Origin: Botryllus schlosseri
Taxonomy: Eukaryota
Assembly (NCBI GenBank): GCA_051294905.1
Contig: CM119371.1
Coordinates: forward strand, 32,800,001-32,864,000
Direction of reading: 5' to 3'
DNA length: 64,000 nucleotides
The position numbers were made by a program, and so were the translations under genes. The first letter of the stretch is position 1; every line of letters starts with the position of its first letter. Shown in pieces: positions 1 through 64,000 of this stretch. The notes beneath the pieces were generated by a model. It was not told where the DNA came from. It saw nothing but the letters and a program-made list of their open reading frames with translations, and searched no databases.

Positions 1-9
1 TATTATGAT

Positions 10-392
10 CAGTGATGGGCGGATAGTGATTTTTGAGAATCCGAATCCATCCGACAGCTCAAGTCTCTGAGGAGCATTCCTTCTGAATACGAACAATCTC
101 ATCCAAATACCCATGCAAATCCGAAAAATCTTGTTCATAATCCAGAAAATCCGAACAGAATAAATATTCCAAAGAATCCCAATTGTGCAGCGGGGCTAGA
201 TACATTTAGGGCCTAGAGTTGGCTGGTTTATATTTGCTTGGACCTTTGACAGAACAACTTTAGAGTGCTACACGTTTTGGTTGTCGAGCTAACGATTTTT
301 TTCTTTCGACTTGAAGTCAAGAGTTACGTCTGGTCAAAATTATCCAGAAAAAAGTAACAACTAGCCGAAAATATTCGAAACTAATTCTGCGA
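10..392 (-). mobile_element. MITE family A, truncated copy
   Basis: Begins CAGTGATGGGCGGATA. Colinear with the reverse complement of about 43500-43913. ATCCGA motifs. Confidence 0.75.
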
Positions 393-3300
393 TATGGTTA
401 TGATGCCTGTCCAATGTGTTCATGCTGCAATGTCTTGTCGAATGAAACGTTCTCGGAACCATGGTAGCATGGTATTTGTGAGGGTAGGTCAAAAAAGTTG
501 AAAGTAGCACGAGTTTTGACTGCCATGATATCTGCAGAAGAACGTGCGCGTACTGGTGCTACTCGAAGGTGGTGGGTGCACCCGATTTTGCAACGCCGGC
601 CTATACTGGGTGAAGCAGCTCACTAATTTAGTACTACATCGCAGTAATTCGTTTCGCAATATTGCGCCAGAAGGTCCGTCCGCCAAACGGCTTGAGCAAA
701 AGTGACGCTATTCAAGTTTCGACACCGGTTTATATAGGGATACGCATGAGCGCATCTCCCACTTCTCTCATCGCCGGCGATGTCGCCGAGTTATTTGACA
801 CTGTCAATTAAAATCGGCGGCGATTCGGCCGATGGCAGCGATAATAAAAACAAACACTAACGCATCGCCGGCATCGCCTCGTCTGATACGGCCTTAATAG
901 TATTTAGTCCTTGAATCTAACAATAAGCAGAATTGTCATTATCATGCAGATGGAGTAACAGCCCTTACCAGTGAGCTTTTACATAATGAGATTGATTTAT
1001 TTTGCTGTTCTTGTGTAAATCACACTAACATGTAACATACTTACTCCCGCCATTTACCCGCTTCAATATTTTATTGTTTTTTGGCTGTAACTCGTTTTGT
1101 ATTCACAATAGAGAAAACTTTCTTCTTAGGACTTATATGAACATGATGTTTCTGCAGCTTTTGAGCTATATATCATGACTCTACGACCAGTGGTTGTCGA
1201 GATGGGCAATTTTACCCCCTCCAGCGCGGAAATTGGGGGGTTGCCGGCTGGAAAATGGGGGCTATCCCCTAAAATCAATTTTTCTTGAAGTTTTAGGTCA
1301 TTTGTCGGCATTTAGGAACCTCCTTTTTTAGATTTAAATAAAATCATTTTCACTCCACCCTAGTAATATATACATTGGATCCATTGATATACTGTATCTT
1401 GGAGATTGGTCACGGTACTGGTGATACAGCAATGTATGTGAATTCAATGTATGGTCACTACCGGTAGCCTAAGTTTAAAATTTCTACTGGGTACAGATAA
1501 TTCCGTACAGTACAACTGCAACACTGAGTACAAGGAATCGGATCTATACGGGAAAAACAACGGAGCGAATGTTCTTTACAGTATATTACCCTTTCGAGGA
1601 ATAACTCACCATCCAGATATTTCGAATCTCGAAAGTGGCTTTCTTTACCGATTCACGACAACCAATACGTTTACTCGATAGGGGTACAGAAACTATAGCG
1701 CAGCAGCTGCTTTGGTGACGACGGTTTATATGTTCCATTATGATGCGGCAATTGACTAAATGATTCCATAACAATATTTCGGGATAACGAGGTTAAGGAT
1801 CTTCGAAATATTTGTATGCTATAATTGATATACCGGAAATATGGATTTAATAGCGATGAAGCTGCAGATTATATCATCGTAAGCTGAAGAAGTCTTGACG
1901 TACTATATTCATCTTAATAGATCGAACCATCGATACGATCCGAAATCTGTATGCCAATTGCCGGTGAAGCTGGCTTACTCTTACTGTGCAATTCAAAATC
2001 TACCAAGTATTGAATAACATAACATTATAGGTATGAAAGTAACCTGGAAGGTGCAGATAAATTCTGTAGCCCCTTGAGATTTTTTGTCTGGAAAACTTTG
2101 CCCCTATTACGCCCATGCGGTAACGTGTTGCGTAATACCTACGTAACTTATGGCTGAAATTTACCTTATTCCATTATTCCCAGTTCTAAATACCCTAAAT
2201 CTGCCTGACTGTGGTTTTACACTAATGCCATGCGGAATAGGCCTGAGATATTTTGTACCGTTCGTGTACGTACATGTACAATTGTGCATTTGACGTGGCA
2301 TGAAAGAAATAATAAACCATTTTCGTGGCAACTTCACATTATGCCGTATTTTGCCACACACTTGAGATATGTTGGTCATAGTATATAGTAGTATATATAC
2401 TATCGATCTCAGTATACGGTAATTGTGAATTACAATATGATTTCGCGGTCATAGCTATTATTCATTTGACGTCGTATGTCGATGTAGCAGTAGCACACGA
2501 ACTAATAGAAAGAATGCTTATTTTTTACCTAAGCTATAGTCGTAGGCAAATTGAATTGATCAAACCTGATCCATAAAGACTGAACAGCGAACAATGCTAT
2601 ATTCCAACAATGTAAATAGGCCCACCCAAAAAGCCTTGAAGACACGAACAACAATAAAGTGGGCCAAACCACCCCTTTCGATTGATAATTCACCGCCAAA
2701 GACAATGTCCTACACGACCTACAGTTTGCCACAGCAGATGAGTGCTCACTGCTCATACAGTTATCACCACAATGATTCGACTGAATTTTTTAACAAGGAT
2801 GCACTTCACATTGCACACTTGTCGCCCCCCTGTCCGTTTATCCAGGCTTCTGACAGACACAGATTTAACACTCCAAAAGTTAAGTTTTGGGAAAGCGCAG
2901 CGCAAATTTAATCCCAAACTTCATATTTGCCCGAAAAAAGGTATAATCACTGATAACACTGGACAACAATTTTGAACGAAAAAATTTTTGACTTTGATTT
3001 TGCACTTGATTTAGGCTAATTTTGGCATGCTGATTCCAAAAATGCTGCCGGTTTTCTTCCATCACGTCAAGTTTTTGCTCTACGACATATTCCGAAAATA
3101 TGCAAATTTTCACTAATTTGGCCATATTAGTTTTCCATACCACATATTAATCCATACATTTACCGTATAATAAGTTATATAGGCAAAGGCTCGATTGAAT
3201 TATTAAGAAAAAAGGTATTGGTATCGATATACGTCGATGCTTAGACCCATTTTTGGTTAGAAGATGCAATCATCCGAGGATATTTTACACACATATTTGA

Positions 3301-4041
3301 TGCAAACTGCAGGATAAAGCAAGAACAAAAACATTACATTTACTACCAGCTATAGGTCCAATGCTCCATTCAGCTTATCCAGTGTATCTTGAAACTCCTA
3401 TACGCTCGATAATTTTGATCAAGATGAAGATCTTGACGATAGCAGGCCTAATGATGAAGATTTTGAAATCGAAGATGATTCAGAACGTACTCCATCAACA
3501 CGAGTTATTGATCCGACAGAAGCTTTGAAAATTGGAAGAAAAATCTTCGGTACTTTTAACATCCTTACGAAGTAAGAAATTATTACTTGGCAAGGTAGAG
3601 AAGGTATATCACTTTCGATTAGGAGGAGAAACAGCCTTTTCTTCGTAGGCCTACTTTCGATAGCTTTGTGTATTGTCGTGATACAGGCATTGACATGATA
3701 CTGTTACCATGGATTACTGGCGGAGTTAGGGATCCCCATTTTCAACTCAAGTGAATGGCAAATGCCTAGAGGTAGCCTAGCTCAAAAAGGATCGTAAAGT
3801 GTAGCATTCTCCAAAATGGCAACGTCTTCGGTGCATTAACAATTGCACACTCAGTTAGTCTTAGTGAATAATACAGAAACATGAGAATAATACAAAAACA
3901 TTGAGTTGTTGCAATATCACGAACACGATTGGATCATATGTGTAAGATTTGAAATATTTTTTTTTCTTAGTGGTCAGACAACAAGGATTCACTTGCACAT
4001 GTAACCCTGATACACATGTGTCATTGCCATAGGGTTATGTC

Positions 4042-5371
4042 CAGGCCGTGTTATTTTTGGCATTTCAGGAGCCAGATGCCAAAACTGCCCAAAATAAAAA
4101 TTTGAAAATGCCAAAAATAACACGGACTGCCAAATAGTGTATTTCGTTCATGGTGTTGTGTTAACAGGACCGCGTAACAAGCGAGAAGATCGTTTGTGAA
4201 AGGCAGGTTTCTTAATCTGGGTCCAGCCAACCCATTAGGGGTGAAAGCATGATGTCCTAAATGGTGGGGGCACAGCGAGATTGAACGGCTCACTGCTTTT
4301 GGTTTACGTCATACTTTCCATTTGTCCAAAGGCAATTTTACGACCATTTTTGACCGGCTTGTCGAGCGCTAAATTTGATAAAACGGGTATCAATGAGAAG
4401 CTGCCGCAGTACTGATTATTAAAATATAAATTATATTCTGCTCATGGAACTGGAACTCCAAAAATCAACCACGATTTTTGCATCGTGATCGAGTTGAACA
4501 TTGTGACGCAACAAACTGTCTGGCTATTTCTGAGCTGCATAGTCTCATTTTGCCAGACAGTCTTGTTGCGTCAATGTTCTTAAACAAGCTAACCTTCCAA
4601 GGACTCTTCCATGCGAGTTGGTAATATTAAAGCCACCTGAAGTGAAAAAATGTCCTCAGAAAATATATCGGTACTCTGAAGAAGAAATGATAGTCGGGCT
4701 ACTAAATAGAATGTGTTGAGAGACAGCACATGAAACTCCTGGAAAAGGATCAGGAAGAAAATTATTTCCACGATGAGATCGATGGCACTGGCGAAGTGAT
4801 CTCTTTTCATGATGCATGGAAGCCGGTTCGGCCCTCCAAAGATCTTGAAGCTCTGAAAACCTTTTGTGGATAACTGGCAACATTCTTTCCCTCAGCGGCT
4901 ACTGTTGAAGCCGATATTTCCCAGATTCGCTGGACGAGAAATGAATTTAGGAGAAACTTAGCTTACCTGATTTGGAAGCACTGCTACAGTGCAAACGATT
5001 TAAGTCGATTCAACAGCTTTGACAATCAGCTGTTGAGCGTGTTTGTTAGGCTTTTCTTTCTTTTTTTGCTTATTGGCACCGATTCCGATGGATACTGCAC
5101 ATTTTGTGGTTTCGTTTGATATAATTAACCAATGAAATCGTTAGGTTTTTTCTTCTCTTATTGTTTGTTGGCACTGATTATACGTAGATGCCGCACATTT
5201 TGTGGTGTTTTTTTGACAAACTAGCCCAAATAAAGCGTTTTTGGGACTAATTCGAGGCTGAAACTATCTATTTAGAGGACGATGCCAAAACTGCCAAAAA
5301 TAAAAATCGAAAAATGCCAAAAATAAGTTATTTTTGGCAGTTTTGGCATATGCCAAAAATGACACGGCCTG
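4042..5371. mobile_element. hAT-type non-autonomous element, 1,330 bp
   Basis: TIR CAGGCCGTGTTATTTTTGGCAT/ATGCCAAAAATGACACGGCCTG. Perfect TSD GTTATGTC (4034-4041, 5372-5379). TGCCAAAA subterminal repeats. Confidence 0.9.
4248..4580 (+). mobile_element. Diverged solo TIR related to the 16557-19173 foldback family
   Basis: Colinear similarity with 16557-16835 (e.g. TTTTTGACCGGCTTG, CGGGTATCAAT, AAATATAAATT, TGTGACGCAACA). Confidence 0.75.
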
Positions 5372-7306
5372 GTTATGTCGGACAGCAGACATTCAAAAAA
5401 GCTAAAATAGCTAAATAATTTCTCCGAAAACCTTGACATAGTCAGAGATGGGAAAGGAGAAAATGTCCCCTAACATCTGAAGATGATGGGGGTAAGATAG
5501 CAGAGTAGATTGGAGCTTACATATGTTAGCTGACTATAGCTCGAGTATCAAACCAGACAACCTACAGCATTATGGGTTATTAGCGTAAATTGGGACCCTG
5601 AAATTCGCACTTTGTCTGTCCTGTAGAAGCAATATCAGTCTAAATCAACCAAATAATGCAGTACAAATGTTTATTTGAAGTCTATATTGATTTAATTTCG
5701 ACTGCTTATAGTTTTTGACACGTTTTATACAATCAATCCAAAATGTTAAAAGCAGTGCTATTACGTGGGTTATGCGACAATGTGGTGGGTGCCTAACCAA
5801 AAAACTTGATGTGAACGTAACGGAAGCCATTTTTGAATTCAGTTCCCAAAAGTTAGTCAAAATCAATTGTCTGATCAAAGTCAACAGAACCTGTGTTGAC
5901 CAGTGTAATTCACCCAAAATGACAATCCTAGGGGTGTGTTTTTAATGGTATGGTATGGGTGTATTAGGCGTATTCAAACCCACTAGCATTGGTGTAAATG
6001 ACGAATTTAGTACCCAAAAGGTGTGATGACTTGAAATACGGCCTGCGCTAGAGAGTAAATTGCGAAAACACACCATTTTCGTTTACATTGTACCTCTGGA
6101 TCTCACCATCCAGCTAATTCAAAAGCATGCATATCGACTTATATAGATTCTATATCGCTTTATTTCAACATTGATGGACGCAGATTGGGGAGTGCCAATC
6201 CATTGAAATAAACTGAAAATGCACATCATTACTACAACAACATACTATTATGCCTTACGATTGGGGGGCGAAACTTTCATCCCCCTCATCTGTATAATCG
6301 AGACTTCTGGGGGCTACTCTTCGCCCCCCAGACCCGCCTATGCTAACGGTGGAGGAAACTTAAATTGTTGTACGCCTGGTATAGACTGTTCCGGTATTAC
6401 ATTATGCGTTCATCATGATGTGGCAGTTCACTGGTCAGTGCTCCCCTCAAAAAGATAAACTTTCAGCATACAACATAATTAAATTGCTTGCTAAAGTACA
6501 ATAAATGACTCGTCATATTTGAAAACAAGTGACTCAGGTGAGGTATAGCGCGTGTCGACACCTACCTATTTAGAAGAAATTTTGGATGTATCATGACATA
6601 ATGGTATACCATGAGAACTGAAAGTCGAATACCACATAAATCTAGATAGCTGTTTGCTGACATTAGTAATAAGCGAGCACATCACGTCAAGGTTTCAGCC
6701 AGGTGATGGATTAGGCCTATCGTTTTTCTACGAAGAAGATTTTGTTGCATGATTAGGCATAAATACAAAATGTGCGGCAATGTGTTACGACACTAGTAAT
6801 ACCACAGGAACACATCAGCACTGGTGTTACCTGTGAAGAGCCATAGGTATAACTGTACCTATAGTTCCACGATCTGCAAGAACGTGCCTGGTTGGATTAA
6901 ACCTAAAAAGCCTCACATAGCATAGATAGACAAATGTCCACTACAATTATATACCATATACGTATTGGGAAGCAATGTAGGCCAACATCATTCAAGTCAA
7001 TAAGGCAATATTATTGGAGGAAAACAGTATCATCCTCACGTAATGCAGAACATTCCTGAGCTGATATAAATGGCTTGAAATATTTGTGTAGCAGTCTAAA
7101 ATTTGCATTGTCACTTTCTTTCTGAATCCGAACCAACTTCCTTTTCTGAGATCGCGACTTACATTTAGCATGTATTTGCGGCATAGTAGCAGCCCAGATA
7201 CCTACTTGACTACAGTAATTAGGAGACATTGATGCTACCAATTAAACATGGCATATAGGCCTAAATGAGTGATACCAAACTCATCGTACGGTTCTCAACT
7301 GACGAG

Positions 7307-7794
7307 TAGGGCTGGGAGAAATCGAGTACCTGAGTGATTCTGAATCACGTAATATGATTTGAGTCGAGTTCAGTAATCCAGTATCACTCAATATGACGTC
7401 ATAACAGAATGTTATACGTCAATGTTCAAATATGTACAATGTCTGTTATCCATCACATAAAAGGTACTTTGGTATTTTTTCGTCGATACCGACTTCATTC
7501 CACTTGGTGACAATGTTTTGCGATAATCATGAATTCTGAAATGTGCTACGTCCAGTAACCTTCGTAGCTTTATACTATATGTTTCGTATGCTACGGTACT
7601 GCCAATCAAGGTTTCAAGGCTTCAACTGTGACAATTAGTATCGAAACTATAATTCTCGTAGATAAATTAACTTTCAGTGGTGAGTAGCGTATAATTTCAG
7701 TGCTCGAAAATAGCGTCTTTTACTACTCGAATTGAATCATTGAAATTAATACTCGATTCAGATTAGAGTTCTCAAATCATTGTGCCCAGCCCTA
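7307..7794 (-). mobile_element. hAT-type MITE family B, copy 1
   Basis: Termini TAGGGCTGGG/CCCAGCCCTA. TSD CTGACGAG/CTGAAGAG. Inverted homolog of 11037-11547. Confidence 0.9.
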
Positions 7795-7811
7795 CTGAAG
7801 AGTGTACCATA

Positions 7812-9187
7812 GGGGAGACCGGGGACAAATGTAACTAGGGGCAAATGTAACAATCGACCTCGCCGCTAGTAGGATGGAGAAATCAGCTTGATATTTTAAG
7901 TGCGCATGCAATAGTTATCTCTCCTATTATACCTGGAGTTACGTTGAGCTACGATGCGAAACCCCGGAATAATTTGCAAAAAACGAAATTTTTGACCCTT
8001 GAGTAAAGTTTTTCTGGTCTGGAATAATTTGTCTAGACGAATAGTACCTCAAGTAGTTACAACGTAATATATGTAGCTGGAACAATGTTACTATAGTCTA
8101 CCGTGATGATAGAAAGAATAGGACTTGCATCGCCGGGAAGGTACCATATTGAGACACTAATCATGGCCAAGCGTGTCAGGGGCAATCGTAACACTCTGTT
8201 ACTTCTGCCCCGTTACAATATGTTATCAATTCTAAATGTCTTTGTTCATATGTTGGTATTACCATTCATCTACTGCAGAATAATCTTGCAACAGCCAGAA
8301 GTTCACTAGAACAGATACTACCTTGCGATAGCAATTCTAACATGATCATCTGTCGAAACGGCCATACAATAGTGCTGATGTGAATCTGACGGTTCGGTTA
8401 TTTTCGTGATTCAACCACCCTTCCTCATGTTGATCGACTTTTGGTGTGTCGAACTTCAATGGTCATGACTGAATTCTCGTCCTCTGACTTTGATCATGGC
8501 CCACTTACGTTTTGATATTTGATGTGAGCAATTTATTTTAATTTTGTACAGCACAGAAGAATGTCATTATAGCTTTGACGCCACACAATGTTGCGTCCTC
8601 GTTTTGCCATACTATCATCGGCCCATTCAACCAAGATATGTTAGCCAGATTGGTGTCGCACATTCGCAGGTGACCGAAGGACCAACCCATTATGCACGCT
8701 GAACAACAAAACCTTGGTAGAAGAGGCCGAATATGTGTAGGGAGATGATGGAATGAATGTGTCTCTTGTACACTTTAAGCTTGAACAAGACACGAAGGGT
8801 GATATTGCATTCAGATGCCATAAATGCGATGGGGCGTGGCCTGGAAGCGTTCAAACGTCTCTTCCTTTAGTTTCATGCAATATTACAATTTGTGCTTCCG
8901 TTTTCGTTGTTCATTTCGTTTGTGTTCAGTTATAAATAACACTGTTACGATTGCCCCGCAAGGGTGTTAGAATTGCCCCTGGGTACGGGGCGATTGTAAC
9001 ATTTGAGCAGCGATTTTTGCGACCCAAAATTTCCATGATTGATTGTTGATTGAGTTCCAATTTAGTTTTTATATCAACTATCGAAATGTTGGCTTTTTTA
9101 TTTAAAACTTTGGAAGTGAAATTTCCACGAGAAAAACACGTAATGTTGGAAAATACAAAAAGTGTTACAATTGTCCCCGGTCTCCCC
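7812..9187. mobile_element. Tc1/mariner-superfamily (pogo-like) non-autonomous element, 1,376 bp
   Basis: TIR GGGGAGACCGGGGACAAATGTAAC/GTTACAATTGTCCCCGGTCTCCCC flanked by TA on both sides. Internal repeats of GGGGCAA.TGTAAC. Confidence 0.82.
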
Positions 9188-9317
9188 TACTCAATATGCT
9201 GTCGAGTCATCTTTATATTTAACTGGTAGCCCATTTCAAGAATGTAATATTAAACATTGTCATATGCAACACCTAGGGCAAGTTTTGTTTGCAGTCACAT
9301 CCGTGGATAGTTTCACG

Positions 9318-10230
9318 TATTGTTGGAATCGAGTCACTACCCTCCAGTCACGAGTCATTTCGAGTCATTGCACATTTTAACTCGAGTCAAGTCAAGTCAA
9401 TCGACTTTTGAAGTTGATTCGAGTAAAGTCAAGTCATTTGAATTTTGGAGGTGACTCGAGTCAAGTCGAGTCTAGTCAAGTCAAGTCACGAGTCAAGTCA
9501 CAATTCAAGTCAAGTTGTCTTTTCGAAGTATGAGGCATGCACACGTCATTGCATCTTCCTAGCTGTCTGAAATACATATTGAGTGGTCATTGATTCAGAA
9601 CCTATAAACGAATATATAGTTAAATATACACGCAAGTAGGCGCTATATCGCTCACATATACGTAAAAATGCTAAACTACATAAGTAATTGCAGAATGCAG
9701 AGCCTCAGTTTATAGTTACCAGCCAAAATAGAGAATAGAGAAACGAATTGATAAGATGCAATACATCACCCATTCACGAATTGATATGGTACAATTCGAG
9801 CCTGCGCCAACTGTTGAGGACTATATAAACTATATCCGAATTCAATTTCAACAAAACAAGAAGTTTGGTTAAGGTAAGCACAGGGAACAGAAATAGCCAT
9901 TTTGGTATCAAATTACTCTACTATACTAGTTTACAACAGCGTAAGCTGTGAGCTTCGATTACTTCGTTTGCGGTCAATTTGTTTGTGAGAGAACGATGGA
10001 GGCTCAGTAAAACGCACGATCATAGAATGATTGGTCGCTCCCACGGGTTACACCAACGTTTCGCGAACAATCCGACCATATATGCAAGATACAGTGACTT
10101 TTATCGACACCGATTGCTTGGTGACTTGAAATTGACTTGTGAATTTTGCTCCGAGTCACGAGTCAATCCACATTTCTGATACGCCGAGTCAAGTCATTTT
10201 AGCAAAGTGACTCGAGTCATCCCAACATTG
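9318..10230 (-). mobile_element. hAT-type MITE family C (GACTT/GACTC-rich ends), copy 1
   Basis: Inverted homolog of 35303-36266. Degenerate TSD GTTTCACG/ATTTCACT. Confidence 0.88.
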
Positions 10231-11036
10231 ATTTCACTTCATAAAAGTTGCAGTAAAAAGTGCATTTATTTTTCACAAAATTCGTACAAAAAGGCACATT
10301 TATTGACAAGTTTCTTGAAATTACTAGGGTATAAGATACTTGAATCGATCCGAATTCATAAGGCCCTGCAGTAAAACGCAGTGTTGGTGACTTTAACAAA
10401 ATCGATGGCCTGAAAAAATAACCCAGTGGTATTATAATTCTTGATGGTCTAGCCTGAATGTACGTCAAATCAGAAATGACCTCAAATTTAATCGACAGTG
10501 AAATAATCAAGCGATCTATTTGCATATAGTACCAAATATTTCCAGTAAAAAGTTGGCTGTATGAAAAATCAAGAAGCTGCAAAAAGTTGCTTGAAAAAAC
10601 AATGGATAGTTGCAATATAAGATTCATTCAAAATGATAACTAACATTCACGTAAATGTAGAATGGGGCCATTTAGGTATTGCCATAATGGATAAAAATGA
10701 TAAAATGAAAGTGAGCTCTTGTAACGGGTGCAGAAATTTAATGATGGGTTACTGTTTACGGGACCATATTCTACATTGGAGCATGGATTTAATGATCATT
10801 CGTAAAATGATAAGGATTTGATGATTGACCCTTCTTTACGGTACAATACCATATTCATTATGGATACAAGGATTTCCGTGGTTATTCATAAAATGTTAAT
10901 ACTTGAAAATCGGGGAAATAGTTTTAAAAAGCACGTAAACGCAGGAGGGGGATAGAAAGTGTGTAAATAAACCAGGAGTTCCTGCCCTGGGCAACCGCTT
11001 ACCTCGCCCACCCCAAATGTCACCACTGGTTATGTC

Positions 11037-11547
11037 TAGGGCTGGGCATAATGATTCGAGTACTCGATTCTGAATCGAGTATTAATTTTAATGATTCGAG
11101 TCGAGTGGTAAAATACGATTTTTTCGAGTACTGAAATTATACGCTTCTCGCCACTGAAAGATAATTTATCAACGAGAATTATAGTTCCAATACTAATTTT
11201 CACTGTTGAAGCCTTGAAACCTTGATCGGCGGTATCGTAGCATACGTAACATATTTTACAAAGCTACGAAGATTACTGCACATAACACATTTCCGAAGTC
11301 ATGATTGTCCCACAACATTGTCACCAAGTGGAATTAAATCGGCATGGTCAAAAAATACCAAAGTTTATGAGATGGATAACAGGCATTACATGCTTTTTGG
11401 TGGCATAAAAGGTACATATTTGAACTTTGACGTTTCACATTCTGATATGACGTCATAATGGGTGATACTCGATTACTCGACTCGACTCGAAGCATATTAC
11501 ATGATTCAGAATCGAATCACTCAGGTACTCGATTTTGCCCAGCCCTA
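11037..11547 (+). mobile_element. hAT-type MITE family B, copy 2
   Basis: TAGGGCTGGG...CCCAGCCCTA. Perfect TSD GTTATGTC (11029-11036, 11548-11555). ACTCGA subterminal repeats. Confidence 0.92.
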
Positions 11548-12152
11548 GTTATGTCGTTATGTGATGGCTCTTCATAAATTCCATCACCTGATGCTCAAGT
11601 GTGTGGGGGATTATACGTCGGGTAATATTGGACTTGTTGCAATCTATACTTGACTATGAGCCGTTATTTTGATGCTAGTAAAATTGTGTCGGAATTTACT
11701 CTTCACAGAGACGCTTTATAAGGGTCTATGACCAGCAGAGGTCAAGATATATCGTTGTCTGGCGGGCATTCATCCATGCATTTGACGCTAGTCTGAAAGA
11801 ATTGAATTTTCTTCGTCATCTCCTTCCACCTCTGCATCTTTTGCCTCCTTTTCTAGGGCTCCTCTTTGCGATGTCAACTCCATCAATGTTGGCAGTTCGG
11901 TCCTCTTGTTGCTATTGCTGGTTTCTTTTACAGCTTATGAGATGCAAGACCGGTCCTTTTTTGTTAGCTTTCCTAGCTGTATCCTGTATTTTCCCCAAGG
12001 TTTTTCCTTTTTCATCCGTGATCTTATTTATCTGTCTTGTTGCCTTCTGCTGTTTCTGATGGCATTCTTGCAATGCGTCACGGTTTTCCTCAGCTACCGT
12101 ATTTCTCTTTTTGTCCTTTGTGTGTTTTTCCGTTATTTTGACCCCGTCTAAC

Positions 12153-12430
12153 TAGGGTTGCATTTAAAACAAAAATAAATTTCAAACAAGCATATTTAAA
12201 ACAAGGCCCTTGTTTTAAACATGTTTTTTATTGTTTGTTTTTTTAAAACATGACGCCACGAATGTGACTTCATTGTGGATTGACATTGACAATTAAAAAT
12301 ATAGGGTAAATATAGCTCCTTTGACAAAATATCCGTACTATATTGCTATTGATCCGACTATTTTGAGGGTTCCAACCGTGTCGATATACGTCGGCTGTAT
12401 CGAGTCAACAAAATGTAATATTGAACCTAT
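12153..12430 (+). mobile_element. MITE family D, truncated copy
   Basis: TAGGGTTGCATTTAAAACAAAA start. Colinear with 23371-23690. Confidence 0.8.
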
Positions 12431-13783
12431 AGTAAAATTAATTTTGTGATGAAATGGATTTTGTGAATAAGCTCACATGATTTGATATTTAATTTTTTGA
12501 TTTTCAATTCCCTCATTAGTCAGAATGTATGAAATTAATACGTCCTTGACACTGATAAAATCTTACCACCCCGATAACTTTTTTATCAGGCTTATCAATT
12601 GTACGTCAATTATCTGCTGATGGAGGAGGATTGCGAAAGTTTCAAGGATTGGCTGAAGAGGGATATTGGCTTGAATATAAATCATGCTGAGACGTGTTCC
12701 AATCACGTGAAGGGTGGGTACTATGCTTTTTTTTTAGTGTAATCCTTTGTGATAATTGTCATTCACTAACTGGTTTCTACCTTTACTTGAAATGTGGATA
12801 TTGGTTGCTTAAATCAGTTGCATCAGTTTTCCAACGTCAAATTCTAATCAAAATGGTTCTTCGGTATGGTTTATTTTTAATTGTTCACTTCACGCGGTAT
12901 ACGGATGCCGTGTGTGCATTAATCCGTAACATGGTGTCTGTACGGAATTAGACTAAAATATAGTGTCACAGACTTTGCTGAACACTTGATAGTCGCCACC
13001 GCCGTCCATCCTTGTGAAAATGGATATCACGTACTCGTTCATATAAAATCGGCGGCGATGATTTTTAAGACCTGGCCCGTATTCCAAGAAATGCAGCTAC
13101 AGAATTTGTTTTGAAATAATAAAAATTCTTACCAATTTACACTTCAACAGTAAGGTGTTACTTTCAAGAAAGGTCATTTTGCTGTTGTTTACCACTACTA
13201 TCAACAGCATACAATTAGTAATTGCATATGATAGATATGGTTCCATAGGGTTACCATACGTCTTTACGATTTGTCCTCTTTTTTGACTTTTGTACTTTTG
13301 TCCTCTTTCTAGTCATATTTATAGCAAAATTCGACTGAGATGCCGTATAATTCCGCACCGAAGTGACGCTCCGGCGGGTATTTCGGGAGCTGAGTGGAAA
13401 GTTGACTTTTTTTTAGTCAACCACCTGACAATGTTAAGGAAAAATTTAAATTTAATTTGAGCAATGAGAGAGAAAGTTGAACGGAAAGGATTTACCATTT
13501 TTTGAGAATTTTCCTCCGGTTTTGCAAGTCAGAAAATTCGTCCTCTTATCAGATTTCCAAAATATGACACCCATATGGTTGCACGATAATAGAGGAGGTA
13601 ATGTTTAACCAAAACTTGGAGGTCCGTGGGGTTCGTGACGGTTCAAAAGGAGGGGGGTGGACGCGAAGACAAAAAGGTTGAAACCCACTGATAAAGAGAA
13701 AGAAATCGAGACTGATAATGATATGATTACACAGACCATTAAATAAGCAGAAATACACAAATGACACACGAAACAACGTAATG

Positions 13784-14288
13784 CTACCGCGGTACTGATT
13801 GCAAAAATATAAATTTTATTCTGCTCGTGGTCCTGGTACCCCCCAAAATCAGCATCTAATGTGGAATTATAACGGAGTTTGGTATTGTGACGTAACCAAG
13901 CCATCTCGGAGCAGGTGAAGAGCAGCGGAAATCACAAGTGTATCGGCCATTGTTGCGCAAGCGATTGAGCATCCACACTCTCACTATCGTGTAGACTTGC
14001 TCCTCAGCTGCGCCGTATTATTCCAAGCAGCAGTGTTGCGTCACAATACCGAACACTGGTACAATGCAACATTCGATGCTGATTTTGGGGGTTCCAGGAC
14101 CATTAGCACAGTAAAAGTTATACTTTCGCTATCAGTACCGCGGTAGATTTCGATTGATACCAATTTCAATAATTTTGTCATTCAAAAATCATCGTAAAAT
14201 TGCCTTTGGACAAATGGAAAGTGTGACGTAGACCGATCGCAGGGAGCCGTGACATTTGCTTGTGTGCACGCCATATACGACAACATTT
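13784..14288. mobile_element. Short diverged member of the same foldback family, left end truncated
   Basis: Inverted pair 13784-13895/14036-14146 (CTACCGCGGTACTGAT...ATCAGTACCGCGGTAG). The right side continues as TIR-like sequence to about 14288. Confidence 0.7.
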
Positions 14289-16556
14289 TTCTTTAATACG
14301 AAAAAGTGGAACTATATTGAGATTGTATAGTAGCCATGCCTATTAGGTTTTTACAGCTCCTGCTGACAACCCTGTAAATCAAATCAGAGAGCTATTTACT
14401 GGGATCTATGTGATTCTTGGCTCCATTTAAAGGGTAGTAATTTGACTATTCTTCAATTTAATTATCTTGGATCATCCGAAGACAACTACTATTGTTTTCA
14501 ATGCGTTAACTCCATATTACCTTTTTCTTTGCTTGACAATGTTCAACTTTCACAAGAATACCTTTGGTCACCGAAGAAAGAGCCTACCTACTAGTACTAG
14601 TTATCATGACATTGAACACCTCAAATGCTTGTTTGATTAAAGTCCTTCTATGTTGTTATTACATGCAACTGTGAGATCTCTACCTAAGAATATAACGATT
14701 CTTTCCTCAATAATTTCAGATTATAGTCAAAGCCTGACATAATTACAATCAGTGAAATTCGACTACCTTCTGTCCTACCGTATGAAATTGGCTTAGAAGA
14801 TTAGGCTACTCATTCATAAATGCGAAATCGCCAAACATAGTTGGAGGAGTGGGGTTCTACATTAGTAGTGGTATCCAACTTCCAACTACCACTGAATTTG
14901 ATCTAAAACTAAAAAGTTGCGAATAACTCTTGATAGAGACCCCCCTGATCTGCAATAAAATGATCTGATATTATCATAAAAGCTATCTACAGACACCCCC
15001 ACCAACCCCTGGTTTAGTTTATTGAAGCTCTTCAGAATTGCCTAGGAAAGCTTACTGCAGAGCATAAGATTTTCTTTACCAACGATGGGATTTCAACATA
15101 GATCTTCTTAAGACATCACATAAATGCTGTAGGGAATCAGCCGATCTCATAGCAGTGATGAGCACCGGAGCGGAGTCGGAGTGGATTCGGAGCGGAGTTT
15201 TGCCAATTTTGTGATACCCGGAGTGGAGTCGGAGTTTACAACAGATCTTTTTCCGGAGTTTTACGGAGTATTGTGAGTTTTGCCCCCGATATCTTTCGAT
15301 AGCTTTGACCAGAAGACACTATTGATTACAAACCAAAACACAGACAGTTGACACCTTGTAAAGTTGTAATATGACCGGTAACATGCAAAAATGATTGACA
15401 AGTGCATAAAAATCAGCCATCTGCACTGCAATTGGGGACTGGAGAGTAACCTAGTGATCTAGCAAGGCATTTCCGCTGAGCAGTGTCTGTAGTTCACAAA
15501 CTTGAAGACACCCAATATCGTTCGCAGCGCATCATTTTCTCCCTGCAATGAGATGCAGTCTTTGAATCCACTGCTGAATGTCACCATATTATGAGATAAG
15601 ATCTCCAGAATCTTCCACGTTGCTGTCATTGCAGTCTTCTATAGTCACATCATATTCCTCCTTGCGTATTTGTTTCGTGACTAATTTTCATGCTACCCCA
15701 GTAATTGTGCGAAACATTTACAATCAGCAACATACAGCGGGGCTTCCCTTTGGTACAGCCTTTGGCTACCCTGATTCTTCCAGCAAGTTGATGATCATAA
15801 CGGAATATATCCCATTATCCTGATGACATTCAATATAGTAATAGGTCCATTTTGTGAAAATGTATTCCCAACGTTGGTATCAGTTGAAACAAGATAATAT
15901 CCGATACCACTTTTGTGATAACTTTTCGCAACTTTCATCGTACTTGCAATTTGCAGTGAGAGATATCGATAATAAGTGTTACATCAATATTACCTTTATA
16001 TCTGTGAGAAATATACATACAACATGCAAGTATCTGAATGGAAACAATAATAACTTATGCAATGTGTTACATGATTTAATGACATTGCGATGAATTTTCG
16101 CTAGTAAGATCCGCTCACAGAGGCATACCAGCATCTAAGCCCGCTTTAAAGATTTCAACAATACATAAATCACTAAGGTAAGCTGATCTTACCCTGTAAA
16201 AACAGAATATTCCGAATTTCTGAACAGCCACACTAAATAACTACAACCGTCTGCTTTGCTCTGCTCGCATCAACTCAACTACGCTTCCTTCAATATTGAT
16301 TGACGTAGTCAGTCATCCAGAACTCTTCTGAATTTTCGTCATGTAATGTTTGGTTTGATTGAGAAATGACTTTGATGTGATATGAAAAATCAGCACCGCA
16401 ATCAAGTTTCTGCTGCTGGTCTGTCTCAGACTCCAAATTCCAGATATCATGTATCAGCTTAAAAATTGGAAGTCACTAGTCATTTAGTCAACTTCAAGGA
16501 GCGTCGATCAGTGCGTCAGTGATGCATCATGTATGTTTAGTGCAGTGCAGTTCCAT

Positions 16557-19173
16557 CATAGTGTCCTATATGGTGTCGACACAAGCAAATCTCACGGTTC
16601 AATGAAATTGTATCACGTCACAATTTCCATTTGGCTACAGGCAATTTGACGGTTATTTTTGACCGGCTTGCCGAGCAATAAATTTGATGAATCGGGTATC
16701 AATCGAAAGCTAACTCTGCACTGATTACGAAAATATAAATTTTATTCCACTCATGGCCCTGGAACCCCCACAATCAGCCCCAAATTATTCATTGTTGAGT
16801 AGATTGGCAGTGTGACGCAACAATGCTGTCTGGCGAAACGAGAGAGAAACTCAAGAGCAAGGATGCGGCCGAGCGGCGAGAGTGGGATCAGCTGACGTCG
16901 CGGCAATAGCTATGTGCAATTATGGATAACTAACCTAGCTATACTTAGACGGAAGGATCTCTATAAGTTGAAGGATATTGCAGGAAAATTCGTAGGTCCC
17001 AAATACATTCTGTGGACCCAGTTCTACCTTTACAAATCAAGGAAAGGCTGGTAATGTGTGCTCGCTTTTAGCGAAGCGCCTATAGAAAGTATCAACAGCG
17101 CCACGCATCTCTGGAGCCCTGCGCAACAAGCGGGCTGAGGTAATCGATATCATAATAATCTGACATATCCAATGTAGACTACTTGGACGTAGCCTACATA
17201 TCTCTATCAGCTGAAGGATATTGCGCGAAAATTGGTAGGGACCAAATGCATTCTGTGGACCCAGTTCTACCTTTACGAATCAAGGAAAGGCTGGTAATGT
17301 GTGCTCGCTTTTAGCGAAGCGCCTATAGAAAGTATCAACAGCGCCACACATCTCTGGAGCCCTACGCAACAAGCGGGCTGAGGTAATCTATATCATAATA
17401 ATCTGACATATCCAATGTAGACTACTTGGACGTAGCCTAAATATCTCTATCAGTTCAAGGATAATGCGCGAAAATTGGTAGGGCCCTAATACATTCTGTG
17501 GACCCAGTTCTGCCCTTCAAAGTCAAGGAAAGGCTGATAAGGCGTGCTCGCTTGTACCGAAGCAAATAGAAAAAGTATCAACAGCGCAGCGTTTCTCTGC
17601 GACGCGATTGCACATAGCTATTGCCGCGACGTCAGCTGATCCCACTCTCGCCGCTCGGCCGCATCCTTGCTCTTGGAGCAAACCCGTTTTACACTCTGCT
17701 GAATATCCATGTAGCAATACTCAGACGCCGGAAACATTATCCGGTATGGCCTGGACCGTTGAGGAGTAAGCTTATATTCCCTGTCAAGTCCTCGTCGAAA
17801 TTACTGGTAAAGCGACGGAAGATAATGATTTTATGGGATTATTATATCATTTGATTGCCTCAGTTGATACATTTGGCTACGTTTAAAACGTCAATATGTA
17901 CTTCAGCATTGTGGCATTGCTGGGCATCGTGCACAGTACATTAATATAGGCTATCACTTCATTGAAAGATAGGGTTGGAATTAGCAATATGACGTCACGT
18001 GACGTCACGAGGTTCACGTTCGTGTTCACACAGAACCTTTCAAAAAGGTTCGCGTTCACACGAACCTGAACCTTTCAGAGGTTCACACCATCCCTAGTGG
18101 TTTCCATCTGATATCAATATACGTTGCATTAATTCGCGCGCGGCACGAAGAAAGAATTTTGAATAGCATAAATCTTCTTAAAAATAATATTGTTCATGCT
18201 GCTTTACGAAAAATTTTTAAGCCTACTGCCAGCCTTCAAAATTCCGGACATTTAGGCATATTTTAGAAATTCCTCCCGGACGCCGATTTTTCAGTGAAAT
18301 TCCGGACATGTCCGGGAAATTCCGGACGTATGGCAACCCTAGGCTAAGGCAATCGATATCATAATAATCTGACATATCCAATGTAGACTACTTAGACGTA
18401 GCCTACATATCTCTATCAGCTGAAGGATATTGCGCAAAAATTGGTAGGGCCCTGATACATTCTGTGGACCCAGTTCTACCCTTACAAGTCAAGGAAAGGC
18501 TGGTGTGTGCTCGCTTTTAGCGAAGCGCATAGAAAAAGTATCAACAGCGCCACGCATCTCTGGAGCCCTACGCGACAAGCGGGCTAAGGCAATCGATATC
18601 ATAATAATCTGACATATCCAATGTAGACTACTTAGACGAAGCCTACATATCTCTATCAGCTGAAGGATATTGCGCGAAAATTGGTAGGGCCCTAATACAT
18701 TCTGTGGACCCAGTTCCACCCTTACAAGTCAAGGAAAGACTGGTGTGTGCTCGCTTGTACCGAAACGCATAGAAAAAGTATCAACAGCGCAGCGTTTCTC
18801 TGTGGCGCGGTTGCACATTGCTCTTGCCGCGACGTCAGCTGATCCCACTCTCGCCGCTCGGCCGCATCCTTGCTCTTGAGCTAGTCTCTCGTTTCGCCAG
18901 ACAGCATTGTTGCGTCACACTGCCAATCTACTCGACAATGAATAATTTGGGGCTGATTGTGGGGGTTCCAGGGCCGCGAGCGGAATAAAATTTATATTTT
19001 CGTAATCAGTGCAGAGTCAGCTTTCGATTGATACCCGATTCATCAAATTTAATGCTCGGCAAGCCGGTCAAAAATCACCGTCAAATTGCCTGTAGCCAAA
19101 TGGAAACTGTGACGTGATACAATTTCATTGAACCGTGCGATTTGCTTGTGTCGACACCATATAGGACACTATG
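16557..19173. mobile_element. Foldback-type non-autonomous element with ~364-bp TIRs, P-superfamily/Galileo-like
   Basis: Termini CATAGTGTCCTATATGGTGTCGAC/GTCGACACCATATAGGACACTATG. TIRs 16557-16920 and 18810-19173. 7-bp TSD GTTCCAT (16550-16556, 19174-19180). CATAG ends with a 7-bp TSD fit the P superfamily. Confidence 0.8.
16935..18810 (+). repeat. 240-243-bp tandem repeat in two blocks (about 16935-17590 and 18342-18790)
   Basis: TCAAGGAAAG recurs at 17037, 17280, 17523 (period 243) and at 18489, 18729 (period 240). Confidence 0.92.
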
Positions 19174-19300
19174 GTTCCATCAACTGTTTCATGGCGATGC
19201 GGAACTTAATTTACTGAAACCTGTGATGTGATCGTCAATTTCAGTGGTGTTAGTGGTAGTTAGTTCGAACTGACTGGTCTTCCTTCGTCGTTTTAATATA

Positions 19301-19937
19301 ATGGCTGAAGCACCGTCGACGTCAAGTGGGTTACTCACTAAGATACAGAAAAAGAGTGACGTGTGGAAGGATTTCACTCTGATGTTGCATGATAATAACG
19401 GCCAGTATACTGGGTTTGCGAGATGTCAAAATTTCAATGTTCAGCTAAAGCATCACAAGTTGACAAGTGGTACGTCGCATCTTCGAAGACATATCGAAGC
19501 TTGTAAGAAGAATTGATCGCAGTTGAAATGCAAGTAAGCGAGTAATCAAAGGAGAAGGTGATCATGGGGAACACTGATCGCCGGGTGGAGAATACCGAAG
19601 AAGTGCCGGTTTGCCGTGGTGTTGTGCAGAAGACGTTTTGCCATCCAGATTTACGGTGAAACGTAAGTTCGATGAGGAGGCTTCATTGAAGCAGAAGCTG
19701 TCAGAGGAACTAAGAGTTGCTATCAAGTGTTATGGGCTGGCTGGCATCACCACAGATATGTGGACCGATCTAAAGGGTCGCAGTTCTATTAGCTTGACTG
19801 TCCATTTTGTTGGAGAGAACTTGACTCTCAGAAGTAATGTTGCGACTGTTCGGCAATTCACGGATACTAAAAAAACTGGTATGAATATCAGACAGGCTAT
19901 CGAAAACATCGATTGGGATTCTTCGACAATGGTCTGA
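19301..19937 (+). pseudogene. hAT transposase fragment (BED finger plus start of the catalytic domain)
   Basis: KSDVWKDF...ARCQ...SGTSHLRRHIEAC (BED-like), then LPSRFTV...GITTDMWTD...SLTVHFV...TGMNI (first catalytic Asp region of Ac/Hermes-like transposases). Interrupted and truncated. Confidence 0.88.
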
Positions 19938-22101
19938 ATATATTTCGGGGACTGGACAAGATTCTCCGGGTTATCTCGGAGTCTGGGATTGGGATCCCCG
20001 GAGTCGCAGGGACTTTGCCTCAGAGACCAAAGTTGCCGGAGGGACTCGGAGTCTCGAAAAGCAGACTCCGCTCATCACTGTCTCATAGCTTACTATTCTT
20101 GTCAAACACTGATAAATGACCCTACCATAGTAACTCAAAAGTCTCAATCACTGATTGATCATATCATTACGAAAAACTACTCTCAGCACGACTCTGGTAT
20201 ATTGATCGGTGACATATCTGATCACCTGCCAATATTCTGTAAGATTGCTAATACCTATCAAGGAATTAACACAAAAATATCTTTTATTCGCGACTATAGA
20301 AGACTCTCAATTGATTTGTTTTCATCCGAACTTACTGAAGCATTAAATGACCTACAACGCGACTGCAGATCCGAACCCAGTGACATTACCTAATGCTTTA
20401 CCCCATTAATTAGCTGTATTAATTCACTGTTGGACAAATACGCAACTCTTCGCAAACTAACGCGCAAAGAACGCCGGTTCTCGACCAAGCCTTGGTTCAC
20501 TCATGCAATCCGTAAATCTGTAGCAACTCGACGCGTACTAAAACAAAGGGTCATTTTCCCAGCCCTACTCCCAAATGACACACTCGAACATATGCGTCAC
20601 AGTTTCCTTGTCGTTTTACAACTGTTTTATAGTTGTAGGCCTATCTGTCCATTAGCCATGCTTCCTAAGTTTAGGCGTCCTCGGAGGACATTGCAGATTT
20701 CCAGATAAAGGAGGACATTGGGTAATCCTATTAGATCGCTATCCGTAATTGATGTTCGTCGTGTTATAGAATGCCTACAAGGCATATGACGTAACTAAAA
20801 CTAGGGATGGCGCGAACGTTATGCTCATTTAGAGTGCGGTATGTGATGATAGATGATCATTACGATATTCGTATTTTGAAGATAATCTTGGTGATTTCAA
20901 TATCAGAAATATCAGGATATACATCAATCCAAACAATTTTTATCAAAATTGCTCTAGTGTCAGAATACTGCGGACCACTTGCAGCATCACGGTGGCACCG
21001 AGTAAGGGGATATTACAGGAAACCAAGATAAACTCCTTACATCGTCCAATATTGTACTGCTTCTCGATAATTGTACCGGAGATATCACGTGATTAAGTTG
21101 GAAGTAATAGATTGGCTCGTTTCTGTCACTTTATACGTGCCTGGCCCGAAAACGTGCGTCAGCTTGAGATAATGATCGTAGATCTATTCACGGTCGTATT
21201 AAAATTCACATTGTCCCACGAAAGCGTGAATATACTCAGATCCAATGATGCATTTTTCCAGTATCTTTTTTTAAAGATTATGGTAGGACATTTCGATCCA
21301 GCCACTCATACCAAACGCAGGCCTATACTTAAACTCCGCGGCCGGAAACCTATAGCTCTCGAGTCGCATTTTGCTCTTTTGATGGTAGCGTATCGCTACA
21401 TAGAAATGATTGTTTGCAATTATCAAGCAAGTCATTTGTCACGAGAAAAATCCGTTGTAATTTATTGCATGAGTTTTATCGAGAAATATGCATGTTTCAG
21501 TGGCACACAACGCAAATCACTGTGACGTGGTTCTAATCTAACGACCGGCACAACTTGGGAGCAGGCTAGTCGGGACACGCAAAGGTGGCTAGCCTTTGGT
21601 TACTGAACAATAGCTATTTGTTCAAACGTTTGAACCTCACGGCGCTAGTAAGGGCTGATCGGGAAGTGTGCACTACATTAAGAAAAGTGCGCCTATACGG
21701 AGTGACTGATATGTGTCTATAATTTGAGAAGTTTCCAAAGGATTTAATTATGAGGAGGAGTCATGAAATCGAAATGTAGCCTACGTAATATTTCATTAGA
21801 ACTGAATTATATTAACGAGGCACACTAATCGCCGGATAAAACTGACGGATATCGTAGTGATTTACATAACTCCGCTTAAATATCGGTGACAAAATTTGTC
21901 TGACTGAGCCAACAGTTCCTTCTCAGAGACGCGAAGTACGAATTTATTAGGGCGATTTTTTTGACACATAAAAAGAGTCGGGAAGATGTCAAAGTTGCAC
22001 GGTTAGGTCGAAAAAATTCAAAATGGTTTACAACGTCAAAATTTGGAAACCTGCATCTCGTTTGCATCGTATATGCGCTGTCGGTGAACTTATCAATTGA
22101 C

Positions 22102-23325
22102 CAGACTTATTGGACAACTAGACAATTCTAGTTGTCTAATTTCACTAAATTCGAACGAAATGTCTGTAATCTAATTTTATTGTAATTTGTGTAATGTTTC
22201 CATGGTCTAATTCTAATTCTAATCTGATTTGAGAAATGCTCATATGATCTAATTCTAATTCTAATCTACTTTGTGAAATGTTCCTATGATTTAATTTAAT
22301 TTTAATCTAATTTACTGTTGTCCTGAAAATGCCTCGTGCGAGACATTTTGCAGCGTGTTAACAAGAATATCCCTCTCACACAGGGAAATCCAATGCCATC
22401 GTCTTACATACACCGTATAGTCATACTAGTTATTGTGACGAATACTAGTCTGCTAGCATATTAGCTTGTAGTATGCGAACAACATTCTAGTTTTTAAAAC
22501 TTTGCGTTAGTACAACGCCGTGCTGACTAACATGGGCGATGCTAATTTAAGTAGTACAGAAACAAAAAAAATGATCATAAACGTCATTTTATTTTGAACT
22601 AATAGCTGCGCACGATTCCCGACAGCGCTTTCCAACGATTATTGAATCGATATTGGGGCTCAAGACATGTTACTGGCTGTAAGACTGTACGACTGAAAGA
22701 CTATCTCATCTTAAAGATTGATCCTGTGAGGAAGTCCTATGCCGTTGTCTAAGGGTCTCGGTCTTGTCCTTGTCTGGGCCATTGCACGCCTAGGCAATAT
22801 GTTTATTGATATCAGCTGACTCTCCATCAATGGAATGTTGTTCCCATCGCCAAAACTGTTTAGCATATTTTGAAACAACAGCAACATTTTAAAGCTGAAA
22901 TCAATTTTAGCATTTCAAAATGCTTAATTTCGCGTTCTTCCAATATCTCAAATCCGATTGCCGGCCACGATTGCGTTGACCCCTGGTATAGTACAAAATG
23001 AGCCAAGCTTGGTATACAGACGTTAACCATTCTCATGGTTATGGGAATGCACTGTGATTTGACATGTACTGGTTTTTACTGTATTTATTTCCCATTCACA
23101 ATTTCATTCAATGTCCAAGTTTCTGTGAATTCAGTATTTCTAATTCTAATCCAATTTGTAAAAAATCTGTGTAGCTCTAATTCTAATTTTTATCGAATTA
23201 GGAAAAACTTGTATAGCTCTAATTCTAATTCTAATTATAATTTAATTTGGAAAATGTTGTGCAGCTCTAATTCCAACACTAATCTAATTTGGAAAAGCTG
23301 AAAATTTTCTAGTTGTCCAAATCTG
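22102..23325. mobile_element. hAT-type non-autonomous element with TCTAAT subterminal repeats
   Basis: Ends CAGACTTATTGGACAACTAG/CTAGTTGTCCAAATCTG. TSD CAATTGAC/CGATTGAC. Confidence 0.8.
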
Positions 23326-23370
23326 CGATTGACAGTTTACATCTTGTAGCCTAATTTATAGGCCTACTGT

Positions 23371-23788
23371 TAGGGTTGCATTTAAAACAAAAATCAATTT
23401 AAAACAAACATGGTTAAAACAGGGATCTAATTTAATACGTATTTTCATTGTTAATCCTGTTTGTGTTTTTTTAAAGTTACTACGTCACGAATATTCAATT
23501 GTGATGTCCTAGTGGCTGGATTGACATTGACAATTGAAAATATAGGGTAAATATCGCTTCTTTGACGAAAGATCTGTACAATTATTGTTGAACCGACTAT
23601 TGTGAAGGTTCCAACCATCCCACATCGATAAACGTCGGCTATATCGGGTGGTAATTGTCCGTAGGCTCATACAACATGTAATTTGGAAAATATTTTCACA
23701 TTTATGGCATAATTTAACAACTTGAAAAAAACAAAAAGAATTTAAAAGGCCCTTATTTAAAACACCGTTTGTTTAAAATGCAACACTT
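23371..23788 (+). mobile_element. MITE family D, full copy
   Basis: TAGGGTTGCATTTAAAAC...GTTTAAAATGCAACACT termini. Interrupts a repeat that is continuous at about 41480-41515. Confidence 0.8.
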
Positions 23789-24049
23789 TCCCTATACCAT
23801 TGTAATAGCCCATTGCCTGCTTATTGTGAATCAGAAACGGTCAAATGAAACAAATAGCTTGACATGATGTTATGCTCAACGTACCGCAATATCCTAACTG
23901 GAGCAAGACTTCTGCGGCATTGGTTCTTATGCCAAGAACCGCATGATGAAAAATTGTGATGTAGACAACATTGTCTGAAAGAAGAAACATGGTGTGTCAC
24001 AAGCAATGTACGCACAACTTCAGTGTTGCTAGCGAACAACTGCTGCTGC

Positions 24050-25023
24050 CAGCGTTGGGATGACTCGAGTCATGACTTGACTCGAGTCAGACTCGAGACA
24101 ACCTTTTCGTATGACTTGACTCGAGTCACTTTGCAAAAATGACTTGACTTGACTTGAATCGGCGCTTCAGAAATGTCAATTGACTCGCGACACGGAGCAA
24201 AATGTACGAGTCAATTTCAAGTCATCAAGTAAACGGTGTCGATAGAATCACTATATCTTATGTATGTTCGGACGGCACTTGCGTACGAGTGCAACCAGCC
24301 ATTCACTGATTGTACGTTTCACTGATCCCACATTGTTACATCACAACTAAATTGACCGCAAACGAAACGATCACATCTTATGTTGTCGTAATAGTAGTAG
24401 ATTAATCTAATTAATCTAATAATCTCTGTTTCTTAGACGGCTCAGTGCTTACATTACGCAGTTCTCACCGTTCACCTTTACCAACCCTCTTGTATGATAA
24501 ATATCGAACGAACATAGATTGTGCGTTTACCTTCTCGCGGGTGTGTGGAGGGGTGTCGTATTACCATATCAATTTGTTTCGACTTCTCTAGGCTTCGTAT
24601 TCGACCCTCTATTAATAATAACAGACATGTAGCATGTACCTATACGCAGTTACTTACGTATTTTATTAACATTTCTACGTGTGCGTGAGCGATACAACAC
24701 CCTTTTTGTATGTATATTTAACTTTATATTCGTTATCTGATTAAAACTAAGTGGCCAATGAATACGTCTTCACCAAGGTAGCAAAATGTGATGGCTTTTG
24801 CATCTTCATATACTTCGAAAATTCAATTTGACTTGAATCGTGACTTGACTCGTGACTTGACTTGATTTGACACGACTTGACTCGAGTCACCTCCAAACAA
24901 CGATTGACTTGACTAGACTCGAGTCATTTTCGAAAATCGATTGACTTGACTTGACTCGAGTCAAAATGTGCAATGACTCGAGATGACTCGTGACTCGAAG
25001 GTAGTGACTTGATCCCAACACTG
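24050..25023 (+). mobile_element. hAT-type MITE family C, copy 2
   Basis: CAGCGTTGGGAT...ATCCCAACACTG. Perfect TSD GCTGCTGC (24042-24049, 25024-25031). Confidence 0.93.
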
Positions 25024-25689
25024 GCTGCTGCTACACGTTCTTTTTTACCATTTTTCACAAGCTAATACTTAGTAATGACAGACACTTTCTACACGACAAT
25101 GTAAGAAAGTATCTTTCGTTGTACTACAACAAATTTTAATTATTTCTACCATAATCGGTGATGTAACTACTGGAATTCTCCATATGTCAATATTTCGTTG
25201 AAATAATGTTTTTTTTTTAATGTTACAATTTGTCAGTTTCGAAGTCAAAAGGTTTTTTCAGGCCAAACCACTTCGTAATAACAGACGCAGTTCCAATGAG
25301 GAATGAAGATAAGTAGTACAACTCTAACATTACGTGCGAAAACACCTAAGTTACATTAATACCGGAAAAATCTTGTCAAAAGTAGGTTCTTTAGAGAGAG
25401 AGAGAGAGACCTAAATACATAAAAAAAAAAACAGACGACAAAAATGGCGGTACATGAAAATTGCATGAAAAGTATTCGATATCAGAGAGGAATGATCTAT
25501 ACAACTATGAAGGTCAACTAGTCTGATCACACCAACATCAAACAGGTACACTTGACTCTACACAATCAAGGTGTAAAAAATGATGGTTGATATGGAGAAT
25601 AAAGAGAAAAAGTAAACAATGGTAGCAAGAGATCAATGAAGCAATGTCTGGGCAAGGTAGGACAACAATGTTATAACGACGAGGGGTGA

Positions 25690-26135
25690 TTAGGTAGGTC
25701 TTTTTTGAATCTATTATAGTGCTATTCACGGGGAAATTGTGGTAATTCATTCCAGATGATAGGTGTTGAGCAATGTTTCCTCTAAGCTGCACACGTGCAC
25801 CAATGCGCAGTGCTGACAAGGTCTCTGCGCAGATAAAATCCAAGTTGCGCACAAAAAATCCAAAGCGATGACCTTTTTTTATTCGTTACGCACTGTTGTC
25901 CAAGGGTCTACGCAGTAAGTTGGGGAGTGTGTGCAGACTCTTCATAAATTGGAGGGAACATTGGTCTTGAGTAGTCGATAGATGTCTTAGTTAGGTTGCT
26001 ATTGTATGGGGACAAGTAGAGATTTCCCTTTGATGAGGATCTTGTGTAATGGAAGTGGAAATTTTTAGCAGGTATGAAAAAGTCATCAAACACATGAGGC
26101 AAACTATTTGAAAAATATTTAGGGCAAAAAATCTC
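25690..26135 (-). mobile_element. CR1/L2-type LINE ORF2 C-terminal fragment
   Basis: SLPHVFDDFF...HYTRSS...NLYL...TKTSIDYS, resuming after the MITE as IWNELP. This is a typical ORF2 tail. Confidence 0.65.
25771..25963. mobile_element. Small hAT-type MITE (193 bp) inserted in a LINE tail
   Basis: CAATGTTTCCTC...GAGGGAACATTG. TSD GTGTTGAG/GTCTTGAG. Confidence 0.8.
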
Positions 26136-26479
26136 CAAATTTTGTTATTTCAAGGCCAAAATCATCCGATTTTAGGTAAAAATTGCTAACCAATCCCCTT
26201 GGTCATAACGATTCTAACCGTGGAACATCGTTACAACTGTATTGAGCCTAGCGAATGGTTAGCAATGAACGATAAGCCGCATGCGACTCACTTGTCGATT
26301 TGCAGCATACATATATGGTCCATATAGTTGATATATGCAAAATAATGCAATATTTGTGAAATCAAGCGACTTGTTGTTGCAACAAGTGGTTGCAACAAGT
26401 GGTTTCCACATCGGAAACCAGTCACGTGTCTTATCAACATGGAAAGACTTAGAATGTCACCACCAAAAGTTGATCGGAA

Positions 26480-27590
26480 TATGAAAAATATTTACCACAA
26501 TATTCGTACGTTTAGTAGCGGCGTTCTTTGCCTGATTTTCGTTACGGTCCATACTTTGACGGAACATGTTGATATTATTACAGAACCAAAGATATTCTAT
26601 TTTGAGCGCTTTAAATGTCAATTGCACGGTCTTCTGCCGCTATTCAAAGTCCCTGTGCGTGCAATGCAGCTGACGAATTTAAATTGCAAAACGGGCGAGC
26701 CATCGCGTGCCTTCATAGAGCGACGACCACGAACGAGGTATTACTGTTGGGAAATTCGTTGCCGCAGTATACGGACCTAAAATGAGTATATAATTAAATG
26801 AGCCATTACTTGAATGATGAGCAATGACGAAGAAGTTGGGTAAGATCGTAATATTAGACCAAGCGCAGCGACATTGAGGCTTTGTGTACCAAGCGTGATA
26901 TAGTTGGGATCAAGAAAAAACAATGGTAAGCGTTTAAACCAGTAATTCGTAAAGTTTGCTTTCCCGCGATACACTTACCCTAATACGCAAGCCTTCGCAG
27001 AGCCCCAAATTTGCGATGACTCATGAAAAATATATTATAAAATAGAAATATCATACAATATTATTACTTTTCGTTACGGTCCGTACTCTGACGGAAAACG
27101 TTCGGTAATATTATTGCGGAACCAAGATAATATATATTTGGAGCACTTTAAATGTCGATTGCACGATGCTGCTGTTATTCCACATCTTTGTGCGTGCAAT
27201 CCAGCTGAAGAATTTAGAGGGCTAAACGCATGAGTGTTTTCATAAAGCGACGGCCACGGAAGAGTTTTTTTTATTGTATGTTTTATTCACAACATTGGCG
27301 CTTACCAACTTATTTGGTCATTTGCAACCGCACATTAATTTCATCAAATTCAGTGTCTTTCGAGGTCTTTTCGTCATATTACGGACAACTTCCATTCACA
27401 CGCTCTTCCACCATCGGCCTCTCTCGGTTTTCGTGCGTGCGTATCTTGTGCTTTTGCTGCCGATTTGTTGCCTGACTCACCTTCATTCGCGTACGCGGTG
27501 ATACTGTTAGCAATACCGTTGCGGCATTGGATAAACCAAAGATATGAGTACATAGTTGAATGGTCCAATAATTGAATTGTAATGAGCAAC
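26480..27590 (+). repeat. Diverged direct duplication, period about 530 bp
   Basis: TTTTCGTTACGGTCC.TACT.TGACGGAA at about 26537 and 27068, followed in both copies by CTTTAAATGTC.ATTGCACG and GTGCGTGCAAT.CAGCTGA. Confidence 0.75.
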
Positions 27591-28334
27591 CTAGGGTAGG
27601 AGAGAGAGACAGAAAGAGAGAGAGAGGGGGGCAAAGGGTAATATTAGACCTAGTAGATGTGATCCTAATGTATTTTGATGTCGAAGGTTGCTAATACATG
27701 CTTGACACTACAGGGATTGAGATATTTTTTAAACATACTACACTCTAAATTTTTTTCCGTTGGTGACAACATCAAAGAGAACGCGTTGCGTGTAAAAAAA
27801 AAGAACATCTGAAAAGGTGTTCGTGTTGTTGCTTGGCGTTGCCAGATACTGTGTTGTCTCATATAACCGTTGTCAAACGCTGTGTTGTCTGATATAGGCG
27901 TTCTCCACGATATCGCCCACGTAAGGGACACGAAAAACTACTAAATATTCTGGCCGACACGAATGCTATCTCTCTGCAGCTTTTTCTTACTAAATAATCT
28001 GGCGTACTCGGCCCACACCCTGTCGCTTGTAACTCCGCATCATTCTAGTTCACAATGACATCATTATATTCAATGTCAATATTTATATTCAATGTCAATA
28101 TGACATCATAAGTGATAAAACGAAACCATCATTGAAATGTAAAAGCAATGCACTGCACAATGAAGCAAGACTGCAGCTAGTAAAAATAAAGAATCATCGG
28201 GACAGTGATAAATTATGTGCTTAAAGAACAATATGAGCATGCGACATACTTAGTTTGAGTAACTTGAGCATATGACTTTATAACGTAAAAACACTTCTGA
28301 AATGAACCCGTAAATATAGCCCCGGTGTACTGCA

Positions 28335-29062
28335 AAATTCAACCCATATGCTGAAGTGTCACGCTTTAAAGTCGCGTGCTTATGTCCAAGGATCTAATGG
28401 AATGGAGTATAATAACAAAATATTCTCAAGGAAAACAAGACAGTCAGTGTGCCAATATTAAGGTAGAGTATGAACAACTGTTGAACAACTGGTACAGTCA
28501 TATTCAAGTCAAATTAGTGGGCCTATCACGCCTTTACAGTATGTGCTCAAAATTTTTGAAGAAATTATTCAATTATCCAGTTATCCAGTAACACTAAATC
28601 CAACCCATATGCTGAAAGAGTCACACGCTATCCAGCCACATGTTCATGCCCACGGATTCAATGGACTGATAAATATAAATGAAATATTGCAAATAAAAAC
28701 AAGATAGTGTCCTAAGATAAAACTAGAGTATGAACTACTGTTCCACAACTTGCACAGCAATAACCAAGTCAAATTACTTAGTCTATTAGGCCCTTCACCT
28801 ATGTGCTCAAAATTGTTGAAGGCATTATTCAATTTTCCACAGACACTAATTTCAACCAACATGTGTCACGCACTATCAATTCACATGTCTGTCCAGTGTC
28901 GACAATGCTAATGGATTTATGTATACCAACGAAATAGAAGCAAATGATGAACTACTGTTTAACAACTTGCACAAAAATAACCTTATGTCAAAGAAAATGG
29001 TTTATTATGACCTTACAACATGTGTTCGAATTTTCTGAAGAAATTATTCAGTTTTTCAGACA
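28335..29062. repeat. About three diverged ~220-260-bp direct repeats in the 3' region of the SAM gene
   Basis: AACCCATATGCTGAA near 28341 and 28602. ATGTG(C/T)TC(A/G)AA...TGAAG..ATTATTCA near 28541, 28801 and 29020. Confidence 0.7.
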
Positions 29063-30379
29063 CATATTGGGTGTTTTTGTCGCCAACAACTACTCTCTGA
29101 ATAAATGCCAGGAATTGAAATTCCTTTGGGTATGACTCATCCCAGGCATAATAACATGCCATCATATCGATTAAAATATCGAACACCGTTGCGCCATCGT
29201 TACCACAAGGGACAGATTCCCCAACAGCTAGGATCCAGCCTTGAGTGGACCCATCCTGATGTCTTGCGACAACTAGATGTGGAGGATCATGCTTTTGACT
29301 CCTGGTCTCTATGTCGTGAGCCTGAAACACAGACATATATTCAAGTACTTACATACAAATTTTTGTTATCGCTTCCAAAAAAATCTGAAGTCATCAGATA
29401 AGGACATCCATAATATACATCAGTTAATAGGTTAGCATTTCCTGCCTAAACATATTCCTATCACATATCAATGGAAGTGGCAATTATGTATTATTATGTA
29501 CCTGTTGGACTAGCAAAGCAGTTAAACCGCTTTTTTGCCGACAATTAATTCTTGCATCGGTAAGCGCCGACTGTAGTTTCAGCAGTTTGGTGAGCTCATC
29601 CTTGTCACCTTCAGTGGACTGATGAAATGAAATGGTTAAATAATTATTACTAATTGTGGAGCACACTAAATTTGCAAGCCCAAATTTACCTGAAATATTA
29701 CATCCAATATATTTATCATATTTTGATAACTGCTTTTCATGTCTTCAATGGTGGTTGGTGCAATTATCTTCTTGAACTCTTCTCTGATCTGAGATGAAAA
29801 GCAAATTCATCACAAACACTGATAGAAATGGTTGATAACATTAGACGAGGAGCGGGCAGCCTTTTTTGCTATTCACGACCGCGTTTCGATTTCCTATGTA
29901 GCCCACGGCTGCATTTCAGTGCATAGTTATAATGAACTATCTTGACACCAAATGCCCACGTTGAACTTTCCATGGTATATTTACAGTGAGTTATGGACAG
30001 ACCATGTCGCCATGACGTCTTACTCGACGGATCGAAATCACGAGTAGTCGTGCAGATATGAATAACTATAGTGGGATTGATGTTGCAGTTTAAGATATTA
30101 CTATCAAATATGTAAGCAGATATGGTAGGCCGTGGCTATGGCTGCCACAATCTATTACGCAACAAATGCGTTACGCTCACATCAAAGACTAAAATCAATG
30201 AATGAGTTTGCAATCGCAGAGAAAAACAGGCAGACTTTTATTTGTGCATGTTAACATTATCTCTATAGCAGACTTGCGAACTAAACAGTCCTAGTTGTCT
30301 GATTTTTCTAATATACATGCAAGAAGGTGTTGTATTGCTCGTACACACGTGCAATTGCCAGTAAAATATACGCAAGAGT

Positions 30380-30520
30380 TAATTTGATGACTTGAAATTG
30401 ACTCGGAAATTTTGCTCAGAATCACGAGTCAATGCACATTTATGAAGCGCTTGAGTCAAGTCATTTTGCTCATTGACTCGAGACAAGTCAAGCCACGCCA
30501 AAAAGTTGACTCGAGCCAAA
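30380..30520 (-). mobile_element. Fragment of MITE family C in intron 7 of the SAM gene
   Basis: Matches 10120-10215 (GACTTGAAATTGACT...CACGAGTCAAT...GAGTCAAGTCATTTT). Confidence 0.75.
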
Positions 30521-32289
30521 GCAACAGTGGTATAAGAACTATAAAGTGATTATAATATGGTTCCATGATATAATAACCACACTCACCAGTTTGATATCAG
30601 TCAAGGAAGGGAACAGATCAAGTATTTCCGACAGGGGAATGTCTTTTTGAATTATCTTGGAACGTCGATGTCCGTAGAGGTAGTTGAAAAGAAAGACAAC
30701 TTTTTTCCAATCGCGATTGACATTCAAAAATTCACTTCGAAACTGGAGAGAAGCTTCTTCAGCATTTAGAATGGATCCACCTAAAATCGCACATTTGAAG
30801 TATTCACCAAAAACATTTGAAACTTGTACTTCTGGTCTATTACTATTCCCATGACTCCGTGTCCACTCAGGTCATTTTCATGTAACCATTGAGTCAGCCC
30901 GAGTTATAGTAATTCTAATAAAGGTCGCGTCAAAGTCTAACTCACAAATTTCAGTCACGCATCGTTTAAGCATATAATGCTGTAAACGACTATCGTCTAA
31001 GGGTCAGGGTTTATCATCATGAATTGGAAATGTGGCGAAATAGTGAAACTTCTACTGCATGGACGCGGATGGTGAAGTTTAATGAATAGTTGAAGGCTTT
31101 CGGAGCAATAGAGCGAATTTTCACTTTAAAAGATATATGCGCCACTTATATATTGTAAAATTATTGAAAACCTGAAATGTCGTCGCGGACCACACAAAAT
31201 GATCTGGCGGGCCGCATGCGGCCCGCGGGCTGTGGGTTTGAGACCTCTGTTCTAAACCATACCTGAAGTCACAAGCGCAGTATTGCTTTTGCCCTGAGGT
31301 GCAGCGCGATTTCTCAGAAGTCTAAGCTGTCTTAGTTTCTGGGACAACTTCTTGTTGAAATTACGCTAGAAAGCAACTGAAAATATGATTGCAAATAAAT
31401 ATAGGAAAAAACAACGAAGATTTGACTTTACCCAAGGTGGATGTTGCAAAGTTGATCCTAGACATGGATACTTTTCTATAAGTGCCTTTCCAAATTTGGA
31501 ATAGGCCGACTTTCCAGTCATGTCACCACTGCTGAGGATGTGATTGACACACTCTTCCACAACAAGATGTATGACTTCATATGCAGCTCGTGCCTCGAGA
31601 GCCTGTCGCACTTCGTAACTGAATTCGGGTAAAGGCATCCCATGAATTCGTTCGGAGTGATTGCCGCTAGATGACGGCTGCAATATTACTATAAACAGGA
31701 TCGTGTTAAACTATATTTATTTGGATATATTACCCCTTCGTCTACAGTTGTATCAGACAGTGTATCTGGTACGGACAGATCGGTCATCATTTCTTCCTCG
31801 CCTTTGCTGGTTGGTACGGACTTCTGAAGCATACAGTTGGGATGGGTAGTTGCAAAATATTACCAAATAAATCAATACCAGTTTCACAGCTGCGCAAGAT
31901 GCTACACCCTCAACGAACGGCTCTGCTATGGGCCAAGTGGTATCCGACGCTTCTGCCAGTGATTATGCATCAACGTCGGACGATTTCTTCGGAGGGATGA
32001 TGGTATACGGCTCAGATGAAGAGACAGAAGCATCACACGGATTTTCTGAAGCCTCGGTCAACATCTCTTTCCATAACTGAAATATCAACATCAACTTGCA
32101 TACACACATTCAACAGCAAATAAGTTGCTTCTACCTCTTGTAATTTCAGTAGACCGCGTGTAGTACCAATATTGAATAACTGCCATAGATCTTTGTCGAC
32201 AAGTTCGGTGAAAACATCCGAGTCTATATCATTATCTGAAAAATAATTGACGCTAAGTTGCAAACAGAACTCAATATGGCGATAGACTG

Positions 32290-33293
32290 AAACCCCATAA
32301 CTACAAACACCAAACATGCCCAACATTCTTGGTCATCACAAACCGCTGCGTGTTGATATTATGACTGATTTGAGGCCACAGAAAATCATGATCTAAAATA
32401 CAGCACAATCCGTGACTACTGCCATCTTCAACGGCAAATGAATTCATAGCAGACTCATGTACAACAGTTTATCAATGCATATAAATTCTGGAAAACCATC
32501 ATCTTGGAAGCTGTCAACTAGGATATCACCTACGACCTACGTTGTATGCGATGTTTTTGTGCAAAACTCGTGTAGCACTAACAACACACGCGTCTAATTG
32601 ACAATTCTCAAACTCCATTAGTTCCGGATAATCTGCAACTGGTGCAGTGGTTTTGTCAGCAACAACAGTTTCGTCCTTCAAAAAGTTGATTTTTCTCACA
32701 CCGTTATTATCAATCATTTTCATACACATCCACTTCTGGTGATAAAAACTGAGACTCAGTGGAAGATTTTTGAAATTAAACCACCTCTTTTGTTTAAAAA
32801 ATGCATTCTTAGCCTCATATCTCATATACACGAATGAAAACCAAGGGGACCAAACGCCAACAATTGCCATGACATGTGTACAAGAAAATGCATTTTGGGA
32901 GTAAATGACAAAGTTGCATACAATCGCTTGAATTCTTCATTGTGGATAGCTATCAAGCAAGTTAGGTCATACGCCACATTGGGTGAACTGACAAAAGAAA
33001 ATGACACCTGCACAATTTTAAGCAGTCGAACTAAATTCAGATTCCATACTTTCTGATGAAGAATCTAATACAGTTACTTCATTGACGAGGTCATTCAAAT
33101 CAATTTCAACCTGTCCGTTATGATGTGTCCTACAATGATTTTTGAACCGATTATGATTTTCAAATCTTTTCCGACAAACCGTGCAAGTTAAGATCAAACT
33201 TGGATGATCCTTGTGGCGCTTCAGCAAGTGTTTTCCAAGCTTATCTGGACTATCAAAAAATGAGCACAGCCACCAGGATTGTAGACGTGACAT
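32290..33293 (-). pseudogene. EnSpm/CACTA-type transposase remnant (N-terminal C2H2 fingers joined by deletion to the C-terminal part)
   Basis: C2H2 motif CTVCRKRFENHNRFKNHCRTHH (ORF 33018-33293). Then TPKMHFLVH...FGPL...(frameshift)MRYEAKNAFFK (ORFs 32822-33013 and 32526-32870), a motif string I recognise from animal EnSpm-like transposases. The central region is missing and there are frameshifts. Confidence 0.8.
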
Positions 33294-35302
33294 TATTTGA
33301 GGAACTTAAGATCGGTCGAAGTATTATTTCTGCATTAATAGCATATATCTGTAAAATTTATATTAATGATTACACTTGGTAGTACCATTCAACCCCACCC
33401 AAGATGCATAAAAATGAAATGAGTGTAGAGAGGTTTCACACGTCAATCAGGAGAGATAACAAAGCACACGAACAAATCATCACTGCCAACTATACATCAT
33501 GATGTAGCCTACACAGGTGATGTGAAGAAACAATAATGAGGATCAATCAGTTTATATTTCGCTCACCAACAATTTGCACAAAACATGTTCATAGGGAACA
33601 CTGATTCTTGCTGATCAAGCAATCATATATCGATGTTTGAAATGAACCAGACAACGAAATAACAGAGAATTTACAAGTGGAATTAAACTCTTCTATCAAG
33701 GATAGTTATCAGAGTTTAGGAATAAAATGATCACTGCCGACTTAATTATCACGTAGACTACACAGGCTTTGCAGAGATATATGTACATTTTTCTTAGGTT
33801 AAGTTGTTTGCCAATCAACACTACGTCCACACGGCATGTTCAGGGGGAACACGAATAGGTGAAGGTCATGCTTAAAACCTCTCGATGTCTGAAAATGACA
33901 TCAACCACCTAGACCACATCTGTCTAGTCTTCAGTACTTCATAATTAAGCAACCAAAGGATGCAATGGCTGGCAAATGACCAGCATCTTGTAAATTTCCT
34001 TAAAACTTCCGAAAGTCATTACATCAGCCTAACTTAGCCCTCATTGCGCTAATGTTGTATCATACCAACAGGTAACATACAAACGAAGGCGACAAATGCT
34101 TTAGCTTTTACCTTCCAATTTATCGATATGGTGAGATGCGATACCGTGAATGGCTAAGAAACCTCTCAAATCGGCGCACGCTCTTCCTGTCATGGTGTCG
34201 TATCGCAAAAGAACCACGTGGCGGTGTTCGACGGGAGATGACGTTGTTAGTATTGGGAAAAGGTGAACGCGAAAAAAGGAAAGACATCAAACTTCTCTCG
34301 ATCGCGGCGTTGTTGACACGATTAGCCGTTGCCACCAACGGAAAATACTGCGCTAGTGTTGTCTCGAATTTAGAGTGTATTACCCTTTATGCGATGTTGA
34401 AAATTCAAAACAATGTTGGGCAATCTTTTAACGCTGATCAATACTGACGGGGGGCCATAAAGCTAGCTATAATTTGTTTCGCGAAGCCATGAACACGAAC
34501 TATACCACGTGAAGTTGTTTGGTGTGGACGTGGAGTCACAGTGGTAGGTGCTAGTTTTATAGTTTGTAAGCGTTTTGTAAAGCAATCTTCCTGTTGTGCA
34601 TGATCAGCGTGTGCGGGGAATTCTGTGATATACTGTTTTTTCCGAAGTCATGTATTTCTTGTGGTATCTCCTGCGGCACGTCATCTTTTCCCGAAGACCA
34701 TTGTCACGCTCAATTTTTTAATCAACGTACCGGCACTAATATACGGACGATTAGAAATCCAAAAACAGTATAAATAGAAATACTACAGAGAACAAAAAGA
34801 GGACCATGAGACACTATACATACAGAGGAAATGAGAAATTGGCCAACTTTTTGCTGATTCTGGTACCAACTACAACAAATACGGAAACACCAGATGCGGT
34901 TAGAAGTGATTTTTCTCTTCTTCGATAACGGAAAAACTAAAGCAATATGGTGTTTCTCCTTTTGGAAACAAAGAGGTGTTGCTTCAGTGAAACGCTATAT
35001 AAAACTTGTGGCTGACAACGCTCTCGGTGGTTCCACGCGGAAGACGTAAAGACCAGTAAAGAATTGCTAGAAAATATTAAAATAAAATTCATTATTGGTG
35101 AGTAGACCCAGTTGGTTATTTTAGCACAGATTATGAATTATCTCCCTGATTCACTAGCCTACGCAAAAAAGTGGGCTGCTTTTTTGTGAGTAGTCGTCTA
35201 CGCAGACGCCATAAATTGCAGAAACGGTATATTGAACTTCTGGCCGCGGTTGTGGCTGAAAATTGTGTCAAACAGAGTACTAGCCTGCATAGTACAAAGT
35301 AC

Positions 35303-36266
35303 CAGTGGTGGGATGACTCGAGTCATGACTTGACTCGAGTCAGACTCGAGTCACCTTTTTTGCATGACTTGACTTGACTCGAGTCACTTTGCAAAAATGA
35401 CTTGACTTGACTTGACTCGTCGCTTCAGAAATGTGGATTGACTCGTGACTCGGAGCAAAATTTACGAGTCAATTTCAAGTCATCTAGTAAACAATGTCGA
35501 TTAAACCGCTGCCTCTTTTTTATATTCGGATTGTTCGCGATACGCCGGTGTGACTTGTGAGAGCAATCAGTCATTCACTGATTGTACTTTTCACTGATCC
35601 TCCATTGTTACATCACAAATAAATTGACCGAAAACGAAATGATCACAGCTTACGTTTATGTACTAGCTGTAGAATAATCAAATAGCAACGTATCTCTGTT
35701 TGTTAGACGGCTTAGTGCTTACATCGCGAAGTTCCCAACTTAGCCAACCCTCTTGTATGATTTGAATCGAACGAATATAGTTTATACCTTTATAATCTTA
35801 CGGATGTGTGGATGGCCCTGGATGGGTAGTGTATTGTACCATATCAATTTGTTCCAACTTCTCGGCGCTTCGTATTCGATCCTCTATTTTGGCTCACGTA
35901 ATTTATTTATAGCAGCTCTAAGCGTGCTTGAGCGATACAACGCCTTTTTGCACGTATATTTAGCCTAATACTCGGTAATTGATTCAGGATATATCACCAA
36001 TCAATCTGTCATTCACACAGCTAGCAAAATGTAATGACTTTAAATCATCCTCATACTTCGAAAATTCAATTTGACTTGAATTGTGACTTGACTCGTGACT
36101 TGACTTGACTTGACTCGACTTGACTTGAGTCACCTCCAAAAAACGAGTGACTTGACTTGACTCGAGTCACCTTCGAAAATCGATTGACTTGACTTGACTC
36201 GAGTCAAAATGCGCAATGACTCGAGATGACTCGTGACTCGAAGGTAGTGACTTGATCCCAACACTG
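35303..36266 (+). mobile_element. hAT-type MITE family C, copy 3
   Basis: CAGTGGTGGGAT...ATCCCAACACTG. Perfect TSD CAAAGTAC (35295-35302, 36267-36274). Confidence 0.93.
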
Positions 36267-37052
36267 CAAAGTACGATATTATTATGACATTGTTTGAATA
36301 AGGCGTGTATTTCAGAAGTCTTCAAAATTCCTCCAGAAAGAAAAGGAAGAACTTTGGCGGCAGGTAATGGCTCTTCTGGTGAGCGCAACTTGCCTCCCGG
36401 TAACATATTCGACATGATTTAGCGTAGGCTATCTCTTACTTTTTCATTCATTACTAACGTAGTGAAGATCAGGGTGTCTGAAATATTTCGTCAACGAGCG
36501 ACATCCGGTATACGAATGATAGCACAGGTCACTGTTGTTGTTACTCTATTCATGTTGGTCCGAACACAATATTGTCCTTTCACACCATGACGATATTCCT
36601 TATGACCCCCGAATTGCATCCACTGTCGCTCTAGGCTTTTGCAACTCACAGCTTATACCTGGACAACAATGCGAGGAAGAGCATAGATAAGCCCTTAACA
36701 CTCATAAGTGGCATTCTGACGTCGATCTGTGTCGGACTCGAGCTCGAAACAAATCATAATGTCGATGATGACGCAGAAGATAGTCGCATTGCAAAAAGAT
36801 GGAACTGACTATTATGTTGTACCAGCAGTATCAATATGTATCTTGCACCTGAGTATGCGGTTCAGGGTACTCTTTTTGCAATGCGAGTATATTTTCCTTC
36901 ACTGCGCAGAAGTGATACCGAATTGCGCCACTATTCAGACTTGATTTGCGAATATGTCCTGATGTATCTTATCAATGCTTGATGCTTCCATAAAATTCTT
37001 CTTCGGAAAAGTGGTCGAGCAAGTGTAGCTTGTGGAGCTATAGGCTTGACAT

Positions 37053-37715
37053 CAATGTTCCCTGTAATTTTTCACGAGTCTGCGCGCAAGGGCTGTTGAA
37101 AAAAACTTCCTGATTCTTGTTAACTACGTGATTAAATCGTTGGGTTGCCTAAAAAACGATGCACACGAAATTTGAATGCATTCCAACCGGTGATTGCGGA
37201 GTTCTTACAGTTTGAAACTACAAAACGCCAAGAAAAATATTTCCAATTCTTCTGTCAACGTCATGGAATTGTCGTGCTGTTTTCATGGACAATTCAAGCC
37301 AAATTTGAGTCAATTTTATCCCGTAGAACCGGGGTGATATGAGTTTTTTGATGATAATTTAAGGATAATCCCCGAATTATTAAAGAAAAACTCAAATAAC
37401 TCCGCTTCTACGGGTTGGAATTGACTCAAATTTGTTTTGCATCATTTCTGAAGACAGCTCAACAATTTCATGGGCTTGACAGAATAATTCCGCAAAAAAT
37501 ATTTTGCATTCTATAGTAAATTCAAAATTTTCAAACATTTTTTTAGGCTACCTAACGGTTTAATCACGTAGTCAGCAAGATTTGGGAAAATATATATGTC
37601 TTTTTTAATGCCGCTCACGCACTTCGGATTTTTTGTGCGTAACTCAGACTTTCTGTGCGCAGAGACCGTGTCAGCACTTCGCAATTACGCACGTGCTTAG
37701 CTTAGGGGGAATAGG
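37053..37715. mobile_element. MITE related to 25771-25963 containing a ~480-bp imperfect palindrome (about 37105-37590)
   Basis: Arms: ACTACGTGATTAAA/TTTAATCACGTAGT, AAATTTGAGTCAATT/AATTGACTCAAATTT, CCCGTAGAA/TTCTACGGG. The right end matches the reverse complement of 25771-25840. Confidence 0.7.
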
Positions 37716-39004
37716 CAATAAACACTGAACTTTCAAATTATCGGTGCTACGTACGCACAAGTTCGTTTCTCTAGTCTAGTGTACAGTCTTCACAGGGCAC
37801 ACAATGCGGCCATAGATATACCCTGGAGTGGCATCTCCACTCCACGTTAGACAAATCAGGCGTCACTCGTTAGTAGTTATTACATCGTCCAAATCGTCGT
37901 CAACGTCATTGGCATTCAACCAATGAATGTTATGTTTGATTTACGGCCGTATTCCGAGGCTGCTATGCCCTTGGTACTCAATCCAGATCATGCAATAAAG
38001 CAATATGTGACATCATCACAATTCATGAGCGTAACAGTAGAGCTTTAGCCTGATGGCTGCATGAAACAGAAGTTTCTTTTAGTTGTGATTTAGTATCATA
38101 AATATATTGACCAACTAACTGTATACGTTCAGAGTGACACTGCATGCAATTGGAGTCAATGTAGGAGTTACTGAAAGTTGATATTATTTGGACATTCAAC
38201 CATTTCAGAAAATCTTAAAAATAAATGCATGAAGATGAAGAATGATCTGCAGGCAAAAGTGGAGGCCATAAGGAAGAATAACGAAGAAATAACTCAAGAA
38301 CTTACTGATATGGCCGAAAAACTGGAAGCATTTCAAATTTGAAGTAATATGAGTGATATCATAGGAATGCCAACTATTTACAATTTCTGATACAATACCA
38401 AAATATCGACATTGCGATGAAAGTCGAGGTATTGTATGTGTTTAAATCGCGAGTTTTGTCAATAGTAAATTACTAGCCTGAGAAAATATTCCAATAGAGA
38501 TTATAAATAACTTCCAAAGCCCGCTCAAAAGAAAGGCAACAACAGAGTGGTGTTTCCACGCCGTGTTCCTGCTCGTGTGACTGGAAGTGGTTTAAGGTGG
38601 TCAAGAAAGTTACTCAAGTTAAAGTAAAACCAGTGACGCAGAATTCTACTCAATTACGAGTAATGTAGTGATTTTCAAATTGGTGTCAAACTAATTCAAG
38701 TAGAAGTAAAATTTGCTTGATTTGAAAAATATTCAAGTACGTGAGTTTTTAGAAGCAGTCATAATTACGCTCTCACCGACAGCCAAAATCTGATAACATA
38801 TGCGGACGGTGCAGCGTTCGTGGTTTGTGTTGCTATATACCAGGAGATATACCTTTACAACACCATAATAAGCCGTCTATCTCATCAAGTGGAGGAAGGG
38901 ATACAAGTGATGACTTTACTATAGAACGGCGCTTCTTGTCCCCATTCTCACTTCAGTGCCCCCTGCGACGGTATTGTGCCCTCTCTTATAATACAAAGCC
39001 CGCA

Positions 39005-39270
39005 ATTGTTGTTGTTGTTGTTTGCGGAATTCATGGTGTTTGTCGACTACTATGGTCATTTACACCGCAGGTCAATATTCGTTATTTTTGATTCCGTATC
39101 TGCCGGGTTGTAGCACGGCTCACTTCTGGGCTTTTTGTGAGACACGGCTTATACGCGGATGAGATGGTGAGGAGCCAGTATAAACCTCCAACACTTAGGT
39201 AGGAATTCTAGAGTCGACCTCGGTCGGACTCGAACTCAAAACCAATTGATGTTGTAGCAGTGGATGTGCC
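39005..39270 (-). mobile_element. Probable tRNA-derived SINE with (CAA)n tail
   Basis: Minus strand has B-box-like GAGTTCGAGTCCGACC (about 39222-39237) and ends ...AATGACCATAGTAGTCGAC...CAAACAACAACAACAA. A box not clearly seen. Confidence 0.5.
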
Positions 39271-40984
39271 CGTAGTTAATAAGACGACGAAACGATACGG
39301 ATTAGTTATATTTGATAATACAGCAACGCTTTGCGCGATTAGGAAGGCAATTGTTAATTAGTTAGCTTGGGAGTCATTCTGTGCGATTCAAGTCTGAAAT
39401 ATTTACATTAGTCAGGTCCGGAGCTGAAAATACCGACCCGACTTCAACCTCCACCCCTCAGTTTGATCTAAACCTATAATATTGAAACATATGGCGTCAG
39501 AACATGTACAGTATGGTTGTTCAAAAAATTATCCGCAGATTTCACTGGCTACTCGATATAATTGTTAGGTTGCCCAAACTTTGACTACATTTCAGGATGT
39601 AAAATCATCGCCATGGAGAAAAACGTGGAATGAATAAATAAAAATAATTGATTTTCTAAACTCACTGAGTAGGCTACCCCACGAACCTTTTATGCCCTCC
39701 TAAAAATAATACATAACATATTTGGCTCAATCTCAATCAACAGATGCGAAGTACAGAATGTTCAATCTGAACAATGAGTCCCTATTCCCATAACAATTTC
39801 ATGGTGTGGCCAGTAATATTTGATAAATTTTTCTTTTCAATAGCAATGCCACCACATCTCGCAAGGAGCCGTAGCGGAAAGGGGCAAGGATCTTGAGAAA
39901 GTCCTGAAGGATTGGAAATGAACTATATATATAAAATATTATACAAAATTACTATTTTCACTGACTGTATGCCATATTATATGACCATGTGAATTACTAT
40001 CAATAACATATCCGTATACTATTTACTTGTATATCCCAGTTTTACAATAGTTTGAATATATTGCTGTATAAACGATACATGGAAGAATTGTCATCCTTCT
40101 GTAATCAGATTATAGTATAAGTACTAGTACAAGTTATTACAAGGTAATGGGGCTTCGCGTGACCAGGCAGTATTGAGACAGTCTCAGTCGGATACCGTGT
40201 CAAATGCAAGTGAAAGCAATGTTAAGCCTTCATTCTAGCATGATTATATTGTTGGTGCCAAAACCAAATGAGCGGTATGGATTTGAAGACGTAAACAGAT
40301 TGGAAGATTTTGAACAGATTCGGAATTCTCATTTTTGTAAAACTAGGTTTGAACTTTAACACAGAATTTCTAACAGCTGACCGTACAACGCACTATACGT
40401 CGCCAAGGCAGACTTGAACACTTGTAGATAGAAGTGTTTGATTTATTCAGTCTGATATTGGATATTATCGATATATTCTCATCCATCAATATGGATACGC
40501 CCCAGCGAGTTACATCTCGCTTACCGTAATGTCCCTGCAAAATCTACCAAGAGCAAGTTTTATTCGAGTCAAAACTGTACAAAAGTAGGACCGACTTGTG
40601 ACTCAGAACCTTAGGACTTGGTTACAACCCTGGACTAGTGAAATAATGTCACAATAATCACAATATTCACCGTGGCAGATATGATATTATAGCTCACAGG
40701 AAAATCAAAGTGAGGGTCCATTTCAACCAAATTTTACAATTACACAAGTAATACCCACATTGATTGCTCTTATGCAGAAAAAAAAAAACACGAAATGACC
40801 AGTACACATCTAACCAAGCATGTAAGTACAGCGTGCTATGACTTGACTACCGCTGCCTACGCCCTATGCCAAGAAATCATCAAGGAAGAAAATTATCAAT
40901 AGTCGGTCGCTATCGGGATCAGTGATGAGTAGGGCGATTCTGTTTACCTAAAAAACTGATAATTTTGACCTAAACTATCATACT

Positions 40985-41518
40985 GTCTGTCCTTACGAAG
41001 TATTTTGATCTGAAAACAATTTGCCTCAAAAACTAACAAATTTTACATGAAAAAACTTTATTTTATCGAAATTAGGGCCTATGAAGAATTTCAGTAGTTA
41101 CATTACGCAGTATGGTAGAAATAATTTTAAAAAAATTGTAGTACAACGAATGATACTTTCCTACATTTTCGGGTAGAAAGTGTCTTTCTTTGATAAGTAG
41201 CTAGCCAAGAATGAAGAAAGAACATTTAACAGCACCAGTTGTTGGCTGACAACACTGAAGTTGTGCGTACACTGCAGGTGACAAACTGTGTTTATTCAAT
41301 CTAGCAATGGTATGTCTTCATCACAATTTTTCATCTTGCGCTTCTCAATGTCAGAACCATGCAATGCTCACGCAGTCTTGCTTCAGTTGGGATATTGCGG
41401 TACGTTAAGCATAAAACAATGTCAACCTATTTGTTTCATTTGAATGTTTATGATTCACAATGAGCAGACAATGGGCTGTCTGCAACGGTAGGCTCAAAGT
41501 AGGCTACAAGCTGTAAAT
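40985..41518 (+). repeat. Interspersed repeat family E, uninterrupted copy
   Basis: Matches the spliced 23336-25286 copy in inverted orientation (e.g. CAACACTGAAGTTGTGCGTACA, TGCGGTACGTT, TTGTTTCATTTGA). Confidence 0.78.
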
Positions 41519-41757
41519 AATAAATTCCCGTATGACCGTCGTCGAGTGCGGACTGCGGAGGTCTCTCGTGAAAGAGTAATTATCGCTAGTCTTCTTTTGC
41601 CTCCTCAGGTATCGATACTTCGCTAAGTTAGGTCTTTACGTATAGTGCATTTTGAGTGTCTCTTGGGGTCTTTGTCAGGTAGTTAGCAGAGTGTATCCCC
41701 TCACCGCCTTGTGAGGGTATGTGATGGAGGGTATATCCTCTATCTCTCAAACGTAGA

Positions 41758-43265
41758 ATGGAAGCAATATCTTCAGATAGCGATAAGGGAGCTGTTGGAT
41801 CTTCCGGGAATACCAAAATTCCTGCCAGAAAATTCATGGTCGTAGATAATCTCAACGCTACGACGTCTTCTCAGCCATCGTCAAGTCAGAACTTTGATAG
41901 CTCTTCGGAACCGAGCATTATCCCGAGTGCTTCATTATCAACACTGGTGTCTAGTGGGTCATCCGCATTCATGTCGGATCCCGTCCGACCGTTATCATTT
42001 CAGGCAAAGATGGGGGATGGCGCGATATCTCCATGGGAAAGTATACAAAGCTCTTTACGCTATCATCCACAGCTACTATGGTATCAATCCACTCCCTTCG
42101 GGAGATCTTCTCCTTACGCGTCTCAATCACAAGCAAGTGACTAAAATATTGGGCTGCGTTTGGTTAAGTGACACGATCACAAATACCAAAATTGCAATCA
42201 CAGTTACACCCCACGCCGCACAGAAGTCATACACGAGTCGCGCAGTCACCAAAGAGAAATACCGGAGAGTGAATTGTTAGAAGATCTGTCAGCCGATATC
42301 GTGTCGCACCTGAAACGCCTGAAACGGAAGGCAGACAAAGGGTTTGAGCCAAGTCTATCCGTCGTGCTATACTTTAGCTCCACAGAGGTGTCCGAATACG
42401 TTACGTTCGGTTACTTACGGTTCCGTACGGAAAACCAAGCTGTTCAAAATGTGGCGCCATGGACCATGTATACAAGGAATGCCCTAATAACAAAAAATGT
42501 ATCAACTGCAATGCAAATCATAGTGCCGCTTATGTCGGTCTATAAAGAATAGCCAAAAATTCGAATCGTCAAAGAGAGGGCAAACCTCCTCTTCTCTGAG
42601 GCGAAGCGTCACGTATATAGGCCCACGTACAAGAGATTTCGTGTCCGACTTTTTGACAGCGCCGCAGGATTCCAATTCTGCTTCTTCGATAATGCCAAAA
42701 TAGTCATACGCCAAACGCAAATCATTGAAAACCAGGAATCCCTTGAACAGCAATATACCAACAGTGCCACCACCCAATAATGGGGGCTTGAGACATCTAT
42801 ATATAGATCAATCAATTGGACCAATCTGCGTTACGAAACCCCATCGCAACACAAACTGAAGATACTGCTGGCAACACGACAGTTCACTTGAATCAATTAG
42901 ATCCGATATAACTGCTGGTGATGGTAGCAGAAATCGTCAGAAATATTTAACATCGGCACAGAAGCTTTTGGCAAGTACGTTGGGCGGCATATCGACTCGG
43001 CCTTGTTGCAGAAAATGTCGAAAAACGCAGACAATTAAATTCGGAAGTACGAAATGAAGCCACGGCCCCACAACATAGCGATGGACAATAAACCGCTAAC
43101 CATATTACGATGGAATTGCCGTAGTTTAAATAAAAAATTGCCGAGTTCAATCATTTTCTATCGAACACAGATCGCAAACCAGATGTTATTCTTTTGAAAG
43201 AGACTCATCTAATCGACAAATATACTCCAAACTTACAGGGTTATCGGCTTTTCCGACACGCCAAG
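41758..43265 (+). mobile_element. I-group (I/Nimb-like) non-LTR retrotransposon 5' part: degraded gag-like ORF1 and start of ORF2 endonuclease
   Basis: Zinc-knuckle-like CSKCGAMDHVYKEC and CINCNANHSA (about 42440-42530) preceded by VTFGYLRFR. At 43081 MDNKPLTILRWNCRSLNKK, then after a frameshift PDVILLKETHL (APE N-terminus). Confidence 0.82.
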
Positions 43266-43415
43266 ATACGTTCACCGACAGTGCAAAATCCAAGGTACAA
43301 TTGAAATGTAAGCTGAAACTTTTTTGAACTTTTTTTAACAATGTTGACATTTTTCGACCTAACGCTACAATTTTGACATAATTTTGACTTTTTTTGACAT
43401 GTCAAAAAATTGCCC

Positions 43416-43913
43416 TAGGATGAGCATCGAACGGACTCGGATAGGTTTCGGATCGGATTGTGCTCAATTTTTAGGCAGTCGGATTGGATTCGGAAATATT
43501 CGAGATTTTGTTTCGGATATTTTCGGATAGTTGTAACTTTTGCTTCGGATATTTTTAGATAGTTCTGACCCCAGACGTGACATTTGATCAAATTTAAAAG
43601 AATAAATTGTCAGTTCGACAACCAAGCACCGACAGTCAACACCTCCAACACTCCAACGTTGTTCCGTCGATGGCAAATATAAATCAGCTCGCCCAAATCT
43701 TAGCCTTGGGAAAGACGACTGTAATTGTATCGCAGCGCAGCTCTACAATTAGGATTATTAGGAAAATATATTTGATTCGGATTCAGGACGACATTATTCG
43801 GACTCGCAAGGATTTTTTGATGAGATTGTTCGGAATCAGACGGATAGTTTCTCGGATACTCGGGCTGTCGGACGGATTAGGATCATCAGAAATCAATATC
43901 CGGCTCATCACTA
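43416..43913 (+). mobile_element. MITE family A (hAT-like ends), near full length
   Basis: TAGGATGAGC...GCTCATCACTA ends with many TCGGAT motifs. No clear TSD. Confidence 0.7.
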
Positions 43914-44840
43914 ATCGTAATATACACATTACGGACAGGCCACAGTATGTTACGCAGGAGCGAAAAAGCACTTTTCAAGCTCCACCCAAATAAACGCTTG
44001 GCTTGTGTCATGCATAGGATGTTCAACCAAATCTTTGGGGATATTCAACCTCTAGACCTCCAATCCGTGTACAGATTATTACGTTTCTGGTTTTGCTATA
44101 AAGCATTCAACATTGTCAAACGCACACAGTCCATCCATAGAGAACAAAGTCCGGCATTATGCGTTTCACGTACGTTCCAGAATATCTAACGACGAACGCA
44201 CGACTTATCTAACAGTTTTTCTCGGTTCCCTAGTCAAGTGTGTTCTAGTCGCGCGAGGAGCAAAATTTATTGATGTAAATGTATGAGTTTTGTCCAAATA
44301 ATATAGTTACTTGCAAGATTACTGTTAATATGTCATCCTCTGCAGCCCATCTGACCAGAAATACCGGTCGAGCTAAAAGAGGTGGTGACATCGAACATGT
44401 ATGTTATTGTAGGTAGAATGTAGAAGTGTACTTTTTGAGGAATGTTTCTGCCACACTGAGAAGATTGGTTTATATACAGTAATCTGTGAGCGGGCTCGAC
44501 GGGGATGACACTAAGTCACACGCCGAAAAATTTAAAGTTTAATCAATCCGGCTAAAATATATATTTACATTTTGTGGATTTACTTCAGGGGTCGCCAACT
44601 CAAAACGGGTCGCGGGTCACTTTTTCAGTTTCGTAGCGCCCGCGGGCCGCATGAATTCAATATATATCTAAAAACTAGGCAACCACGTTTTAAAACTCTA
44701 CGTCCGCAGAACGCCGTGATACCTAACATATGCAATGGGCATACTGACCACGAAAGAAGTTATATTTTAATAAAGGAATACAAATTCAACAAAAAATCAT
44801 TATCATCAATTTCATTTTATTTTGAACTCTGAGCTATGCA

Positions 44841-45845
44841 AGTAGTTAGTATGATCGGTCGTGATTCGCCATAGGGTTCTTATGGGATCTCTGGTGAGGT
44901 GCCGCGAAACTCGTGTTGGTGATGGCACCCTTTTGACCCCCCCTTCCGCTGATGAGGTGCCATGTGTTCTTATGGGATCTCTGGTGATGGTACCCTTTCG
45001 GGTATAGGCTTCGTCGGTGATGTGCCGTGAAAACTCGTGTTGGTGATGGAACCCTTTCAGACCCCCTATCGCTCGTGATGTGTCATTGTTTCTTACGGGA
45101 TCTCTGGTGGTGTACCATTGGTTCTTATGGGATCTCTGGTGATTCGCCATGTGTTCTTATGGGTGCGGTCGTGACTCGCCATTTTTGCTATAGGCTGCGG
45201 TCGTGATTCGCCGTGAAAACTCGTGGTCGTGACTCGCCTTTTTTGCTATAGGCTGCGGCGGTGATTCGCCTGTCATGTATTCTTACGGGATCTGTGGTGA
45301 CTCGCCGTGTGTTCTTATGGGTGCGGTCGTGATTCGCACTTTCAGGCATCTCTCGCATGTCGTACTTTCGCGTATAGGCTGTGGTGACTCGCCACGCGTT
45401 CTTATGGGTGCGGTCGTGATGCGCACTTTCAACCATCTCTCGCGTGGTATTGAATAGTCACCAATAATAACCGCACAAACGGAAACGTGGCTTGTTGTGA
45501 GGATTAAGCAGCGCGACCTATATTTCGAATGACCTGCGCGCTGAATTGTTTCACAGCCAACCGCGGTGGTCGTGACTCGCCTTTTTTACTATCGGTGGTG
45601 ACGGTGATTCACCTGTCGTGTATTCTTACGGGGTCTGTGGTGACTCGCCATGTGTTCTTATGGGTGCGGTCGCATGCGGCTATTGCGTCTTATGGCGGGG
45701 GTGGTGAGCGGCTATTGATGCTAACACGAAACCCGGGGTGGCGAGCGGCACTTATTTCTTATGGCGGCGGGTCTTATTTCTTATGGGTGCGGTCGTGATT
45801 CGTACTTTCGGTATAGACTGCGGGCGGCATGTCGTACTTTCAGCA
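44841..45845 (+). repeat. GC-richer subterminal mosaic of short repeats (probable original TIR); mirrored at 58014-59018
   Basis: Recurrent modules TTCTTA(T/C)GGGATCTCTGGTG, TTCTTATGGGTGCGGTCGTGATTCGC, GTGACTCGCC and TATAGGCTGCGG. Confidence 0.8.
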
Positions 45846-48800
45846 AAAAAGGTGTGAAATAGTTTGCCAAGTCTAGGAATCACTTGCAAGGTAATATTTT
45901 GGTATTTAGTTTACCACAGAGCCGGCGTAGACGGCGATTCGAATATCAACAATAACGACGCTCACGAATTAACACTTCAAATAGCTGTGAAATAGTTTGC
46001 AAAACCCCGCGATCGCTGACAAGATAATGTCTCGGTCATAACCATCTTTCACGACTTGGTGTCATAACCATACCGATCGCTCACGCGGTGAAATTTTAGT
46101 AATCAGTTTGTCACAGTACTTGATATCGCTGGTAAGATTTAACAAGTAACGAATAACAGACCGCGGTAACTTGAATAGCGACAAATTGTCACTTATTTCC
46201 GCTCTAACTCTAATCCTTTGTGAAGTGAACGCTTATTCAAAAGGGTGTGATATAATTTGAAAATCCAACGACCACTCACCGGATAATGCTTCAGACATAG
46301 CAATTCCTCATACCCGCTCAGAAGGTAATATTTCGGTAATTAGTTTGTCACAGAACCGTCGCAGACGGTGATTCGAAAACCAACAATTTGTCACTTGCCC
46401 GCGATCGCTATATGTTTCACACCTCGCGAAAAGTGGCTGACTTTAGTTGCGTGATAAGATCCATGAAAATATTCAATCGATGTGTTAGTTTATCAACTTG
46501 AAATGAAACTCACTACACAAATCAAGTTGAATCGTATTTGAATGTATTGATTCGACCCAACTCAAATCCGTTGACAAATCCTATTAACGCGATCTGTTGA
46601 ATCGAACGTAACCCGAATATTACTGACGCCGACTTTCAGCCGCATCGAATTATTCGCACATTCCGCGCCACTGTTTTCACACTTATAGAATCAATACCAA
46701 CTATCTCTAACCCGATAATATTCAATCATTTTGGTAATTTACCAACTTTAAATCCATTCGCGGGATGTACTAAAGGTAAATCCAAATAATCCAGAATGAA
46801 ATATTTGGACTTTGACATTGTCTGAATTGAAATATATTGACAAACATGACTGCCAACTTTCACCCAGTCACATTTCGAGATTATACTTTGAAACAATCCT
46901 TGAAACTGACAACCTCTATTCACGACTCCGTTTCCGTTTGTAAAATAGAGTTTCAGAAATACTATCGCGATATTTTAATGTGTTACTTCACACAATAGAA
47001 TCAATCAATGAAATAACACCTGTTGTAAATATTTCTAACTTGACAACCACTTGTGCGTACCGCGATCGACTTGCGACGCGATGAGTTAAATCGGAATATT
47101 TCAATCTATTTGTCGAAACCTTGAACAAACTATCAGGTCATTTTTTGTTGTAATCGAGTGAACGGAAATAGTATTACGTCTCAACATTTTAGCATCTTCC
47201 CATAAACAAAAGAGTAAAATACAAAAAACCTTGTCAAGTCAATCCGTTTGTAACTTACCCAACCAAAGCAAAAAGTATCCTTATGAAAAGTAGACAAGAC
47301 TACGCCAGTAATCACTACAATCCAAAATCCATAACAAGCTCGGTTGTATTCATATCCCTACGACGCGTCTTTTGTTTTTCAACTGTAAAAGTCGTTACTA
47401 TTTTGCAAGACAAAGTAATTACTACTTGATATATTTTATAAACCAAAGTAAATACTACTCGGTGTGTGGTTTGAGATTAACATATTACATTTGAGTATAC
47501 CGGATTTGAATGCCTGACCAACGTAGTTGAGAATTCATTTCTTACAATCAAACGCCGGTTTTACATTGAAAGGTATCATACTGTAAACATAAGGATTGAC
47601 ACATTGATTTGATATATGAGATTTTGTAATGCTCGACCACGACTTGATTATTAAATTATTCACGATAATTAGACCCGATGTTGTGGTAAAGGTTATTAGA
47701 AAATATCACTTTTGGCATCGAGTACCAGTCGAAGTGGGTGAACAATAACACCGAAAATGATAAATGCGTTTCGTGCTACTATTGATACAAGTTCATTTCT
47801 ATCAGGTGAAATAAACGCCATCACAAAACTCAGAGCATGCAAAGGTCTTGATTGATATGAATTTCGATTTGTGTCTTATGATACCAGCAAGCATTTTAGA
47901 AATATTATGATTCGTTAAACCAAAGTCGTATGTCCGATTATTAATTGATTGGAAACTTGATCACGTACCTCGATCATTACAGAAGATTATAACCCCATTG
48001 TCCGACAATCTTTTACAAAAGGATCGAAACCAAGTAACCCAAAGTCGTTGCCGTCGCATAAACAATTTGTACGACGTTTGATAATTGTACCCTATACGTT
48101 GGTGTACTAGAGATATTTGTAAAACACACTCTGGTAAAGAAATCGAAAGGATATCCTACACCTAAATCTGATAAAACCATTTTGCACTTTTTGTTCGTCA
48201 GTAGTATCCATTTTAATTTCCCCATTTCCTCTCGTCAAAGTAGATGTAATCATAGTCACTAAAGAACTTACTTGGATGTGTTTGAATTCTAGACATAGTT
48301 ATGATTTACTCAACGCAAGACCCAAGAACAACCGTAGTTAACAACCGTGCACACATATCCAAAATATCGCACACTCCACTATTCCTAAAGTACAAACACC
48401 CGATACAAAATATCACTTGTTGCGGCATCATCTTCACAATATCACCATTTTGTTTGTGTCAATTAGTTACTTTGTATGTTATCCCACAACTCTTACAAAA
48501 GTACGAAGGATATTAACATCGCACTAAGTAATTAACTTTACTCGATATTCTCGCATTACGAAACTAAAGAATGGTTGGTTAGACTCTACAAACTGTTTCG
48601 ATATCACAAGACCTTTATTGTCTGAATGGGTGTTCATGTATCTTAATAATCAAATAGTTCAACACAGAACTAGTACTAACAGAAACATCAGAGTTGTTTA
48701 CACAAAAGTTTGTATGTGTACAGTATGCGAATACCATGTGTAAGTCCGGCACAATTGCAGTATCCATTCGAGTTTAGTCAACACAAATTTATTACAACGG

Positions 48801-49789
48801 AGCCACGTAAACTTTCGTGAAAGAAAAGCATACTCACTTCCAGAGGGTTATGTCAACACCATAGCAGTTCCCCAACAACAAAGTACATATGTTTCTAGCC
48901 ACGGTCCTTACATCTTTCACATAGATCAATCTACTTTGCTAACGAAAAGTGCTGAGTCATCACATGATCGCTCTCACAACAAAACAGCTAGTAGATATTA
49001 TCATTCAAAATATTCCTAACCCTTTACACACCAGTGACAAATCATACAACGAATATGCTTTGCGGGTCGAATTGTTGTTCAGTGTCAAGTCTACCTGTTG
49101 AAACGTACATTAAATAGCGCAATCCAATTAAAACCACGAATCTATTTTCATTTCGTCACATACAGAAAAATAAATTTTCTTTCTCCAACACATACTTGTA
49201 ACCAATCGCTTTCATTAAACACACAACACCATAAAAGTATTTACTTTCTACAACATAGACATTCCGATGTAGTCAAGAAATATTTTTATTAATCAAAATC
49301 ATCGATTTCTGTTCACGGCGTTAGTGTGTGCATGTCATACCTGTGGGCCCCGTATTAAAATGGACACGACACGACTGACTGTAAGGAGATAGAAGTCTAT
49401 CACATCGATTTACATGTGGTCTTCGCTACGGTTTCAAAAAACGAATCATCTCTTTTGCATTGATCTAGACCGAGCAAGTTAGTTAATGGCCATGATTGTG
49501 TTTGTCATATGCGAATGATAGGGTTACTGTCAAATCTACATACAACAATCTTCTGACGATCATAATAGCAATTTCATTTTCCGCCCCTTCATAATTGTAC
49601 AACTCGGTAACTACGTTTAACAAGACCAATCACACTACCGGCGTTGAACACAAGATACCTACCCAAGTAAAAATATCATTCTGGTTTGGACAACTGACGT
49701 TTACCTGTGTAAAATTATCATTTTCACTTGGAGGTCCACCGTTACCTAACTAAAATACCATTGTCCTTTGGAGATTTATCGTTTACCCA

Positions 49790-50657
49790 GTGTAACAATC
49801 CCCTTTTCACTTGGAAATCTATTTTTGGCCTGAATAACAAACCCCTTTTCACTTGGAAATCTATTTTTGCCCTGGATAACAAACCTTTTTCATTTGGAAA
49901 TATATTTTTTCTCTTGGTAACAAACCTTTTTCACTTGGAAATATATTTTTTCTCTGGGTAACAAACCTTTTTCATTTGGAAATATATTTTTTCTCTTGGT
50001 AACAAACCTTTTTCACTTGGAAATATATTTTTTCTCTTGGTAACAAACCTTTTTCACTTGGAAATATATTTTTTCTCTTGGTAATAAACCTTTTTCACTT
50101 GGAAATATATTTTTTCTCTTGGTAATAAACCTTTTTCACTTGGAAATATATTTTTTCTCTGGGTAACAAACCTTTTTCACTTGGAAATATATTTTTGCCC
50201 TGGATAACAAACCTTTTTCATTTGGAAATATATTTTTTCTCTGGGTAACAAACCTTTTTCACTTGGAAATATATTTTTTCTCTTGGTAATAAACCTTTTT
50301 CACTTGGAAATATATTTTTTCTCTTGGTAATAAACCTTTTTCACTTGGAAATATATTTTTTTCTCTGAGTAACAACCCTTTTTCACTTGGGAATATATTT
50401 TTTCTCTGGTTAACAAACCTTTTTCACTTGGAAATATATTTTTTCTCTGGGTAACAAACCTTTTTCACTTGGAAATATATTTTTTCCCCGGGTAACAAAC
50501 CTTTTTCCCTGAGCAACAAACCTTTTTCACTTGCAAATATATTTTTTCCTGGGTAACAAACCTTTTTCACTTGGAAATATATTTTTTTCCCTGGGTAACA
50601 AACCTTTTTCGCTTGGAAATATATTTTTCCCTGGGTTACAAACCTTTTTCACTTGGT
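49790..50657 (+). repeat. 42-43-bp minisatellite, about 20 units (left arm)
   Basis: Unit approximately CCTTTTTCACTTGGAAATATATTTTTTCTCTGGGTAACAAA, head to tail, no spacers. Confidence 0.95.
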
Positions 50658-51524
50658 GATCCGTCGTTTACCTGAGTAAAAATATCATTTTCCTTTGGGG
50701 ATCTGGCGTTTACCCAGTGTAACAATACATTTTCTCTTGGTCATCTAGCTTTTCCTAGTGTAACAAAACCATTTTCATTTTTGAAATCTGACAACCACAC
50801 CGACAATTTGATATATTTGTATTTTCTTACAGCGAACAGCGACAAAATATACACCAACAACGACTCCGATACATTTGTCTAATCAAATATTCACTTGTGT
50901 TGGTGCATCCCATCAAAATCGTCGGTTACCCACATGCAATATCCTCTTGTACACAGAAATGCATGTTTTGGAAAATTGGACAATAGGCTTCGATAGTTCT
51001 GTGATGTCCGGGTTCGTGCTTTGGATTTTCCAGATTCAAAATGTCTGAATAAAACACCCCCTCGTCGATGGTTGGTATGTGGATAACGATGTTCGGAAAA
51101 CGGTTGGATTTATGTCACCCATCGCGATAACAATTCCAGGTCGAGTTTTCCCCCGCGCGTTTACTATATTGTGTCTTTATTGGTCAATGTATGTCTCGAC
51201 ATTCAGTTTGAAATCGGAAACCCTGATAAGTATGTAACCGGATCCGGATATCAACTCTGAATCGATAAACCAATGAACAATATTCAAAGTAAACATGTTA
51301 CACCCTGTGTTCCCACGAAAAAATACCATCCAGACATACGTCGCGCTTGTTTGCCCACATCAGTATACGCGTAAATGGAGGTGTGTGACATTGCATGCAA
51401 TGTGTTGGTATACAAACATCGATCCACAGACATTATCATAGCCGGTAGTTTTGATGTAGATCGAATGTCATCACACCCGATAACAATGTCATACCAATAA
51501 GCCACATTGCAATGACTCTGAGTC

Positions 51525-52419
51525 AATCTGAAGCGTGACATAAAGACACACAAACATCGAACCGTAACATGGGTTATTCGCACGACGGTGAAAGTGAACT
51601 ATACAGCATATACCAATAGAGCGTTCACAGTCATTCACCACGCACAATCACATACCATGGTTTTTGTTGGATATGTACGAAACCAATAAATCGATACATT
51701 TCTGTTCCTTCTACGTCAATAATACAAGCGTCATTCCAATGCATCGCTCGAATGTAAGGTTCGTCGGGTGTAAAATCCATGTCAAATAACACCAAAGTGT
51801 GCTTTCCGTGTTTTATTATTTCCACCGACGCTTCTTGTCTGTGTCGTAACACTATGGTGCGGGGAGTTGAAAAACGGCGGATTGTGAAACGGATTGACAT
51901 GACCAACAGAATCGACGTCAATAGCCTTGTGACGATGTCTTTTCAAAATGATACCGATCTCTTGTGGCGATGACCGTTTCGAAATGTCACCGGACGAACT
52001 GAATCCTTACGATGATGTGTTTTATGATTGCGTGTGAAATCGCGAGGTAGTGTTCTATTGTGGTGTACGATTGCAGTCTTCATTCCACAGAAACACACCT
52101 TATTGGATCACAGTATCAGTCCGAGATTTGCATAATCACTGTTCACGATATTTGTCTGGAGTCGTTATGTGGGAGTAGCGACATCCATGCATCGTGACTG
52201 AAAGACTGATCGCAATCAATCCGAGCACCACTTCGATAGTTCACCATGGTCAAACGCTGCAGCAGAAAACTTCGGTGTGGACAACACATTGATCGATGTA
52301 TCCAATTGGTCTGGGTGGTCTGTCCGGAGATAGGGCCATAACTATCTTGTAATGTTACAACACGATAACACAATCGAGTAAATCAGTGAACGGTGTCGAA
52401 ATATCGATGTAATAGCGCG
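51525..52419. other. Unique 895-bp spacer (loop) of the palindrome, with short minus-strand ORFs of unknown product
   Basis: No mirror match between 51525 and 52419. The minus-strand ORF 51284-51583 runs from the spacer into the left arm, and ORF 51631-51921 lies wholly in the spacer. Confidence 0.85.
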
Positions 52420-55400
52420 GACTCAGAGTCATTGCAATGTGGCTTATTGGTATGACATTGTTATCGGGTGTGATGACATTCGATCTACATCAAAACTACC
52501 GGCTATGATAATGTCTGTGGATCGATGTTTGTATACCAACACATTGCATGCAATGTCACACACCTCCATTTACGCGTATACTGATGTGGGCAAACAAGCG
52601 CGACGTATGTCTGGATGGTATTTTTTCGTGGGAACACAGGGTGTAACATGTTTACTTTGAATATTATTCATTGGTTTATCGATTCAGAGTTGATATCCGG
52701 ATCCGGTTACATACTTATCAGGGTTTCCGATTTCAAACTGAATGTCGAGACATACATTGACCAATAAAGACACAATATAGTAAACGCGCGGGGGAAAACT
52801 CGACCTGGAATTGTTATCGCGATGGGTGACATAAATCCAACCGTTTTCCGAACATCGTTATCCACATACCAACCATCGTCGAGGGGGTGTTTTATTCAGA
52901 CATTTTGAATCTGGAAAATCCAAAGCACGAACCCGGACATCACAGAACTATCGAAGCCTATTGTCCAATTTTCCAAAACATGCATTTCTGTGTACAAGAG
53001 GATATTGCATGTGGGTAACCGACGATTTTGATGGGATGCACCAACACAAGTGAATATTTGATTAGACAAATGTATCGGAGTCGTTGTTGGTGTATATTTT
53101 GTCGCTGTTCGCTGTAAGAAAATACAAAAATATCAAATTGTCGGTGTGGTTGTCAGATTTCAAAAATGAAAATGGTTTTGTTACACTAGGAAAAGCTAGA
53201 TGACCAAGAGAAAATGTATTGTTACACTGGGTAAACGCCAGATCCCCAAAGGAAAATGATATTTTTACTCAGGTAAACGACGGATCACCAAGTGAAAAAG
53301 GTTTGTAACCCAGGGAAAAATATATTTCCAAGCGAAAAAGGTTTGTTACCCAGGGAAAAAATATATTTCCAAGTGAAAAAGGTTTGTTACCCAGGAAAAA
53401 ATATATTTGCAAGTGAAAAAGGTTTGTTGCTCAGGGAAAAAGGTTTGTTACCCGGGGAAAAAATATATTTCCAAGTGAAAAAGGTTTATTACCAAGAGAA
53501 AAAATATATTTCCAAGTGAAAAAGGTTTGTTACCCAGAGAAAAAATATATTTCCAAGTGAAAAAGGTTTGTTACCCAGAGAAAAAATATATTTCCAAATG
53601 AAAAAGGTTTGTTATCCGGGCAAAAATATATTTCCAAGTGAAAAAGGTTTGTTACCCAGAGAAAAAATATATTTCCAAGTGAAAAAGGTTTATTACCAAG
53701 AGAAAAAATATATTTCCAAGTGAAAAAGGTTTATTACCAAGAGAAAAAATATATTTCCAAGTGAAAAAGGTTTGTTACCCAGAGAAAAAATATATTTCCA
53801 AGTGAAAAAGGTTTGTTACCAAGAGAAAAAATATATTTCCAAATGAAAAAGGTTTGTTATCCAGGGCAAAAATATATTTCCAAGTGAAAAAGGTTTGTTA
53901 CCCAGAGAAAAAATATATTTCCAAGTGAAAAAGGTTTGTTACCAAGAGAAAAAATATATTTCCAAATGAAAAAGGTTTGTTATCCAGGGCAAAAATAGAT
54001 TTCCAAGTGAAAAGGGGTTTGTTATTCAGGCCAAAAATAGATTTCCAAGTGAAAAGGGGATTGTTACACTGGGTAAACGATAAATCTCCAAAGGACAATG
54101 GTATTTTAGTTAGGTAACGGTGGACCTCCAAGTGAAAAGGATAATTTTACACAGGTAAACGTCAGTTGTCCAAACCAGAATGATATTTTTACTTGGGTAG
54201 GTATCTTGTGTTCAACGCCGGTAGTGTGATTGGTCTTGTTAAACGTAGTTACCGAGTTGTACAATTATGAAGGGGCGGAAAATGAAATTGCTATTATGAT
54301 CGTCAGAAGATTGTTGTATGTAGATTTGACAGTAACCCTATCATTCGCATATGACAAACACAATCATGGCCATTAACTAACTTGCTCGGTCTAGATCAAT
54401 GCAAAAGAGATGATTCGTTTTTTGAAACCGTAGCGAAGACCACATGTAAATCGATGTGATAGACTTCTATCTCCTTACAGTCAGTCGTGTCGTGTCCATT
54501 TTAATACGGGGCCCACAGGTATGACATGCACACACTAACGCCGTGAACAGAAATCGATGATTTTGATTAATAAAAATATTTCTTGACTACATCGGAATGT
54601 CTATGTTGTAGAAAGTAAATACTTTTATGGTGTTGTGTGTTTAATGAAAGCGATTGGTTACAAGTATGTGTTGGAGAAAGAAAATTTATTTTTCTGTATG
54701 TGACGAAATGAAAATAGATTCGTGGTTTTAATTGGATTGCGCTATTTAATGTACGTTTCAACAGGTAGACTTGACACTGAACAACAATTCGACCCGCAAA
54801 GCATATTCGTTGTATGATTTGTCACTGGTGTGTAAAGGGTTAGGAATATTTTGAATGATAATATCTACTAGCTGTTTTGTTGTGAGAGCGATCATGTGAT
54901 GACTCAGCACTTTTCGTTAGCAAAGTAGATTGATCTATGTGAAAGATGTAAGGACCGTGGCTAGAAACATATGTACTTTGTTGTTGGGGAACTGCTATGG
55001 TGTTGACATAACCCTCTGGAAGTGAGTATGCTTTTCTTTCACGAAAGTTTACGTGGCTCCGTTGTAATAAATTTGTGTTGACTAAACTCGAATGGATACT
55101 GCAATTGTGCCGGACTTACACATGGTATTCGCATACTGTACACATACAAACTTTTGTGTAAACAACTCTGATGTTTCTGTTAGTACTAGTTCTGTGTTGA
55201 ACTATTTGATTATTAAGATACATGAACACCCATTCAGACAATAAAGGTCTTGTGATATCGAAACAGTTTGTAGAGTCTAACCAACCATTCTTTAGTTTCG
55301 TAATGCGAGAATATCGAGTAAAGTTAATTACTTAGTGCGATGTTAATATCCTTCGTACTTTTGTAAGAGTTGTGGGATAACATACAAAGTAACTAATTGA

Positions 55401-58400
55401 CACAAACAAAATGGTGATATTGTGAAGATGATGCCGCAACAAGTGATATTTTGTATCGGGTGTTTGTACTTTAGGAATAGTGGAGTGTGCGATATTTTGG
55501 ATATGTGTGCACGGTTGTTAACTACGGTTGTTCTTGGGTCTTGCGTTGAGTAAATCATAACTATGTCTAGAATTCAAACACATCCAAGTAAGTTCTTTAG
55601 TGACTATGATTACATCTACTTTGACGAGAGGAAATGGGGAAATTAAAATGGATACTACTGACGAACAAAAAGTGCAAAATGGTTTTATCAGATTTAGGTG
55701 TAGGATATCCTTTCGATTTCTTTACCAGAGTGTGTTTTACAAATATCTCTAGTACACCAACGTATAGGGTACAATTATCAAACGTCGTACAAATTGTTTA
55801 TGCGACGGCAACGACTTTGGGTTACTTGGTTTCGATCCTTTTGTAAAAGATTGTCGGACAATGGGGTTATAATCTTCTGTAATGATCGAGGTACGTGATC
55901 AAGTTTCCAATCAATTAATAATCGGACATACGACTTTGGTTTAACGAATCATAATATTTCTAAAATGCTTGCTGGTATCATAAGACACAAATCGAAATTC
56001 ATATCAATCAAGACCTTTGCATGCTCTGAGTTTTGTGATGGCGTTTATTTCACCTGATAGAAATGAACTTGTATCAATAGTAGCACGAAACGCATTTATC
56101 ATTTTCGGTGTTATTGTTCACCCACTTCGACTGGTACTCGATGCCAAAAGTGATATTTTCTAATAACCTTTACCACAACATCGGGTCTAATTATCGTGAA
56201 TAATTTAATAATCAAGTCGTGGTCGAGCATTACAAAATCTCATATATCAAATCAATGTGTCAATCCTTATGTTTACAGTATGATACCTTTCAATGTAAAA
56301 CCGGCGTTTGATTGTAAGAAATGAATTCTCAACTACGTTGGTCAGGCATTCAAATCCGGTATACTCAAATGTAATATGTTAATCTCAAACCACACACCGA
56401 GTAGTATTTACTTTGGTTTATAAAATATATCAAGTAGTAATTACTTTGTCTTGCAAAATAGTAACGACTTTTACAGTTGAAAAACAAAAGACGCGTCGTA
56501 GGGATATGAATACAACCGAGCTTGTTATGGATTTTGGATTGTAGTGATTACTGGCGTAGTCTTGTCTACTTTTCATAAGGATACTTTTTGCTTTGGTTGG
56601 GTAAGTTACAAACGGATTGACTTGACAAGGTTTTTTGTATTTTACTCTTTTGTTTATGGGAAGATGCTAAAATGTTGAGACGTAATACTATTTCCGTTCA
56701 CTCGATTACAACAAAAAATGACCTGATAGTTTGTTCAAGGTTTCGACAAATAGATTGAAATATTCCGATTTAACTCATCGCGTCGCAAGTCGATCGCGGT
56801 ACGCACAAGTGGTTGTCAAGTTAGAAATATTTACAACAGGTGTTATTTCATTGATTGATTCTATTGTGTGAAGTAACACATTAAAATATCGCGATAGTAT
56901 TTCTGAAACTCTATTTTACAAACGGAAACGGAGTCGTGAATAGAGGTTGTCAGTTTCAAGGATTGTTTCAAAGTATAATCTCGAAATGTGACTGGGTGAA
57001 AGTTGGCAGTCATGTTTGTCAATATATTTCAATTCAGACAATGTCAAAGTCCAAATATTTCATTCTGGATTATTTGGATTTACCTTTAGTACATCCCGCG
57101 AATGGATTTAAAGTTGGTAAATTACCAAAATGATTGAATATTATCGGGTTAGAGATAGTTGGTATTGATTCTATAAGTGTGAAAACAGTGGCGCGGAATG
57201 TGCGAATAATTCGATGCGGCTGAAAGTCGGCGTCAGTAATATTCGGGTTACGTTCGATTCAACAGATCGCGTTAATAGGATTTGTCAAAGGATTTGAGTT
57301 GGGTCGAATCAATACATTCAAATACGATTCAACTTGATTTGTGTAGTGAGTTTCATTTCAAGTTGATAAACTAACACATTGATTGAATATTTTCATGGAT
57401 CTTATCACGCAACTAAAGTCAGCCACTTTTCGCGAGGTGTGAAACATATAGCGATCGCGGGCAAGTGACAAATTGTTGGTTTTCGAATCCCCGTCTGCGA
57501 CGGTTCTGTGACAAACTAATTACCGAAATATTACCTTCTGAGCGGGTATGAGGAATTGCTATGTCTGAAGCATTATCCGGTGAGTGGTCGTTGGATTTTC
57601 AAATTATATCACACCCTTTTGAATAAGCGTTCACTTCACAAAGGATTAGAGTTAGAGCGGAAATAAGTGACAATTTGTCGCTATTCAAGTTACCGCGGTC
57701 TGTTATTCGTTACTTGTTAAATCTTACCAGCGATATCAAGTACTGTGACAAACTGATTACTAAAATTTCACCGCGTGAGCGATCGGTATGGTTATGACAC
57801 CAAGTCGTGAAAGATGGTTATGACCGAGACATTATCTTGTCAGCGATCGCGGGGTTTTGCAAACTATTTCACAGCTATTTGAAGTGTTAATTCGTGAGCG
57901 TCGTTATTGTTGATATTCGAATCGCCGTCTACGCCGGCTCTGTGGTAAACTAAATACCAAAATATTACCTTGCAAGTGATTCCTAGACTTGGCAAACTAT
58001 TTCACACCTTTTTTGCTGAAAGTACGACATGCCGCCCGCAGTCTATACCGAAAGTACGAATCACGACCGCACCCATAAGAAATAAGACCCGCCGCCATAA
58101 GAAATAAGTGCCGCTCGCCACCCCGGGTTTCGTGTTAGCATCAATAGCCGCTCACCACCCCCGCCATAAGACGCAATAGCCGCATGCGACCGCACCCATA
58201 AGAACACATGGCGAGTCACCACAGACCCCGTAAGAATACACGACAGGTGAATCACCGTCACCACCGATAGTAAAAAAGGCGAGTCACGACCACCGCGGTT
58301 GGCTGTGAAACAATTCAGCGCGCAGGTCATTCGAAATATAGGTCGCGCTGCTTAATCCTCACAACAAGCCACGTTTCCGTTTGTGCGGTTATTGTTGGTG

Positions 58401-59018
58401 ACTATTCAATACCACGCGAGAGATGGTTGAAAGTGCGCATCACGACCGCACCCATAAGAACGCGTGGCGAGTCACCACAGCCTATACGCGAAAGTACGAC
58501 ATGCGAGAGATGCCTGAAAGTGCGAATCACGACCGCACCCATAAGAACACACGGCGAGTCACCACAGATCCCGTAAGAATACATGACAGGCGAATCACCG
58601 CCGCAGCCTATAGCAAAAAAGGCGAGTCACGACCACGAGTTTTCACGGCGAATCACGACCGCAGCCTATAGCAAAAATGGCGAGTCACGACCGCACCCAT
58701 AAGAACACATGGCGAATCACCAGAGATCCCATAAGAACCAATGGTACACCACCAGAGATCCCGTAAGAAACAATGACATATCACGAGCGATAGGGGGTCT
58801 GAAAGGGTTCCATCACCAACACGAGTTTTCACGGCACATCACCGACGAAGCCTATACCCGAAAGGGTACCATCACCAGAGATCCCATAAGAACACATGGC
58901 ACCTCATCAGTGGAAGGGGGGGTCAAAAGGGTGCCATCACCAACACGAGTTTCGCGGCACCTCACCAGAGATCCCATAAGAACCCTATGGCGAATCACGA
59001 CCGATCATACTAACTACT
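52420..59018 (-). repeat. Right arm of the giant inverted repeat (6,599 bp)
   Basis: Begins GACTCAGAGTCATTGCAATG (52420). Mirror coordinate sum is 103944 inside the tandem array and 103859 outside it. Confidence 0.97.
53287..54069 (-). repeat. 42-43-bp minisatellite, about 18 units (right arm)
   Basis: Inverted counterpart of 49790-50657. It is 85 bp shorter and has a different order of unit variants. Confidence 0.95.
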
Positions 59019-60299
59019 TATGCACGATACCTCGAAAAGCTTTTCAGCGACTAAGGAGTCGATATTCGGGCTAGCGAGATAAATTACTAGCTGAAAGGCC
59101 ATCTCCACGTTAAGCTTGATCTTGTGGTAAAGCCCAAAGCAAGTGGTTCTCAAAACGTATTTACACACACACCCTTTTTGATACTGAAAAGCTTTTAGCG
59201 AATAAATTAACAATATGATCTTATTGTTTCGCGTTATAGCTTATTTTGGAACGACAACAACAATATGTTGAGACTGTAGAGTGTAGTCCATTTCAGCATT
59301 TCAAAATGGTATTCTTAGCTTTCTTCCGAAATCTTGAATCAAGTCGCGGGCCGCAAAATATGACCTCGCGGGCAGCGTCTTATAGTGACCCCTGATTTAG
59401 GTAATAATTTTTGTCTCGCGTATTGGGGGTTAGGGTTGCGGAAGGTACGGTCCTGATGTTATAGCATAGAAGTATGGCATTATAAAGTCATGGGAATTAA
59501 TGTTATGAACGGCTCAGTGATGACATTGTTTTGTGACACGTGATTGAATAGTCAAGAGCTTTCTTCGTGAAAGCGGATGGAATGTCCTCTGTGCGCTATC
59601 TGACTTTAACTTGGTTTTGAGCGCAAGGTCTTTCAGTATGGAACGTGAAACTGCATGTGCACTGTGTATCAGTACCTGTGTATTGTTTGTTCGTAATATC
59701 CATGGTGTTCGTCCACTAGTATGGTCATTTACACCATCAGGCCAATCTTCTTCAATCCTACTCCATGGATGCTGACTTTTATCACGGTCCACTTCAAGAC
59801 TTTTACAATACACCGCTTACACGGATGATATGGCGTATACTTGTGTAGCAGACTAGCGTAGTGTGAGTACTGTAATGTCTGTGTGGTGCTGATTGGAGTA
59901 TAAGCAATTTATGGTTGTATTAAGTTTGACATGAGATTAAATGCATATAATTTAAGCTTGGATATACTTGATGACATACTAGTAGCGGGTCGCCGACGGG
60001 ATAGCTTTCGAACCAGCATATTTAGTTATCCTACTCAGGCTTTATGGGGGACGCTTAAGTATTATATATAATTTCGGTATGCAGCATGGAAATGTGCAAG
60101 TGTGTATCGACATTTGAAATTTTTCAGACTCCCATAGTTAGGCGGTTTTGCCAGAACCGTGACAAAGGTCCTACTTTCCACTTGTTGCGACTCTGACTCA
60201 GTTATTTTCGAAAACAACAAAATTATGCAACGCGATTACGAAGGAAAATGATAATAATAATAATGATTCTAACCCGCACAATACTAACACGTCGTATCA

Positions 60300-61080
60300 T
60301 ATAATAATAATAATATTAATAATAATATTATAATAATAATTTATAGAGCGCCGAATATAACAATATATCATTACTACACTAGAGCGCTGTACATAAAAAG
60401 GCAATAAAATATCAGACGATATGTATAAAAGACGATGTGCATAGTTGTAGGGCGGAATGAACACTACTCTAGTTCAAACGCTCGTGGGAATAAAACGGTC
60501 TTGATTTTGCGTTTGAAAACATATAGCGAGGCACATAGTCTGATAAAAATGGAAGATTGTTCCACAGAATGGCGGCCGAGGAAGAAAAGGTTTTCTCGAA
60601 GTAGGTCGATGTTCTGCCTTTTGGAGCTGACAACAGCTTTTGCGACTGAGAACGTTCCGCTCTTCCGGGATTATATATTGTCACTAGCTCACGAAGATAC
60701 GCTGGTGCACTTCCCTCCACGCATTTGAAGACGAACAGAAGAAGCTTGTATTCAGACCTAAATTTCACGGGTAACCAATGAAGATCGTACTCGGTCACAT
60801 GGTCCACAATGCGTTTGGCGACAACCTTTTCCAGAAGTTTTGAGAGATATCGGACGATAGTTTTGCATCAGATCGGATTCAAGAGTGTTCTTCTTCGCGA
60901 GCGGGGTCACCACAGCTCGCTTAAAGCATTACGGTACCACGCCGTCTAAGAGCGACCGATTTATGATTTCGGCGACCAGAATCGCCAAGTCCGAGAAACA
61001 TTCCATATGAATCCAAGTTGGTATAGGATCAAGATCGCATGTCTTTGGTCGTGTACCAGATATGAGCTCTTCAATCTCAT
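60300..61080 (-). mobile_element. L2-clade LINE 3' fragment with internal deletion and (ATT)n tail
   Basis: ORF 60469-60807 LHWLPVKFRSEYKLLLFVFK...APAYL...FSSSAAILWNNLP. Upstream FKRAVVTPL.KK...NYRPIS..KLLEKVV (pre-RT region). 3' end GGCGCTCTATAAAT(TAT)n. Confidence 0.88.
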
Positions 61081-61529
61081 CAACATTAGCGTTGTATATC
61101 GCTTATTGCAACGTCCTCATCGCAAACATGCAAGCGGAGTTAGGGAAGAGATCATAAAGTTGATTGACTACTGGGTCGATTACCGAGTTCATCAGGACTT
61201 TACAACAATTAGTGAAACCGGCTAATCGTAGCACTCAAACTTGAGTTGTTTTTAGTTTTTTATTCTCATGGTTTAGCAGACTGAAGACTGCGTGCAATTC
61301 CTATGCGGAAATATTCCCGTTTGTAACAGTAGCTTAGTGATCGCAGGAAATCCGTGTAAAATATCTCACCGCATTGATATGGTATGAACAAATTATCGGA
61401 CTATATACACTACAGTACACAATTGGGTTGACCGAGATCCCTTGTCACGGTCCCGATATATTCACGTTACCCCTACGACTCTCGCGAAACGCCTTCGTTT
61501 TATAGCGCATTAAGCCTATAGTGTTAATA

Positions 61530-61745
61530 CACTGTAAAAAATAAAGGTGGGTTTTTAGCTAAAATCGAGGTGGAAACCATAATTACCACGTGTACGAGAG
61601 GTGGGTACATGCCATACACCTCTCAAGAAGGTATATTACCATAATCCCTCTTTTTACGAGAGGTGGGTACATGCCATACACCACCGAAGAAGGTATAATA
61701 ATCTTCCCACCTCCAACAATACATCTTCCACCTCCCAAAACCTCC
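61530..61745 (+). mobile_element. Possible CACTA-type element end
   Basis: TA|CACTGTAAAAAA followed by a duplicated ACGAGAGGTGGGTACATGCCATACACC. Partner end not found. Confidence 0.4.
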
Positions 61746-62892
61746 TATAGAGTGGAGCTTTTGTTGCCTCCTCACACCCAAACTCCATGGAGCGGTAACG
61801 GCGGACGCTCAAATTTATAAGCCGTGGAATGCATATTTTTAGTTTTCACCTTCATATGAAAATCGTTTTCGATACCAAGCTATCGTTGTTGTTGTGACAG
61901 TATATGTCTTCATCATCATTGGTTTATTAGCAATGAGCTATGAGTTCAATACACCACAAAAATGCGATACAATGAAAAGACAGCCGTATCAAGTTTATTC
62001 CAAAGTTCTGATATTGTTATGCGGGGTATCGACATAATAATATACTAAATTATGCAACGCATCAGTTATTTGCGCGGCGATTCCGCGAAGTCAGCTGAGT
62101 TTCCGCGGGAACCACATTCTCAAGGGAAACCCCGTTCAACCATCGAGTTTCATAAACACCGGTGAGCTTATGGTTCAACTTACATCTTACTACCCTATTC
62201 AGTAAATTTTTAGTCTGTACTCAATAATGATAGTTATAATATTTATTTGGTGTACTAAGTAGTAAGTCGAACACAAAAAGCGAATATAATGATATCTCAT
62301 GCTGACTGATCAGCCATGTCGGTTACGCTTTAGTTAATCAGAGGCCGAGCCTCGAAGCAGACAGATCGGAGAGACCGCGTTGGCGTCGCATGTCTTCTCC
62401 TCTTGAAGTTCGTTGTGAAGCGAATTCTTATGACTTGTACTTATTCTTACTACACAGGAAATAGTTGTACGTTTTTTAATATGAACCGTTTCTTCCTGTT
62501 AAGGAATGCGGTATGAACGCATTCGGTTCTTGCTAGCATAAACCCGTATATATAGTTGCTCAACTGTTCCTGTCGTTGTCGGCTGTCTGACGACCGGCCG
62601 CCATATTGGAGAATGCAGATTACATTACGCCACGTGAAGAAATGGAAGGTGAGGCGGTAATGGACTAATGAATGAATTTTGCATGCTTCAAACTTGCCTT
62701 TTCAAATTTACATGCTTAAGTCAGAGACAGATTTGTTCAGTTCAGTTGAATTAATTGTTTGAAAATTTCAGAAGTAACTGCAATTTATGGTTATTTTCTA
62801 ATATGAAACCATGCTATATAGTATATCCAGTAGGGAATTGGTGTATACGCAAGCACACTTAAGCGACTGGCAGGCTGACTATCACTAGTAGC

Positions 62893-63422
62893 TGGGGCTG
62901 GGCACAATGATTCGAGTACTCGAACCTGAATCGAGTATTGATTCTTATGATTCGAGTCGAGTAGGAAAATACGATATTTTCGAGTACCGGTACTGATATT
63001 ACGCTTCTCTCCACTGAATGACTGAAAGTTACTTTATACCCGAAAATTATAGTTTCGATACTAATTTTCACAGTTGAAGCCTTGAAACCTTGATTGGCGG
63101 TATCGTAGCATACGAAACCTATAGTACAAAAGCTACCAAGGTTACTGGACGTAGCATATTTCCGAAGTCATGATCATCCAACAGCATTGTCACCAAGTGG
63201 GATGAAATCGGTGAAGTCGAAAAAATACCAAAGCATCTTTTATGTGATGGATAAAAGGCATTAAATTCTTGGTGGTGGCATAAACGGTACATATTTCAAC
63301 TTTGACATCTTACATTCTGTTATGACGTCATAATGAGTGATACTTGATTACTTGACTCGACTCGAAGCATATTACGTGATTCAGAATTGAATCACTCAGG
63401 TACTCGATTTTGCCCAGCCCTA
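62893..63422 (+). mobile_element. hAT-type MITE family B, copy 3
   Basis: Colinear with 11037-11547. Degenerate TSD CTAGTAGC/CTTACAGC. Confidence 0.88.
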
Positions 63423-64000
63423 CTTACAGCATGAAAAGTTCGACTGGCTCACCAAGGCAAAGTAAAGCCTATAAATTCAAATCTGCTCATTTTTGCTGCT
63501 TCACCTGTTGAAAAAATGATTGGGGCTCGGTTTCACAAATTTAATCTCCCAATGAAATTTTTATTCTGTTTCACTGCATATTTCAAATTTCGGCTGCTTT
63601 GCAGAAAACGGTTTCGTCTTCTGTCCATGAAGACGAGATGAGCATGATTTCCCATCAAAGCGGAATTGGTTGAAAATATGATTGATAGGATGAAGCGCAG
63701 AAGCTGACATCGTCGTCCCGAAGACAAAATGATGGATTGTGATCGGTATGTTTTTCTCTTTCTGCTATTTTATCTATTACCTTTGTTGGAATAAAGCTGT
63801 TGATTTTGACATAAGCAGTGATCTCTTCAAATATTTGTATTGAGTAGGTAATTTCCATCTATTAATTGCCTCTCATGATATAGGCCTATATAGCTTTCTT
63901 CAGTCATGTTGCAATTGCACGGCATCAATTTTTGCACTGTTTTTAATCTATACTAATACGTCATTACGAAGCGACGTGTTGACGCACTCCACTTTGTTGT

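Follow-up and report, generated by a model that had tools for sequence, protein, structure and literature searches.

The palindromic element at positions 44841-59018 of the window (the whole 64,000-nucleotide stretch of Botryllus schlosseri DNA analysed here, from contig CM119371.1 of assembly GCA_051294905.1) is 14,178 bp long and very probably belongs to an abundant family of foldback elements, non-autonomous and derived from resident Polinton/Maverick elements. It begins with AGTAGT at the left and ends with ACTACT at the right, and 94% of it is palindrome. The features of the element and of its insertion site are as follows.

44586-44834, no strand: left part of an interrupted interspersed repeat, which resumes at 59025
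44835-44840, no strand: left target-site duplication TATGCA, a single hexamer in uninterrupted paralogues of the host repeat
44841-51524, plus strand: left arm, 6,684 bp, with 10 mismatches to the right arm in the 5,892 nt outside the tandem array
44841-45845, plus strand: Polinton-like terminal region, starting AGTAGTTAGTATGATCGG, with subterminal 32-bp and 123-bp repeats and repeated boxes
49792-50789, plus strand: left-arm 41-bp tandem array (17.4 units) and its degenerate continuation
51525-52419, no strand: unpaired loop, 895 bp
51634-51900, minus strand: open reading frame of the loop, with 89 codons (Met to Glu) and its stop codon at 51631-51633; 91-93 codons in most copies
52420-59018, minus strand: right arm, 6,599 bp, ending in ...ACTACT
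53164-54067, minus strand: right-arm 41-bp tandem array (15.4 units) and its degenerate part
59019-59024, no strand: right target-site duplication, sequence TATGCA

The lengths of the arms and loop and the terminal motifs reproduce every figure given in the original prediction. An inverted-repeat search resolves the arms into an outer pair (44840-50258 and 53601-59019, 5,419 nt, 99% identity) and an inner pair (50583-51524 and 52420-53361, 942 nt, 100% identity as rounded) with 895 nt between them. Arm divergence in the window copy, counted directly outside the 41-bp array, amounts to seven mismatches in the outer 4,950 nt and three in the inner 942 nt, with zero indels. The 85-bp difference in arm length is that of the array, with 17.4 units in one arm and 15.4 in the other. 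Repeats within the arm are confined to the outer 0.5 kb or so and to this inner array of 0.7-1 kb, and the longest open reading frame of the arm does not exceed 114 aa. A search of the window against Rfam gave no match.

The interspersed repeat interrupted by the element is found elsewhere in the genome at 84-89% identity (40 matches scored of 2,333 candidates). In eight of nine copies of this repeat, the left flank runs into the right flank with one hexamer between them, representing paralogous empty sites; the ninth copy (L117) was unaligned. The exact duplication of TATGCA on both sides of the element, at 44835-44840 and 59019-59024, is confirmed. In all 20 other paired copies checked, the 6-bp duplications are perfect and mutually different. 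Palindromic copies with different duplications, which the original prediction had named as something to look for, exist, and its claim that the palindrome integrated as a unit is borne out by the perfect duplication belonging to each of these 20 pairs.

Comparison with the 495-Mb genome reveals 75 forward and 76 reverse matches to the terminal 30-mer (three mismatches or fewer), against 0 and 0 for a reversed control, and these counts put the family at 75 or more full copies. Among the 100 places listed there are 41 terminus pairs, with a median length of 13,577 bp, and 28 of the 41 fall within 12-15 kb. In four other copies, which share 95-97% identity with the window copy, the palindrome takes up the full length; the highest identities of any other copies to the window copy are 98% and 95%. 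Diverged subfamilies, only about 77-84% identical, have the same architecture and body, and the two ends of any given pair bear the same terminal variant. The loop sequence has at least 40 further copies at 92-98% identity, several of them centred between paired termini. The loop frame yielded 1,171 first-look candidates in the genome, compared with 438 for the Polinton polymerase. The foldback family may be present at hundreds to perhaps a thousand copies, and, should candidate counts approximate copy number, palindromes of 13-14 kb could amount to a few percent of the genome. A multi-copy satellite class of giant foldback elements had been envisaged, and the terminal 30-mer counts and the 20 of 20 duplications bear this out.

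The largest terminus pair, C3:30258945-30280795, was considered as an autonomous form and rejected, as it is an old, diverged palindrome with a 5.1-kb centre. This centre contains a P-loop frame with helicase-like motifs, recognized by eye, which had no Pfam match over the cut-off and no relative in a search of 5.8 billion proteins. The 54 genomic matches of the frame are scattered, lie for the most part on contig 3 and show no link to the foldback family, and the frame is taken for an unrelated insertion. At C16:19876085-19895931, an LTR element is nested within a foldback. Neither viral nor metagenome contigs gave any match to the exact foldback terminus.

An autonomous Polinton, which had been proposed as the source of shared ends, was found at C1:5923771-5942033. 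It is 18,263 bp long, with a 443-bp inverted repeat at 99.5% identity, a GCCGAG duplication and ends that read AGTAGTGTAGTAGATCGCTCGTG..., and it encodes a protein-primed polymerase (PF03175, 32.6 bits against a cut-off of 25.8) and an integrase (rve, 60 bits, plus a chromodomain). At least 38 copies of the polymerase are present at 92-95% amino-acid identity, 33 of these 38 being stop-free (scored of 438 candidates), and they coexist with young foldback copies. A genome scan with Pfam PF03175 gave no match, as did its control, and is regarded as a false negative given these copies. The two Polintons measured are 18,263 and 15,055 bp long.

Over the first 30 nt, the window foldback matches this Polinton in 25 of 33 aligned columns. 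In a foldback on C12, with the loop frame at its centre, the first 23 nt are exactly those of the Polinton, and 28 of 31 aligned columns match. The terminal region of the window copy contains nine copies of the box TTCTTATG and three of AACTCGTG. The subterminal boxes are collinear, their distances from the end being 68/192 in the foldback against 77/200 in the Polinton inverted repeat, and 95 against 104. No Polinton with exactly the terminus of the window copy was found, this terminus differing at several of the first 30 positions. In the pair C15:753707-767608, the termini are identical to those of the Polinton over 30 nt; its 701-bp central piece had no match to the loop, the foldback or the Polinton. 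The signature of vertebrate Mavericks is described as (AGT)2...(ACT)2 ends with 6-bp duplications, the end motif being given as either 5'-(AGT)2...(ACT)2-3' or (AG)3...(CT)3 (PMC8097293). The end motif, the 6-bp duplications and the homology to resident Polinton termini uphold the assignment of Polinton/Maverick ends to the element. To judge from its sequence, a terminal inverted repeat of Polinton type, about 1 kb long, forms each foldback end and includes the (AGT)2 motif and subterminal boxes. As these ends are shared with the resident Polinton, the foldback probably uses the enzymes of that Polinton.

Similarity to the one Polinton compared, in DNA and in translation, is confined to element positions 13-1005. 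The inner 5.7 kb or so of each arm had no DNA match to this Polinton at E 1e-5 and no translated match below E 1e-3, and 118 Polinton frames matched the element in its terminal 1 kb only. A Polinton origin of the arm body is thus unproven, and the proposal that one end of a Polinton was copied back on itself is, in its simple form, not borne out by the present sequence. The layout of two inverted ends does fit, but the Polinton likeness is limited to the outer 1 kb or so and an 895-bp unique loop lies between the arms. No capsid, ATPase, protease, polymerase or integrase gene was detected in the arms or loop (no match below E 1e-3). The further statement that the element has no replication genes stands for polymerase and integrase, but the element is not gene-less, as its loop contains a constrained frame.

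The likeness to Polintons/Mavericks lies in the (AGT)2...(ACT)2 ends, 6-bp duplications and terminal inverted repeats, as these are described for vertebrate elements (PMC8097293), and in terminal sequence and subterminal boxes homologous to those of a resident Polinton encoding polymerase and integrase. The foldback differs in lacking polymerase, integrase, ATPase, protease and capsid genes, in being 94% palindromic and in having a single small frame that is absent from the compared Polinton. Its inverted repeats are 6.6 kb long, whereas a range of 46-1,447 bp is given for vertebrate Mavericks (PMC8097293). Under the definition given in PMC5499653, a Polinton has genes for a protein-primed family B polymerase and for a retrovirus-like integrase; the foldback, with neither, is a dependent derivative and not a Polinton proper.

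Divergence between the two arms of the same copy is 0.09-0.7% in six of seven copies, and about 5% in the seventh, an old copy; divergence between foldback copies is 2-5%. Arms 0.1-0.7% apart in copies 2-5% apart suggest that arm identity is reset at each round of copying. From the shared ends and the coexistence of the two elements, it can be proposed that the foldback is inserted in trans by the Polinton integrase through recognition of these ends, and that the protein-primed polymerase probably copies it from both ends. The displaced single strand would then fold into a 6.6-kb hairpin, or the molecule might instead be regenerated as an inverted dimer. By either route the arms would be returned to identity in each cycle and would drift apart only after insertion. 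The adenovirus panhandle is a milder counterpart of such a hairpin, as, reportedly, is the 'racket' intermediate of the Kapitonov-Jurka model. More speculatively, the narrow 12-15-kb length, 74-94% of that of a 15-18-kb helper, may reflect a capsid packaging limit.

Arm identity could also stem from gene conversion in place. Mobilization would then be by integrase only, through either excision and insertion or replicative integration, with no protein-primed copying, and the arms would be kept identical by intrachromosomal gene conversion or hairpin-mediated repair; we regard this as an unlikely alternative. The integrase needs nothing beyond the shared ends, the same variants occur on both arms of each copy, and long inverted repeats are known conversion substrates. 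However, the arms of the older copy C3:30258945-30280795 are only about 93-96% alike, with many indels, indicating that arms do drift in place, and conversion leaves the narrow size distribution unexplained.

Long, outwardly repetitive inverted arms are characteristic of foldback-type transposons such as FB and TU. The duplications of Galileo and FB are 7-9 bp, and IS3EU and Dada are other superfamilies with 6-bp duplications. A foldback of another cut-and-paste superfamily with 6-bp duplications, its ends resembling those of Polintons by chance, is a very improbable identity for the element, even though foldbacks with repetitive subtermini are described elsewhere, Galileo in the P superfamily being one case (PMC3573991). 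All 23 of 23 terminal bases are common to a foldback subfamily and the autonomous Polinton, the boxes lie at matching distances, and there is no transposase frame in the copies examined. Galileo (PMC3573991), Drosophila FB and sea-urchin TU resemble the family in the great length of their inverted arms, the outer parts of which are internally repetitive, in their high copy number and in their scant or absent coding capacity. The B. schlosseri arms, in contrast to those of FB and Galileo, are mostly unique sequence and not tandem subrepeat arrays; the duplication is 6 bp and not 7-9 bp, and the ends are Polinton ends. The length of 13-14 kb, near that of the helper, is a further difference from FB, Galileo and TU. 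In the literature searched, non-autonomous Polintons of foldback or palindromic form are not described. Tlr1 was the sole subject met in the literature on non-autonomous Polintons/Mavericks.

In the narrow reading of the original prediction, the window copy would be a fresh snap-back, i.e. a de novo copy-back defective Polinton genome integrated once. The Polinton-type ends, the clean duplication and the near identity of the arms are in keeping with such an event. The same architecture and body are nevertheless present in at least 75 copies, including subfamilies about 77-84% identical, and the body is unrelated to the compared Polinton; the architecture is inherited across diverged subfamilies, and a single recent event is extremely unlikely. 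Adenovirus genomes of less than 75% of wild-type length are reported to rearrange, and a 15-kb helper-dependent vector to be packaged as direct and inverted dimers (PMC4189039). The foldback resembles gutless adenovirus dimers and copy-back genomes in its inverted-dimer layout and in keeping the ends alone, with a protein-primed helper probably needed. Those molecules arise anew in culture, whereas the foldback is an inherited chromosomal lineage with subfamilies, and it differs also in its integration, its unique loop and its own gene. Its length is 74-94% of that of the helper. Long-read chimeras can create palindromes, but an assembly artefact through a false hairpin join, named at the outset as what would overturn the finding, can be dismissed with near certainty, given matching duplications in 21 of 21 copies that differ between copies, the paralogous empty sites, and the presence of the family in sequencing runs from several studies as well as under the label of a second species.

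The reading as a family of Polinton-dependent foldbacks is extended by the loop, which contains a small, putatively protein-coding frame under purifying selection. Of 150 genomic matches scored (from 1,171 candidates), 145 keep the frame free of stops; the copies scored came from a protein search, so that sampling favours open frames. Under neutrality, a divergence of 5% would give about 0.65 stops per copy, and the other two reading frames of the region are full of stops. Between subfamilies, dN/dS is 0.09-0.33, with values of 0.16-0.33 apart from one pair. For this pair, the frames of C6 and C16big, it is 0.086, with 18 synonymous and seven non-synonymous changes (binomial P 1.3e-7). In close copies, the frame is conserved no better than its flanks (dN/dS 0.54). 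A constrained frame of 89-93 codons in a foldback loop is new here.

The predicted loop protein had no match in Pfam or PDB, only matches of E 0.18-0.27 in PHROGs, and only sub-threshold bacterial look-alikes in the ESM Atlas. No relatives were found outside the foldback family, the other matches being a single relative of 91 aa and a WD40 match that is spurious, and the best match of the loop-protein profile to the 118 Polinton frames was at E 0.37. An AlphaFold model of the protein is poor (pLDDT 44). In two raw single-cell RNA runs (3-4% of each), RNA support for the loop frame was thin, with depths over it of 2.3 and 1.6 (sense) against 0.8 and 0.1, and no RNA run holding foldback sequence was present in the sequencing-run index. 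Downstream of the frame, at a distance of 450 nt, there is an AATAAA, a position that does not fit the RNA read peak at 50876-51149. More speculatively, the loop protein may act in the replication or packaging of a satellite, or in its escape from silencing.

To our knowledge, Polinton/Maverick replication has never been shown directly, nor has virion formation in animals. We tentatively entertain the possibility, itself less likely than otherwise, that the family is a true polintovirus satellite: a size-constrained inverted-dimer genome copied by the helper polymerase through a full-length hairpin, carried in helper capsids and encoding its own helper-modulating protein. If so, the lock-step arms would be the first genomic footprint of Polinton replication, and arm divergence would date insertions as LTR divergence does. 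For annotation, palindromes of 13-14 kb are relevant as hot spots for rearrangement and hairpin RNA. A foldback that keeps only the ends of a Polinton is a natural reporter of helper activity. The near identity of its arms points to a single-strand hairpin or inverted-dimer step and its narrow size to a packaging limit, while the conserved orphan gene in the loop suggests a conflict between satellite and helper like that of virophages or phage satellites.

Direct recount of the palindromic insertion in the window, hereafter the foldback, reproduces the arms, loop, termini and TATGCA duplication of the original prediction. Its features, and an autonomous Polinton/Maverick of the same genome (the presumed helper, on contig C1), are as follows.

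44841-59018: whole foldback element, 14,178 bp, starting AGTAGT and ending ACTACT
From 44841: left arm of the palindrome, 6,684 bp
To 59018: right arm of the palindrome, 6,599 bp
51525-52419: unpaired loop, 895 bp
44835-40 and 59019-24: 6-bp target-site duplication TATGCA
51900-51634, minus strand: loop frame, a small open reading frame of 89 codons (91-93 in most copies)
C1:5923771-5942033: helper Polinton, 18,263 bp, duplication GCCGAG, ends AGTAGTGTAGTAGATCGCTCGTGGTGTGCG

The arms contain a 41-bp tandem array of unequal length, 17.4 units against 15.4. Outside this array, direct counting gives 7 mismatches in the outer 4,950 nt and 3 in the inner 942 nt, with no indels (0.17% difference). 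No open frame in the arm exceeds 114 codons, and an Rfam scan of the window gave no match. The element interrupts a copy of a different interspersed repeat. In eight of nine paralogous copies of this repeat examined, the left flank joins right-flank sequence directly with one hexamer only, which establishes both the duplication and the borders of the insertion. An assembly artefact is ruled out.

The interrupted repeat (window 44586-44834 and 59025 onward) is short and very abundant (2,333 first-look candidates, 84-89% identical) and is heavily covered by RNA reads and contigs. Within the arms, window 46752-47697 and its right-arm mirror are 84% identical between subfamilies with arms that can otherwise no longer be aligned. 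Alignments of other foldback copies end at 46710-46752, and many RNA reads on 46752-47697 match partly, then continue into other sequence; this block may have been captured from another repeat. Elsewhere in the window, an open frame at 19938-20393 ends in ...DISDHLPIF, which we take to be typical of a LINE endonuclease domain.

A search of the 495.5-Mb eukaryotic assembly (219 contigs) located the terminal 30-mer, with up to three mismatches, 75 times forward and 76 times in reverse; the reversed control gave 0 and 0. The 100 places listed form 41 pairs, each with the same sequence variant at both ends, of median size 13,577 bp (28 of 41 within 12-15 kb). Duplications were scored in the first 20 pairs of this list, and all 20 are perfect 6-bp duplications, each different. 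Four other copies fetched whole are full-length palindromes, 95-97% identical to the window copy, and the loop taken by itself is present in 40 or more copies (92-98% identity). That the palindrome integrated as a unit is thus borne out, and so is the possibility that it is multi-copy, with a different 6-bp duplication at each site scored; a one-off event is rejected, as the window copy belongs to a family with the same palindromic layout. Over 21 duplications (the 20 pairs and the window copy), A at position 2 in 15 and C at position 3 in 17 point to a weak target preference.

Of two larger terminus pairs, one is a foldback into which an LTR element is nested; the other is an old and diverged foldback whose 5.1-kb centre is different. 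The nested element in a foldback at approximately C16:19888258-19894472 (fetched pieces L042/L043) is 6.2 kb long, with 535-bp direct repeats 99.4% identical and neighbouring frames of 277 and 316 aa, of which the second has a hydrophobic end stretch; the whole resembles an LTR element that carries an envelope-like gene. The centre of the old foldback contains, at C3:30268630-30269541 (L044:2531-3445), a frame of 304 aa that has the P-loop GEAGAGKT and putative Walker B and TTN motifs, which we read as like those of a superfamily-3 viral helicase. No Pfam family matches this frame above cut-off, and a search of 5.8 billion proteins gave no relative; the frame's 54 genomic matches (30-89% identity) cluster on contig 3.

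Judged by sequence, the foldback ends match the Polinton/Maverick family in the AGTAGT...ACTACT termini and the 6-bp duplications, as was originally claimed, and also in the boxes common to foldback and resident Polinton. For vertebrate Mavericks, Barreat and Katzourakis (PMC8097293) give (AGT)2...(ACT)2 as end motifs, duplications of 6 bp and inverted repeats 46-1,447 bp long. The window terminus is homologous to that of the Polinton (25 of 33 aligned columns identical across the first 30 nt), and the foldback on contig C12 equals the Polinton exactly over the first 23 nt. The box AACTCGTG lies at foldback positions 68 and 192, and 77 and 200 from the Polinton end; GACCCCCC lies 95 from the end in the foldback and 104 in the Polinton. 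The box TTCTTATG occurs nine times per foldback arm, within the outer 940 nt, and nowhere else in the element. The Polinton-type 30-mer is found 29 times forward and 26 in reverse, and four of its pairs (C6:17224689-17238501, C8:8529140-8542803, C12:16868495-16883233 and C14:14845948-14859778) are called foldbacks from the loop-frame match at the centre of each. A further locus, C15:753707-767608, has termini equal to the Polinton over 30 nt, yet these are just 13.9 kb apart; a 701-bp piece of its centre matches neither foldback nor Polinton, and the locus may represent a different type of Polinton derivative.

The anticipated autonomous Polinton with related ends is present in the genome, and encodes both polymerase and integrase. 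The inverted repeat of this element has 443 bp at 99.5% and an additional 196 bp. The polymerase is of 1,214 aa (PF03175, 32.6 bits; cut-off 25.8), the integrase has an rve core (60 bits) and a chromodomain, and a P-loop ATPase gives a weak A32-type match. The Pfam PF03175 family search of the genome found no polymerase; at least 38 polymerase matches were found otherwise, those scored among 438 first-look candidates, at 92-95% amino-acid identity, 33 of them stop-free.

Similarity between the foldback and the one Polinton compared is limited to element positions 13-1005, in DNA and translated; inward of 1005 there is no DNA match at E 1e-5 and no translated match better than E 1e-3. The arm body changes fast between subfamilies, with only some blocks alignable (77-84%). 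Simple copy-back of one Polinton end, the origin first proposed, is therefore not visible in the present sequence. A possible origin is that a short non-autonomous element underwent inverted duplication long ago. As defined in PMC5499653, a Polinton requires polymerase and integrase; the foldback has neither, and so is a dependent derivative of the Polinton, not a Polinton itself.

Arms within a copy differ by 0.09-0.7% in six of seven copies and by about 5% in the seventh, an old copy, which suggests that arms are identical when a copy is made and diverge later. Identity to the window arm reaches 98% and 95% in the best other copies (39 scored among 5,057 candidates), and the two arms of a foreign copy score equally against it. 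What is observed at insertion is the whole palindrome with a 6-bp duplication; presumably the helper integrase binds the common ends and inserts the palindrome entire, which would generate the duplication. Copying would probably proceed from the ends by the helper protein-primed polymerase. The displaced single strand would have to fold into a 6.6-kb hairpin, in which mismatches could be corrected; alternatively, the molecule could be rebuilt as an inverted dimer, and either route would reset the arms. The folded single-strand step has a parallel in the adenovirus panhandle and, reportedly, in the 'racket' model of Kapitonov and Jurka.

The foldback has 74-94% of the length of the 15.1- and 18.3-kb Polintons. 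Helper-dependent adenovirus genomes rearrange when shorter than 75% of full length, and a vector of 15 kb is packaged in the form of direct and inverted dimers (PMC4189039). By analogy, and given the narrow foldback length, we speculate that a capsid size limit may keep this nearly gene-free parasite large.

The foldback family quite probably encodes a small orphan protein. The loop frame is uninterrupted in all six fetched copies having this loop, two of which are just 57-58% protein-identical. The genome search gave 150 matches (those scored among 1,171 candidates), all at 85-100% identity, and 145 are stop-free. Since 39 of 801 possible single changes create a stop, neutral divergence of 5% should leave a copy with about 0.65 stops on average. 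Twenty more copies across the identity range and five in earlier-fetched copies all run from Met to stop, although choice by protein search biases this sample towards open frames. Over 26 copies, stops in the other two frames number 121 and 80. By the Nei-Gojobori method, dN/dS is 0.16-0.33 between the two subfamilies, 0.086 between two diverged-subfamily members (18 synonymous and 7 non-synonymous, binomial P 1.3e-7) and 0.54 among close copies. Between-subfamily differences at codon positions 1, 2 and 3 number 28, 15 and 34. Against a gene, the frame is conserved no better than its flanks in close copies, and the protein has no match among families, structures or Atlas clusters. Among 1.84 billion representatives searched, only one 91-aa relative and a spurious WD40 match came up, and the AlphaFold model is poor (pLDDT 44, all-beta). 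The frame was not found in the Polinton, and all 150 matches are more than 20 kb away from the 38 polymerase loci.

Reads of two raw single-cell RNA runs, 3-4% of each run, were mapped on the left half of the element. Depth along the arm is low in both, with a strand-specific peak at 50876-51149 (19.2 vs 0.7 and 10.7 vs 0.2). We read this peak, in which the two arms are indistinguishable, as directed out of the loop, on the library construction presumed for such runs. The bin over the loop frame has 2.3 and 1.6 in the same direction and 0.8 and 0.1 in the opposite one, compatible with a transcript carrying the frame. Contigs of a run with a second species label contain the foldback family at 99% identity.

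In the way it works, the foldback is comparable to a Polinton satellite or non-autonomous derivative and to the inverted-dimer defective genomes of protein-primed viruses. Its shape is like that of foldback transposons, but Drosophila FB and Galileo have a characteristic repeat structure and duplication length, both unlike those seen here. The literature searched gave no description of palindromic or foldback non-autonomous Polintons. The analysis adds the tie to a sequenced helper, the duplications in 21 of 21 cases, the paralogous empty sites, the size argument and the loop gene.
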